A stretch of 63,969 bases of DNA, the filler included, from Licmophora abbreviata (lineage: Eukaryota): NCBI GenBank assembly GCA_900291995.1. It is 19 parts of 19 records of this genome, joined end to end, with 100 filler letters (N's around TTAATTAATTAA, not from the genome) between each part and the next. Parts side by side here need not be neighbours in the genome. Positions count along the whole stretch, not along the records: positions 50,648 to 53,031 come from OLMU01000637.1; positions 53,132 to 55,520 come from OLMU01000638.1; 17 more parts are not named here. One strand, given 5' to 3'. This document shows positions 1 to 63,969 of this stretch, piece by piece. The position numbers were made by a program, and so were the translations under genes. Each line of letters opens with the position of its first letter. Within the stretch, counting starts at the first letter, position 1. The notes beneath the pieces are model-generated. The model had not been told where the DNA came from. It did no database searches and worked only from the letters and a program-made list of their open reading frames with translations.

Positions 1-399
1 AGTGTGCTGGGATGACGAGGAGTGCGCTGTCATCTGTCTTCGAAGTACGTAATATTGCTCTTTAAATAAAATGACGTCACGGGACACATTTGTGACGTCG
101 AATTACCCTTGAGTTGAAGTTCCGTCTGTACTTGTACCGGTATACCACGGTAGGCCTGATTCAGTACCACCGAAGTAATAACGCTGTGTCGAAGCACGTG
201 AGCACATCGACATGTCTTCCTTCAGTGTAAGTATGAGAGAGAGAGAGAGAGACGTTAACCGTCCAGAAGCAGACGCTTGCAGCGCATGGAACGTGCATCC
301 AACCAACAACGCTTCAAATTTCTATTGAGTATCATCTCGAGTATAAGGCCAAGCAGTGGCATAACCTCTGTTAAAGACTACTACTTCTTTTTTCCTTTC

Positions 400-1089
400 T
401 TATCCCCAGTCAGGCGGTATACTGCTACTTTCCATCATTTCCTTCCACACAATCGATCCCGTCCAGTCAGCGCTTGTAGTGGGCAACAATCGCATCGAAG
501 ACATCTTGTAGAGACCAACTCCAAACCACACCAAATTCAACACCACAAAGATGAGTTTCGGAAACTGCAAGTCCACTCCGGACTGCAAGGATCCAAACAT
601 GCTTTCCAACTTGACCAAGTTGGTAAGGGGCGTCAGCAATGCCATAGACGTAATACTAATACTGAAAATGTTCAAGGATCGTCCGGACATGTACATCATG
701 AAGGCGTTCATGCCAATTTGCTTGCCAGGTCCTATCGCAATCTGCATGGCCTTGTCTCGCTTTTTGGTATTCAGCTTGTCTTGTTCTTTTTGAGAGAGGG
801 TATTATTGGTACTGGAAGAAACAGAGTGACTCCTGAGGTCTTTCGAGCCCACCGGAGAAGGGCACTTGAAGAGGACGTCATATCCTTCGTGGCCTTCTCG
901 AATCCTCAAGTCCACGGAATATAGAGAACTGTGATCCAAAAAAGCAAGCATATATGGAAAGAATGAAGAAAGATGAGGTGAGTGGAGAAAGCAATGCGTA
1001 TTGTACACACATGCCACATGATCCGTCGAGGAGGACTTCGCCAGAAGAGACGAGAGTTTGCGGCTTTCTTACCTTTTGGATGTCGACAT
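400..1089 (-). CDS. EMC4: ER membrane protein complex subunit 4 (EMC4/TMEM85, DUF1077)
   Basis: Motifs [30 protein letters not shown] and GLYKMSSMRLLPTTSADW. A short exon 1 (ATG at 1089, MSTSK) is spliced via GTAAG...CAG in frame to SLYSVDLR. Confidence 0.85.
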
Positions 1090-1571
1090 TCTAAAGTTAT
1101 GCCAATCAATCAATTGGTAAGTTAGAAGCAAGGGGCAAAGAAGGGGCGATGAGGAACCAACGCGGCGGAGCAAATCAGGCGGTCGCCGCTCGTTTGTCGC
1201 CATTGTGAACGTGCCGATACCACACACAGCAGTGTCTCACGGATTCATTCTTTCCGGACGACGGCTGGACACAGACAGATGGTCCACGGAAAGAAACCCG
1301 GAGTTGAATGACGTACTTCCGGACGCCCGCCAGAGCATTGGCCGTAAAACCAAGAGAAAATGGGCGGCGCACAAACACACAAATCCATCATCGTCATCCC
1401 GTTCTCTAGATAGTGTGTGGCTGCCACTGGGATCGTCGATTGCAAGGACGATCTGGAAGAAACTGGAACAGAGCTCTAGAGATCCAGTTGTCTCCTATAG
1501 TAAAACGGATTGAGCATCGTCAAACATGGGAAGAAAAATGATTAAGTTTTGGCATCAGCACCATCACTTCG

Positions 1572-3453
1572 ATGCTGCTCCTCTCGTCATGTTCTTTGGT
1601 GCATATCGCTATTGCCTTTACTCCAGTGCGTTCACTTGCGTTTTCGAGTCAATCCCATCCTGTAAACTCTCGATATGGTTCTACCATCCGGACTTTCCAG
1701 TCGGTGGATCCTATCATTGGCGAAGAATCTGCTCTCAATGGAGCTCCCGAACCTGCAAAGGAATTCCCGCTGCTGAGCCGATCCCTCCGCCATCTTTCCA
1801 TGTGGAGACACGTCAGGAAGGACCCTTTGACGTTCATACACTGACGGTTCACTTGGGCGAAGCACAGCGCACTGACGCCGGGCCTGTTGTCATTGAAACA
1901 GGCAAGATTGGTCGTCAAGCGGCCGGTGCAGTAACGTTGACGCGCGGCGATAGTGTTGTNNNNNNNNNNNNNNNNNNNNNNNNNNNNNNNNNNNNNNNNN
2001 NNNTTAATTAATTAANNNNNNNNNNNNNNNNNNNNNNNNNNNNNNNNNNNNNNNNNNNNGGAGAAACGCAAACGATCGCTACAGCGACGCTTGGTGACTC
2101 TGGAATGAAACAAAAAATCGACAAGATTGATGGACAAATAGCGAAACGCTTCTACTTGCAGTACACGTTCCCGCCCAGCTGCGTCGGTGAGACTGGTCGT
2201 GTGGGTGCTCCTGGACGACGAGAAGTTGGACACGGCAACCTCGCCGAGCGGTACGTTTTTGTCCCTTTCGGGAAAATCATATTGTTGTAAGAAACCTCTT
2301 TGAATGTGAGTTTCTCATCTTGATTGAATCTTGCTCTATCGTCACCAGCGCTCTATCAGCGACATTGCCCTCCGAGGATGACTTCCCGTACACGATTCGT
2401 GTCGAATCTCTGATTACGGAATCTCATGGATCATCCTCGATGGCGTCGGTGTGTGGAGGATGCTTGGCTTTGATGGATGCCGGAGTACCTGTCAAGGCAC
2501 CCGTTGCGGGTATTGCAATGGGAATGCTTCTCGGAGATAAAGGAGGTGTGTCCGACGAAAATGCCGTCATTTTGTCAGATATTCTTGGTTCGGAAGATGC
2601 ACTGGGGACGATGGATTTCAAGGTTGCCGGCGATCGTGAAGGGATTTCGACGTTTCAACTAGACATCAAGTGCGAGGGATTGACTCTCGAAACTATGGCA
2701 CAGGCGCTAGAGCAAGCTCGTGAGGGTCGACTTCACATTCTTAACGAGATGGATAAGGTACTGTCGGGGCCACGCGGGGAATTACCCGCGTCGGTTCCCA
2801 AGATGGCTCAGTTCTCGATTCCGGCAGATTCGATCGGCAAAGTGATCGGACCTGGTGGACGACAGATTCGAGCCGTCATAGAAGACTTTGAGTTGGTGAA
2901 TATGGATGTAGGCGAGAATGGATCTATCCAGCTGACAGCAATGGATCCCGCAAAACTCACTGAAGCGGAAACTTTTGTGAAGGGCTTGATAGCTGGTGGT
3001 GGAGGAGGTGGGCCAAGAAAAGGACGTGAACCGCGCCCCAAGTATGTTGGTCCAGAACCGGAAGAAGGAAAAACATACACTGGGAAGATCAAGGGTATCC
3101 ACGCATTTGGCGTCTTTGTTGAAATACTGCCAGGACCCGAGGATGGGTCAACACCTGGCCTCGAGGGGCTTTGTCATGTCTCGGAGCTCCACGTCGAGCG
3201 TGTGAGGAACGTCGAAGGCTACATCAACTCACTGAACACTGAGGAGCTTGATGTCAAGTACCTCGGGATTAACGAGAAAGGTCAGGTACGACTGAGTCGG
3301 AAGGCTGTTCTGGAAGAGCGTCTTGGCGTACCATCAAAGAGAAACAAGCAAGAAACCTCGAACAAGAAGGAGTCCGATCCGCCAGCTTCAGAAATGTCAC
3401 AAGACGAAATCGACGTAATTGCGCAAGCAATAGAGGGTATCAAGGAGCTATAA
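1572..3453 (+). CDS. pnp: Polyribonucleotide nucleotidyltransferase (PNPase), probably plastid-targeted; middle part lost in an assembly gap
   Basis: [52 protein letters not shown], a KH motif (IGKVIGPGG) and an S1 motif (FGVFVEI...GLCHVSEL). Leader [18 protein letters not shown]. Apparent 1-nt frameshift near 1760, linker at 1960-2059, intron ~2251-2348. Confidence 0.93.
1960..2059. other. Artificial contig linker (N-run + TTAATTAATTAA + N-run, 100 nt); first of 18
   Basis: The same structure recurs at ~7931, 11235, 12981, 14279, 26016, 27153, 28519, 31844, 34685, 43559, 44866, 46424, 48912, 50548, 53032, 55521 and 62184. TTAATTAATTAA places stop codons in all six frames. Confidence 0.97.
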
Positions 3454-3505
3454 TAAGCCAGTTTAACAAAGAATCGTCGCTTCTGCTACGAATAAACCCT
3501 TCGTA

Positions 3506-5827
3506 TTACTCGTCTTCATAGTTGTCGTCCTCGTGATCAGACATAACTTCTGGTACGACCTTCGGCGGATCGGCGCCCATTTCGCGAAGCATGTTGCGGA
3601 CAGGACCGGGCGCTCCACCGCTGGCGTCCAATGACTGGAGCAGATTCGAAAGGACGTGCATGTCTTCTGCTACTTCTTCATCATTCGTTGTGTCACCCCC
3701 GACGTCATCGAGCATCCTGGAAGCCCCTGGCATTTGGCGCAGCTCTTCATCCATTGCCACCATCAGCATATTCATTTCTCTCGAATCAGACGGAATGTCG
3801 TCCTCGCTGTCGAAAGAGTCGTCGCTGCTATCTGCGTCCATCAGCCTGTAGTCGTCCTCGGAAAAGAATTTGTCTTGTTCTCGCGTGTTGTCAAAATTTG
3901 AGATCTCCTCTGGCGTTGACTTGAGCACAGCGTGCAGCATGTTGAGAAACACGCGGGGGTTGATATCGGCAGGCTGGTGGTGGCCTAGATCCTGTTGTGG
4001 ATCATGGTCACTGTCGGTGCCTTCCGATGTATCTGTGCCACTCTTACTTGTCCAGTTTGTCTTGTCGTGCGACACTCCTTCAATCTCACTCTTCGTGTCC
4101 ATAAAGTTGTGTAGACCTTTCAGCATCGAACCAAGCTGTTCTTGGTCGCTTGTAGAATGATGACCTTCATCGCCTTCCTGCAAAATCGCCTGCGATGACC
4201 TCGAGGCCGCATATTCTTCCATTGTGGAATCGCCATGAATCAACCAATCATCGCCATCCACATCCTCGTCTCGTGGCATGACAAAGACGGACGACTCCAT
4301 AGCTTCTTCCTTCTTGGAAACTTTCCGTTTGAGTTCTGCCTGTACTTGATACTGCAACGTCTCTCCAGGATGCGTTCGCGGACATGGGAACAACTCCATG
4401 TCGTTTTCGTTGTTGTATATTTCACTCTCAAATACAAGACACTTTGAAAAGGGCGACAAGTCATATCTCGCATGATTCGGTCCAGCCTGCCATGCTTGCA
4501 TCAGCCATTGTGCATTGCCGCCACTCTCTCGATCGATGCGCGCCCAACCTTCCAGGATGCGACGTTCCATCAAGGACGTGTTGGTGTTGTTGTTGCTGTC
4601 AATCTTGCTCTTCATGTCACTGGTGGGTGATACAACCGACTTGTTGTTGCTGTTCCTACTACTCTTGCCTGTTATATGATCCAGACTTGCCGTCAATCGA
4701 ACTCCAATCTGTACAGCATGTTGCAAGTGCGGCGCAGTCTCTCGTCGTTGACGCGTTTGTTGAAGGAGACGTTTGAGTTCAGGCGTCTTGTATATTGGTG
4801 GTATGTAGCCCTCGCTGCGCCATGTCGACGAAGTAACCAAAGTCCGGAGCATGGAGTAGTGGACACGCGGCAAGACAAGAGTCGTCCAGACCCAGTCCTC
4901 ATGATGTTGTAGATGGGCAGTCGTGTTGTCGATTGGGTTTTGGGAAGACGTTTCAAAGGAGTTGGCGAGACACGAAATGAGATCGGGACGGCGATGCAAC
5001 ATCCAAGCGATGGGACGTGGCAAGAGTGCTGCCGTGCGTTGTGTCGTCGTCGTGAATGATGATGATGACTCGTTGTCTTTGGGATTGGAGAAGAGGTTCC
5101 GAAGGTGCTCGTCCAAGTGTCGATTCATATCTCGAACAGTCGATACCATCAAAGTAGTAGTAGTCGACTCGTCAGCATCGTCGCCGCCCGTCATTCTTTT
5201 CAACGACAACGATAGCTGCTGCAACGCCCTTGACAATGACAATTGCGGATCCGGTCCAACGAGTCTCAGCTGACCATTTACGATCCAGCACATGTGTCTT
5301 GGGTCCAGTAGTCCCCCATCATCCTGTTGCAGCCAGTGGGGCAATTCTTCCGCACACTCGACCAAAAAGAGCGGCCCATCGTCTAGATCCCAGCAGTCGA
5401 CAGCTACATTTTCGTGTCGTTGGGTAAACTCCAGTACAATCTGAACGGCCCTCCACTCATCGAGTACGTTGAATCCGTATCGACACTGCCCTCGCAAGTG
5501 TGGGATACCCTGGGACGTGTGAATCCCAAAGACTGGTCCGTCCCCGCCCATGGCCCAGGGGTAGTTGCTACTGCTACTGCTACTAGTACTTCTGAATGCA
5601 GCATTCAGTTTCGTTGCAAGCTCGGTCAATCGCTGAAAGCAGGCAATGCGACGATCGAGGGTGGGATCGTTGTCGTTCGTGACCACTGGAGGAGGCTGTT
5701 CGAGATCATAGACATCCATTTGCAAGACATTCTGCAGTCGTCGTTCCATCGAATGATCGTCGGCGTCTTTTGTCCGGAGTTTGTCCATGTAATTAAGGGC
5801 TTCCTGTAGTAACGACCCTTCTTCCAT
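3506..5827 (-). CDS. ECD: Ecdysoneless/SGT1-family (ECD) protein
   Basis: 773-aa ORF with GQCRYGFNVLDEW...WDLDDGPLFLVECAEELPHWL, acidic DGDDWL, and a C-terminal MDEEL...NLLQSLDASGGAPGPVRNML segment typical of the family. Confidence 0.8.
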   Translation of the reverse strand: MEEGSLLQEALNYMDKLRTKDADDHSMERRLQNVLQMDVYDLEQPPPVVTNDNDPTLDRRIACFQRLTELATKLNAAFRSTSSSSSSNYPWAMGGDGPVFGIHTSQGIPHLRGQCRYGFNVLDEWRAVQIVLEFTQRHENVAVDCWDLDDGPLFLVECAEELPHWLQQDDGGLLDPRHMCWIVNGQLRLVGPDPQLSLSRALQQLSLSLKRMTGGDDADESTTTTLMVSTVRDMNRHLDEHLRNLFSNPKDNESSSSFTTTTQRTAALLPRPIAWMLHRRPDLISCLANSFETSSQNPIDNTTAHLQHHEDWVWTTLVLPRVHYSMLRTLVTSSTWRSEGYIPPIYKTPELKRLLQQTRQRRETAPHLQHAVQIGVRLTASLDHITGKSSRNSNNKSVVSPTSDMKSKIDSNNNTNTSLMERRILEGWARIDRESGGNAQWLMQAWQAGPNHARYDLSPFSKCLVFESEIYNNENDMELFPCPRTHPGETLQYQVQAELKRKVSKKEEAMESSVFVMPRDEDVDGDDWLIHGDSTMEEYAASRSSQAILQEGDEGHHSTSDQEQLGSMLKGLHNFMDTKSEIEGVSHDKTNWTSKSGTDTSEGTDSDHDPQQDLGHHQPADINPRVFLNMLHAVLKSTPEEISNFDNTREQDKFFSEDDYRLMDADSSDDSFDSEDDIPSDSREMNMLMVAMDEELRQMPGASRMLDDVGGDTTNDEEVAEDMHVLSNLLQSLDASGGAPGPVRNMLREMGADPPKVVPEVMSDHEDDNYEDE

Positions 5828-6391
5828 GTTGCCTGTGGAAGATACTTGTGGAAGAACGTCGAGTGCAGATGAGGATTGCGTCGATCTCTAGTATAGCCAT
5901 GTTCATCAAGAACTACTCCGTAGTCGTCTTGATGTGTGTGGTCCATGCAAGACGCTGTGACATTCCAAAACGTCATGACGTTCTCGAGTTCAAAATGATG
6001 TTGTCGCGACGACAGACTCATCGCTTGAGTTACATACGAATACAAGTGTGGCAGACGAGAAAGAGTAGATGTATGATATAGGTCTTTTAAGTTGTAGTTT
6101 CATCGTGCAGTCGTCTCTGGCTCTAGATGTACTCTAGCTACAGTAGCTATACTCGCCTTGCGATATTCGAAGCTTTGAGTGTGTGCTGTCGTATAACGTA
6201 CCACCATGGCACTACGTGGGCTGGATATGATCACTGCAATACATGCCACCTTCGATAGAGGAGTTCCTCAAGAAGTAGAGGAAAGACAAAAAGTGCAAGA
6301 CGAGTGGGTACTTTACTATGGTTCCTGTTGCTCTCGTCGGGTCTTGCTCTGTGTAGGCCACTCGACATGCATCGATCCTAGACCGCAGTTC

Positions 6392-7134
6392 TCACATTCT
6401 CCCCCCACCGCCACCACCATGCGGATGTCCTCCTCCCGTTCGCCTCCCCGGCTTGCGTCCCAGCTGAAACTGTTCTTGAAAACTCAATCCATCGTCCAAC
6501 TGCGAAGCCGTATCCTCGCCCGGCTTGGTCATTTCCTCCACCAGCTCTTCCGCCTCCACAATGCTTTTCAAGACTTCTCGTTTGCTGCTTTCGCACAGCA
6601 TGCCGCCGATGAACATTTCAAACAAGATCAACAAAGACTTGTGCAAGGAAAAGACCAAGTCCAATTCGCACTGGAATAGAATGAGACGGAGCAAACCATT
6701 GCATGTGGTCAGGATGATAATATTCTGTATTCCAAATGCACTAAAATACACAAATACCACCTAGTTCTCGTATTCCAACTCACCACACTGTTAAAGTAGC
6801 CATCCAGCGCCTCGACAAAGAGATGAATCTGTTCCAAGACAATGAGCTCATTCATCCCGTTGGGCACTCCCACAACAAAGTAGAGACTCGCATACCGTCT
6901 ATAGACGAACTTCTGATTCCCCTTTTCGATAATGTTGCACATTTTGGCCTGTCGCGGTAAAATGTCGCCGGCAATGTCGCGGCAGATGCGGCGCTTTTCC
7001 GATTCCGAATACGAAGTGAAGAATTCAGACAGACGAATCTTGCCCTGGCGACTCATCAGGACGACGAAGTTCCAGCCGCATGCGGCGGCGGGAGAAGAGC
7101 CAGCGTCGCTGGGAAGCAACTGGTGGTGGTCCAT
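6392..7134 (-). CDS. Clathrin adaptor complex small (sigma) subunit, AP-1/AP-4-like
   Basis: LMSRQGKIRL...KFVYRRYASLYF...NELIVLEQIHLFVEALDGYFNSV, then an intron (~6673-6783), then CELDLVF...LILFEMFIGG. Confidence 0.88.
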
Positions 7135-7433
7135 GGTGCTACTCTATGATATAGGGTGACTGCTGTCGTGCTGTCGTCGTCTGTGTGTGTGCGGTTAAGG
7201 TCATTTGATTGTGCCTGGCTTTCTGTGAGTACTAATATAGGCGTAGACTTTACATGCGACACATTCTACGAAAACTACTGGTACTAATTTCAATCCTGAA
7301 AGGACCCGGATAACAGATTTCGACGAGCGAGATCTGTGTTCGGCCTTCCACCATCTGGACCATGATGAACCACACACTCATATCTCTCGGTCGTCGTCGT
7401 TGTCCTACATCTTAATCTGCTCAGCTCGTCACA

Positions 7434-8248
7434 ATGGGAAATATATGTGCCTCTTGCCTGGAATCTAAAGAACAAAAGGCGAAATCGTCCGTGTTGGCGA
7501 CGACGGAAAAGGAGGACCGACGTGATGAGAATGCCGACGACCAATATGATTACTCATCATCTTCTGGACCGCTGCCCAGCATGGTGAACGTTCCCAGCAA
7601 CATGACTACTACTTCCAACGGAAATTCACAACAAGACTCTCCAGATCATCAGACTGCTGTATTGCGAGCAGAACAGGCGAGATTGGAAAATATCGTTGCG
7701 GCAGCGGGACGAGATATGGTACCAGTGCGGAGTGTCAGAAGTACACCGGGCTACGACGATCAAGGCTTTGCGGCGGCCTTTGCGAAGCATCTCGAAGAAC
7801 AAATGCAAAATACTGCAACAAATACTACTTTGTTGACGGCATTGCCGAAAACGTCATCGTCAGCTTCTTCTGATGTGCTGTATGCGACACTGTCCAAGGC
7901 GCCGTGGGATGCAATACAATTGGGTACTTCNNNNNNNNNNNNNNNNNNNNNNNNNNNNNNNNNNNNNNNNNNNNTTAATTAATTAANNNNNNNNNNNNNN
8001 NNNNNNNNNNNNNNNNNNNNNNNNNNNNNNTGGGTACTTCCTCATCTGGGTTGGCGGGATGCGGAGGAGAAAATCCTGTCAAGTATATGGATCATGTGGC
8101 GGAAACGTTGGTGGCATCCATGGTACCCACCAAGGAGAATTTGTTTTTCAATGGAACGACAGTAACAACGACTGCCTCTACTAGTGCTGGTGCTGCGAAG
8201 AGTGCGTCTGCAGCAGTGGGTGGACCGCTCGTGGAGAATTTGTTGTAG
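7434..8248 (+). CDS. N-myristoylated/palmitoylated protein, LAMTOR1/Ego1-like
   Basis: MGNICASC N-terminus and a helix EQARLENIVAAAGRDMVPV. The ORF continues across a linker whose flanks overlap (tgggtacttc on both sides). Confidence 0.5.
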
Positions 8249-8318
8249 GGAAGCTGACGGGAGAGAAGAACAAAACGAAACACCATTACATCGTCATTCT
8301 AGTTCTTAAGTTTCTGTA

Positions 8319-11000
8319 CTACTCGTCGCAAATTTCAGGAAATTGTACCAAATTCTGTACACGCTCGGCAAATTGACGGCATGCCGCCACACTGCAATTC
8401 GGACACTCAATTGTAATGGCTAAGACCAAAGTGGGTTTGGATGGAGGTGGCGGTGTCTTGTTCTTAGTGCGGCCAGTAGGAGATGCAATGCCAACGTCCT
8501 TAGTTTTGATAGACAACAATCGCACGCCGCCCACCACCACCACAACGTTCACATCGTTGGCGTGCTGCGGTACAACACTGGCGTCTATGTCAACTTGTGC
8601 GTGGTCTGAGTCAGGAGAGGCAACGACAAGGCAACTTCCCAATGATGGTTGATGATTCATTGTGCCCAAAAGGTGGAGTGACTGTACCAGAGAGTAGAGG
8701 GTGTCCCAGACGACTGCAAGTGGCCCGATGATGCTACCAAGCAGAGGTGTGTCACATTCCTGACGATGACGATCGATTCGCTCTTTTTCCTGTTCAACTC
8801 GTTCTACAATGTCTTGTACGCTCATGGCTCCAACGTCGTGGAGCGTCGCAATGTCTTCGGGGCGCTGGGGATCATGGGGCTTGTTCAACAACAGCGATAT
8901 GTCGACACGACCACCGCGGGGCAAATAGTGACCGTCAATGCCCAACACGGGCACCGACACGCGCCGACTCTTGAGAGACTCCACGTCCTTCATGGCCTTG
9001 GCAATGGCGCTCAGCACGATGTGAATGATGGACACTTCCGGACCTGGAATCTTGTCTTCCTCTTGCTCTTCCCTTCGATTGGCAATGAAACGCAAGACGC
9101 CTTTGAGGTCGACCGTGAGGTGACACGTAACACGTTCAATGGGAGAGTCGTCGTCGCTAGGGAATTCCAAACGGCGGCCCAAATGACCCAGTACAACGGC
9201 TCGGAGTGCCAACATGACGGCAAGGCAAAAGTAAATCTCTTTTCCAGGCAGATGAACGTTGTCGGCAAAACGATAAAGGATCAAAGGAGTTAACAGAATG
9301 ACGGCAGTCAATAGGATGGAGATTTCGTCTCGCTCGATCGCTTTTTTGGTCGCGTCGTTGTCGTCGTTGGCAGTTTCGCTTCTGTCATCGAACTTGAGTC
9401 GACGCTTGACGCTTTCCTCTAGACTTTCTTCCTTTTCGCGGTTGGGAAACTTATCAATTACGTCGGCAATCACACTCTCATTGGTCAGTTCCCCTGTCGT
9501 CAGTCGCTCTTCTGGCTCGGGCTCAGTTGCGGTCAAGTGTTGTGTGAGTACAACTGGCATACTGGCCTGTTGCTGTAATATCGTAGTGGTCAATGACTTG
9601 GGCAGACTGCCGCACAAGTCGTACGACAAGATCCGCGTTAAATGGCAACGGTTTGTGTCGACAAGCCGGAGCAACGTCATGGTGATGAACAATTTTGCGC
9701 GCACATGATCAGAGACGGGCGGTCGCAGCTCGTCGGCGGCAGGGTCAGAGAATCCCAGTATACATATGGCACGGTTGCCATTGGTATCTTGCAAGATACG
9801 CCAGTGGGTCAGTACGGCAAAGTCACGCGCTGTCGTCGGCCACACGGCTCGGTAAGCGTAATAGCTTAAATTGGTATGCTTGTTGAGCTTCTGGAGACAC
9901 ACGCTTTCGCGGGTATTCTCCTCAAAGTCTCGACGGCGATGAATATCTGCCAGCAGATTGAAGAGCTGCTTGGGATGATGCCGTAGTACACCGACCGTCT
10001 TGATCATGGCATGTCCGTCATGCGAGCGTTGGTAGAATGCCACGCCGTTTGGAATGTCCAATGTCTTTTTCCAAGAATCTGCACGACCACCACCATTACT
10101 GCCATTCTGTCGCGAGGAGTCTTGTGAAAGAGGCAGGTACTGTCGCAAGGCTGCCTGGACTCTTTCGGCCAATTCGGAAGGGACGCCTTCTAGAGATCTA
10201 TGAACGGCTTCCTCGTCGTCAGTAGCAGCTGCATCCTTCCACATAGTACCTGGATAGCAGCCGTGTCGCGACTCGTCTCCTTCTTCGCCGTCTGGAAGAG
10301 CCTCGTCTGCCTGAATCGTACGTTCTGATCCTTCTTCCTGATGTTCGTCAAATGAACGCACGGAATGGCCACAGACAGTCGACAACTTCTCCATCCATTC
10401 GTTCCGACTCACTTCCGACGTGGCCGATAAGTACACTACGCTGGACTGTTGGGATTGTTGTGGATCGTCATCGTCGGGCGGGGTAATTTTAAAGACAAAC
10501 CATCCATTCTGAGACAGTGCATCATCTCGCGTCACATGACACCCAGGCAAGTAGATAGTACCACGCGGAACGACATCGTAATCGACGCTGGTGTTGTTGG
10601 GACTGTAGGTATGATGATGATTGTCCGCTGTGGGCGCCGCATGGCGATCGAATACGACGCTCTGTGTACGTTGATTGCGAAGGGGTGTCAGTGCAGTATC
10701 ACTGCTGCCATTGGTGGACGCATTCTGTTGCGATAGAAGATAGTACGTCAAGATCCCGCGTCGGGGTTGCAAGACGAACCAGCGAGGACGCCATCGTTTC
10801 TGAAAGACATCGCGGCGTTTGTACAAGACGCCCTGATGCTGCTGCTGACTATTGGAGGACGAATCGTGTTGCTCTTGTCTGCTGGGAGTAGGTATTGTGG
10901 AGTCTTGGGTCCCATCAGTGGAAGGAGTTCGCGATGTCGTTGTGGCTGCCGTGATGGCACTCGATGGCACCGATGAAGCAGGGTCGGTGTTGCCAGTCAT
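8319..11000 (-). CDS. PH domain + START lipid-binding domain + 2 TM helices + degenerate 2-oxoacid dehydrogenase E2-like domain
   Basis: PH: QGVLYKRRDVFQKRWRPRWFVL...LSATSEVSRNEWMEKL. START: YYAYRAVWPTTARDF...HVRA...YDLCGSLP. Hydrophobic segments at ~aa 560-605. The C-terminal region resembles the E2 catalytic domain. Confidence 0.75.
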   Translation of the reverse strand: MTGNTDPASSVPSSAITAATTTSRTPSTDGTQDSTIPTPSRQEQHDSSSNSQQQHQGVLYKRRDVFQKRWRPRWFVLQPRRGILTYYLLSQQNASTNGSSDTALTPLRNQRTQSVVFDRHAAPTADNHHHTYSPNNTSVDYDVVPRGTIYLPGCHVTRDDALSQNGWFVFKITPPDDDDPQQSQQSSVVYLSATSEVSRNEWMEKLSTVCGHSVRSFDEHQEEGSERTIQADEALPDGEEGDESRHGCYPGTMWKDAAATDDEEAVHRSLEGVPSELAERVQAALRQYLPLSQDSSRQNGSNGGGRADSWKKTLDIPNGVAFYQRSHDGHAMIKTVGVLRHHPKQLFNLLADIHRRRDFEENTRESVCLQKLNKHTNLSYYAYRAVWPTTARDFAVLTHWRILQDTNGNRAICILGFSDPAADELRPPVSDHVRAKLFITMTLLRLVDTNRCHLTRILSYDLCGSLPKSLTTTILQQQASMPVVLTQHLTATEPEPEERLTTGELTNESVIADVIDKFPNREKEESLEESVKRRLKFDDRSETANDDNDATKKAIERDEISILLTAVILLTPLILYRFADNVHLPGKEIYFCLAVMLALRAVVLGHLGRRLEFPSDDDSPIERVTCHLTVDLKGVLRFIANRREEQEEDKIPGPEVSIIHIVLSAIAKAMKDVESLKSRRVSVPVLGIDGHYLPRGGRVDISLLLNKPHDPQRPEDIATLHDVGAMSVQDIVERVEQEKERIDRHRQECDTPLLGSIIGPLAVVWDTLYSLVQSLHLLGTMNHQPSLGSCLVVASPDSDHAQVDIDASVVPQHANDVNVVVVVGGVRLLSIKTKDVGIASPTGRTKNKTPPPPSKPTLVLAITIECPNCSVAACRQFAERVQNLVQFPEICDE

Positions 11001-11388
11001 TTTGAAAGTTTCGTTTCCGCTATTTTTGCGATGGTCCTTTCGAGTACACTCTCAATGATAGGTGAACGAAGGCGACGAAGTAGAGTGAAACAAGAAGCGC
11101 TGAAGGCATCAGAGCATGGCATTCATGGATTCGGAGCGTGTTGTCGACCTAGACGCCGGCACAGTGTCATTGTGAGATTGGAAAACGAGACGAATGTTGC
11201 TCAGTTTTGTAAACTACCACATTCCCTTCAAAATNNNNNNNNNNNNNNNNNNNNNNNNNNNNNNNNNNNNNNNNNNNNTTAATTAATTAANNNNNNNNNN
11301 NNNNNNNNNNNNNNNNNNNNNNNNNNNNNNNNNNCATCACACTTTCATCCAACGCGCGAAAGCCTTCATTTCCCCACCACCGACCACG

Positions 11389-12451
11389 ATGTTTGCCACC
11401 ACTGCAGCTCTTCGTGTGACGTCTCGTCGTCTCGCATCCACCCGCAGGACTTTTGCGGTAGCTGCCGTACGATCGGCTGCCAAAGAGGGATCCTCAGCTC
11501 GTATTGTCGCCCCCGTTTTGGCCGCCGCTGGCCTGGCCTTGGGTGCGGCAACGTTTGCGTGCGAGGTAAGTGGTTATGGGGTGTTGTTATCAAGAATGCA
11601 ACCGACGACTACGGTGAATGGGATGATACTAACGCTATTACTCTTTCTCACTCGCCATGACTAATTTAAAACTCAAGGAGACTACTTGCAGCTTCATTGG
11701 AAGCAAGTCGGTAGAGGAAGCGGTCAAGACGACGGAACGCAAGTTTGGCACGTACTGGCCTCGCAACATTATGATCTTGTTTGGAGCTCCAGGAGCCGGA
11801 AAGGGTACGCAAGCTCCCAAGATTGAAGACATGCTGGGCATTCCGCAGCTTTCCACGGGGGACATGTTGCGAGCTGCCGTCGCGGCACAGACCGAAGTGG
11901 GCAAGAAGGCGCAAGCCGTAATGAAGGCGGGTGGTTTGGTGTCGGATGATATTGTTGTCGGTATCATCAAGGATCGTATCACGGAAGAGGATTGCATGCA
12001 TGGCTTCATTTTGGATGGATTTCCTCGTACGTTGGCTCAGGCCACAGCCTTGGACGCCATGTTGACGGAAGAGGGTGCGCGCGTGACCAAGGTGATTGAG
12101 TTGGAGGTGCCTGATTCAGTCTTGGAGGAGCGGATTTGTGGACGATGGATTCACAAGAAGAGCGGACGAAGCTACCACGTCAAGTTTGCGCCTCCCAAGA
12201 GTATGAAGATGGGCGCCGATGGCAAACCCGCTCCGGAAAGCATGACGGATGACGAGACGGGCGAGCCGCTCATGCAACGTCCGGACGACACGGCAGCAGC
12301 TCTGGTAAAGCGATTGAAAGCCTACCACAACGAAACTGTCCCTATCCTCAAGCACTATCAGCCAGACGGTATTGTCCGACAAGTCAATGCCAATCAAGGT
12401 ATGGACGGCGTCTGGAAGGAGATCTTGGATGCGTTGAGGCGAAAAGCTTAG
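11389..12451 (+). CDS. adk: Adenylate kinase with a mitochondrial-type presequence
   Basis: P-loop GAPGAGKGTQ, STGDMLR, GFILDGFPRT, LID region and QRPDD. Arg/Ala-rich leader MFATTAALRVTSRRLASTRR. Intron 11566-11677. Confidence 0.95.
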
Positions 12452-12558
12452 GGGAGAGCCGATCGACATTAATTACTACTTGTAGTCGTCACAATTGTCT
12501 GTCCTATCTAGAGAGAGCTATGATGTGTTCGGGTTGCAGCAGATCAGACTAAGGTTAG

Positions 12559-14278
12559 CTAGCTTTCGTCGACATGTTCGTCGTTTCTGCCAAGTAGGCG
12601 TTTGATTAGCCTCCGTATCCTTGACCTTAGCGTCGTGGTACTTTGCTTTAGCTGAAGAAGCGGAGCCTTGACGAATCGCGCCAGCATATCACCAAGGTGC
12701 TTCCAATTCGGGAGCTGGATTTTCCCCGTTTCCAGACCTTGCTGCACAAGCCCGGCAAGAAATCCCAGCACAGCACCCGCGAGAATGAGCGTCAACTCAT
12801 CCTCTTCAAATATCGGGTGAAGGACTCGCTCAAACTGAGCACTCGTCATTCCTTCCATACTTATTCGCAAGCTTTCCTCCAACCCCAACGTCTTGTCAAT
12901 GTATTTGTGCAGCACGCCAATATGCTCTGGCAATCGGCCCATGGCCGTGGCGGTAGCTGCCGCAACTACTTGGGGTTCCANNNNNNNNNNNNNNNNNNNN
13001 NNNNNNNNNNNNNNNNNNNNNNNNTTAATTAATTAANNNNNNNNNNNNNNNNNNNNNNNNNNNNNNNNNNNNNNNNNNNNCCCCGCGTGACTCTCTTCAG
13101 AAACGTCTGAAAGTGCTCTGTAAATAGTTTCTGAAATGCCGGTGTCGTGGCGGGGTCCGTCAATACCGAGTGCCAGACCTTTTCGCTCGTCAAGATGCTA
13201 TTGGCAAAGAATCGCGAAAACTCCTTTGCGACTTCTCGTTGACGCCGGAGGAACTGTCCTTGTAAAATAAAGGGACCAATCTTGGTGGGATTCACTGGTT
13301 CAAAGATCCATTTCAATGCCAACCAGTTGGTTGCCAGTCCGACAATGCCACCGCCGATACTCAAACTCCACGGGTTGTCCCAAAACAGTGCGACAATCAT
13401 TTGAATCATCCCCAACAAAAAGCCAAACCACAATCCACTGTTGGTGAGAAAGTCAAGTTCCTTTTGACCACACAATCGAAAGAGTTGTCCCAGGAGCCTT
13501 CGATCCTCCAGCATTTGTTCGACGACACAGTCGCGTAGATTGAAGATGGATCGAATGTTATGCTGCAGACTGGCAGAAAGGTTTGTCAAGAATTCCAAAT
13601 TGTAAAGTTTCAGAATAGCCTGCTGATCGAGGGAGAGTCCATCGAACAGCATAGTGGGCACATCGGAGAGCCACTGAAAGGGAAGCAAATCATGGAAGAC
13701 TTCTTTTCCAAGCTTGGGAACCTCGGGAGCCAGCAATTGTGCCATTTTTCGTGGATTGAGTCTCCCAAAGACCTCTTCGATACTGAGTAGCTGCGTTGTG
13801 ACCATGGTTACCATGGTTTCCGACATTCTCCGAGTCTTGCAGGGCACAATGCCCTGCCATCCGAGAAGTCCCAGAGGACTTTCGTCTCGTACATAGATTG
13901 GTATTCCACGAAAGTGAATGGGATAGAAAATCATTTGAACTGCCAACCAGTTGGTGAACCAACCGACCAAGGCCGCAACGCAAGGAATCAAGAGGTATGT
14001 GCCAGGTCTTGCACGGAACTTGTGAATGGCTTTTCGAAAGGGATTTTGTTTTGTCTGGTTGACAAAGAGGAGTGTGAGATGGAGTGTGTGTGAGACAAGG
14101 TTAGGATGCATGAGGACTGCCCGTTTTGTTGCTGATCGTATAGTAAGTTTGTTGAACGCACCGGGGCCTCATCGTCCGCGTCCTCCTTGGTCTTCAGTCG
14201 ACGAGAAGATGTATACCGTCGGTGTATGGATCCAAAGTCGTCGTCAAACGTGTGAAACCTAGAACGTCGAATGCTTCT
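12559..14278 (-). CDS. DUF445/UPF0754 membrane protein (5' end runs into a gap; internal linker)
   Basis: VGWFTNWLAVQMIFYP...GWQGIVP, a second repeat GLATNWLALKWIFEP, and C-terminal FERVLHPIFEEDELTLILAGAVLGFLAGLVQ. Confidence 0.8.
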
Positions 14279-14381
14279 NNNNNNNNNNNNNNNNNNNNNN
14301 NNNNNNNNNNNNNNNNNNNNNNTTAATTAATTAANNNNNNNNNNNNNNNNNNNNNNNNNNNNNNNNNNNNNNNNNNNNACC

Positions 14382-15577
14382 ATGACGATGCTGTCGACAA
14401 CGAAGGTTCTGCAAAAGGTGACAGCCCGTGTCTTTTGTAGGCCAGGCATCTCCTCCAAGAGGGTTGATAGTGGTGGAAATCCCGTGACGATATTTTGGAT
14501 GCATCGTCCTGATGAAAATGATGGTGATACTACGCCGACTACTACTCGTAGTGCGCTCCATCAGCAACAACAAGAACTCGCGCGTTCCTGTGAGTGGGAA
14601 AGTGTCATGGTAGTATCACCTCCCTCCTCCTCTGGGAACAAGGGTGCGTCATCCGGTAGTAATAAGAGAAGGAGTAGTCCCCCCACTCTGTATTTTTACA
14701 TGCCGTCGGGAGAACAAGTCAGTTTCTGTGCGCATGCTGCAATGGGAGCCGCTCATGTTTTGGAACGGCGGATGGCGGCAGACAGTACGACGACAGCATC
14801 ATCCTCATCGACTTTGGGGCATTCTACAGTAGAGATGCAACCAGCCATGATGACACACGACAACAGCCTCACGGCACTGGTGAAGAGTGTCGCTACTGAT
14901 AGTACAACTTCCGAGGTAGGACTCCAGATGTCTACGTCTACGAAGAAGAATCAATCCTAGGGTCTTTTCCCGAGAATCATGTATCGAAGCTCTTATCGGA
15001 CATTGGTGTATCTCCAAAAGATCTTTCGTCGACGTACCCCATCGTCAATGCCTCCGTGGCTCGACCCAAGACGCTCATTCCCATGTCTTCGGTAGAAGCC
15101 GTACACGCTGCCACGCCACCACCTACTAGGGGCGCATCCTTTCGTGACTCCTGCGATGCAATTCACACTACGGGATTGTACCTCTATGCCAGAAGAGACA
15201 GCGGGAAAGATCCACGACGACACGAGTACGAATGCCGACAGTTCCCACGAGCGTCTGGCTATGCAGAGGATCCTGCGACCGGCATTGCGGCAGCAGCGCT
15301 CGCTGTACACGTCGAGCGAAGTCGCACAATAGAACACACTGCGCAATCACACGGACAAACACACAGTCCGCATTCGGCTTCATCATTGGCGATCGACTAC
15401 GATATTTACCAAGGAACCGCCATGGGACGGCCTTCTCTAATTCGAATACGAGATCTCCAGTTTGACAATCACGGTCCTTGTACGAATCGCAATAACGTCG
15501 ACGAGTCATCACCACAAGCTCACTTCGTGTCCTGGGGCAATGTGCAAGTCGATACGAATCAATTCATCGAGGTGTAA
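14382..15577 (+). CDS. PhzF/DAP-epimerase-like (PhzC-PhzF family) protein
   Basis: GGNPVTIF, EQVSFCAHAAMGAA, EDPATGIAAAAL and QGTAMGRPSLI. The frame changes near 14925; the alternative frame reads VYVYEEESILGSF...NASVARPK continuously. Confidence 0.8.
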
Positions 15578-15659
15578 TAATAATAAGAATAGAGGAGCAG
15601 CATTGACGAATGTCTCAAACCTACCTACTACAGAAAGCCGTATTGTACGGCTGACTCTA

Positions 15660-16711
15660 TCACGCGACCTTGTTGGTCTTGATTTCAAAGATCAATTCAT
15701 AAAAGCTCGTGACGCCCTGACTCAAATACCATTCCTTTGACTCCGGTCTTTCTTGAAATTCGTCGACTTCCTGAATTACCTTTACAGACTCCACCCAATC
15801 TTGTCCCTCATAGAGTCTTCGCATCTCTTGCTCGGGAATCGAAAAGGGCGGACCCTTACGAATAGCTTCCGGTGTCCCAGTCCGTCGTTCAAACGTCGAA
15901 ACCAACATGGTCCCACCCGGCTTGAGCAATCTACCCATGACGCCCACATAGGCCTCCCTCATGTTAGGTTCAATCGCCACAATCGAGGCACGATCCCATA
16001 TCGCATCAAACTTGCCTCCCGTAGCATTTTCCTCCAACTCAAAGAAATCACCCTTGAGCAACACGATATTCTTGCCCTCGAGGCGTTCATACTTTGTGTT
16101 GCCGGAAATTGTGGAGGAGACATCCTTGATTTCCAAATCCTTCTGTTCGTCCACAAACTCATCCAACGCCTTGCGAATCCCATCGACACCCACGACGGTG
16201 TCGACCTGCGGATGCTTTGCCAAGAAGGCCATGTCGACCGTTTTGCCACACAGCGGGACGAGGACTCGAATGCCACCCCTATCGTCAGCTTCTTTGCTGC
16301 TGCTGCTGCTGCAAACCTTTTTATCGTTCGTGTCAAAGTCAGGAACAATCAAGTTTCCAAAGGCAAGGAGCGATTTGTGGACAGCCGTCGTATGCCACCC
16401 GAGCTGATTCTCGCTCCACTGATGTGATGCACGATGAAAACGTCAGAGCAAGAGATGAATAGACGAACGTAAAAAGAAACGTGACACTTCGCTCATATAA
16501 TAATACTTCTTACACGTTTGGACCATTTCGACAGCCGATGGTGACTTTCGTCGGCAGGACGACACGCCGCGGCCGCCGACTCATCATTGTTCGAATTGAG
16601 GTTTGAAGCGGCAAATGCTTCCGTGTCCGACGTCATAATGGAAACGAGGAGGACAATTAAAGGAAGAATGGAAAGCAGGATGGAATGAATGCTTCGATCG
16701 GAGGATCGCAT
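15660..16711 (-). CDS. Thiopurine S-methyltransferase (TPMT) family protein with an N-terminal signal peptide
   Basis: Spliced KWSKR|WSENQLGWH, then RVLVPLCGKTVDM, GDFF, FDAIWDRASIVAI and GPPFSI. Intron ~16419-16513 (GTAAG...CAG). Confidence 0.88.
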
Positions 16712-16818
16712 GTCGATTGCGTGTTGTGGTGATTTATGGATTCACTCTGCTGATGGGCGGCGGCGATGGCGGCGGCGAAGTTCAAAGTGACGGATGCGTC
16801 CTGAATCCGGGTTTTTAA

Positions 16819-16852
16819 ACTCGACTCGACTCGACTCACTCGACTCGACTGA
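16819..16852. repeat. (CTCGA)n pentanucleotide microsatellite upstream of TPMT
   Basis: ctcgactcgactcgactcactcgactcgact is directly visible. Confidence 0.7.
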
Positions 16853-17394
16853 CTCCCTCAAACGTGCTCTTCTTCCTATAAGAGACGGAACGAAGCAACG
16901 ATCGTTGACCATTGCGACCGGGTGGTTGGTCCCTCCGGATCGCTGTGGTCCTGCAGTATTTGCGAGCTCCTACGACACACTTCCCACCCGTATGAGCTTT
17001 CACCATGAGCTTTCCCGGCTTCGCATTAGCTAGACTTGTAAGTAGCTATGATAGACTTTATGACGATATCTATTGTAGTTACCAATCTATCTCCAGTGTT
17101 GATGGTCCCAATGGTGACGATGACCTCATGTAGGAATCGTATCATTCACAATTGACACGGTGTTGGTTATGAACATCTGGTAGTCGTGAACGTTCGTCCA
17201 TTGAATCGGACTTTCCAATATTGTACAAAGTCTTGATGCGAATACCCGCGCAGTCAGCAGCTTGTGCTCCAGCTTCCCATTTCGCATTCAACTTCGGAGT
17301 CGAATTCAGCTGACAAACTATAGTCAATCACTTGCCAGGAATCGTTGAATTGGACAAAGTCACTCCGGACCGTAGAACCGGAACCACCAACGCT

Positions 17395-18264
17395 CTACCA
17401 CACTTTGTCGGCGTCCATCTTGGTTCCACCGCTCAGCTTTTTGACGAAACAAAAACGTTTAGTGTTAGTTTACACGAGAAACAGTAATCGGTATTCCTTC
17501 TTTCCTTTTCCTATCCTTCCTATCCTTCGTATTCATGTTACTGTACCTGATCCGGTCTCATATACTCGCTTGCTACCACAATGTAAAAGGCCGTGTATCG
17601 AAAGTAGGCCAGGAGTGCTAGCCTTGCCCCCTCATCGCCAACGAGCACAGAATGTTCGTGTATTGCACCAGCCATATGCTCCACCCATCTCTCTGCAGCT
17701 CTGTTTCCTATATTGTAATTGGCATGCCGCCCCACCAGTCGAGTGTACTTGCCCTTCTTTTGTCTGTCGTGAGTGGCATATAATGGACGGATGATAAGAT
17801 AAGACTCTTTGCAGCGCGACAATGTATCTGCCTGTCATCGTTCTTCGTACCTGTAGAGATCCGGTCCACCAAAGGTCTGAACAAAGTATTGATACTATGG
17901 TCGAGAACGATGACAACAAACCGATGGGTCGTCAGTCTCTTCGCAGTCATATACACGCAGACAGACTCGCAGAACCGAATTTCAATCTTACTTGATTGTC
18001 AATAGCTTCTTGCTTGGTACTACTCGAAAATATATTCAAAAACCACGCGCCCTCTGTCTTGTCTGCAAAGACACGATCGTAAAAAAGTTTGGAGAGCTCC
18101 AGGCATCCGTCGTTGCCGCCCATGCGGTCGTACATGCTACATTTTATCGCTTGTGTACTACTACTACTACTACTACTACTAGCAGCAGAAGTTGCCACGA
18201 GAGACTCTTCGTAGGTCACGCCGGACAGCTCGTAGGCAGCCTGCTGCAGTGCTTGTTTGGACAT
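17395..18264 (-). CDS. 2-on-2 (truncated) hemoglobin, plant GLB3-like, 4 exons
   Basis: LSKLFYDRVFAD..WFLNIFSSSTKQEAIDNQ|YQYFVQTFGGPDLYR|QKKGKYTRLVGRH...AAERWVEHM...YFRYTAFYIV...DQ|LSGGTKMDADKVW*. Three GT-AG introns reconstruct in frame. Confidence 0.88.
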
Positions 18265-18669
18265 TGACACTTTATATTACAGACGAGGAGGAGGGACCTG
18301 CGGCGTCGTTCAATCTTGTGCCCTGTGTATACACATGGTGATGTGCCATCCGAAAGGTTTGGGTTTTGCGGCGCGCCAAAACTTCCAGAAGCTCGCGCTC
18401 GCCGTATGTATTTGTGTAATGTGGAGCTCGCGTGGGGCTTTCTTCAAAGTAAGTCAGTCGAGTGAGTCGATTTTCATCATACAAAAGGCGCGCCGCGGTA
18501 AAAGGTTTACTCGTACTCCGGAGTAGAAGCTAAAAACATCATGCGGCTCACAACGCACTTTCAACTTCCTCTTTTCGTTGCTGAGCGGTGATTGTTGTGT
18601 CTCCAGCGTCAGTGCTGCTCGTTCTTTCCTTTGTTTCTTTCTCTCTATTAATCTTATTACCTCCTTCGG

Positions 18670-21069
18670 ATGTATTCTCAGTTCAGTCAATACAGCAGTA
18701 GTGGCAGTGGCGAGTCCTATCCACATCCCTATCAACAACAACAAAACGTAGTAACGACTACCCAGCAGCAGCAATCGGGACTCACATGGAATGGTACTGC
18801 GTGGGTGTCTACTATTCCGACCACAGTGCAACCGACGCATGCGAGCAGCAATACAAACAACGCCTACAGTTTCTATTCCACTACTGCTGCTCCTTCTACT
18901 ACAACTCATTCTGTCAAAAATTCCAATTTGATTTCTTTGTATACACAGTATTACAACGAGTACACGAAATTAGCACACGAATGTCAGCAACATTCTTCAT
19001 CCCAAAATGACGAACAAGGACGACGGGCCGCGTGGTATCAGCACTACGCTCATCAAGCATCGGCGGCAGCACACTACTACAATGGAAGCGCTGCTAATAC
19101 GAATACAGGACCTCCACAGCTTCCCCCGGCGCCGCCGACTCTGAGCAATGGCGCTGCACCGACAACGATACCTACAGCACCGAGTGCCTCCTCAGGGATT
19201 CAAACTCACAATTCCAATACGGTTAAACCTAACTCTGTCACGTCGTCATCGTCATCCGCGACTGTCGCACGTCCTGCTGTTGTTGCTGCTGCTGAAACTG
19301 AAATTGACCAAAAAGATTCATCCTCCGACGCATCACCGGATTCCCTCCGACGCTTTGTACACCGGTGTTTATTGACATGTTCGTCATCTCAGCAAGAACA
19401 ATCTCTCATGCAAGAGAAGATCCAGCTCATCATTGCACAGGCCATTCAAACAAACACTCTGCACACGACCGATTGGGATGCGAAACCGGTGATTCTGCTG
19501 TCGTCTCCGTCTGTGAAAGGTAATATTGCTAGTGGGGCAGTCGTCTCGCAAGATCGTAAGATAAAGCGGGAGTGGGATAGTGGATCGACCAGAGGTGGTG
19601 GCGCTTACTATGGACCAGCGGCGACGGTGGAAAGTACTCCGAACGCCTTTACTTCTAGCGGCGCGACGGCTCGTCCGAAAAGGGTAAAGAGGGAGTGGGA
19701 TACTGGTGGCGTCGCTGAAGGGTCGACAACGACGAGTAGTAAGATCCACTACGGTGATAACTACAACCAGAATGCGCCAGATTATGCACCGCGTGCTACC
19801 ATCGCCAGTGGTGGCGGCCCGATGCCGACGAGTTACTATGGTCCAAGCAACTCCTACGGTACAGCGACGGAACACACGATTAACATGGAAGACACTTCCA
19901 ACAGGAAGACAAAGAAGAAGAAAAAACAAAAGACGACGCCATCGATCAAGGCTAAAAAAATGGCTGATCGGCGCATAGTTTCGCTGGATCCGAATGATGA
20001 CTTTGTATCGCTGGTGCGTCCATCGAAGAAGGCGAAAATGGAGGCATTCAAGGGTCTGAAGCAGTCCTCGGCGGCCTTGCTTAAGCGTGCAAATCGGTTC
20101 TCGGGTCCGGGAGGAATTCAAGAGTCGTCGGCGTTGTTATCATCGTCGAGGGTGAATGAGGACGTTGCCAAGTACATGGGCATGGGCTTTATCGGAGGTA
20201 AAACAAAACAGCTTGACGAATCCGATTACGAGCAGATGAAGGTCAAGGGTACGTGTACGACACTGGAAAAGGACTACCTTCGTCTCACGGCACCACCGCG
20301 GGCAGAGTTGGTACGGCCTCAATCTATACTGAAACAGCATTTACAGAATCTTAAGAATCTTTGGTGGAAGGAAGACGCCAACGACAGCAGTACGCGCAAA
20401 GATTATGAATGGTTCTGTTCGCAGCTAAAATCGATTCGGCAGGATTTGACGGTACAACAGATTGTGGATTCGTTTGCGGTGGACGTTTATGAGACTCATG
20501 CGCGTATTGCGCTGGAGGAAGGAGACCTGAATGAGTACAACCAGTCCCAGACACAGCTTCGTGAATTATACAGGACAATTCCTGACTCGACTCATGGCAA
20601 CGAATTCGTTGCGTATCGTATCCTTTACTATGTATTCCTGACAGGCAACAAAAAGTACCAAGAGGGCTCGAAAGACTTGTTTCAGATAATGTTACACCTT
20701 AGTGCGAATCAGCAACAGGATGCGAGTATTGCTCATGCTCTCCAAGTTCGTGTGGCTGTGGCAGAGTATGACTACCACGCCTTCTTTCGCTTGTATAAGG
20801 AATCTCCAACGTCACACGGTGTCTACCTGATGAACTGCATGGTGCCCGGTGTACGACAGTCGGCCCTGCATCGCATTGCAAAGGCATATAGGCCAAGCGT
20901 TGAGACCGTGTTTGCTCTGGCAGAGCTCGGATTTGGACCTGACCAACTCGACGACGGAAGAAAGTACCTAGAGAGTTGCGGTTGTAGCATCGAAGGAGAG
21001 TCTATCATGACAAAGGACAGTGTGATTCACGAAAGTGACTTGAAAGACAAGAAGAGTTCTCTGATCTGA
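18670..21069 (+). CDS. SAC3/GANP/THP3 (LENG8-like) PCI-domain protein
   Basis: VKGTCTTLEKDYLRLTAPP...VRP...CSQLKSIRQDLTVQ...VYETHARIALEEGDLNEYNQSQTQL...EFVAYRILY; low-complexity Q/S/Y-rich N-terminus. Confidence 0.92.
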   Translation: MYSQFSQYSSSGSGESYPHPYQQQQNVVTTTQQQQSGLTWNGTAWVSTIPTTVQPTHASSNTNNAYSFYSTTAAPSTTTHSVKNSNLISLYTQYYNEYTKLAHECQQHSSSQNDEQGRRAAWYQHYAHQASAAAHYYNGSAANTNTGPPQLPPAPPTLSNGAAPTTIPTAPSASSGIQTHNSNTVKPNSVTSSSSSATVARPAVVAAAETEIDQKDSSSDASPDSLRRFVHRCLLTCSSSQQEQSLMQEKIQLIIAQAIQTNTLHTTDWDAKPVILLSSPSVKGNIASGAVVSQDRKIKREWDSGSTRGGGAYYGPAATVESTPNAFTSSGATARPKRVKREWDTGGVAEGSTTTSSKIHYGDNYNQNAPDYAPRATIASGGGPMPTSYYGPSNSYGTATEHTINMEDTSNRKTKKKKKQKTTPSIKAKKMADRRIVSLDPNDDFVSLVRPSKKAKMEAFKGLKQSSAALLKRANRFSGPGGIQESSALLSSSRVNEDVAKYMGMGFIGGKTKQLDESDYEQMKVKGTCTTLEKDYLRLTAPPRAELVRPQSILKQHLQNLKNLWWKEDANDSSTRKDYEWFCSQLKSIRQDLTVQQIVDSFAVDVYETHARIALEEGDLNEYNQSQTQLRELYRTIPDSTHGNEFVAYRILYYVFLTGNKKYQEGSKDLFQIMLHLSANQQQDASIAHALQVRVAVAEYDYHAFFRLYKESPTSHGVYLMNCMVPGVRQSALHRIAKAYRPSVETVFALAELGFGPDQLDDGRKYLESCGCSIEGESIMTKDSVIHESDLKDKKSSLI

Positions 21070-21543
21070 CCCCCGTGTTCTTCTGTATGTGTTTTTTTGT
21101 TTGCACCTTTTGTCGTTGCGGTCAACGTGGTAGAGTCATTGAAGTGTTACGGTTGATTGGAAAAAACGAGCATGAAGACGGCTCGCGTTACTTCGGAAAT
21201 TTCGCTTTGTCACCGTGGAGTACTGACTCCATCGTTAACGCGTGACAACTGTGTGGAATTGTCCGACACGATGTTCATGGATCATCATTATATCTCAGTT
21301 TTTTATGCTTCAGCTTTTGGATCGCACGTGGTGAGTCGACATTACTACAGTGTCATTTCTAGACGAGTCTTTGCAACAACATCGGTGGAACACCTTTGGC
21401 GAGTAGTCCTAGATTGGGAGAATCAAGTCTCTTGGTTGCTATGATGGACGAAAGCCTCTTCTGCCGATGCATATCGGATTGCTGGGATCTTGTTTATCGT
21501 ATGCTAGTACATTATTAGACATTTTGTTAACTCCAGAATGCTA

Positions 21544-22671
21544 TTATCGTAGTTGTGTCTGCAACAGGTGCAAGGCAGCAGCCCACGATTTCCTTGCAGA
21601 ATCCTCTTGATATCGAAAGGAAGGATTGGGATTGAAATCTTGCGCTGGATTCGTAAACCCATGCTTTGTCTCTTTGCAGGACAGTACCTCAGCAGCAATA
21701 CCATGGTGAACAAAGGTGGCGACTGCAGTCTCCAAGCTTTGTTTCGAAACGAAAGGATCCTCCTCTCCGTTGCAAATGAGTACGCGACACCTACAATCGG
21801 AATCTGCGTCGCCGATGCTTCTTTTTGTGGAAGACGGAGGCACACCATCAAAGACGCCATGAAAGGTTACCATGGCTTGCATTCCAGTCTGCTGCATACG
21901 CCCCAACTCCAGGATGGAGTGACCACCCAGACACCAACCCAAGGCGGCGAGATTCGTGCGATCGACATTTGGTTGCGCCAAGAGAGCGTCGAGTGCCGCT
22001 TGAAGACGATTCTGCAAATGCACACGGACGCCATCCCCGTCTCGAGGCTCCAGTACAAACTCACGGGCTGCACTATACTGTGTGCGATCAGAACTCCAGC
22101 CCCAACCAATGTCGTCGGACAGAATGTCCGCAATGAAGACAATTGCACCGTGCGGAAACACCTCCTTGTTCGATACGAGGGCATCGGCTTTCCACAGCAA
22201 GGATACATCGTGGGGTCCAGCTCCTGTGTGAAACAAGAGAATCCCGGGTACTTTGGCGTCCTTGTTTGTACCAGAGTCTATGCGACGAACGATATGTCCG
22301 TATAGCAGCGATGTTCCTTCAGTAGGGGCATTGGCGTCGTTGTAAGTCACTTGCGAATGCTCGGGGAGACAATCATCTGTTAGCTCCTCATTGTTCCAAG
22401 CGATCTGAACGGCTCGGGCATAATTTTCATCCTTGGCCATCCGAGGAGATCCATGAACAAGCTTTGTAGGATCCACGTCTCGAAATTGTGGTCGCAGGAG
22501 ATCCCAGCTCGTCGTCATCCTGTCTGTCGGAGCGGCGGGGCAAACTGCTGACGATCTGGAGATGACAGTAGGATTACGGCGCACTATGGAAAAGGCTCCG
22601 CTGCCTCTGGAGAGCAATCGCAGGTATGGAAAGAGAACCAAACGACTATGAATACTGAAACGCATATGCAA
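21544..22671 (-). CDS. Dienelactone hydrolase-family alpha/beta hydrolase
   Basis: Nucleophile elbow GWCLGG, plus TFHG, CNGEEDPFV and KHGFTNP. Confidence 0.85.
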   Translation of the reverse strand: MHMRFSIHSRLVLFPYLRLLSRGSGAFSIVRRNPTVISRSSAVCPAAPTDRMTTSWDLLRPQFRDVDPTKLVHGSPRMAKDENYARAVQIAWNNEELTDDCLPEHSQVTYNDANAPTEGTSLLYGHIVRRIDSGTNKDAKVPGILLFHTGAGPHDVSLLWKADALVSNKEVFPHGAIVFIADILSDDIGWGWSSDRTQYSAAREFVLEPRDGDGVRVHLQNRLQAALDALLAQPNVDRTNLAALGWCLGGHSILELGRMQQTGMQAMVTFHGVFDGVPPSSTKRSIGDADSDCRCRVLICNGEEDPFVSKQSLETAVATFVHHGIAAEVLSCKETKHGFTNPAQDFNPNPSFRYQEDSARKSWAAALHLLQTQLR

Positions 22672-22989
22672 TGAAACGTTCGAAGCTTCTCAGGCAATTT
22701 TGTTACTAAGCAGTCTCTCTGCTCAACTTTGAACTTGCGGGGTGTCGGGCGGAATGAATTTCATTCGAAGAAAACAAACGTCATTCGATCATCTTGGAAA
22801 TGTCACAGTCATTGTGGGAGTACCGGATGTTAAGTATTCATAGTGGGTACCCGGAAAACGGTCTTTGCAGCCACACTCTCCCTGGAACGACGAGAAGAAT
22901 CGCACAACACACGGCATCATCCATGCTCTGACCGCATTGGTATAGCATTGCTTTCAGTCCTACACACAGAGAGTCTCTTCTGCTGAACC

Positions 22990-24698
22990 ATGAGCCCCTC
23001 TACCAACGCATCCAAAGATCCCTCTACCGCTACGTGGAAGCGCGGAGTCCCATTGGACGGAACCGTCAGCACTAGTCTCAACGACGCCAGTCGAGGAAAG
23101 GATCCTCGTACCGTGTATCGCCCACCGCATCACGCCCATCATGGCCGCCGTCACGAGGATGGTAGACTGGAAGAAGGTGAAATTCCGGAGAGAGGAAGCA
23201 GTCGCTATCATTCTGCGCAATCGTCGTCAGCAGCAGTAGGTCTTGATCCGCGCTTCCTGTTTGGACTTCGTCAGGCCACAGCATCGCTGCACGAAAAGGT
23301 CAATCTACTTACGAGCAAGGTGGACACCCTGACTTCCATGGTGGAAACACTCGTCGCGCCACAGGATCGGTCGAAGCAAGGTACGTGTGTCTGTCTAGCA
23401 CCAAAGAGAGCCATGATGTGTTGAACTCCTATCGAATCAATCGCGTCGTCTCTCTTTCATATGCTCGTGCTATTCTTTTGTTTGTACAGATCGTTTCGCG
23501 ACTGCCCGTACTCCTGAAGCATATCCTGCGACGAGCAGCAAGCCTTCCGTCATGACGGGTGAAGCATCGGCCAAACAGGATCGCCCCAAGCGAACTGAAC
23601 GCGCGGAGCCCTCTGGTGCGAACGGTAAGTGCAACAATAGATTGTACGTGCCGTGTTGAGTCGTGTCATCGCTGTCAACTCACTTCCACTACTACGTTGT
23701 CTATAATGCGGCTCCATGGCTCTCCTGCCTACTTGACAGCCCAGAGAATCGCGACGAGTCACTCCAGCAGCGGGAAAGATTCTCGCAAGCGTGCTTTTGG
23801 TGCAGACAACGAGGAACATGTCGCCAAGAATGTCCGTCTCAAGACGCACCAAGACGCCGACACTCGCAAGCGCAAGGTTGCGACCAATGACATTGACGTC
23901 ACCAAGACGGTCCGTACGGGGACGACGGTGGTGGCTGTTCGCGACACTGAGTCTAGCAAATGGACAGGCGTGGCGGAAAAGCAACATGCCAATGCAGCCA
24001 AGATGGCATCCAAGAAGGTCCGCGTTGAGACGACGAGCGATCAAGTGCCGGTCAGTCACGACACCGACTCTCGCGAGGTCACTATGGAGAAGCATATCGC
24101 CAATGCTACCACGACTGTCCCATCCAAGACGACCGTTCGCGACACCAACATTGATTCTACCAAGGTCGCCACGGACAAGGGAAACGTCCTTGTCACCGAG
24201 AAGGCCAGTACCACGATCGTCCACAGCACCAACGCTCACAAGCGCTCGGTCGCGCATGAGAAGGAAAACGTCGGTGACGCCCGCAACACCAATGCTCGCA
24301 AGCGCACGGCTGCGAAAGGAAAGAAGTACGTCCGTGACGCGCGCAACACCAATGCTCGTAAGCCCACGGTTACGAAAGGAAAGGAGAACGACGGTGACGC
24401 CATCAGCACCAATGCCGAGTCTCAGAATCCCACGGTTGCGAAAGGCAAAGATAATGTAGACACTACCAAGAGAAACACCCTTGTCATCAAGACGAGCCAT
24501 CATGTGACAACTGTTGAGAACACAGACGATGACTTTGACGATGTCAACTTTCTCAAAGCCCTTCTGTCTAGTAAGAAGAAGCTTGGAAGAGTCACAAAGG
24601 ACTCGTTGATGAAGGCGTGTGGTGCCCGCGAGATCGAGGCAGACAAGAAACTCAAGAAGGTCGACCTTGTCTCCCGACTCATTGATCGTGCCACCTGA
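22990..24698 (+). CDS. Hypothetical basic Thr/Lys-rich protein with internal repeats and a short C-terminal helical (SAP/HeH-like) domain
   Basis: Exons join in frame via introns ~23380-23489 and ~23625-23739. A coiled-coil segment LHEKVNLLTSKVDTLTSMV is present. C-terminus: KKLGRVTKDSLMKACGAREIEADKKLKKVDLVSRL. Confidence 0.55.
24225..24470 (+). repeat. ~60-bp coding tandem repeat, about 4 copies
   Basis: Units begin a(g/a)caccaa(c/t)gc and encode STNAHKRSVAHEKENVGDAR / NTNARKRTAAKGKKYVRDAR / NTNARKPTVTKGKENDGDAI / STNAESQNPTVAKGKDNV. Confidence 0.8.
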
Positions 24699-24863
24699 GC
24701 GCAAACTTGAGACGGGAGTGAAACGTATCGCAAGTCTTCGACTCGCGAGCCATTCGTGCATGTTCTGCCACTACCGGACGTAGGATCTCACTGCTCGAGT
24801 ATAGTTCTATAACGAACAACGCCGTTCACATAAGACTCCTCTTTGCGGTCTCGTTGAATCTAC

Positions 24864-25916
24864 TCATTGAGCAACTCTTGCCACTGCGCTAGCGTAACTG
24901 ACACTGCTGTCGTCCATAGTTCGAACGGATGAGCTTTGAGCATATCGCACAAATTTAACGTCCAATGTTTCGACCTTTGCTTCTCGATTGGTCCGCACTG
25001 CCTGCAGCCATACCGATATCGCATGTCGTCCACATATGGTGTTTGAGGTCTGCTTCAAGTAGGTTGCAAATGCCCCCGGCTTCTGCAATTCAATGTGCGA
25101 CATGCCCTTGTGATCCAAGTCACGAATGTGTTTGAAGATCTGTATTCCATTCGTTCCTTTCGGTTGATATTGAAATCGACGCCCCCAGTGACAAAAGTCG
25201 CTTGAAACGACAGTAAGAATGGAGGGTCGGGCTAGAATGGACGCCAATAAGGCCCCCGCTTCTTCTTCGAGCGAACTGTCCAAAGCCCCGACCATGATTG
25301 GCAGCACTTGCACTTCTGTGTTGGCATCATTACAGGCTTTTCGAATGTAAGGATACTGCAGTTCACCAGAATGTTCATTCTCATCGGTCGAGACGTCCAT
25401 GGTCGAACCAAATAGAGAGGGCGATAGCTTCTGGATTTCTTCGCGAAGTGTCGCGTCCACCTTTAGGTTTCCCAGGGGCGTCTCCAACGTAGAGGCTCCT
25501 GACACCGCACAGGATCTCAGGTATACATGATGAGACGGATGCAGCACCACAATAGACTTAATTTCTGCATGATCGGGAGTTTGCTGTCGCTGCTTCTCTT
25601 TTAGTGCGTCTACCAAGGCACGATACGCGTAGGCAGCCGTCGGTCCAGAATAGCTGTATCCCGCATGGGGAACTACGAGTGCGCGCAATGCAGTACCACC
25701 AGAGCCTGATTTAGGAGCCTCTTGGTTCTCTCCACCACCAGAAGAAGTCACAATTTTAAAATCTTTTGTAAGATCATCATCGACCTTTCTTAGGTATCCT
25801 GAGAGAGTAGCGTCAAGCGCGTGCGGTTCCGAGGGGTACCACGACTGAGCGTGATGCGCACGACGAATGTACGATGATGGTTTTTCATAGTCTCGTTTCG
25901 ATTTGACAGATCCCAT
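24864..25916 (-). CDS. MEMO1: MEMO1-family protein
   Basis: IRRAHHAQSWY, VPHAGYSYSGPTAAYAY, PSHH, EHSGELQYP, VSSDFCHWG, NTICGRHAI and DSSVSYAS. Confidence 0.93.
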   Translation of the reverse strand: MGSVKSKRDYEKPSSYIRRAHHAQSWYPSEPHALDATLSGYLRKVDDDLTKDFKIVTSSGGGENQEAPKSGSGGTALRALVVPHAGYSYSGPTAAYAYRALVDALKEKQRQQTPDHAEIKSIVVLHPSHHVYLRSCAVSGASTLETPLGNLKVDATLREEIQKLSPSLFGSTMDVSTDENEHSGELQYPYIRKACNDANTEVQVLPIMVGALDSSLEEEAGALLASILARPSILTVVSSDFCHWGRRFQYQPKGTNGIQIFKHIRDLDHKGMSHIELQKPGAFATYLKQTSNTICGRHAISVWLQAVRTNREAKVETLDVKFVRYAQSSSVRTMDDSSVSYASAVARVAQ

Positions 25917-26323
25917 GTCGACTTTTCAATGTCCTGGGGATCTCTAGGGCAGCAGCGGTGCTGGTACAGATGTAAAGGATCAACGAAAGTCGCGGCAGAA
26001 GAGAAGACACGATGANNNNNNNNNNNNNNNNNNNNNNNNNNNNNNNNNNNNNNNNNNNNTTAATTAATTAANNNNNNNNNNNNNNNNNNNNNNNNNNNNN
26101 NNNNNNNNNNNNNNNTACGAAAAAGTACCGCGTGTTGTTGATGTTGTGCTTTGAGAGTTTTGAAGTGATGGTAATAAGCACCCGGAAGTTCCAAATACAG
26201 AAAGATCCAACCAATCAGTATTCTTATCCACAGATCTGACTACAAGTTATTAGAAACATCAGCACGGAACCGCGAAAGCTCTTTTTTGAGAATCCTGTTT
26301 CATTTCGCTCTCTCACAATACTT

Positions 26324-28270
26324 ATGTTGCGTATGGTGTCTCGTCGTTGCTGTTGTCTCATGCTCCTGACGACTCTTAGGACGAATCTCGCGCCGTCCCG
26401 CACGTCTCTAGTCTTTGTTCTAGCGCTCAGCACGAGATCAAGTAGCACCATGGAGACGACGATGACAACGTATCTGAAGCAGTTTGACGACAAGAAGCGT
26501 TACATGGTTCATGACAGCATCGTGGATACGGTTGGCCGCACTCCCATTGTCAAAATCCAGAAGATGGCTCCAGAGGGTGGCGCCGATGTCTATGTCAAAT
26601 GTGAATCGGAAAATCCCGGTGGATCCGTCAAGGATCGGTTGGCGGTGGGAGTTATTGAATGGGCCGAGAAGCACGGAAAGATCAAGCCCGGCCAAACTGT
26701 CGTGGAGGCGTCGAGTGGGAACACTGGAATCGGACTTGCCATGGTATGTGCCTCCAAGGGATACCCGCTCGTCTGTGTCATGGCCGAGTCTTTCAGCATT
26801 GAACGACGCAAGCTGATGCGCTTCTTTGGAGCAAAGGTCATCCTGACGAATCCGGCGCACAAGGGAACCGGCATGGTCATTAAGGCAAAGGAGCTGGCCG
26901 ACGAACATGGCTACTTCTGGCCGAATCAGTTTGAGAGTGAAGCGAATGCATGGATCCATGAACAGACGACTGGTCCAGAAATCGTGGAAGCGTTTGAAAG
27001 TCTGGGAAAGCCGCTCGATCACTTCCTGTGTGCCTACGGCACGGGTGGAACGCTTCTAGGTGTCGGCAAAGCTCTAAAGGATAAGTCGCCTAATACCAAG
27101 GTGCATGTTTGCGAACCTGACAATGCCCCCCTTCTTTACTCGGAAATCGAAANNNNNNNNNNNNNNNNNNNNNNNNNNNNNNNNNNNNNNNNNNNNTTAA
27201 TTAATTAANNNNNNNNNNNNNNNNNNNNNNNNNNNNNNNNNNNNNNNNNNNNAAACAAAGTACCCAGAGGATGGAAAGCCGTCGACGTCATTCGAAGGTA
27301 TGTACTAGCTAGTATATGTCGAGCGCGTGTCCTACATGAGATTAAGAAGACGACTCACCGTACCGTCTCTCCTTCCTTGCAGTACCCCACCCAGTCTGGC
27401 GTCCGCATCTCATGCAAGGATGGGTCACTGACTTCATCCCTAAGCTGGTTGCAGAAGCTAAGGACGGCAATTTTTATGACAACTTGCAGCAGGCCGATGG
27501 CTTTGAAGCAATCAAGACCAGTCAAGAGCTGGCACAAAAGGAAGGCATCTTCACGGGAATCTCGGGCGGTGGAATCTTGTCGTGCGCCCTTAAGTTAGCC
27601 AAGAAGAGTCCCAAAGGCTCCAGTATCCTCGCAATACTTCCGGATACTGGAGAGCGCTATCTATCGACTCCAGTACGTTGATCGGTGGACTTTGATTGAT
27701 ATGTCAATGGCCACTGAACTTTTCTAATGATTTTTCTCGACTTTTAACGGCTTCTTACAGCTTTTTGCCGATATTCCTGCAGACATGACAGAGGCCGAAA
27801 AAGCCTTGGCCGAGTCGACACCGTCCACCCCACCACCTGGTGCTGGACTGCCGGAAGTGTTGCCCGAGGCGGTCGAATTCGTCCACTCCATTAACAAGCA
27901 GCACAAACTGGTTGTCTGGTCGTTGCAGTACTGCGAATTTTGCTGGACGCTCTCAAAGTTCCTGGATGCACTGGGCGTGCCTTATGAGCGTGTCGATATC
28001 GACAACTTCAAGTATGCCAAGGATAATTTGGGCAACAAGTACCGCGCGGCCTTGCAGGAACTCACCGACTGCAAGACTTTTCCTCAATTCTTTGTCGACG
28101 GCGAGTTCAAAGGCGGAGCTGTCGATGCTTGCATGCTATGGAAGAAGGACGAACTCCAGCCGATGCTGGAGAAGGCAGGATTGAACGAAAACAACTTCAA
28201 TGGGTATGAAGGGGATCCGTTCGAGTTCCTTCCGAAGTGGATGGCACAGAATCCTCATCGAAGCAAGTAA
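26324..28270 (+). CDS. Cysteine synthase (O-acetylserine thiol-lyase, CysK type) fused to a C-terminal glutaredoxin domain
   Basis: PLP-lysine motif NPGGSVKDR, EASSGNTG, GTGGT and PDTGERYLSTP. An intron (~27674-27760) joins in frame to LFADIPADM...YCEFC...TFPQFFVDGEFKGGAVD. Start may be at 26450. Linker at 27153-27252; intron ~27298-27382. Confidence 0.9.
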
Positions 28271-28695
28271 CGCAGTAGGTCTGGTCCCTTGTTGAAAGCA
28301 CCCGCTCTGGTACACCAAGAGCAGCATCAGCCCTCTCTTCACGATAACACGTTCAATTCTTGTTAATATGCATACGATCTGTAGGTGTGATCAACTGTCG
28401 TCCCGATTGAAGCTCGAGAAGGTACCGGCTACGGTATTGTACGACCTAAGACGACGGAGCTCGAGTGCCCTACGTAGACTTCTCCCGCGCGATGCGAGAC
28501 ACCGCGCTCCCGCGCTCTNNNNNNNNNNNNNNNNNNNNNNNNNNNNNNNNNNNNNNNNNNNNTTAATTAATTAANNNNNNNNNNNNNNNNNNNNNNNNNN
28601 NNNNNNNNNNNNNNNNNNCGTATTACATCACCGAGCTGTGTGGTGTTCAAGCAAGCGTCGTTGCCCCTTCACTTCCTCGCCCCTTCATATCCATC

Positions 28696-30211
28696 ATGAC
28701 AACAGAATCGCCTGCCAAGAAAACCCTTCTGAATATTTCAGAACATATCGAGCTTGCCGAAAAGGCGTGCAAGTTTCTGAGCGCGTCCCCGGATCCTTTC
28801 CATGCCGTGGCCAACAGCGTGGCCAAACTGGAAGCAGCCGGCTTTGAACACCTTCGCAAGCGCGACCCTTTTGCCGGAAAGCTCAAGGCAGGTGGCAGGT
28901 ACTTCTACACGATAAATCACTCGACGCTCGTGGCTTTCACGGTGGGCGACAAGTACGAATCTGGCAATGGCTTTGCAGTGATTGGCGGACATACGGATTC
29001 GCCCAATCTCAAGGTCAAACCCATCTCGAAGAAGCAATCCAGCGGATGTGTGCAGCTAGGGGTCGAGTGCTATGGTGGGGGGCTCTGGCATACGTGGTTC
29101 GACCGTGATTTGGGACTAAGTGGGCGAGTCTTGTTGCGATCTCAAGAAGGTCACGTCAAGCAAGAATTGGTCAAGCTCGACACTCCTGTGGCTCGAGTAT
29201 CGACGCTTTGTATTCACCTACAGTCAGCGGAGGAGCGCAAAGCATTTGCTGTTAACAAAGAGACACATACATCACCAATCCTAGGAACCCAGACAGTGCT
29301 GGAACAGGGTGCCGAAGAGCAACTCAATGATTGGCAACAGCGGCACAATTCGCGATTGATCCTAGCAATCGCGAAGGAGCTCAATGTCGATATTTCACAG
29401 ATCGCCGACATGGAGCTCAATCTATTTGATGTTCAACCTGCATCGCTTGGGGGACTCGAACGGGAGTTTCTGAACTCGGCTCGTTTAGACAATCTTGCGA
29501 CCGTGTTCTGTTCGATCGAAGCCTTGATTGATCACTCGGCCGACCTTTCCGACGACCTAGACGTGTCGCTCGTTGCATTGTTTGACCACGAAGAGGTGGG
29601 AAGTCAGAGTGCCCATGGTGCTGGATCTCCCGTCATGATGGAAGCAGTTCGTCGCATCTCGACGGCTTTGAATCAGGGAGTCTTGAACCCCGACGTCTAC
29701 TCGGCAGCAATTCGCAAGTCATTTGTCGTTAGCTGCGATCAGGCTCATGCCATCCACCCTAATTACGCTTCCAAGCACGAGTCAAACCATTCTCCAAAGC
29801 TCAATGGTGGAGTTGTTATCAAGACAAACTCAAATCAACGCTACACGACCAACGGCGTGACAGGATTTGTCATTCGGGAGTTGGGTCGACAGGCCAATGT
29901 TCCCATTCAAGAGTTTGTGGTACGCAACGACTGTCCATGTGGATCGACTATTGGGCCTATCATAAGTGCAAATACGGGTATCCGCACGGTAGACGTTGGT
30001 ATGCCCCAGCTTTCCATGCACTCGTGCCGTGAAGTCATGGGAATTGCCGATTGTGAGTATGTTCGTGCGTTACGCTTTGACTCGACTTTTTTGTGGTGAT
30101 CATGACTCACTCTATTGTCGTACTTTATGTTCACTAGTGACCCATGGTCTGGATCTATTCAAGGCCTACTTCAAAGGATTCCGTGCCCTCGACGACCAGA
30201 TTGAAGGATAG
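28696..30211 (+). CDS. DNPEP: Aspartyl aminopeptidase (peptidase M18)
   Basis: GHTDSP, YGGGLWHTWFDRDLG, ARLDN, FDHEEVGS, DQAHAIHPNY, CGSTIGP and LSMHSCRE; last intron ~30053-30137. Confidence 0.95.
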
Positions 30212-30769
30212 CTACCAGTTTACTATTGTAACAGGTACCAAGTGGTGTTGGTTCCGCACCTACTGTAAGTAGGTCGGTTGAGGTATGACAACGAAAACTA
30301 CGACGCCTCGGGTCTGTTGAAATTTACGATAGGAGCTCCGAGCTCTTTTTGTATATTTTTTGGCGGAGCGTTGAAACTAATCTTTTAGCACTATCGGGAA
30401 AGTTTGACTATTCCTTTATTTATACACGTATAGGATATAATTTGGTCACTACATTGTTTTGGCGAGTTGGCTTTGGCTCAACGCATATTGATGACACTCT
30501 AAACGAGCGAGCCGGATTTGCCCGCCAAAGAGTGTGCGTTGAAGGTAGAATTTTGTATACGGTCGTGAAGAGAGCATTTATTAAGCCGAGGAAATTTTTG
30601 GAATCGTCCCTTCAGTCAAGTCGCGCCATTCATTGTATTTCATGGCCACAGTGTGTCAACAGGGATGTGCTAGTCTTCCTTGATTTCCATGATCAGTTGG
30701 AGTAGGAGCGCATTGATTTTTTTCTACTGAGAGTTACTCGAGACTGAGGCAGTGAGATCAAATTTCAAT

Positions 30770-32829
30770 ATGCCACATTTGAATTCTACTACAACCAAGG
30801 TTCAGGCCAAGCCTAGCAAGTCAGAACATGCTAATAAAGAGTCCCTGAAAACCGGAGAGGTGCATGGCGCTCGTACGTCTGTAGAGAACGATCGACTCTT
30901 GTCTTTGTCGGCAATGGCTATGAAATATGCCCCCAATGGAAACGAGGTTGGGGCGGAGCGGCCCTCTAGCGACCCCCTTCCATCAGGTGAACCCACGCAA
31001 AAATCGACACCACAGGTGCTTGGGACGGGCGCAGTGGGTGCGCCAGAGCAAAAAGGGCTACCTGGGAAGCATAACATTACCCCGTCGCCGTTTGTTGGGC
31101 ATGAACGTGTCATGCCTTACTATGGTCATGAGATGATTTCTGGGTGGGGAATGGGTCCACCCATGATGATCCGTCATGGTCATGATGGGCGACAGTTGTT
31201 TCCATCTCCTCTACGGGCCAACGGAACCGTTTCAGAAGTACCAGGGGGTACCACAGGACTCAATATGTCCCCAATTATCCGGCCACCAGGCATGTTTTCT
31301 TATCAGATGCACCCTGGATACAAGCCTGGCGTGTCCGAGGATACCGGAGTGACGAGTGTAAACGACGAGAAGAAAGCTGCAACGCGGGGCTCTAGGGATC
31401 GTCAAGCAGAACCGAAACCCAAGAAAGCAGTGGTCGGCAAGAACGATTCTGAAGCGCTATCACCAAAGTCAGTGGCTGGAAACGATGATAAATCTACCGG
31501 CAAGACCGTCATCTCCCCGACGCCATCTGTGAATGCCGCAATCGAGAAAGAAGACGATTTTTCTGCGGACACTGTTGACGCCAACCGCGCGCAACCGCCT
31601 ACGACCGGAAAGTCTAAGCTGCCTCCTCAAGCGATGCATCGATTTCCTCCACCGCACTCATACTACGCTCCTATGGCTCCTATGTATGGTCCTCCAGGCG
31701 CGTACCTAGCTCCCTACTTTTCCGGCTACGCTCCTGTCGCTCCCATGCCGCCTGCCAATATGTACGCAGGCCAGTCAAGTCGGTCCCCTTCCGGCATGCC
31801 TCCTGCTGGGCCCGTCACCTCAGCACCGCGTGCTCCAGCTACCNNNNNNNNNNNNNNNNNNNNNNNNNNNNNNNNNNNNNNNNNNNNTTAATTAATTAAN
31901 NNNNNNNNNNNNNNNNNNNNNNNNNNNNNNNNNNNNNNNNNNNCTACCTCCATCTCTCGACGAGGCTACAACTATTGTTGAACCGACATCGATCAAACGT
32001 AGAGCCAGCGAGCTCGAAACAGAGGAGAAACCCCCAAAGAGGGCGGCCTTGTCGTCGTTGAAGCAGATAACGTCGGTCGCAGAGTGGCAATCTGTAGCGC
32101 GAGCTACGGGGTCTCCCCCGAGCGCGGGACGATGTATGCCTCTCAAAGATCCAATTCCCACGCGGTATTGGGGGTAAGTGGGTTCCATCATTCGTGCGAA
32201 TGCTCGGGCGTTTCTTCGTCGTATATCACTATTCTCACATACAATTCTTATCTCGCGATTGAAACAACAGAGACTCGGAGTCAGTACAGCATGCTCAGAT
32301 CCCTGACTTCCATCGTTTGGTCAACTACCCTGACTATCTGGCTAAGAATAAGTTGACGTCCCGTCAGGCTGGAACAAGCGCTCCAAAAGGCCAACGGCAT
32401 TGTGTCATGTGTGGCAAGCTTCGCATCTGCTCAGGCAACGTGAGTGGACAACCCAGTGCAGATGTTGGCGACGACTCCTCGTGCATTATTCCTCGTCAAA
32501 ATAAGGGACTTTGTACAGCTTGCGATGTGACCATCTGGGTGCTGGTCGATCAGGGCCTGGAAATTAAATGGTGCAAGGGATGCAAGAACTTTCGTCCGTG
32601 GGTTGCGTTTGGCGACAAGGGACTCGCCACGAAGTGTGTTCGCTGCCGCGAACGTCAGCGTGATAAGTACGCCTCACAAAAGGAGCAGTTGCGCATTCGC
32701 CGTATCCGACAGAAACAGGAGCAGCACGATGCTGCGACTGAGGAAGAAAAGAAGGATGACGACGCGGTGCCAGGCAGCGACCTGGCGGCGGCTAATGGGC
32801 TGAGAAACCTAATGTCTGCTGCCTTGTAA
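30770..32829 (+). CDS. Pro-rich protein with a C-terminal multi-CxxC zinc-binding/basic domain (putative transcription factor)
   Basis: Low-complexity P/M/G/Y N-terminal half. After the linker and an intron (~32174-32289): IPDFHRLVNYPDYL...CVMCG...CTAC...WCKGCKNF...TKCVRCRERQRDKY. Confidence 0.6.
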
Positions 32830-32987
32830 CTCGAGAGCTATTCGAAAAAGCCAGGGGATGGGGAAATAATCGACAGGGCTGGTATTTTTCTCCTTGTTCG
32901 AAGCTAGCTGCGAGCCAACTTATAATAATAATGTCTCGAAAGCCTAGAATAGTACCAGTAGCACTGTCGTCGTTATTGCTTTTTCGT

Positions 32988-33988
32988 CTACATGATTTTC
33001 TTTTTTCGAAAGTATCGTTTGAGGTATCGCACTTGTAGAAAAGTGACGCTCAGCAAGATCATGACAGAAAGATAAGAGAAGTATCTGACATTTCGATTGA
33101 TCGAGTCGGCGGTTCTTCGCATGCGCGATTCTCTCTTTTCCATGTACTCCATTTCGCTCAGAATGGCCTTTGCAGAACCTATACTTGTTTTGAGTTGTTC
33201 TTCCAGTGGCGTCAAATGCTTCGTCTTCATGTCTTCCTTTTTGCTAGTGGTGGTGGTGGTGTCGTCTTCGTCGTCCGAATCTTCGTCGCTCACTAGCACG
33301 ACATCAAATACGACAAAGACTTCTTCGTCGGCATTGAAGTTGTCGAAGCAAACGGAATATCCACCCAACGCTGTCTGAGCCTCCCATTCATTCCCTGATA
33401 ACACAACGTGGTTCATCACGATGGGAAGGAACCAGACGAAATCCTGATGTCGCAAAGGCCGACCCGAGCGAGGCTTCTGCACATACAATTGAACGTTAGC
33501 CATCTTTCCATTTTCTTCCAGGAACTCGTCTAGCATTTCCAAATCCTTGGAGGACGGATCGTTCAGAAACTGATGCGGCAAACTTCCGTCCTTTTCATTG
33601 CGATTCTTGGTCAGTTCCTTGACCTGCCCGACATACCATTCTTCCAAGTGAGGAGCAATACTCGATGGCAAAGTTACGAAAACCATGTGCGCGTCGTCAT
33701 CCTCTGGAATGTTGAAACGAAAACACTGTAAACGGCGAGGAGCGAGAGTATGGGCAATACGAAATCAGGGTGCGCATCAACAGTTGTACCAGACACCATA
33801 GGTGAGTTGGCCCGTTCAAGATTGTATAGTGCCTTGGCTTTAGCATAGTGTACAGGATTGAAGCGGGACGTTCAGAGGTACTCTACACCGTTTGTACTCA
33901 CCTTCTGCGTCTGTTCAGGTATTTCGGCAATCATTGGATACCCCAGGACTGTTCCCACAGCACACCATAGCAGAAGGAGAAGCCTCAT
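32988..33988 (-). CDS. p24/emp24/gp25L GOLD-domain cargo receptor
   Basis: Signal peptide MRLLLLLWCAVGTVLG, an intron, then CFRFNIP, YSVCFDN, a coiled coil EMEYMEKRESRMR, a TM segment and the tail YLKRYFRKKKIM. Confidence 0.9.
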
Positions 33989-34295
33989 GTCGTGGAGTGT
34001 CGTAACTCTCCGTCCGAATCCCATCGTCGATCGTGGGCGCCGCGCAGCCGACGAAATGAGCACCGACGAAATCTTCTGACACAATGACCCGGGCGACTGA
34101 ACGACGTACGACAGACCTTTGGACTTCGTACGGCACGAAAACAGGGAAGTTCATCTATCCTTGCCTAGCTTAGACTACGCAAGTACGCCGAGGACTATTG
34201 AGTAAGCTTCATCCTCGGTCTAACAGCTAGAATTAGCAAGTCGCCGTATCGTCGATGTAGACTAGCATACCTCACTCGTCGACGGCATGTGTCGC

Positions 34296-36327
34296 TCACT
34301 CTGTCTCTTGGATAGCAAGTCCCTCGCCTTCGCCTTCACCTTTGCCTTCTTCATCATCGTCATTTCTCAATTGATACTCCATGGAGATGTCCCATCGAGA
34401 GCTCGGTGCCTGGCACCCAACGTATTTGACAAACCTCATGGTACCAGGATCTCGATAGACTAGTGAAAGAGTATTGTTGCTTGCCGACACACTCAGGAGC
34501 TCAGTATCGTCTTCCGCATTGTACTCGGCCGCTGCTTCGTCCTCTTCGTCGTCGGCGGCAATATAGCATTCAAATCCCCCGCAGTCACCCGAGTCCCACA
34601 AAGCGTCGTCATCTGATCCAATCACGTCCCCTGTCTCTTCGTCGCGCATACTTTGCTCTCCCGTCCCAGCAGCAAAGCACAATGNNNNNNNNNNNNNNNN
34701 NNNNNNNNNNNNNNNNNNNNNNNNNNNNTTAATTAATTAANNNNNNNNNNNNNNNNNNNNNNNNNNNNNNNNNNNNNNNNNNNNCAGCAAAGCACAGTGT
34801 CGCATCCAGAACGGCTTCTGTCGTCAAGATACCATAGTGTGCCACCGTATAATCAAGTCCAGGGCGGAATCGACGAACCCGCCCACGAAACCCGAGAGGT
34901 ACTCCGAGACTGGTAAGACGTTTCAGATAGCGACCGAAAGCTTGCGACTGAAAGAGCAATGTCTCAATTTCGTGGAGAGACGTTCCGGCGTCGTCGTCGT
35001 CATTATCCTCTGAGCCCGCAAACTCCAAGAATCGCTGCTTGTGTGCGGGACCAACAGCCTTCCAACGACTGTTAAGGCCAACCTCATAGTCCTTCGGTGG
35101 ACGTCCTCGTCCCATGTCGCCGTCTTGTTTGGCCGCGGCGGCCTGGATGCGGTCCGCCCATTGGGGTAACAAAAACTTCCGTAGCTGAACACTATCCTCT
35201 TCTTCGAATGCCTGTTGAATCTCCACAATGCTTTCGTCTTTTAGATAGGTGTCGTTAATGAACCGCGATAGATAGGCGCGATCGACGTCCAACAGTGGAG
35301 CAGGTGAGTCGGTTTTCGCGCCGTCATCCGTCCAATTCGAGGCGGTATACTCTCCGTCTGTGTCCTCTCCTTTGGCCGTGGACTTTAACCGATTCAACGT
35401 GGCGTCTTCAATCCGTGTGGGCACCTCCTTGGCATGATACCATCCTGTTGAATAAGGGATAGCAATGAGACAAGAAAAGATGGCGTGAGTGCGCCAACAG
35501 AGATCTGATCCATTCAATTTACAGTCCTGTGTTCTCCCATCCCTCTCACCTTGGATGGACAGTCTCGGTCGCCCTCCAAACACTTCTTGTACGGAATGAA
35601 ACGACACGCCCGGACTAACTTCAAAGAAGGCCATTGAGTTGAACGTGGGCAGGACCGTTTTCGATGGAAAGGCGTCAGGGACGTTGCGAATACCACTATC
35701 ACGGCTGGTATCGCCGTTGCCCCCACTGTACAGTTCCAAACACCCTCCTTCGTCCGCAGTCCAATCTTCTCCCGTCAGGTAAACAATGAAACTTATTTTT
35801 CGAGTGCCAATCACATCATCGTGGCACAGCAAATGACATCCGGGTGCATGACAATTGGCCGCACAATCCACTTCTTCCGTCAGTGTGTCTTTCGGTAGAG
35901 ACGCGACGCGCTCTACGAATTCTCGATACCGCTTCGAATAGAGGGCCTGCTTCAACCTTATCAAGGTTGGCAGTTTCATTCCTTGCTCGTCATCCTCCTT
36001 CAGATTTCCCAGATCCACACTCTGATAGACACGAAACAGATCGCTTTCTTTGAAATTGACCTTGGTAGTTTGCTTGATTTCCCCCAAGACGTTTTCCAGA
36101 AAGCCATCGACAAAAACATTGGTAAGACGACCATGTTTGTAAGGTGTGGCAGATTGATATTGACGTGTCCACTGATCTTCCTGACTCAAAATGTGAGACG
36201 ACAAAACATCCAGCCGAAATGACGATGCATCATCATCGGTCGCTGTGTCGTCGCCGCTAGGTTTCAGTCTTTTGGCCGAAGGTTGCTGGTCGTCCGTCGA
36301 GTTTTCGATCGTCACCATAGTATCCAT
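34296..36327 (-). CDS. OGFOD1: Ribosomal prolyl 3-hydroxylase OGFOD1/Tpa1 (2OG-Fe(II) oxygenase)
   Basis: KESDLFRVYQS, HLLCHDDVIGTRKISFIVYL, SFHSVQEV...RLSIQG|WYH, GPAHKQRF, RRFRPGLDYT and LVYRDPGTMRFVKYV. Confidence 0.92.
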
Positions 36328-36664
36328 GACGGCAATAAAATCTCGTCACGATACAATGAAGGTCTCGCTGGAACACCATTCATCGCCCTTTTGCCGTCTC
36401 ATCGAAGGCTCCGCATCACAGTGTGTGTCTCATCGTCGACGCGTCAAACTTGCAACTTCCAAAAGATCGAAAGTTGAGAAAGTTCATCAGTTTTCTGTAA
36501 TTGTGAACCGTAGACATTCCTGATTCCTGGCATAGGAAAGTTGCATGTACTGAAAGCACCGTATGTATGACTCAGTACAAATCGTACGCCATTCAAAGAT
36601 TTATCACAAAGAGACATTTTGACACAGAAAACACAACACATCCGTGACCGCACAGAACGAGACC

Positions 36665-37954
36665 ATGGCATCATCAGCGAGCGACGAAGCGTCTTTTGGA
36701 AGCGGCGTGATGGTTGTACACGACGAAGACGTTGATATGGATGAAAGCGATGCAACAGTGGCGGAAGAAGAGGAGGAGGATTCCATGATGCAGACAGAAA
36801 CGACGACATCGACGGATGCGGGTCGTAGTGTCACGCTGGCAGCCGGTGCCTCTGCTGGCTCCTCGGCCGCTATTTCTGACGCCTCCGGATCCACTGAAGA
36901 AGACGCGGCCGTTCAGAGACGCCGGGCTATCCAGGCCATCATGCGAGATACCTCCATATCCGACTCGGAACGCCGCATGCGCATTCAGAACCTCATGAGC
37001 GGCGGCCGTACCGAGGTGGTCCCCACTGCGTCTACCATTATCCCCGAGCAGGACTCGAGCAAGTGCGCGCACTATCAACGCAACAACTACATTGTGGCGC
37101 CCTGCTGCAATAAGGTCTTTGGATGTCGGGTGTGTCACGATGAACTCTCGCCGACGGGACATCCTCCCATGAATCGATTCATGATTCGAGAAATCGTCTG
37201 CAAAAAGTGCAACACGCGTCAGTCATCAGCCACGTGAGTACGAGTCTAGTGATGTCGAGAGAGAGAGTGCGAGACGTGTTCGCTTGCACCGCGAAAGACT
37301 CACCTTGTATATTTTCATTGATATTCACGTCCATCGCGCAGCAACCATTGTATTCAATGTGGCATACAGTTTGGCGAATACTATTGCGCAACTTGCAACT
37401 TGTGGATGCAGGCTTCCAAAAAGCCCTTCCACTGTAGCGATTGCGGATTTTGTCGCGTTGGTGGTAGAGAAAACTTTCGCCATTGTCACGAGTGCTGCAT
37501 GTGTATCAGCGTCAATGTGTATCAATCACACAGCTGCTTCAAGGACAAGTACAAAAACAACTGCCCCGTCTGTCGCGAGGACATGTTCAGTTCTCGACAG
37601 TCACCTCAAGACTTGCCATGTGGTCATGCCATTCATGCACACTGCTTTCGCAAACTGGCTGGTTTCGATTATCGCTGTCCCATTTGTAAAAAGACAGTCG
37701 TCTCGCAAGAGAGCATGTCGTCGGCGTGGGAAGCGCGTGCGCGCGATATTGCGGAGCAGCCCATGCCACCCGACCTCCAGCGGACGGTCGATATCATGTG
37801 CAATGATTGTGAAACGAAATCGCACAGTCGGAGCTGGCACTTTTTAGGAGTGCAGTGTCCGGCGTGTCGTAGCTTCAATACGGTGGTTGAACAAGTATTA
37901 AGCTCAGGAGACACCAGTAACAGTACTGCTCCGACAGGGTCGGGGACGGCATAG
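36665..37954 (+). CDS. RCHY1: RING finger and CHY zinc finger protein (RCHY1/Pirh2-like E3 ligase)
   Basis: CHY (CAHYQR...APCCNKVFGCRVCHDE), CTCHY (FHCSDCGFCRVGG), RING (CPVCREDMF...LPCGHAIHAHC...CPICKK) and a zinc ribbon (CNDC...CPACRSFNT). Intron ~37234-37341. Confidence 0.93.
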
Positions 37955-38093
37955 CAACACTGAGGTTAACGAGAGAGCAGCGAGCGTCGCAGGTTCAATA
38001 GATAGGTACCTACTTATAGTTTTGTATTTACGACTATACTCTGCCCAGACCTGATCAATTCTCACTCTTCTTCACATTCATTTGCCCTCTTGT

Positions 38094-40071
38094 CTACTCC
38101 CATTCAATCGTCGCTGGAGGCTTCGAGCTGATGTCATAACAGAGACGATTGATACCCCGCACCTCATTGATGACGCGATTCGACATGGTGCCCATCACAT
38201 CGTACGGTAGATGATAAAAGTCGGCCGTCATATAGTCTGTCGTCTCGACACAGCGAACCGCCGCGACGTTCTCGTACGTACGGCCGTCTCCCATTACACC
38301 GACGCTCTTGCAAGGCAACAATACCACGAATGCTTGTCCAATCTTACGATAGTGTCCCGAGTTCCACAGCTCTTCAATGACAATTGCATCCGCTTCTTGC
38401 AGCATGCTAACACGCTCGCGAGTGACTTCGCCTAAAATACGAATGGCCAGTCCAGGGCCCGGAAACGGGTGACGCCACACACTTGCTTCGTCGATTCCAA
38501 GCGCAATACCAAGCTCCCTCACTTCGTCCTTGAACAGTTCGCGCAAAGGCTCAATCAGCTTCAACTTCATGGTCGCGGGAAGCCCCCCAACGTTGTGGTG
38601 CGTTTTGATGGTTGCCGAGGGTCCCTTGTACGAGATACTCTCAATGACATCCGGATAGAGGGTACCCTGAAGTAGCCACTGGCACTCGCCTGACTCTTGT
38701 TCAATGCGCTCCGACTCTTCGTGAAATACGTCGATAAAGGTCGTTCCAATAATTTTGCGTTTCTGCTCCGGATCCGTTACCCCCTTTAACAAGTCCAAGA
38801 ACCGATCCGAAGCATCCACGCAACGAAGATTGACTCCGCAGTCCTCTCTCATTCGCTTGAGTACCTGCGTAGCTTCATTCCTTCGAAGACAGCCATTGTC
38901 CACCATGATGGCATGGAAGCGATCTCCGATCGCCTTGGTCATGAGCACGGCCGCCACGGTCGAATCGACTCCGCCACTCACGGCACCAATGACGTGTCCC
39001 GAGTCGCCCACTTGCTGGCGGACTTCTTCGATGAACTCATTGGCATAGTCCGTCATTACCCAGTCGGCTTGGGCCCCAGCGATAGTAATGACGAAATTTT
39101 TGAGAATGTTGGGTCCCATAGGCGAATGTGTCACCTCGGGATGAAACTGGAGTCCCCACATTTTACGGTCTAGGTTTTCAATACAGACAAAATCCGCGTT
39201 CGATGTGGAACCTAAAGAAGAGCAAAGAGAGTGAGAATCGTAAGACAGGGAGAGCACCACAGACAACCTCGACACTGTCTACTGCTCACCAACTTTCTTA
39301 AATCCCTCTGGCACCTGGTGGAGCTTGTCGCCGTGCGACATCCACATTTGAAACTCGTCGGGGAGTCCTTCAAGCAACGGACTGTCGCAGCCATCGACAC
39401 GAGAAACCATAGACTTCCCGTACTCGTGTTTGAGTCCAGGAGCCACCTCTCCACCAAAGACATAGGCGAGTTCCTAACAAAAAGGACAAAGAATGACAGT
39501 GGGTTTGAGACTTTCTGCCTTATACACGAAACAATGACACCAGCTGAACTGACCTGCATTCCATAACAGATTCCCAGGACGGGGACCTTTCGTTCTTCAA
39601 TGAGAGCCCAGACTTCTTTCGAAACATGTGGTGCGCCTTCTTCATACACACTACTGGGTCCGCCGCTCAGAATAATGGCGGTGAGCTCATGCTTGCCCAG
39701 CTCTTCGGCGGACACGAGACAGCTGTAGAGCTCACAGTACACGTGCATTTCACGCACACGACGAGCAATGAGATGCGAATACTGGGAGCCAAAATCCAAA
39801 ATGGCAACCTGGGGCCTAAAAAGGAAGAGGGTTCGGAACAATGAAGATGGAAAGACTAGCATGAGTGAAGAGAAAGATGTATTCTCATGACAAGACACAC
39901 ACGGTGATTGCGCAATGCTTTCGATTTCACAATCCTGAATCGCCCGGACAAGCGAAAAGGTGACGTCCAGTTCTCCAAATCTTCCTGAATCATCACACCA
40001 GGACAAATTAAGACCTACCGACCCAGATTCCCAAGCTGGGACGACTGCTTCAGGTATTCCTCGTTGGCCAT
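38094..40071 (-). CDS. guaA: GMP synthase (glutamine-hydrolysing)
   Basis: [64 protein letters not shown] and [10 protein letters not shown]; three introns. Confidence 0.97.
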
Positions 40072-40532
40072 GGTTGATGCTGTCGTTGGATGTGTGTCCA
40101 GTCGTCCTTTTTTCTGTTTCAACAATGTTGTGAGAGATTCTTCGCGTGTGGCTGTGAGGCGCGCGGGCAGGCGCGCGGCGCGCCAAAAAATCTGCGGAGG
40201 GGATGCGGTCTGACGTATTTATCGAGCTCTTGCAAAAGTATAGCGCGAGAAAAAAGCGAGTGTGCCAAAAACCGAAAGCATCCTCTGAAAAAATCTCACC
40301 ATGTTCACAATGTGGCGGAGACGTTGCCTTGCCAGTCGCTACTTCCGACCCCCTCACTTTCGACTTGCCGAGTTCCTTCTCTGACTGTCGTCCACAAGGA
40401 TCGAATTCTACCACTTGAAAGAGAATCTGTTTTGGAAATTTTGACCGAAAAAACTCAACGCGCGGCACGCCTGTATCACGATCGCACCACAGCGTCGCAT
40501 CTTCGATCTTCCCTCCCTGGATCACGAGTAAA

Positions 40533-41541
40533 ATGTCCGTCATCCTCGTCACTGGTGGTTACGACCACAAGATTAGGTTTTGGGATGCTCCTTCGGGAAG
40601 ATGTGAGCGGATCCTACGATATCCTGACTCTCAAGTCAATACACTCGAGATTACGCCCGACAAGCAGTTCCTTGCGGCGGGAGGGAATCCCCACATTCGA
40701 CTCTACGAAATCAACAATCACAGCGCGGACACTCCCGTTCTGACTCTGGAAGGACACACGGCGTCGGTGACATCGATGGGATTTCAAAAGGACGGATTGT
40801 TTTTGTATAGTGGGTCCGAAGATGGTACGCGATGCGGTACACGGGTGTCGCGCAGTGACACTCTCGTTTCTAATTACCTGTCCCTACTTCTGTACTTCTC
40901 GTCGGCTCACAGGCACAGTCAAACTATGGGATCTGCGAAGTCCCACCTTTTCACGGTCTTTCGACAGCAAAGCCGCAGTCTCATCCGTGACACTCCGAAC
41001 GGATCGAGACGAAATTATCTCGGGAGATCAGAATGGCTCTGTCAAGTTGTGGGACTTGGGTACTTCCAAATGCATCAACGATGTTGTTCCTTCCAAAGCA
41101 TCCTCACAATCAGAACCTTTTCAAGCTGTAGATATCACGGAGACACTACTGGTAGCAGCCAGCAACAAAGGAACCGTGTATGCCTGGAATGTTACAAATT
41201 CCGAACAGTGGAAGCCGATTCACAAGTTTCAGGCACATGCTCCGGGGACCTATTGTCTGCATGCAAGAATCGCACCTGATGGACGTCATCTAGTAACCAC
41301 AAGCAGCGATCGATCTGCGCGACTGTGGGATACGCAAACATGGGAACTCTCTCAGACTCTCAGAGAGCATAGCAAATGGGTCTGGGACGCGGCGTTTTGC
41401 GCCGACTCGAGCTACTTTGTGACAGCGAGCAGCGATGCGACGGCACGATTGTGGAATCTGAGGACGGGAGAGGTGGTAATTGTATATCGAGGGCATACCA
41501 ACGCCGTGACATGCGTTGCACTGAACGATAGCAGTGGGTAA
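40533..41541 (+). CDS. LST8: TOR complex subunit LST8 (WD40)
   Basis: [17 protein letters not shown]...[52 protein letters not shown] and terminal CVALND; one intron ~40825-40912. Confidence 0.93.
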
Positions 41542-41563
41542 AGTACCGCGTCGTGGTAGCTAT

Positions 41564-42121
41564 TTATAAAGACGAGTTCATAAAATGCAACAAGCTCTTG
41601 CGCTTTTCCTCCTCGACAAGATCATCCTGTGACTTGTCAATGTGCATCTTGATCCTCTTACCAGTAATCGCACTCCGACGCACTTTTCCCTCGGATGATG
41701 AATCAACTTCCTCTCGATTCCGCTTTCGTTTCTTGTGTCTCTTGTGCTTCTTTTCTCGCTTGTGTCGCTTGCGCTTTCGTCTTTCTTCGCTACTGCTGCT
41801 GCTGCTTCTGGAATCTCGACGCTTCGTTTTCTTTTTGGCTCTACGTTTGCTGTGCTTTCTGCGTTCTCTTCGCCGGTGGCTGTCGGTGCTGCTGTCGGAT
41901 GAGTATGTGTCGCTATCGTTGTCGTCGCGCCGTATTGCACTCCGAGAAGGCTTCTCTGCTACCGATTCTCCCATCGCTTCAAGAGCCGATCGTCGCCGCC
42001 GTCTAGTTCCCTCCTCATCGCGATTCGCAGACATGATTGGGGCAGTGATGCATTGGGAAGGGAAGCGCCGCCGCTTTGTGAAGGCACCGATGTAATTTTT
42101 TTGATTAGTAGATGCGGCCAT
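41564..42121 (-). CDS. Hypothetical Lys/Arg/Ser-rich (SR-like) nuclear protein
   Basis: 185-aa ORF (start may be the Met at ~42034) with KKHKRHKKRK tracts and the tail RRSAITGKRIKMHIDKS...LLHFMNSSL. Confidence 0.6.
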   Translation of the reverse strand: MAASTNQKNYIGAFTKRRRFPSQCITAPIMSANRDEEGTRRRRRSALEAMGESVAEKPSRSAIRRDDNDSDTYSSDSSTDSHRRRERRKHSKRRAKKKTKRRDSRSSSSSSEERRKRKRHKREKKHKRHKKRKRNREEVDSSSEGKVRRSAITGKRIKMHIDKSQDDLVEEEKRKSLLHFMNSSL

Positions 42122-42336
42122 GAGGCCGTGATGCAGCGCGCATCTCTCACAGTGCGCGCGAGTATTGATTCGCCTTGAACCTCACCGCCGAACGCTCACC
42201 TCTCGAGATATTTGTTGGATAGACATCTAGGTTTACGGAAGTGTGGTGTGGCGGGAGGCTCTTGTTGCAGCCAGCTGAAGACTCAAAACGGGTCGAGCTA
42301 GAATAGAATAGACTCCCTTCGAAAGCGTAACTTAGT

Positions 42337-45300
42337 TTACCAAATAGAACTGAAACCAGCCCCAGTCGAAAACTCATTGGATACACCATCACTCCCCCAC
42401 ATGCTACTTGTCGAGGTCCTCTCGGTCGCACCAGACTGACCAGAAAAGCTGAAAGGTTCTGACTTCTGTTGCGCCATCATCGAATCTTGCAGCAGTCCCA
42501 GCGATATGCCCGACACCGTGGGCTTCGATGGTGGAGCAGTTCCGCTACCCCAGATGCCCGGTCCATCAGGGGCCGGTGGCCCTTGCCCGGATGCAGGAGA
42601 GAAACCAGTCTTGACCTGCTCGTTGAACGCAAACCCAATCGCAGGAGGAATGGGCGGGACTTCATCGAGCGTCGAGATGCCCGTCATGGAGGACATAGCA
42701 CTTGGTTCTGGCGATGCCGGAGTAACTGTAGTAGGCTGATGACAGAATGAGTGGGAGTGCGCGCGTCGCACAGGAGTCTCGGTTCCATGGTCTGAAATGG
42801 AAAGACTTCCTGATCGCCCAATCAGGCTCGACTGATTCCCTCCAATCAACGATCGCTGAGCTGGAGGCAATACACCAAAAGCCGACGGCACAAACTCTTT
42901 GGCCGTAGCACGAATCTCGCCAAGCGTCTGGGTCGACGTTTCCACGCCGCCAGTCCCCGGGTACGTCACAGGCAGAACTGGTCCATAGCCAGGCGGAGGC
43001 ATTGTGGGAGCGAAAGCTAATTCACTTGCAACATGTATATTGCCTGGGGCCGAATACTCACTGTAGGAGAATTCATGAGTAGCCCCTGGGTGAGACTGTT
43101 CTACAGCCGCGAACATCCTAGGGGCCTCTGCCTGTCGTTGCAGAGCGTCAGGGACTGACTTCTGCGTATCGATGCAGGGCACGGGTGTGGGTACTACATT
43201 TCCTTGATCGCCTGCGAGAAAGGGAGAGCCTTTGTACGCTGTTCCGTCAGGATGCGTTGTGGAAACCACCTCTGGATTACTTGCACCCAGACGCACAGCA
43301 TCGGCTCGAGCACGCAGCTCGACCGCCTTCGCAAGTTTTGCTCTCGCTTCTTCCCTCTGCCGAGCTTGCTCGCGATTGTTCCACTCGCGATTTCGTCTTC
43401 GCTGCTCTTCTCGTTTAGCCGCGAGCTTCTCAGCGGCCAGTTGATCCTGCACCTCTTGACTGCTAGCACTTTCGCTTCGATTCTTCAGGCTCGCAGAATC
43501 ATTCAATTTCGCTTCCTGCCCCCACGATGAATCGTTGTCACCTGCATGGTCGGTGTCGNNNNNNNNNNNNNNNNNNNNNNNNNNNNNNNNNNNNNNNNNN
43601 NNTTAATTAATTAANNNNNNNNNNNNNNNNNNNNNNNNNNNNNNNNNNNNNNNNNNNNCACGATATCACTTCCGTGGACGCAGTACCGACTGCGCCTTCT
43701 CCTCCTAGAATCCAAACAACCATATCATCCGCAGTTGCATGCGCGGTGCCCCCACAGGCTGTTACAGCATCATCGACTTGGTCCTTGGTGAATCCCATGC
43801 CCAACAAAGCGGTGACGACAGGGTCCTCAACTTCGACGGGGCTCTCGACAGAAGCTTTGGTTGCCACAGAAGTCTTCCTTTCGAGGCATTTCGGGGTTTT
43901 CTTCTTTTTCTTCTGTTTCTTCTTGGATGTCTTTTCGGTTGACGAGCGCAGTTCCTCGTTTGGTTCCTCGTAGACTTCGTTGCCCCTCGACGTCGATGGC
44001 CAAGTATACCCGTTCGCTTCGATGCCGCCCAAGCGATCGGCTATTGTCTGTAGTATTTGCATGTGCTTCTTGTGTTCCCGAGATCGACCCAATGTCTGCT
44101 GCTTCGCTTCGTCCAGACACCTACCGCTTGTCGTCAAGCTGGCGTCGAGGGTCTCGGGCGACAGCAACGCTTCCACAAGCTCACGTGCAGTAATGCCTTC
44201 TCCGTCACTTAAGGTAGAATCGCGGTTTGACAGTTAATAACATTCCTCGTCACCTTCAAAATCAACAGTCGTAGCGCTTACCTAGACCGACATGTAAGAG
44301 TCTTGTCTGTACGACACTCTGCAAAACAAGGCGCCGCCAATAGCTTTTCCACAATTTGAGTGGAACCGAACGCAGCTGCATAGTGTAACGCTGTCCATCC
44401 CGATTCATGGCATTGCAACAAATCATAGAACTCATTGGGTGGGCAGGCTACTGCGTTGCCGATACCAGAATACTCAAGAATGCGCTTGACGAGATGAGCA
44501 TCCCCAGTGTAACACGCTGAGTGAAGTGTATTTCGTCCCGAACGCCCAATGGTGAACAAGACCGACGGAGTCATGGAATGGACATAGTCTGTCAGTTTTA
44601 TGCGTGCCTCACGGCCAGTCTCAACCAGCTCTCGACTCTTGGCTATGCAATGTGGCATCAGAAATTCCATTTCCTTCAACAGGTCGATGCCATTTTCATT
44701 ATCACTTCTCCCCAGTGGGCTTTCTGAAAGTAAAGCACCTACTTTCCCAGCTTCCCCGGCTTGACATGCCGAGACAATACGGCTTCGCCATGACTGAATC
44801 GCTCTTTCTTGTTTCTTCTGTGATGCTTCGGCCGTCTTTGCCGCGGCTTCTTGTTTGAGCTTTTCNNNNNNNNNNNNNNNNNNNNNNNNNNNNNNNNNNN
44901 NNNNNNNNNTTAATTAATTAANNNNNNNNNNNNNNNNNNNNNNNNNNNNNNNNNNNNNNNNNNNNCTTCTTTTCTCTGCGCTTGGCCGCCCTTTTCGCCT
45001 TCTCTTCGCCCTCTCGCATGTCCTCGTCCACTACCTCTTCCAGTCGTGTCCATTGGGAAGGAGAAAGCCTGCCACTCGCTACACCTTCACCGCCCTCGAT
45101 GATCTCAATGAAACGCTCGTCGTTGTCGTAGTCACCATCCTCATCTTGACTGCTCCGCCAGGTGTCCTGCATTTGTGGCGGCCACCCATTCGGTACCGAC
45201 GATCCAGAACCAGTGGAACGAAACCCGAACCCCTGCAGACAATCTTGGTCCGTCATGATGGCGGCACCAAACGTAGCCGCGGAAGAATTTCCAGAGGAAT

Positions 45301-45628
45301 GCGCATCGAAGTTGCCTTCCTGCACGCCCATCATTTCGGCAAACATGCCCATGAGAGCATTCATTTCTGTATCGGTACACGCATCTTGAGCCATGGCCAT
45401 GAAATCCATGCTGGAAGACAAGTCCTCGACACTGGGGGGAGGCGGAGCGGGTCCATAGGTAGGCCTTCCAGAAAAGGACGTTTGTTGCTGTTGCTGAGCG
45501 GCCCGCAGTACGCTTCGATATCGCTCAGCACTCTCTCGAACATATCGAGTGGCCCATTCGGGTGGCATTGAGGAAGAGGAAGAATTAGGAAATGATGAAG
45601 TGGAATCAGAAGAAGTCACATTGGCCAT
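42337..45628 (-). CDS. Large protein with ankyrin repeats, a UBA-like domain and a PAM2-like motif (spans two linkers)
   Basis: Ankyrin: GRNTLHSACYTGDAHLV and GWTALHYAAAFGSTQIVEKLL. UBA: VTALLGMGFTKDQVDDAV...VWIL. PAM2-like: EIRATAKEFVP. A lysine-rich coiled coil continues across the gap at 44866. Confidence 0.6.
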
Positions 45629-46234
45629 ACTGGTCTGACCGCGCTTAGACGCCGTCTTGTTGTTTTGGTACGCGCCATGGTTCCAAATTTTCGTTTCTTT
45701 TTCGAGACAAATTGAACCGACTTTCCTCCAATCTCTGAAATTCGTCTATCTGAAACCCTCTTCTAATCTTAGATGGAACAGTGGCAACTGATTGTTTCAA
45801 TACTCGACGACAATCTCGTCAACGTCACGTCCATGTTCAATGTGTTGGTCTCCCAAGTTGGAATGCTCGCGTCCCATAGAATTTAAAAGCTCCTACGTTG
45901 AAGCTAGCCTGACCATTGAAGTTCGTTTAGGTTCTACATACGTATATATGTACGTATCTATCGTATCATACCTTGCACATTCACAATCACTTCGACAACG
46001 TACGCCGTACTGACGGATACGCTTGACACCTTTTCGATTGACGGCAACAACCATGGGAAATGGACGGCGGCTTGTTCCGGCGCTGCTTCCATGGTCTCTA
46101 TAGTCTAGTCGACAGTACTCAGGAGACATTCCAAGACTATCGTAAAGCTAGTAACCGTACTTGACAGGCGATCAGAGGGAAATTGATCTCTGAATTGATC
46201 GTTCGAGTTGATTTTGTAAGATTTCTATAGCATC

Positions 46235-49200
46235 ATGAGAAACACCATCATGATGGCCGTCGAAGCAGCAAGAAGTCGGCGCTCTGCATCGTGGCGTGCA
46301 ACGGGTCTTCCGAAAGCTACACTCGTCGCTTTTCTTGTCATCCTGGTGACGGTCCATAGTTTCGTCGTGCCTTCGAACCAACTGTTGTACAGATTCACTC
46401 CTACTACTTTTAAAGGTAAACGTNNNNNNNNNNNNNNNNNNNNNNNNNNNNNNNNNNNNNNNNNNNNTTAATTAATTAANNNNNNNNNNNNNNNNNNNNN
46501 NNNNNNNNNNNNNNNNNNNNNNNAACGCAAAAAGGAGCGACAAGGAGAAAAGCAGAAGTCAAGTCAAGTAGAAGCTCTCGATCATCGCGATGATGACCTG
46601 CCGACGTCTCTCTCGGATGTCACGGATGATCCGACGTCGCTTTCGGATCTTTCCACTGATGGCGTGTGGAATGCGTCGTCCTCCAATACCTTCGGGTCGC
46701 TGCTCCTACGATTACAAAAGGAAGAAGAGGAAGAAATGAGAAAGATTGCATTGTCATCTGATGATACTGCTAATGCGACCACCGTACTAGATCATCAGAC
46801 TCGAATGGCACACTTGGAGAAGAACGCGACCACCACCGTCATACCCCCAAGCGAGACCTTGACTCCAATGGACCGAGAGACAGCGCGCGAGTTAGATGAA
46901 GGCGTGACACGATCATCTCGTGAGCTGCTACTGGAAGGAGTGAGAGTTCTGGAGAGTTCCCCTCTCTCTGAATACTCGACGCGGACGACCCGTACATCAG
47001 CTACCACGAAAGATGAATTTGATCCGCGGCTCTTGCTGCAGAGAATGCCATTGAGCATGCCGGAGCATTACAGTGATCGAATCGGACGAGACATGCGACA
47101 CTTGGCTGTTTCGATTGCTTCCAGTACTGATGAAGTTTGGCAGTGGCGGTTGTTTTGTCAAGAAAAGGGAGGCATACTCCCTTTGCTCCAGTGTGTCCGT
47201 GACGGCGTTGCAGGATTGGAGCCGCTCGATCGACGCGGACGTCGCACGAGGCGTCGACAACGACGTACCAAAGTCGCCCTACCCGCGACACCTGCCTTGG
47301 AGGAAGACTTCTTCGTAGCTTGTACCGCTTGTCGTTCTCTGCGTGACTTGTGTGCCTTGTCGCCTGAGATGGCAGCCATCTTGACTGATGGTGTTCTCCG
47401 GGTCAAATGAGGCTTGGACATCGCCCAAGTCAAAAAAGGGATCTAGCAGCTCCCAGCGACAGAAAATACAACGCAGGAAGGGCCTCCGCCGAGTGAAGGT
47501 TGAGTTGGGGAGTCAGAGTCGCGGTCCTCTGTCAGATTTTGTATCGTTGCTGCAGCATGCCAACGATCTTGAACTGACGCGCGAAGCTAGGGACATTTTT
47601 AGAGTAAACGATCGCCGCAGTCGACGAGGTATGTTTCACTGGCAACATCTGTTGAAATCTTATATGCCGCTCATCTTCGTTCATAAATTTCAGACGCACG
47701 CCAGCGAAGCAAACTGTACGTGCTGCAGCTCCTACTTGCGATGGCTGTTGCTAGCGACGACGCTATCCAGGCATTCCGATCCACGCCCGGACTTGTGGAT
47801 GCTGTGCTCGCATCTTCGTCATATGCGAGAAAAGAAAGAACCCGTCGTTGGCTCAGGTATCCTGTCGAGGTGGCTAAGCGCTGGGTTCGCGTATCCAAGA
47901 TAGAGGGGGACGTCGCCGAGAGTGAGGAGGCTTTGCGCAGCCGCCCGTTCATTGAAGCCGCCTCCTTGGGCGACGACTTGCAGGGAAGAGTACGAGGGAC
48001 CGCCAATCAACTGCTTGCTGCCATCGGATGCAACCAATGGATACCAAAGATCCCCGGTCAACGTGGTTTGCGCATTCTATGCATCGACGGAGGAGGCTCG
48101 AGAGGAATGGCGGCCGTCACATCTCTGAACTGTCTGGTAAATGCCATGGGGAATGCTGAAGCCTGTGACACCTTTGATATGATTGCTGGAACATCGACTG
48201 GGGCAATTATTGCTTTCCTGGTTGGTCTTCGACGAGAGTCTAGTGGACAAGCGCGGGAACGATACAACGTTCTCATTCGGAAGATCTTTGTGAAATCTGC
48301 ACTCAGCACACCGTTGATGCTCTTTACGACGGCAACATACGATGAAGCGCCCTTCATGGTAATCTTGAAGGACATTCTCGGTGACAACTCAATGCTGGAC
48401 AGTCGGTCTGATCCTGCGGTCCCGCTTGTTTTTGCTGTTACGTCGAAAATGTCATCTACGCCGACTCACGTCTCACTATTCCGCAATTACAACTACGCTG
48501 GGGGAGAACTTCGCGATCCTTTCACCATCAATCCGGAAGAAGCACGTGAAGAGTTAGATCTTCCACTTGCAATTGAGCATGAGACGATTCGCTCGTCTCA
48601 TTCTCCCAGCCGAGCATCATCTGGGGAAGAGACAAAGCAGTTTGCTCCTGGTGCCAGACTATCACAAGACGCGTCTCGGCATCCTGGTTCGTTCCGAGTA
48701 CTTCAGAAGCATGCTCTCCGAGCTTCCACGGCTGCGCCAACTGTCTTCAAACCAGTCTTCATGGGTGGCGAAGTGTACTGTGATGGTGGGATCGTTGCCT
48801 CCAATCCAGCTGCAGTTGCCATTCACGAGGCTCGAACTCTGTTCCCTGATATCCCAATTGAAATGGTGGTATCCATTGGAACGGGAGGTAGGTTTCTGTC
48901 TCCAAAAGTTTNNNNNNNNNNNNNNNNNNNNNNNNNNNNNNNNNNNNNNNNNNNNTTAATTAATTAANNNNNNNNNNNNNNNNNNNNNNNNNNNNNNNNN
49001 NNNNNNNNNNNCCCTGATATCCCAATTGAAATGGTGGTATCCATTGGAACGGGAGGTAGGTTTCTGTCTCCAAAAGTTTTCACTCTTTGCGCAAAACATC
49101 TAACGTGTATCTTTCAAATTGTTTCAGGGTTCACGGAGGAAAAGAGTGCCCCTCGTATCGGGTGGGACGGCATCATTGGCCAGATCGTCAACAGTGCAAC

Positions 49201-49561
49201 AGACGGTACGTAACAAGGGACCTGTATGATCGTTCATAGTTTCACAGTCGACTCAACTCTGGCAAACTGCCTCGTCTCTTCAGGTGAGCAGATTCACCAC
49301 GTTCTTGAAGATATTCTCGGTGGCGATGGGATGAGTAGTCTTGGAAAGGCCTCCGTTTCTTCAACGAAATACTATCGACTGAACCCAGTCATTGGTGGGC
49401 CCAATGACTTTCCTATCGATGTTACTGATCCGAAGCTGCTGCGACGACTGAGCGAGATTGCTGAAGAGTATTTTGAAGAGCCAGAGCAGCAAAGGAAACT
49501 CGTGGAGATTAACGAAGTCCTGGAAGGAAGAAGAGGGTGGCGGAAACTGCTACGTGGATGA
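46235..49561 (+). CDS. Patatin-like phospholipase (iPLA2-gamma-like) with a signal peptide and long helical N-terminal region
   Basis: RILCIDGGGSRG, GTSTG, RASTAAPTVF, DGGIVASNP and VSIGTG; hydrophobic leader VAFLVILVTVHS-FVVP; several introns and two linkers. Confidence 0.88.
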
Positions 49562-49623
49562 AACATGGAGTGCATCGTCGCCGACGAGGCGTAATCTAAA
49601 GTAGCATATCGATACCGGGGCTA

Positions 49624-50448
49624 CTACGGCATCGCTTCGTGCTCGTCAGTGTCACCGTCCGCGACCACTAGGGGTTGCTTTTTGGGTGCCTCATTGGGAT
49701 ACGTGGTCTCAATGTACTGTTCACACCTCCGTCGCAAGGTGGGATCAAACGATTTGACAAGGCTGTCTGCTGTTGGAACGACACGCTCCGACAGCATCCT
49801 TCGAACGAATATTTCCTTTTGTGCATTGTACATGGAAAGCATCAGTGAGCTTCGAGGAGATGGGTCGGTCGTTGTCTCGAGACCGTCAAACTCGACAATG
49901 GCCGCTAGTGCTTCGAGAAGGTCCTGTGTGAGCTGCGAAACTTCTTTCGACTTGTCATACCAAGCGATATCCTCCAAACAACCCCGAAATTGCAGAGTAG
50001 CCAAGCTGTAAACGCGGCCTGTTGCACCCCCGCCGACACGACTTGTCACCAACGCTTTCGCCCCGAGCCTCGACTCCAGGTAAAGCTGCTTTCGACGATC
50101 TTCCTGGTTGACATTCTGTAAGTCTATCGACATGGTCTGTGCCCAATACTTTACGCGCAGCACGTTTACGATACATAGATCCAGCTGTCTTCGCTCTTTG
50201 CCCGGAAGCCCTATAGCGCCTGCAGCAGGATTTATTCGATATCCAAGCACTCCACCGCCAGCCAAAACCGCCAAAGCTCTTCTTCTCGATCCACTATGAC
50301 CTGATTGTAGCGTTGCCTTGCTTTTACGAGATGACACGGCCGGTGTGGTTCCAAGCGCCGACACCCGACCCGATGGGGTCCACCCCCATGCCGTGACAAA
50401 GAGGAAGACGAGTGCCATAGTCATCGTCCTCCACAACCAAGAGATCAT
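49624..50448 (-). CDS. Hypothetical helical protein with signal peptide and twin-arginine leader (probable thylakoid-lumen protein)
   Basis: MALVFLFVTAWG-WTP, a Ser/Arg-rich transit region, then SRRRALAVLAGGGVLG...PAAGA. Confidence 0.6.
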   Translation of the reverse strand: MISWLWRTMTMALVFLFVTAWGWTPSGRVSALGTTPAVSSRKSKATLQSGHSGSRRRALAVLAGGGVLGYRINPAAGAIGLPGKERRQLDLCIVNVLRVKYWAQTMSIDLQNVNQEDRRKQLYLESRLGAKALVTSRVGGGATGRVYSLATLQFRGCLEDIAWYDKSKEVSQLTQDLLEALAAIVEFDGLETTTDPSPRSSLMLSMYNAQKEIFVRRMLSERVVPTADSLVKSFDPTLRRRCEQYIETTYPNEAPKKQPLVVADGDTDEHEAMP

Positions 50449-50979
50449 CGTTCTTCTACCAAGAGACGTTAAAAAGTGTTTCTCTTCTGTCCCCTACCTC
50501 CTTGGTGACCTTTGAGGGAGCAGGAGGTTTGTTGGAAGAGGGCCATCNNNNNNNNNNNNNNNNNNNNNNNNNNNNNNNNNNNNNNNNNNNNTTAATTAAT
50601 TAANNNNNNNNNNNNNNNNNNNNNNNNNNNNNNNNNNNNNNNNNNNNCACAAGTCGGTTTTCGATGCCATCGTATCGGGACAAGCCTCTTGTATCTTTTA
50701 AACGATCTCCCTTCGTTGAAGTGTTGCTGGTGTTTATGCAGTCTTGGAAAGGACTGCATTAACTATAGTATGTTCGTCTCGTCCTTTAGGTTGTATCGTT
50801 CGTCCCGCGGAGGTCCCCTAGCAACCGTGTACGCGAGCTCTTTTCAAAAGTACTTTCGTGCAATCGAGTAAAACCATGTCACAGAATTGCTACATTAATT
50901 CATAACATCGGTACGTAATCATGCAAAACTAATAGAGATCTGGTCATACAGTACGTTCGTGCCGACAAATACACCGCGC

Positions 50980-53900
50980 TTAGTCTTGGACGTCAGTGGC
51001 CAAACCACCGTCTCCGTGATCGACCATGACGTAGCCGTCATGGATCGGATCAGATCCAAGAGTACCGACAAGAGATTCAATGTATGCTGAAGAGCTTACG
51101 TGTTCAATCTCCTTGCGTGCTTCCTCCAATTTTCCAGCAATGTCGAGGCGTTCCGCTTCAGCCTCGTACCCGGGCCTGCCTACGAAGTCTTTCAGATATT
51201 CAACATGACTCTTCCAGAGAGCAATCTCCCTGTTCTGTTTCTTCACGAGACGGCGGCGGTACCATTTGCTGTTGACGAGTGACTCGCGCGTAAACATTGC
51301 GCGAATCTCGGGGTCCTTGATAGACTTGCCATTGTAGTGCCCGTATGCCATGACATGAAGGACAGCGCGAAGCGGGGGGCAAGCGTCGTCGATAATGCTA
51401 TCCTCAAAGTACAGCTTGGCAGACTTCTCCATGGCTTGGGCAATGTTTTCAATGCCGTCGACGAAAACTTCCATATTCTGCGTCTCTGGCTGGAGCATAT
51501 CCTCTGTGAAAACGCCAGACGGGTTGTCGAAGATTCGACAGAAGAAGTAGTGAACAAAGCGCTTCGTAATACGGTATCCGAGACGAGATGCCGGGATCGT
51601 GCGTCCTTCGTATTCAAAATCCTCGACCGGTTCCAAGAATCCCTTCTCGATCATGTATTTCGGATCGCGTTCCTCTTTTGTCATGCGGCACCAGAGCTCA
51701 GGCACGAGAAGACTGATGTCATGATCGACTTTGTAACGTGGTCCGATCCAACCAGCAGCGCTACTGAAACCTCCGTATTGCGTGAGAATCATCGAGACAA
51801 GCATGTTATTGAGATCAGCGGTCGCACCAATGGCGTTGAAGGGACCCTTGCTGAGGGCGCCCTCCGAGCCTGCCCCGGTTGTGCTTGGACTCTTGCCGGT
51901 CACACAGCAAACGTAGTCCATGAAGAGTTCCGGAAGTTCTTGGTAATGAATCGGGTTGTACACACACAGTGGACGAATCTTCACGCCATTGAGCTCATCG
52001 GGTGGGTTATTTCTGCGACCACCGAGCACACCGGCGACTGGGAACGTGCAAGGCTCGTGAACCGACAGGCGACGGTAAAGACGAGCACCCAGCTCGGCCA
52101 GGTAACGATCCCGCGGAACGGAGATATCAGGACGGACCTGCAAGTAGCGCGGATTCTTTGTTGGCTTGCCGTCAACGAGACGTGGCTTTGCGGAGCAGAT
52201 GTTAATTTGGTCAGGGTTTGCAGCCGCGTCAGTCATGTGTTTCTTCATGGGTTCGGTCATGACGTCGTAGAAATAAAGCTCATCCTTGTACAGCTTCATT
52301 TCATCAGCACTGATGGGCTGGAAGTTCGAGCAAAATAGGCCGTACTCTGACATATCTTGCTCTGTCTGCTTGTCATAACCAGGATGGATGGCGTCGTCGG
52401 GTCTCTGGAAGAGTCGCCATTCACAGTTCTGGGAAATCTTGACAGAAGGATAATTATCGTACTCCGACGGAAGTCCGTAAACTTGTTTGCGAGGGACGAC
52501 TATACTGGCCGTGATATCATCTTCCATCTGGACCTTGTCAGCCGCGATGAAGTCCTGTCGAAGCTTGTAGTTGCGCCATGTTCCGTTCTTCCAAAGACCG
52601 ACGCGAAGGTAAGTGCCGACGAGCTGCCGATCCTTGAACTTCAGCTCGTGTCCCGGAACTCCGTTGGTAATGTCCACTGTGAAGTTGTTTCTCCAGGTCT
52701 TGCCCATCGCCTCGCTGTGGTTGCTCTTGATAGCGAAGATTATCGCACGAATGTGATTCGGAATCTTCTCCACAAACTCATTATGTTCTGCCGTGTATGC
52801 ATCATCAGGTGTGAGCAACTTGATGACAGAACCAAGGGTGCGATCTACAGAGAGAATTGGACGCGAAGGATCACTGTGATACGCCTTGTACTCGGGGAGG
52901 ATTGCGTCGCTGTAGTTACGATCAATGATGCTCGCGACCAAATCCATGTCCTCGTCATAATCTCCAATAAAGATCGGCCCATGAATGACTGCGTCGTTGA
53001 GACTCTTCGAAATCTCGGACTTTCCACCACCNNNNNNNNNNNNNNNNNNNNNNNNNNNNNNNNNNNNNNNNNNNNTTAATTAATTAANNNNNNNNNNNNN
53101 NNNNNNNNNNNNNNNNNNNNNNNNNNNNNNNGATCGGCCCATGAATGACTGCGTCGTTGAGACTCTTCGAAATCTCGGACTTCCACCACCACTGACAGTG
53201 GATGGCTTGTGACAAAACGTCGGTTCTGCGAGTGTTCCAACCAAGCGCCATTTGGACACAGTCGGATGGCGGTTTACCAAGACCTTGTATCCACTCGGAT
53301 GAACGTAGACGTGGTTGGGAAGCAGACGAATCGACTGAGTCTCGCCAGTCGACTTGTCTGTGAATGTGGCCATCTGCGAGTGCAGACTTAGTTCAACATC
53401 TTCCGGCATAATGTGAATGTTGGGGTATATCTTGTCCGTGGCGTATCCCTCAGGGTGACACTCCACAGTGTCGCCTAAGAGTTTGATGGCATCCTCATAG
53501 ACGTAAGAGTTGGGAACAGCCTTTGGCGGGACGATGACCTGCATATAACGCGGGTTCGCGATAAAGTGTTCTCCAAGGTTGGCAGCTTTGAACGCGAGGG
53601 CCCCTCCGGCGTGCTCCTCTTCAGCAAGACCAAACACGTTGGCAGTCAAGCCAATTTGTGTCTTCACTTCCTTCTTGCAGTAGCCTGGATACCGATGAAT
53701 GAGATACAATCGTTGAGAGGATGATGTTATTGCTTGTTGCACCCAAAATTCAACCTGCATCATTTCAGAACTCACCAAAGTAGTTATCAGCCAGAATCGT
53801 AACCATGATGCCACGTTCATCGCGGCACGTAATCTTGAAGGGCTTTCCACCGTTGTAGAGCTCCTCTGGATCACTCCAGCACATACCAGTCGCCTTTTGC

Positions 53901-54901
53901 TTTTCGCTCGCCTCGTCGACATGGGGCAATCCTAACTCTGTCTTTAAACACTTGCGCAAATGCGGAGCCAGCACGACACATCCGGTCGTACCCGTCCAAT
54001 GTGCGGTGTCGAGTCCACTGTCGTTTTCCGGCAAGCTGGGATCACCGGCGTTCCCGAAGATACTTTCTACGAAATCCAAATTGGCCACGCAACCTCCTGG
54101 CACAAAGAAGCGTACCTCCAGACGTTTCTCAGCGCTGACGCCGGGAACTTCCGGGCATGCCAAAGGACGGAGGAGCAGCGAAACCATAGTTTCGGCCGGT
54201 TTGGGCCACTTCGAAGTGTACGGGATCTGATTGAGATCGGTCGGGGGCTGGAGGGCCGTCTTCAAGAGACGAGCGTACGTCAGCAATGGAACTGGAATCT
54301 TGTCGGCGGGGACAGGCAGTCCATAGTCGGCGACATGAAAAACGCCCTTAGTGGTACGCTTATCGTTGAGAGGATTGTGTAAGACACTGTTCTTGGCGAG
54401 TCGATAGCTGTGGGCGAAAGAAAATAGTGAGAGAGGAAATCATGAGCCAGACTATTGTGCGATGTAGAAATCAGATGGCGCGAACACACACACACACCTA
54501 TCAATCTCCGTGTTATGAAACTCATTCGACGCTTGCGGAAACGAGAGTTCTCGAGCGAGACCGTATCGATCGACTGTCACTGTCTTACTGGGAAGATTTA
54601 CCGACTCTCCTGTGGACTTCAGAACGTCGTCCAGGAAGTTCTGGATACGCTCGTCAATAGGACAGAGGTGACTTTCCAACAGACGGGACTGCTCGCGGTA
54701 GACGCGGAACAAGTCACTTGCCAGATTGAGAATGTTCGCATCGTCGGCCTTGTCCGTGGGAACTTCAAAGCCTTGTGCAGCGAGTTTGACGGCGAGAATC
54801 CGATGAAGTGCTTCTCGATCCACCGCGGCAGCTTGGCCGCCTTCTCGTTTCAGTCCGACGAGACGGACGAGATCTGGCTTGTCCGAGGGGGCAACTACCA
54901 T
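50980..54901 (-). CDS. PPi-type phosphoenolpyruvate carboxykinase (PEP carboxytransphosphorylase)
   Basis: RTTKGVFHVADYGLPVPADK, NLDFVESIFGNAGDP, HWTGTTGCVVLAPHL, ADNYFG|YCKKEVKTQI, EEEHAGGALAF, HKPSTVSGGGKSEISKS, KVQMEDDITAS, RLFQRPDDAI, YNPIHYQELPELFMD and GKSPSTTGAGSEGALSKGPFN. Introns ~54408-54498 and ~53685-53775. The linker at 53032 has overlapping flanks. Confidence 0.85.
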
Positions 54902-55168
54902 TGCTGGTGATGATCCTTGTGTTCTTCGTGATGGCAAACAAATGTACTGTGTGGTAATCGGTTGATTTGTGAGCCGCATCAAGATATCTTGTGAGCTTTT
55001 CTGTTCGCATTTTGCTTAGTATTGGGTTCGCATCGAGCATCCTTCTGTTCCAAAGAATTTGGAACGTTGAAGTTTGATGAGCTCAACTTTAGAGCTCGTA
55101 GCTCGTCCAAGTAGTTAGAATAACGTATTATGTAGCGTATATTTTGCCTTCTATCCACGTCGTAAGTT

Positions 55169-55241
55169 GCTCACATAGCTCAGTTGGCAGAGCACCACAT
55201 TCGTAATGTGAAGGTCGGTGGTTCGATCCCGCCTGTGAGCT
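55169..55241 (+). tRNA. tRNA-Thr (anticodon CGT)
   Basis: Acceptor stem GCTCACA/TGTGAGC, D-arm GCTC-AGTTGGCA-GAGC, anticodon loop TT-CGT-AA and T-arm GGTGG-TTCGATC-CCGCC. A T-run (Pol III terminator) follows and no CCA is encoded. Confidence 0.95.
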
Positions 55242-55620
55242 TTTTGTTTTGCCTCGATCACTAAACTGGCTTGCCTTTCGGCAATTGAGAAAATGAAAGT
55301 AGGCACCTTGTAGTAGGTACCCGGTAGAAGTGGGGAGCCATTGCGTAAGCCCTGAATGTTCTACTGAAATATTCTTCACCGTCGTCCTCGATCGTCGGTC
55401 GAACCAAAATAGTTCAACGGTCGGCGGCCAGGGTTGTCGCGTGCGTTCGTGATGTCAGATGCCCCTCGTCGTCGTCACGATGACGAGCACTTGGCGACGA
55501 AACGACGAATGAATGACCTCNNNNNNNNNNNNNNNNNNNNNNNNNNNNNNNNNNNNNNNNNNNNTTAATTAATTAANNNNNNNNNNNNNNNNNNNNNNNN
55601 NNNNNNNNNNNNNNNNNNNN

Positions 55621-56341
55621 TGTTGCGGACGGCCGTCGAATCCAAGGCGTTCTCCATGAGATCGAGAATAGGTTTCTCGTCTTGACCTTCCGTAGCCTTG
55701 TTAATATTGGCAACGTAGGTGGCATGATGCTTGTCATGATGAATCTTCATGGTGGGTGCGTCAATGTAGGGCTCGAGGGCTTCAAAGGGGTACGGAAGAT
55801 CTGGAAGCGCATAGGCGTTGGCATGTGCGGCAGGAGCCGCAAGAGCGACGCCCGCCGCGAGGCCCTGTTGGAAGAGAGCACGACGAGACGACGGAGCCGA
55901 GTCTTTTGATGATATTGCAAAAGAGGAGAGACAAGGGAACGGAGTACATGTTAGGAAAGGGTAGATTTGGAAGCCATACGAGCGACGCTGAAAAAAGAAT
56001 GCAGTAGGAGGTGATATCTGGTGACTCGACTTTCAATAATCACGATGATCCTTCACTGTCGGGCGAGACAGAAAGATTCATCCATTTCCGTCAAGGAAGT
56101 CAATCAGAGCGAAAACATGTGTCACGGCCGCATCTTATTCTTGGCTCTCCAAGCACGCGTTGCCAAAGAGACACCAGAAGCCATCATAAAGTCCAAAGAT
56201 ACCGCGCGTATCTTTCGTCGAGTTCCGCCGTGTTCTTCAATATGACACTGTCACTCTCTTCTTACCAGTCTTCATGGTCAATGACGACCAGGCAGACACA
56301 GATCCTGCCAAGAGAAACGAGAGAGCCAGCGAGAACTTCAT
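55621..56341 (-). CDS. Fe/Mn superoxide dismutase with a tripartite plastid/thylakoid-lumen leader (3' part lost in the gap)
   Basis: [38 protein letters not shown]. Exon 1 [25 protein letters not shown] is joined by intron 55903-56265 to [30 protein letters not shown]. Confidence 0.88.
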
Positions 56342-56676
56342 GGTCATCATCAAGGGAAAGTTACGTGTGTGCTCTTGTTGCGCCTTGTGATGAAATCCGC
56401 GGTGATTGCTGATTGCTGTGACGTCAGTCTTACGATCTTTGTGTGTCTGTTTGTCTGTGAAAATCGGACGCGCCAAACCACATTCTCCGCCCATCATTGT
56501 GTCACCTCCGTCGGCGAGGTGCTGGCCGTCTTCCGCAAGAAAAGCCTCACATTCTTGGCGCACACTACGGCAACACAACAAAGCGGCCCACTCCCTCTGT
56601 TTGCACTCCTTGTTGTGGAAGTCTACTCTCTTGATACCTGTTCTTCGCCTCCTTGAAGTCGAACATTGATACGACC

Positions 56677-57289
56677 ATGTCCGCTGGCATTGCACGAGGT
56701 CGATTGACGGAAGAACGCAAGGCGTGGCGACGAGATCATCCGTACGGCTTCTACGCGCGGCCCACGCAACGGAACGATGGCAGCAGCGACATGATGAAGT
56801 GGGATGCGGGCATACCTGGCAAAGAAAACACGGATTGGGCCGGTGGAGTCTACAAGTCACTATGGAATTCAACGAGGAGTATCCCAGCAAGCCTCCCAAG
56901 TGCAAGTTCGTAAGTAAACTGGTGTTTGGAGTAGAGGCACTTTTGGAGAGGACGCTGCAACACGACGAATGCTGCCCTCCCGCGGGTCCTTTCGAAGAGC
57001 TGTCTTGTGCTCACTCCCACCTCTTGTCGCTCATCCGTAGGTACCCCCATTGTTCCATCCAAACGTCTATCCCTCGGGCACTGTCTGTCTTTCGATTCTC
57101 AATGAAGAGGAGGGCTGGCGACCGGCGATTACCATCAAGCAGGTTCTGGTGGGCATCCAAGATTTACTCGATGATCCGAATCCCAACAGTCCAGCGCAGA
57201 GCGAAGCCTACAATCTCTTCATGAACAATCGATCGGAGTACAATCGTCGAGTCCAGTTGGAATCCAAGAAGAATACGCCGACTTTGTAG
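56677..57289 (+). CDS. UBC9: SUMO-conjugating enzyme UBC9
   Basis: [37 protein letters not shown] and [30 protein letters not shown]. Apparent 1-nt frameshift near 56856; intron ~56910-57040. Confidence 0.95.
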
Positions 57290-57461
57290 GATCGGAGCTG
57301 TGTCATGGCGGTGTTGCGAAAGCGTAGGAAAAGGAAGAGACCCGACACGCTGCCACTGCCGCTGTATGCTGGTCGCATTTTCTCTTGTAGTAGGAAGTCG
57401 CGTTCTTTTATACACATGCATGGATGTATTGTCTCTATTCGTCAATTAGTGTGTGTCTTTA

Positions 57462-59451
57462 CTATTTCTTTTCGGTGGCTCCGAATTCAGTCTTGAGGAT
57501 ATCGAGCAAGATAGGCATCAAGTCCTCTTCGGCCAGTGGCACGCCCTTCTTGTAGGGCTCCAGTGACAGATGCGCGTCCTCGCCGATGCGCCCGCCCACA
57601 AATATATTGCATCCAGGAACGGCCTTGGCCTTGCCGGACTCCTCGTCCATCTTCTTGGCCGGGGCGCCCATGATGCCAATGTCGGCCACTTGAACTTGAC
57701 CGCAACTGTTGGGGCTGTGTATGTGATTGACGAACAAGACAAAGAAAAAGTCGTGGATGAGCGCAATGACGTTCTTCCATTCAACAAGCGAACCTCAATA
57801 CGCCAACTTACCAACCAGTCCAGTGGATTCGAATGGGTCGGTCGACGGAAACCAGTGATTCCAGCTTCTTGCCAATGGTTTCGGCATTGAACTTTGTTTC
57901 GATAAGAGCGAGACTGCAGAACTGTGCGCCTGTGCAACTCACAACGTTGCCCTCGATGAATCCTGGATTTACGGCAAGCCTGGAGTCCCCAGAAAGAGCT
58001 GCCTCCGCCAAGAGTTCGTCAACCTTGGATGCATCGACGTTCGGGAGAATGATATTCTGCTCGACCGTCAAGCGGATCTCGCCATCCGAGTACTTGTCGG
58101 CGAGGTCAGCGACGTCGCGACATTCCGTTTGACTGAGGCGACCGGTAGGAACGAGGATTCCGACACGGACCAGACCTTCCTGAGGCTGCTGGTGAACACC
58201 CAACAGCTCGCGTCGTTCAAAGGGCTCTGTGGGGGCGACCTGAGCATTGTCGATCTTGACACCTCGGTCATAGCTCTCCACTTCCTTCACAACAGCCTCC
58301 TTGAACTCTGCCACTCCATACTTTTCGACCAACCACATGAGGCGAGCTTTCTGTCGATCCTTGCGCTCGCTCTCGTCACGGAACAGACGAAGAATCGCTT
58401 CGCACAAGGTCACCACAGAGTTTCGGTCGGCAGGAATCCACATGTTGGACTCGACTGACTCGGCAACACGTTTGATGGACATGTAACCACCCAGAACAAC
58501 ATTAAACCCCATTTCTCCCGTCTCGGCATGAGCACAGGGCTGCAGACCAATGTCGTTGATATGCGTGTGGGCATAATCGTCGCGGGATCCAGAGACAGCA
58601 ATGTTGAACTTGCGCGGCAAGTTACCCCACACTGGGTTGCCACGCGTCTGCGTGACGGGATCCAGACTCACCAAGTCGTTCAGGGCGTTGCACAACTCAC
58701 GTGTATCGACTAACTCCTTATCATCGATGCCTGCCAGAGGACTTCCGACCATGTTACGAACATTGTCGAGGGCCGACTGGAAGCTTGTCTGGTTGCGAGC
58801 GTGTAGTCCATCGATAATGTCGGGGGCATCTTCAATCTTGACACCACGAAGCTGGATATTGGCGCGAGTGGTTATGTCGACCACGCCCCCCTCTTTGCCG
58901 TACTTTTCGACACAGTCGGCGTAAAAACGCATCTGATCCGCGTTGACAATTCCATTTGGAACCTTCAGTCGCATCATGAACTGACCGGGAGTGCGCTTGT
59001 TTCGGTGGAGCATACCGACGTACTTCAGTCTCTGTGTAAAACATGGATAGAAGTGTGAGCAGAAGCTTGGTCAATGCTTGTCTATGCATCCGATATCCTA
59101 TAAGTCACGTACCGAGTCGAGATCGGCCTTTTCGACTTCGTCCCAAGTCATTTCACCGTCTCGAATTTTTCGGGCGTATTCGTAAACGTCGACCCATGCC
59201 GACGTAGCATCCTTCTTCATCTTGATCTTTTCAATAGGACTCCCAATCTTGGCTCTCTCAAGAGTTTCTTCCGGCAAGAAGGAGGCACCTGTGGCCTTTC
59301 CCGTGCGCGTGTCAATGTCGTTGTCAATGGCCGAGACGGAAAGCGGGGAAGACTGTTGTCGCATTCCGAAGGGTGATACTGATGTGAACGCATCACATGA
59401 GGCAGAAACCAGAGCTCCAGTGAGCAGCAGATTCCTTGATGATAGCTTCAT
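57462..59451 (-). CDS. nirA: Ferredoxin-nitrite reductase, plastid-targeted
   Basis: Leader MKLSSRNLLLTGALVSASCDA-FT, then FMMRLKVPNG, DITTRANIQLRG, DNVRN, NLPRKFNIAVSG, SCTGAQFC and HWTG|CPNSCGQ (siroheme/4Fe-4S cysteines); two introns. Confidence 0.95.
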
Positions 59452-60032
59452 ATTGGTCGTTCGTGCGTATTGGCGAGAATGTTTTCAAGAACAATAGGTC
59501 GGTGCGGAAGTAAGTGAGAAAGATTGGCGGCCAATCGAAAGCCAGTTGTGTGAAAAAGTGACGGAAGTTTTGCGCACTTCGAAACTTGGCGCGCCCTTCT
59601 TGAGCCACGTCAGCTTGGCTCCTTCCGGAAGTCGCACCGATGTCGCATACTGAAGGTCATCGCGTCATAGTGACATAGCCATCGGAGTGACTCGCAATTG
59701 ACATGATAGCGTGTGCAGGGTACAATCAAATGTACTGTTGGTCTCATTACACCCAAGTGTCTATACGAAAACAAGTCTCTTGTGCCGGCTCGAAGGGCGC
59801 AGACGCTGACAGCTACCTCGTGAAGTCAGCTCTTGGTACTACCATCATAAAAAGTACGTACGACGCAAATAGTCTAATCTACAACACTAGAAGCTGTTTG
59901 TGTATGAAAATGCTTTGCTTATAATATAGACTAAGCATAACGACTAACACTGTCATCTTGATCAGACAGTGTCATCTAGCAGTTGCATGCTGGGCCTTGT
60001 ATACAAAGCTGCCCAAATGCCTGCATGCGCGC

Positions 60033-61460
60033 CTACAAGTTGGCACGCATGTCATCTTCCTCTTCGCCCTCCATAGGCTTGCCGTAAACACGGACACGGC
60101 TAATACCACCATCTGGAAAGATGCTGACACGCACGTGCGTTAGAGCACGCGTCGCATTCTGAATCTGTTGCAAGTCGGCGTCAAACACGTGTTCGGCATC
60201 GGGCGACATGCGCGTTCTCGCCAAGAGTGGAAACCATGCGACGTGCTCGCCGTGGACGATTTGTTCTTCTGTGATTCCTCGCTCAGCGAAACATCCCTCC
60301 ACACGAACGCTTTCGGGATAGTTGCCGCGAAAGTGCTTGGTGTCGAGCAAGATGCGAGTGACACCGTCCGGTGCCATCTTGCCGAGCTTCAAGATGGCCC
60401 AGTCGCTCAGATGACTGTCGACCAATCCCGTGTCTTCGTCTGTCACCAAAACACTAGGACGTTCAGGATTACGAGCCGTCTCCCATCCGTCTCCCATATC
60501 TTGTCCCAGAGTAGAACGAATCAAGTTGGACGGAGTGCCGTAGTGCTGGTTGGAAGAAGCGACACCCACGCCGCCGTAGTTAGCGCCCGATAGTTCGGGA
60601 TACTCGTACACCTGTTGGGATGGAGGCCAAGAGGTGGTGCAGTGGGGAACGACGGTGCAGATGCGGCCTGTGGTGATGGGAAGATATAGAGGCGCATGCG
60701 GTGGTTCCGGCGACTCCGTAGAGACGCCCCAGCATCGTACACGAGCGACGCCGCCATCGGGGAAGTAGCTCACTCGCAAGTGCGTTCCCACCATGGGAGC
60801 TGGTAGTGTGAAGTAATGCATACGAGTAGCTTCATACCCAGGGCGCAAGGGAGTCTTGGACACGAGATCCCGCCAAGCGACTGGATGACAGGCAATATGA
60901 GCCTGAGCAACCTCGTCGGGAGTATGACCGACACCTTGGCGACCACCGCGCAAGAGACGATCCATCGCCCCGGGCAGTTGAGACACGAGCGTCGATTCTT
61001 GTTCGCAGCTCAAATCGGCAAGCTGGATAGAGATCATCGGAGTATTGTTGCCCGTAAAATGCGCCGTATCGATCTCGATTGCCACGAGCTCGGCTCGGTC
61101 CGCTAGCTGAATAATGCACCAGTCATGGCCTGCTTCTCGGCGTCGACGGCTCTCCCACCCGTCCATGACTTTGCCCTGCTCGCAATATAGATCGTCGACG
61201 AAGATGGGAGGTCCATCCTGGAGGAGATTGTCAGCGCAGGCGAACCATTCGTCTGTGGCGAAGAGGCACTTGGCTCCCTCGGAGGAGGAGCATAGGTTCT
61301 CGTAGGAGTCGTAGGGAGACTTGGGCTGCACGTTTTTGGCTAGTTCCGTTGCTGCCTCCTCCACGTGAGTGGTGGTCTTGTCGAGAGTGCGGACATCGAG
61401 GGTGGAGGAGATAGAGGAGAGCTGAGAAAAGAGCGATGTGCTGCCAATTTTGGTTACCAT
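60033..61460 (-). CDS. alc: Allantoicase
   Basis: Two allantoicase repeats: FATDEWFACADNLL, MDGWESRRRR..GHDWCII, IDTAHFTGN, FPDGGVARVR; and MGDGWETAR, DTKHFRGNYP, FPDGGISRVRVYG. Confidence 0.93.
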   Translation of the reverse strand: MVTKIGSTSLFSQLSSISSTLDVRTLDKTTTHVEEAATELAKNVQPKSPYDSYENLCSSSEGAKCLFATDEWFACADNLLQDGPPIFVDDLYCEQGKVMDGWESRRRREAGHDWCIIQLADRAELVAIEIDTAHFTGNNTPMISIQLADLSCEQESTLVSQLPGAMDRLLRGGRQGVGHTPDEVAQAHIACHPVAWRDLVSKTPLRPGYEATRMHYFTLPAPMVGTHLRVSYFPDGGVARVRCWGVSTESPEPPHAPLYLPITTGRICTVVPHCTTSWPPSQQVYEYPELSGANYGGVGVASSNQHYGTPSNLIRSTLGQDMGDGWETARNPERPSVLVTDEDTGLVDSHLSDWAILKLGKMAPDGVTRILLDTKHFRGNYPESVRVEGCFAERGITEEQIVHGEHVAWFPLLARTRMSPDAEHVFDADLQQIQNATRALTHVRVSIFPDGGISRVRVYGKPMEGEEEDDMRANL

Positions 61461-61846
61461 GGTGGAGTTCGTTGGAAAAAGTGTGCAGAATTCACGTTCG
61501 AAAAAGAATTCCGGAGCGTGGTGCCGCAACCAAGCGTTCTTCACTTCTACTCTCTCGCATAAATGACTTGATTTGGATGCGTTGTGGCATATCACAGACG
61601 CTAGAAAATTGAAGCTGTGCTTGTGCCACAATGTGGCCTGCCGCAAGTCGCCACCACGAGGTTCGACGTCGCTCATTCGGTGACGTAGCTCGTGTCCCTG
61701 ACGTACACAATCAATAACCCTCATGTCTGAAGCTTACAAATATATTCACCATACAAAACGTCGCAACAGTACCGGTGCGACATTTGTTCTCGCTCGAAAG
61801 AGCTCTTCTATCTTCTGTCTTCTTTGACGAAGGAGCCTTGAAGACC

Positions 61847-62467
61847 ATGAAAAAAGACCGCGGTACGATGAATGGCAGAGGCGAATACAGGGTCGATCTG
61901 GACGCCCGGCTGGGGTTTGGAGCTCCGCAAGGTATACAGCAGTCTTCACAGCAACAGCAGAAAGCGTCGAAGAACTCGCAGCCACAGAATTACGGCGGTC
62001 CGGCGTCTCTGGAGGGGTACGATCCCGCGAAAGCCTCCGCTGTGCATGTGTCCTACCAGAACCCTCCTACCGTCACGTACTTGCCTCCTCCTCAAAACCT
62101 TTTGGCGCATATACCGACACAATTGATTCATCTGCATGGTACCGCCGTCGTTCACTCAGTAAAGCCACCCCCTTCTGCCATGTNNNNNNNNNNNNNNNNN
62201 NNNNNNNNNNNNNNNNNNNNNNNNNNNTTAATTAATTAANNNNNNNNNNNNNNNNNNNNNNNNNNNNNNNNNNNNNNNNNNNNATGATACGGCTGCCGAT
62301 GAAGCAGCTGCCGCCGAGGCTGCCGAAGCGGAAGCAGCAGCTGCTGCGGAAGCCGCGAGATTGGAGGAAGAAAGATTGGCAGCAGAGGCCACAGCAATGT
62401 CGCTAGAAGAGCCAGCTGCAGAAGAGGAGAAGGAAGATGGCCCCGACGACTTCGGTGACGATTGGTG
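61847..62467 (+). CDS. Hypothetical protein fragments either side of a linker: Q/P-rich N-part and Ala/Glu-rich acidic C-terminus
   Basis: ORF MKKDRGTMNGRG... runs into the gap. After the gap the sequence reads DTAADEAAAAEAAEAE...EEEKEDGPDDFGDDW*. The two parts may belong to different genes. Confidence 0.4.
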
Positions 62468-62971
62468 AGGGGAAAGTAGCAACGTATCGAATCAACACCA
62501 AATAAGGAACATTATAGTCAAAGTAAAGAACTGCTTGGACCTGCGATCGCGTATACCATGTCATAGGTGCGTCTGGGGAAGGGTCGCGGTATTAGATGAT
62601 CATGGGCAATGTATGATTTTCGGGGCAAAGATGTGGAATGGACGAGAGCACAGATTCAGTCTGTACTCCTACCGCGTTGACCGGTTGCAATCGGATCACG
62701 GAAAAGATTCTCGCGGGACTCGATGGCGCACGACCTCGCGTTGTTGGAGTAATTGACGCTAATAAAAAGAAGAGGAATACGTTTCGCAAGCCCTGGAGTT
62801 TCGACGTTGCGTGATCTGTCAAGACTGCTCCACCCATGCGTTGAGCCCATTGGCAGCACCACGGTACTCACAGCACTTTGACCTTGCGTGCACCTCATGC
62901 CTTCCCGATAGTTTTCGACGCCTCACCCAAACCTTGAACGACAGCTTTGATGGGAACAGACGTTTGATGCG

Positions 62972-63969
62972 ATGAATTCCCCGTCATCCGCATTGACTCG
63001 CTCTCCCAAGAGTACGATGAGCCCCGAAGACAACGATTTTCCCATAGAATCATCACCACAAGACGAGTCGAAGCAGGCACGCGGTATCACTATGAAACTA
63101 TTTTGCATGAGCAGCACTAAATTCATGGTGCTCATGATTTTGTGCCTCCAGAACACTTTGTTCACACTGTTGCGGCGATACTCACTGGGGGTTCTGAAGG
63201 AAGACTTCAGCAAGGTACGGTCAATCAGTTGCCTCCCAAACCCCTCTCTTGTTGGGATGTGCAGTCAGGAAGTGGGCATATTGAATGCTGAAAACTCTTC
63301 CTTCCCCCACTCTTCTCACTTTCATCATCGCCTCTTTCGTAACTCCTTAGCATGAAGTATTATTGGTCGGTGAAGTGATCAAGATGATATTTTCCGCGTA
63401 CATGATCGCCGGGGAGTTGCCAAAATCACAAAGTCTTGCTATTCGTTTGCGCCACCTCGTTCGAAAGTCGGGCAAGATGATCTTTCTGGCAGTAATGTAT
63501 GGTGCAATGAACATACTTTCGTTTGTTTCCTTGCGAAACATTGGCGCCGGCATGTTTACCATCTTTGCGCAGTGCAAAATACTGACAACCGCAACCTTCA
63601 GTACCATTCTACTCGGACGGCAGCACTCGTGGACGAAATGGAGAGCGCTCATCGCGCTCATGCTAGGTGCTCTACTGTTCAGTGAACCCATTTGGCACGA
63701 CAAAGATAATCTGTTGAGTGCGGAAGCAGATGAAGCCGATGTTCTTTTGGGAACGGCCGCGGTGCTGACAGAAGTGACATTGTCTGGATTTGCATCCATC
63801 TACTTTGAGAAGGTCATCAAGACGGACCATGAAAAACTTAGTATATGGGAACGCAACTTCCAACTGGCTATGGGAAGCTTTCCTATCTACCTCATCTTTC
63901 TCATTCATAACCAGGGCGGTCCGCCGGCTACCTCGGTGGGTGGAGTGTAATGGCCTTCATCCTGTCGTC
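62972..63969 (+). CDS. Nucleotide-sugar transporter, SLC35A (UDP-Gal/CMP-Sia) family; 3' end beyond the window
   Basis: LCLQNTLFTLLRRYS, GEVIKM, AQCKILTTATFS.ILLGR...KWRAL and SGFASIYFEKVIK...SIWERNFQL; intron ~63214-63350. Confidence 0.9.

Follow-up and report, generated by a model that had tools for sequence, protein, structure and literature searches.

A three-exon gene across a contig joint

Within the window, by which we mean the whole 63,969-nucleotide stretch of Licmophora abbreviata DNA that was analyzed, a gene assigned by homology to pyrophosphate (PPi)-dependent phosphoenolpyruvate (PEP) carboxykinase (PPi-PEPCK) occupies the minus strand, with an ATG at 54901-54899, a TAA stop at 50982-50980, three exons, and two introns (Table 1). 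Translation of the spliced product gave a 1193-aa protein that begins with MVVAPSDKPDL, contains STVSGGGKSEISKSL, and has a single stop, at its end. The original prediction had placed a gene of about 1,200 aa with two spliceosomal introns at 50980 to 54901; both ends proved exact (ATG at 54901 and TAA at 50980), and removal of the two GT..AG introns restores the frame. Both exon joints (..NTEID-S-YRL.. and ..DNYF-G-YCKKEV..) were gap-free in an alignment against 13 homologues. At the site of intron 2, an intron-less relative among the contigs of public DNA run X1 continues straight across.

Table 1. Features of the PPi-PEPCK locus, in window coordinates
Feature	Position and length	Strand	Remarks
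Exon 1	54901-54498, 404 nt	-	Residues 1-134 and two bases of codon 135; matches 8E1U residues 3-106 (E 1.4e-10)
Intron 1	54497-54408, 90 nt	-	GT..AG; in-frame stop if retained; NTEIDSYRL gap-free versus homologues
Exon 2	54407-53776, 632 nt	-	Matches 6K31 residues 127-331 (E 3.1e-80) and 8E1U residues 112-320
Intron 2	53775-53685, 91 nt	-	GT..AG; retention gives a frame shift and a stop; DNYFGYCKKEVKTQI unbroken in homologues
Exon 3, whole	53684-50980	-	Cut by the contig linker at 53032-53131
Exon 3, upper part	53684-53182	-	Up to the GGG codons; matches 8E1U residues 322-475 (E 1.2e-27)
Exon 3, lower part	53031-50980, 683 aa	-	From the GGGKSE codons to the TAA; matches 6K31 residues 491-1150 (E 2.1e-186) and 8E1U residues 473-1128
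Artificial contig linker	53032-53131, 100 nt	.	N44-TTAATTAATTAA-N44; in exon 3; one of 18 in the window
Redundant contig end	53132-53190, 59 nt	-	Copy of 52972-53031 minus one A
P-loop-like GGGKSE	53014-53031	-	Invariant in 12/12 rows (alignment A1); identical in 6K31 residues 491-496

The linker inside exon 3 was absent from the original prediction. The contig junction falls precisely at the SGGGKS motif, where 59/60 nt are repeated at the two contig ends, with GGAAG in the upper copy and GGAAAG in the lower. Read literally, the upper copy gives a frameshift, with GGGSPRFRR.. in place of GGGKSEISK... Were the loss of this base from the GGGKS codons real, the gene would be broken and the locus would be a pseudogene, which we consider extremely unlikely. 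The deletion lies within the duplicated stretch, of which the other copy is intact, and the GGGKSE frame is read by the lower contig copy and by all homologues. Furthermore, the extra base (a T put in behind 53180) was present in one contig each of public DNA runs X1 and X2, while a second X1 contig with 5 mismatches was without it, and the other 680 downstream codons are open and highly conserved. Because contigs of two public DNA runs carry the missing base, we conclude that its loss in 53132-53190 is an assembly artifact and that the reading frame of the gene is intact. Over 53132-55520, the public-run contigs were short and DNA-type or uninformative, covered at most 9 of 30 bins, and spanned no splice joint; the one record classed as "RNA?" (run X4, 54800-54905) had adapter ends and was uninformative.

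Full-length homology to PPi-dependent PEPCK

In a PDB search, the four coding pieces aligned in the same order to 6K31_A and 8E1U_A, together spanning residues 3-1150 of the chains, with E values from 1.4e-10 to 2.1e-186. These two PPi-PEPCKs were the only distinct sequences returned at the cut-off of E<=0.001, and no chain of an ATP- or GTP-PEPCK appeared at that threshold. Likewise, none of the four pieces matched the PEPCK_ATP or PEPCK_GTP family of Pfam. Scans of the pieces against Pfam-A and NCBIfam returned 0 families, with a Pfam-A set that was probably without PF26300. Precomputed annotation assigns that domain (PF26300.1) to 117 of 120 listed homologues, including the 87%-identical P0001, with the remaining 3 carrying no domain. 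It likewise assigns the domain to all of the 120 listed from 253 longer relatives; those listed are 1197-1293 aa in length and have no other domain. The window protein is thus a single 1193-aa polypeptide with no additional Pfam or NCBIfam domain, an architecture that fits the PPi-PEPCK size of about 1130-1200 aa. A search of the ESM Atlas gave no usable match.

The two solved enzymes, AiPEPCK of Actinomyces israelii (6K31) and the Propionibacterium freudenreichii enzyme (8E1U), share with the window protein the identical blocks GGGKSE, YCKKEVKTQI, FQRPDDAI, NPRYLQVRPD, GRRNNPP, and TGKSPSTTGAGSEGAL. In contrast to these bacterial proteins, the window protein is encoded by a eukaryotic nuclear gene with introns, is 40-60 aa longer, and is only weakly similar to them over its N-terminal 130 residues (E 1e-10 and 2e-7). 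More than 200 positions, GGGKSE among them, are invariant across the 12 diatom and bacterial sequences of alignment A1; YCKKE.KTQ and EEEH are kept in all of the 11 of its 12 rows that cover the region, and also in the window protein. The YCKKE, EEEH, RPDDA, and GGGKSE blocks may be counterparts, by resemblance, of elements known from GTP-PEPCK (Lys-Lys, His, Asp, and kinase-1a).

By homology, the protein is therefore a PPi-dependent PEPCK (PEP carboxytransphosphorylase, EC 4.1.1.38; Pfam PF26300). The original prediction of a PPi-type PEPCK, unlike the ATP and GTP types, had named full-length similarity to PPi-PEPCK as its test, and that similarity is present across residues 3-1150 of the Actinomyces and Propionibacterium enzymes. 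Its P-loop-like SGGGKS coincides with GGGKSE, invariant in 12/12 sequences and identical in 6K31. ATP-PEPCK (EC 4.1.1.49) and GTP-PEPCK (EC 4.1.1.32) carry out the same overall reaction with another phosphoryl donor, but they show no detectable sequence match to the window protein (PDB at E<=0.001 and Pfam), which is about twice their size. The Entamoeba histolytica enzymes PPi-PEPCK1-3 belong by name to the same family and are reportedly the subject of Chiba et al. 2015 (J Biol Chem 290:23960). In PMC11002985, Chiba 2015 is cited only for pps/ppsA carbohydrate metabolism. A fold in common with ATP- and GTP-PEPCK is reported in a passage of PMC10441589 that cites Chiba 2019.

A resident diatom gene with bacterial relatives

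The best database match was P0001, a JGI protein 87% identical to the window protein and thus from a different species. Among named diatoms, Seminavis robusta P0016, called "PPi-type phosphoenolpyruvate carboxykinase" in NCBI/UniRef, is 76.7% identical over 1191 aligned residues, followed by Nitzschia sp. Nitz4 P0012 (76.5%) and Cylindrotheca fusiformis P0022 (73.1%) over about 1185-1191 aligned residues. These orthologues share the start of the window protein, are 1189-1195 aa long, and fall into the same clade (support 100). Whether diatom homologues had been reported was a question left with the original prediction; they are already in public databases, and since the Seminavis protein bears the enzyme's name, PPi-PEPCK is a known enzyme and not a new kind of system. 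No match from Phaeodactylum or Thalassiosira pseudonana was among the listed matches that bear names, which are a minority of the rows and make this a hint only.

Phylogenies were built with FastTree (191 rows) and with IQ-TREE under LG+C20 (63 rows). In both, the window protein joins Seminavis, Nitzschia Nitz4, and Cylindrotheca in a 14-row clade, which with Conticribra weissflogii forms a 21-row clade; each has an SH-aLRT of 100 in IQ-TREE.

The composition of the coding sequence (GC 0.525, GC3 0.599) is that of five neighboring ORFs (GC 0.517-0.558, GC3 0.551-0.617) and lies below the 0.57-0.68 GC of nine related bacterial loci. Neighboring genes in the window are eukaryotic housekeeping genes, and two contigs away lies a chloroplast-type ferredoxin-nitrite reductase that is 84-90% identical to diatom proteins and whose named matches are all diatoms. 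We weighed whether the gene could be a bacterial contaminant or lie on a mis-scaffolded bacterial contig, since its nearest non-diatom relatives are bacterial (59-67% identity) and its two contigs (50648-53031 and 53132-55520) lack any further protein gene and connect to diatom neighbors through assembly linkers only. Against this stand the two GT..AG introns, the excision of which brings back a reading frame collinear with all homologues, the GC and GC3 equal to those of neighboring diatom ORFs and below those of the bacterial loci, the closest relatives among the matches listed (73-87%), some of them proteins from transcriptomes or genomes of Seminavis, Nitzschia, and Cylindrotheca, and the support of 100 for the diatom clade. 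Contamination is on this evidence hardly credible. The host-like GC, the diatom-only named matches of the ferredoxin-nitrite reductase, and the clade with Seminavis, Nitzschia, and Cylindrotheca lead us to conclude that the PPi-PEPCK gene is a resident nuclear diatom gene. The placement in a photosynthetic stramenopile nucleus made in the original prediction thus stands on two introns, housekeeping neighbors, the nitrite reductase, and host-like GC, and its argument that introns speak against bacterial contamination agrees with GC, GC3, and the diatom clade. Taken as a whole, the locus very probably carries a functional gene for PPi-dependent PEPCK in the nuclear genome of a raphid pennate-type diatom, a reading drawn from sequence comparison.

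The 21-row diatom-containing clade is itself nested in a 36-row clade (SH-aLRT 97; recovered by both FastTree and IQ-TREE) that includes P0047 (Polyangiaceae) and P0033, which matches a gene in the Polyangiales genome G144 at 100% identity. These Polyangiales (Myxococcota) homologues are the nearest non-diatom relatives of the window protein, at 66.5% (P0033) and 65.1% (P0047) identity over the full length. Their genes are intron-less and lie in loci of 57-67% GC, whereas the window gene has two introns and a coding GC of 0.525. A match was found in only 9 of 301 sampled Polyangiales genomes, and the stem of the diatom clade is long (0.24 changes per site in IQ-TREE). The original prediction had left the choice between horizontal and vertical origin to a phylogeny, and the nesting of the diatom clade within Polyangiales-type bacterial sequences suggests one old horizontal transfer; the donor is read from two rows of known identity and from trees rooted by an outgroup or at the midpoint. 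Probably, a single acquisition from a Polyangiales-like (Myxococcota) bacterium brought the gene family into diatoms when the pennate and Conticribra-type clades had yet to diverge, and introns and host codon usage would have been gained afterwards.

Predicted location and metabolic role

The N terminus of the window protein is level with those of the bacterial proteins and of 10 diatom-type homologues and has no extension, and its C terminus (..ATDVQD) lacks an ending of the SKL type used as a targeting rule. Since there is no N-terminal extension, the enzyme is probably cytosolic, and the original prediction of a protein with no signal or transit peptide is upheld at the level of the aligned sequences. 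That an alternative start further upstream, or a 5' exon missing from the gene model, directs this family member to the mitochondrion or the plastid seems to us unlikely. A longer N terminus could arise from an in-frame ATG at 54979, which lies 26 codons before the assigned start and is separated from it by no stop, and passages of PMC10441589 and PMC5516115 place the ATP-PEPCK of Phaeodactylum, the type usually considered in diatoms, in the mitochondrion. Yet the 26 additional residues lack the hydrophobic core of a signal peptide, 6 of the 10 full-length diatom-clade rows have the MV..VA start at the same position with a long presequence in none (0/10), and the two diatom-type forms of >1196 aa owe their extra length to internal or C-terminal segments and not to the N terminus.

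In the cytosol, the predicted enzyme would catalyze PEP + CO2 + Pi <-> oxaloacetate + PPi. We infer the direction and role of the diatom enzyme in vivo purely by analogy: it would most likely act as an ATP-independent anaplerotic PEP carboxylase, as the bacterial and amoebic enzymes are reported to favor carboxylation, and the PEP phosphoryl bond would be saved as PPi for PPi-using enzymes. The preference of PPi-PEPCK for carboxylation is stated in the part of PMC12547629 that cites McLeod and Holyoak. Genes for PPDK, PPi-PFK, or H+-PPase were not among the 37 large ORFs scanned in the window.

The diatom homologue could also have changed its chemistry, using another phosphoryl donor or acceptor or acting mainly as an oxaloacetate decarboxylase, so that "PPi-PEPCK" would denote ancestry and not function. 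The literature search found no enzyme assay of any diatom member, and the long diatom stem of 0.24 changes per site would fit such a change; the 59-67% full-length identity to bacterial members and the retention of all motif blocks common to the two solved enzymes count against it and make it very unlikely.

Records with names that carry the gene, among the matches listed, come from benthic raphid pennates and from Conticribra (Thalassiosira) weissflogii, the latter a central species in the debate over C4 metabolism in diatoms. A PPi economy in the dark or under anoxia and C4-like cycling are speculative roles. A broader scenario joins a single uptake from a Polyangiales-like myxobacterium and patchy retention with cytosolic, ATP-free PEP carboxylation that regenerates PPi, perhaps aiding C4-acid labeling or survival in dark, anoxic sediment; as a whole, we regard it as tentative and rather doubtful.

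Diatom carbon metabolism, including C4-like cycling, anaplerosis, and gluconeogenesis, is discussed in terms of PEPC, ATP-PEPCK, malic enzyme, pyruvate carboxylase, and PPDK. Our full-text literature search found no paper discussing a PPi-type PEPCK in diatoms; the gene is nevertheless present and annotated in several diatom species. With its introns and host codon usage, it would offer a clean case of a domesticated bacterial gene of central metabolism. The finding is useful as an annotation and gives physiologists a lead, but it is not the discovery of a new system. A cytosolic, reversible, ATP-independent step between PEP and oxaloacetate would alter the flux models of any species that possesses it.

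Identity and structure of the gene

The minus-strand gene at positions 54901-50980 is intact and was identified correctly: it adds a new member to a known enzyme family, the PPi-dependent phosphoenolpyruvate carboxykinases (PPi-PEPCKs). We searched all PDB chains with each of four coding pieces (exon 1, exon 2, and the upper and lower parts of exon 3) at an E-value cutoff of 0.001. Each piece matched just two distinct sequences, AiPEPCK of Actinomyces israelii (6K31) and the PPi-dependent PEPCK of Propionibacterium freudenreichii (8E1U), and no ATP- or GTP-PEPCK chain was found among all PDB chains at this cutoff. The pieces matched in the correct order and together spanned chain residues 3 to 1150. 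This full collinear match, with best E values from 1.4e-10 to 2.1e-186, supports the original prediction of a PPi-type enzyme. Pfam-A and NCBIfam searches placed no family on the protein, with the Pfam-A copy searched probably lacking PF26300; precomputed PF26300.1 assignments were present on 117 of 120 homologues listed from a large protein database. Furthermore, in 12 aligned diatom and bacterial proteins, the C-terminal 683 residues include GGGKSE and over 200 further positions that are invariant. The PPi-PEPCK family is compact, with 1503 cluster representatives out of 1.84 billion at E<=1e-3 and 338 at E<=1e-30, and relatives are encoded in the genomes of at least 579 prokaryote species.

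The gene forms a chain of open reading frames (ORFs) on the minus strand from an ATG at 54901 to a TAA at 50982-50980. Joining the exons by coordinate with a script produced a coding sequence of 3582 nt, which encodes 1193 aa and has its single stop at the end, and both exon joints in the protein (..NTEID-S-YRLAKNS.. and ..ILADNYF-G-YCKKEVKTQ..) were gapless relative to 13 homologues. Because of this spliced frame and the gapless joints, the coordinates, length, two introns, and N terminus (MVVAPSDKPDL) first proposed for the gene are correct. We also observed a 240-nt contig (record 3) from X1, a public DNA sequencing run, that carries the end of exon 2 (window 53775-53818) with 4 mismatches in 44 nt followed directly by sequence encoding YCKKEVKTQI. 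This contig is an intron-less relative in the same sample, either a paralogue or from another organism.

Features of the PPi-PEPCK gene and of other genes in the window
Feature	Position	Strand	Observation
Exon 1			best E 1.4e-10, 8E1U residues 3-106
Intron 1	54497-54408	-	90 nt, GT..AG; retention gives an in-frame stop
Exon 2			best E 3.1e-80, 6K31 residues 127-331
Intron 2	53775-53685	-	91 nt, GT..AG; retention shifts the frame
Exon 3, upper part			best E 1.2e-27, 8E1U residues 322-475
Exon 3, lower part			best E 2.1e-186, 6K31 residues 491-1150
tRNA-Thr (anticodon CGT)	55169-55241	+	268 nt upstream of PEPCK start, divergent
Fe/Mn superoxide dismutase (SOD) ORF	55621-56032	-	N-terminal domain with long N-terminal leader
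Ferredoxin-nitrite reductase ORF	57811-59070	-	NIR_SIR domains; 84-90% identity to diatom proteins
Allantoicase ORF	60033-61733	-	two allantoicase repeats; ordinary-looking nuclear gene
Adenylate kinase ORF	11633-12451	+	ordinary-looking nuclear gene

The contig junction within exon 3

The 19 contigs of the window are joined by 18 identical 100-nt linkers (N44-TTAATTAATTAA-N44; linker sites 1960-62283), one of which (53032-53131) lies within exon 3 precisely at the SGGGKS motif, a feature absent from the original prediction. The contig ends on either side, 53132-53190 and 52972-53031, duplicate one 59/60-nt stretch. The upper copy is one A short (GGAAG versus GGAAAG in the lower copy), and the upper contig taken literally is frameshifted after GGG. 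When contigs of X1 and a second public run, X2, were compared with window 53132-55520, one contig from each run had an additional T behind 53180 (plus strand), corresponding to the missing A; this T was absent from another X1 contig, which had 5 mismatches. Every homologue has GGGKSEISKSL, as does the lower copy, and we take the one-base deletion to be a contig-end error. Contig ends overlapped at just 2 of the 18 linkers, exactly over 68 nt at 48912-49011 and over 60 nt with one base differing at 53032-53131.

Host and origin of the gene

The best matches to the protein, among those listed, were 71-87% identical. Named close matches were from Seminavis robusta, whose homologue carries the NCBI/UniRef name "PPi-type phosphoenolpyruvate carboxykinase," Nitzschia sp. 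Nitz4, and Cylindrotheca fusiformis, with Conticribra (Thalassiosira) weissflogii more distant. Full-length identity was 76.7% to the Seminavis protein, 64.3% to that of C. weissflogii, and 66.5% to P0033, a bacterial homologue. The coding sequence has a GC content of 0.525 and a GC3 of 0.599, compared with 0.517-0.558 and 0.551-0.617 for five neighboring ORFs and a GC content of 0.57-0.68 for nine related bacterial loci. Other genes in the window encode eukaryotic housekeeping proteins (SGT1, SAC3/GANP, START+PH, Memo, Ofd1, emp24, WD40, and adenylate kinase), and the named matches of the nitrite reductase ORF are diatoms only, several of them labeled chloroplastic. Bacterial contamination as the source of the gene is very unlikely because of its diatom relatives, its host-like GC and GC3, and its eukaryotic and diatom neighbors. 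The same evidence supports the proposed location in a photosynthetic stramenopile nucleus, here that of a diatom, with the caveat that the two contigs carrying the gene are joined to these neighbors solely via assembly linkers.

Since full-length nitrite reductase relatives have about 600 aa, another exon must encode the N-terminal part and any targeting peptide. The SOD ORF is interrupted by linker 55521-55620; as a C-terminal SOD signature is found nowhere in the window, the rest of this gene falls in a real assembly gap. Contigs of three runs matched the tRNA-Thr gene at about 90% and diverged beyond it, as expected for a conserved tRNA.

We built trees from the C-terminal region with FastTree (191 rows) and with a short IQ-TREE search under LG+C20 (63 rows picked by hand from the 191), leaving out 4 of 80 loci and 6 of 120 proteins with coverage below 600 residues; the only eukaryotes included were diatoms. 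Both trees grouped the protein and the three named raphid pennate diatoms in one clade (support of 100). The sister of this clade contains C. weissflogii, and the joint 21-row clade (support of 100) is nested within a 36-row clade (support of 97) that includes P0033 and P0047, a Polyangiaceae homologue. Outside are Polyangiaceae/Sorangium and Gemmatimonadota; rooting at the midpoint or on an outgroup puts Planctomycetota, Gammaproteobacteria, Acidobacteriota, and Bacteroidota beyond these. Bacterial genome G144 has a gene with 100% identity to P0033 and belongs to the same order as the Polyangiaceae bacterium carrying locus L001. Because only 9 of 301 sampled genomes of this order gave a match (loci L081-L090), the gene is also patchy within the order, to which the closest nondiatom relatives belong. 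One genome of the order, G002, carries two copies, with 67% and 54% identity to P0033. On these sequence comparisons, a single transfer from a bacterium to a diatom before the split of the two diatom clades fits, with the introns and host codon usage presumably gained after transfer.

Predicted location and role of the enzyme

The N terminus is level with those of the bacterial proteins, the same MV..VA start occurs in 6 of 10 full-length homologues of the diatom clade, and the protein has no hydrophobic signal-peptide core, in agreement with the original claim that a signal or transit peptide is lacking. Longer forms of the family number 253 proteins; the 120 listed have 1197-1293 aa and no second domain, and the N terminus is not extended in the two of diatom type (1228 and 1217 aa). 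By the SKL rule, the C terminus here (..ATDVQD) is not SKL-like. Judged from these features, the enzyme is probably cytosolic. The main caveat is an upstream in-frame ATG at 54977-54979 on the minus strand, 26 codons before the accepted start with no intervening stop, which could serve as an alternative start or belong to the 5' UTR.

By homology, the enzyme would catalyze PEP + CO2 + Pi <-> oxaloacetate + PPi. PPi-PEPCK is reported to favor carboxylation kinetically (PMC12547629, citing McLeod & Holyoak), and PMC8100219 states its metal requirement and notes that most organisms with PPi-PEPCK also keep an ATP/GTP-PEPCK. Because of the homology and the reported carboxylation preference, we favor a role as a cytosolic anaplerotic carboxylase that would conserve the phosphoryl bond as PPi.

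The family has reportedly been known since 2015 from Chiba et al. Two solved structures exist, and NCBI already names a diatom orthologue. Our full-text literature search found no paper discussing a PPi-type PEPCK in diatoms. In their available portions, the diatom reviews among PMC8100219, PMC10441589, PMC12547629, PMC11002985, PMC8434439, PMC5516115, and PMC11736642 treat (mitochondrial) PEPCK and PPDK alone, and according to PMC8434439 plants have PEPCK-ATP only. The Licmophora gene gives a known enzyme family a modest evolutionary twist and poses a question of physiology.
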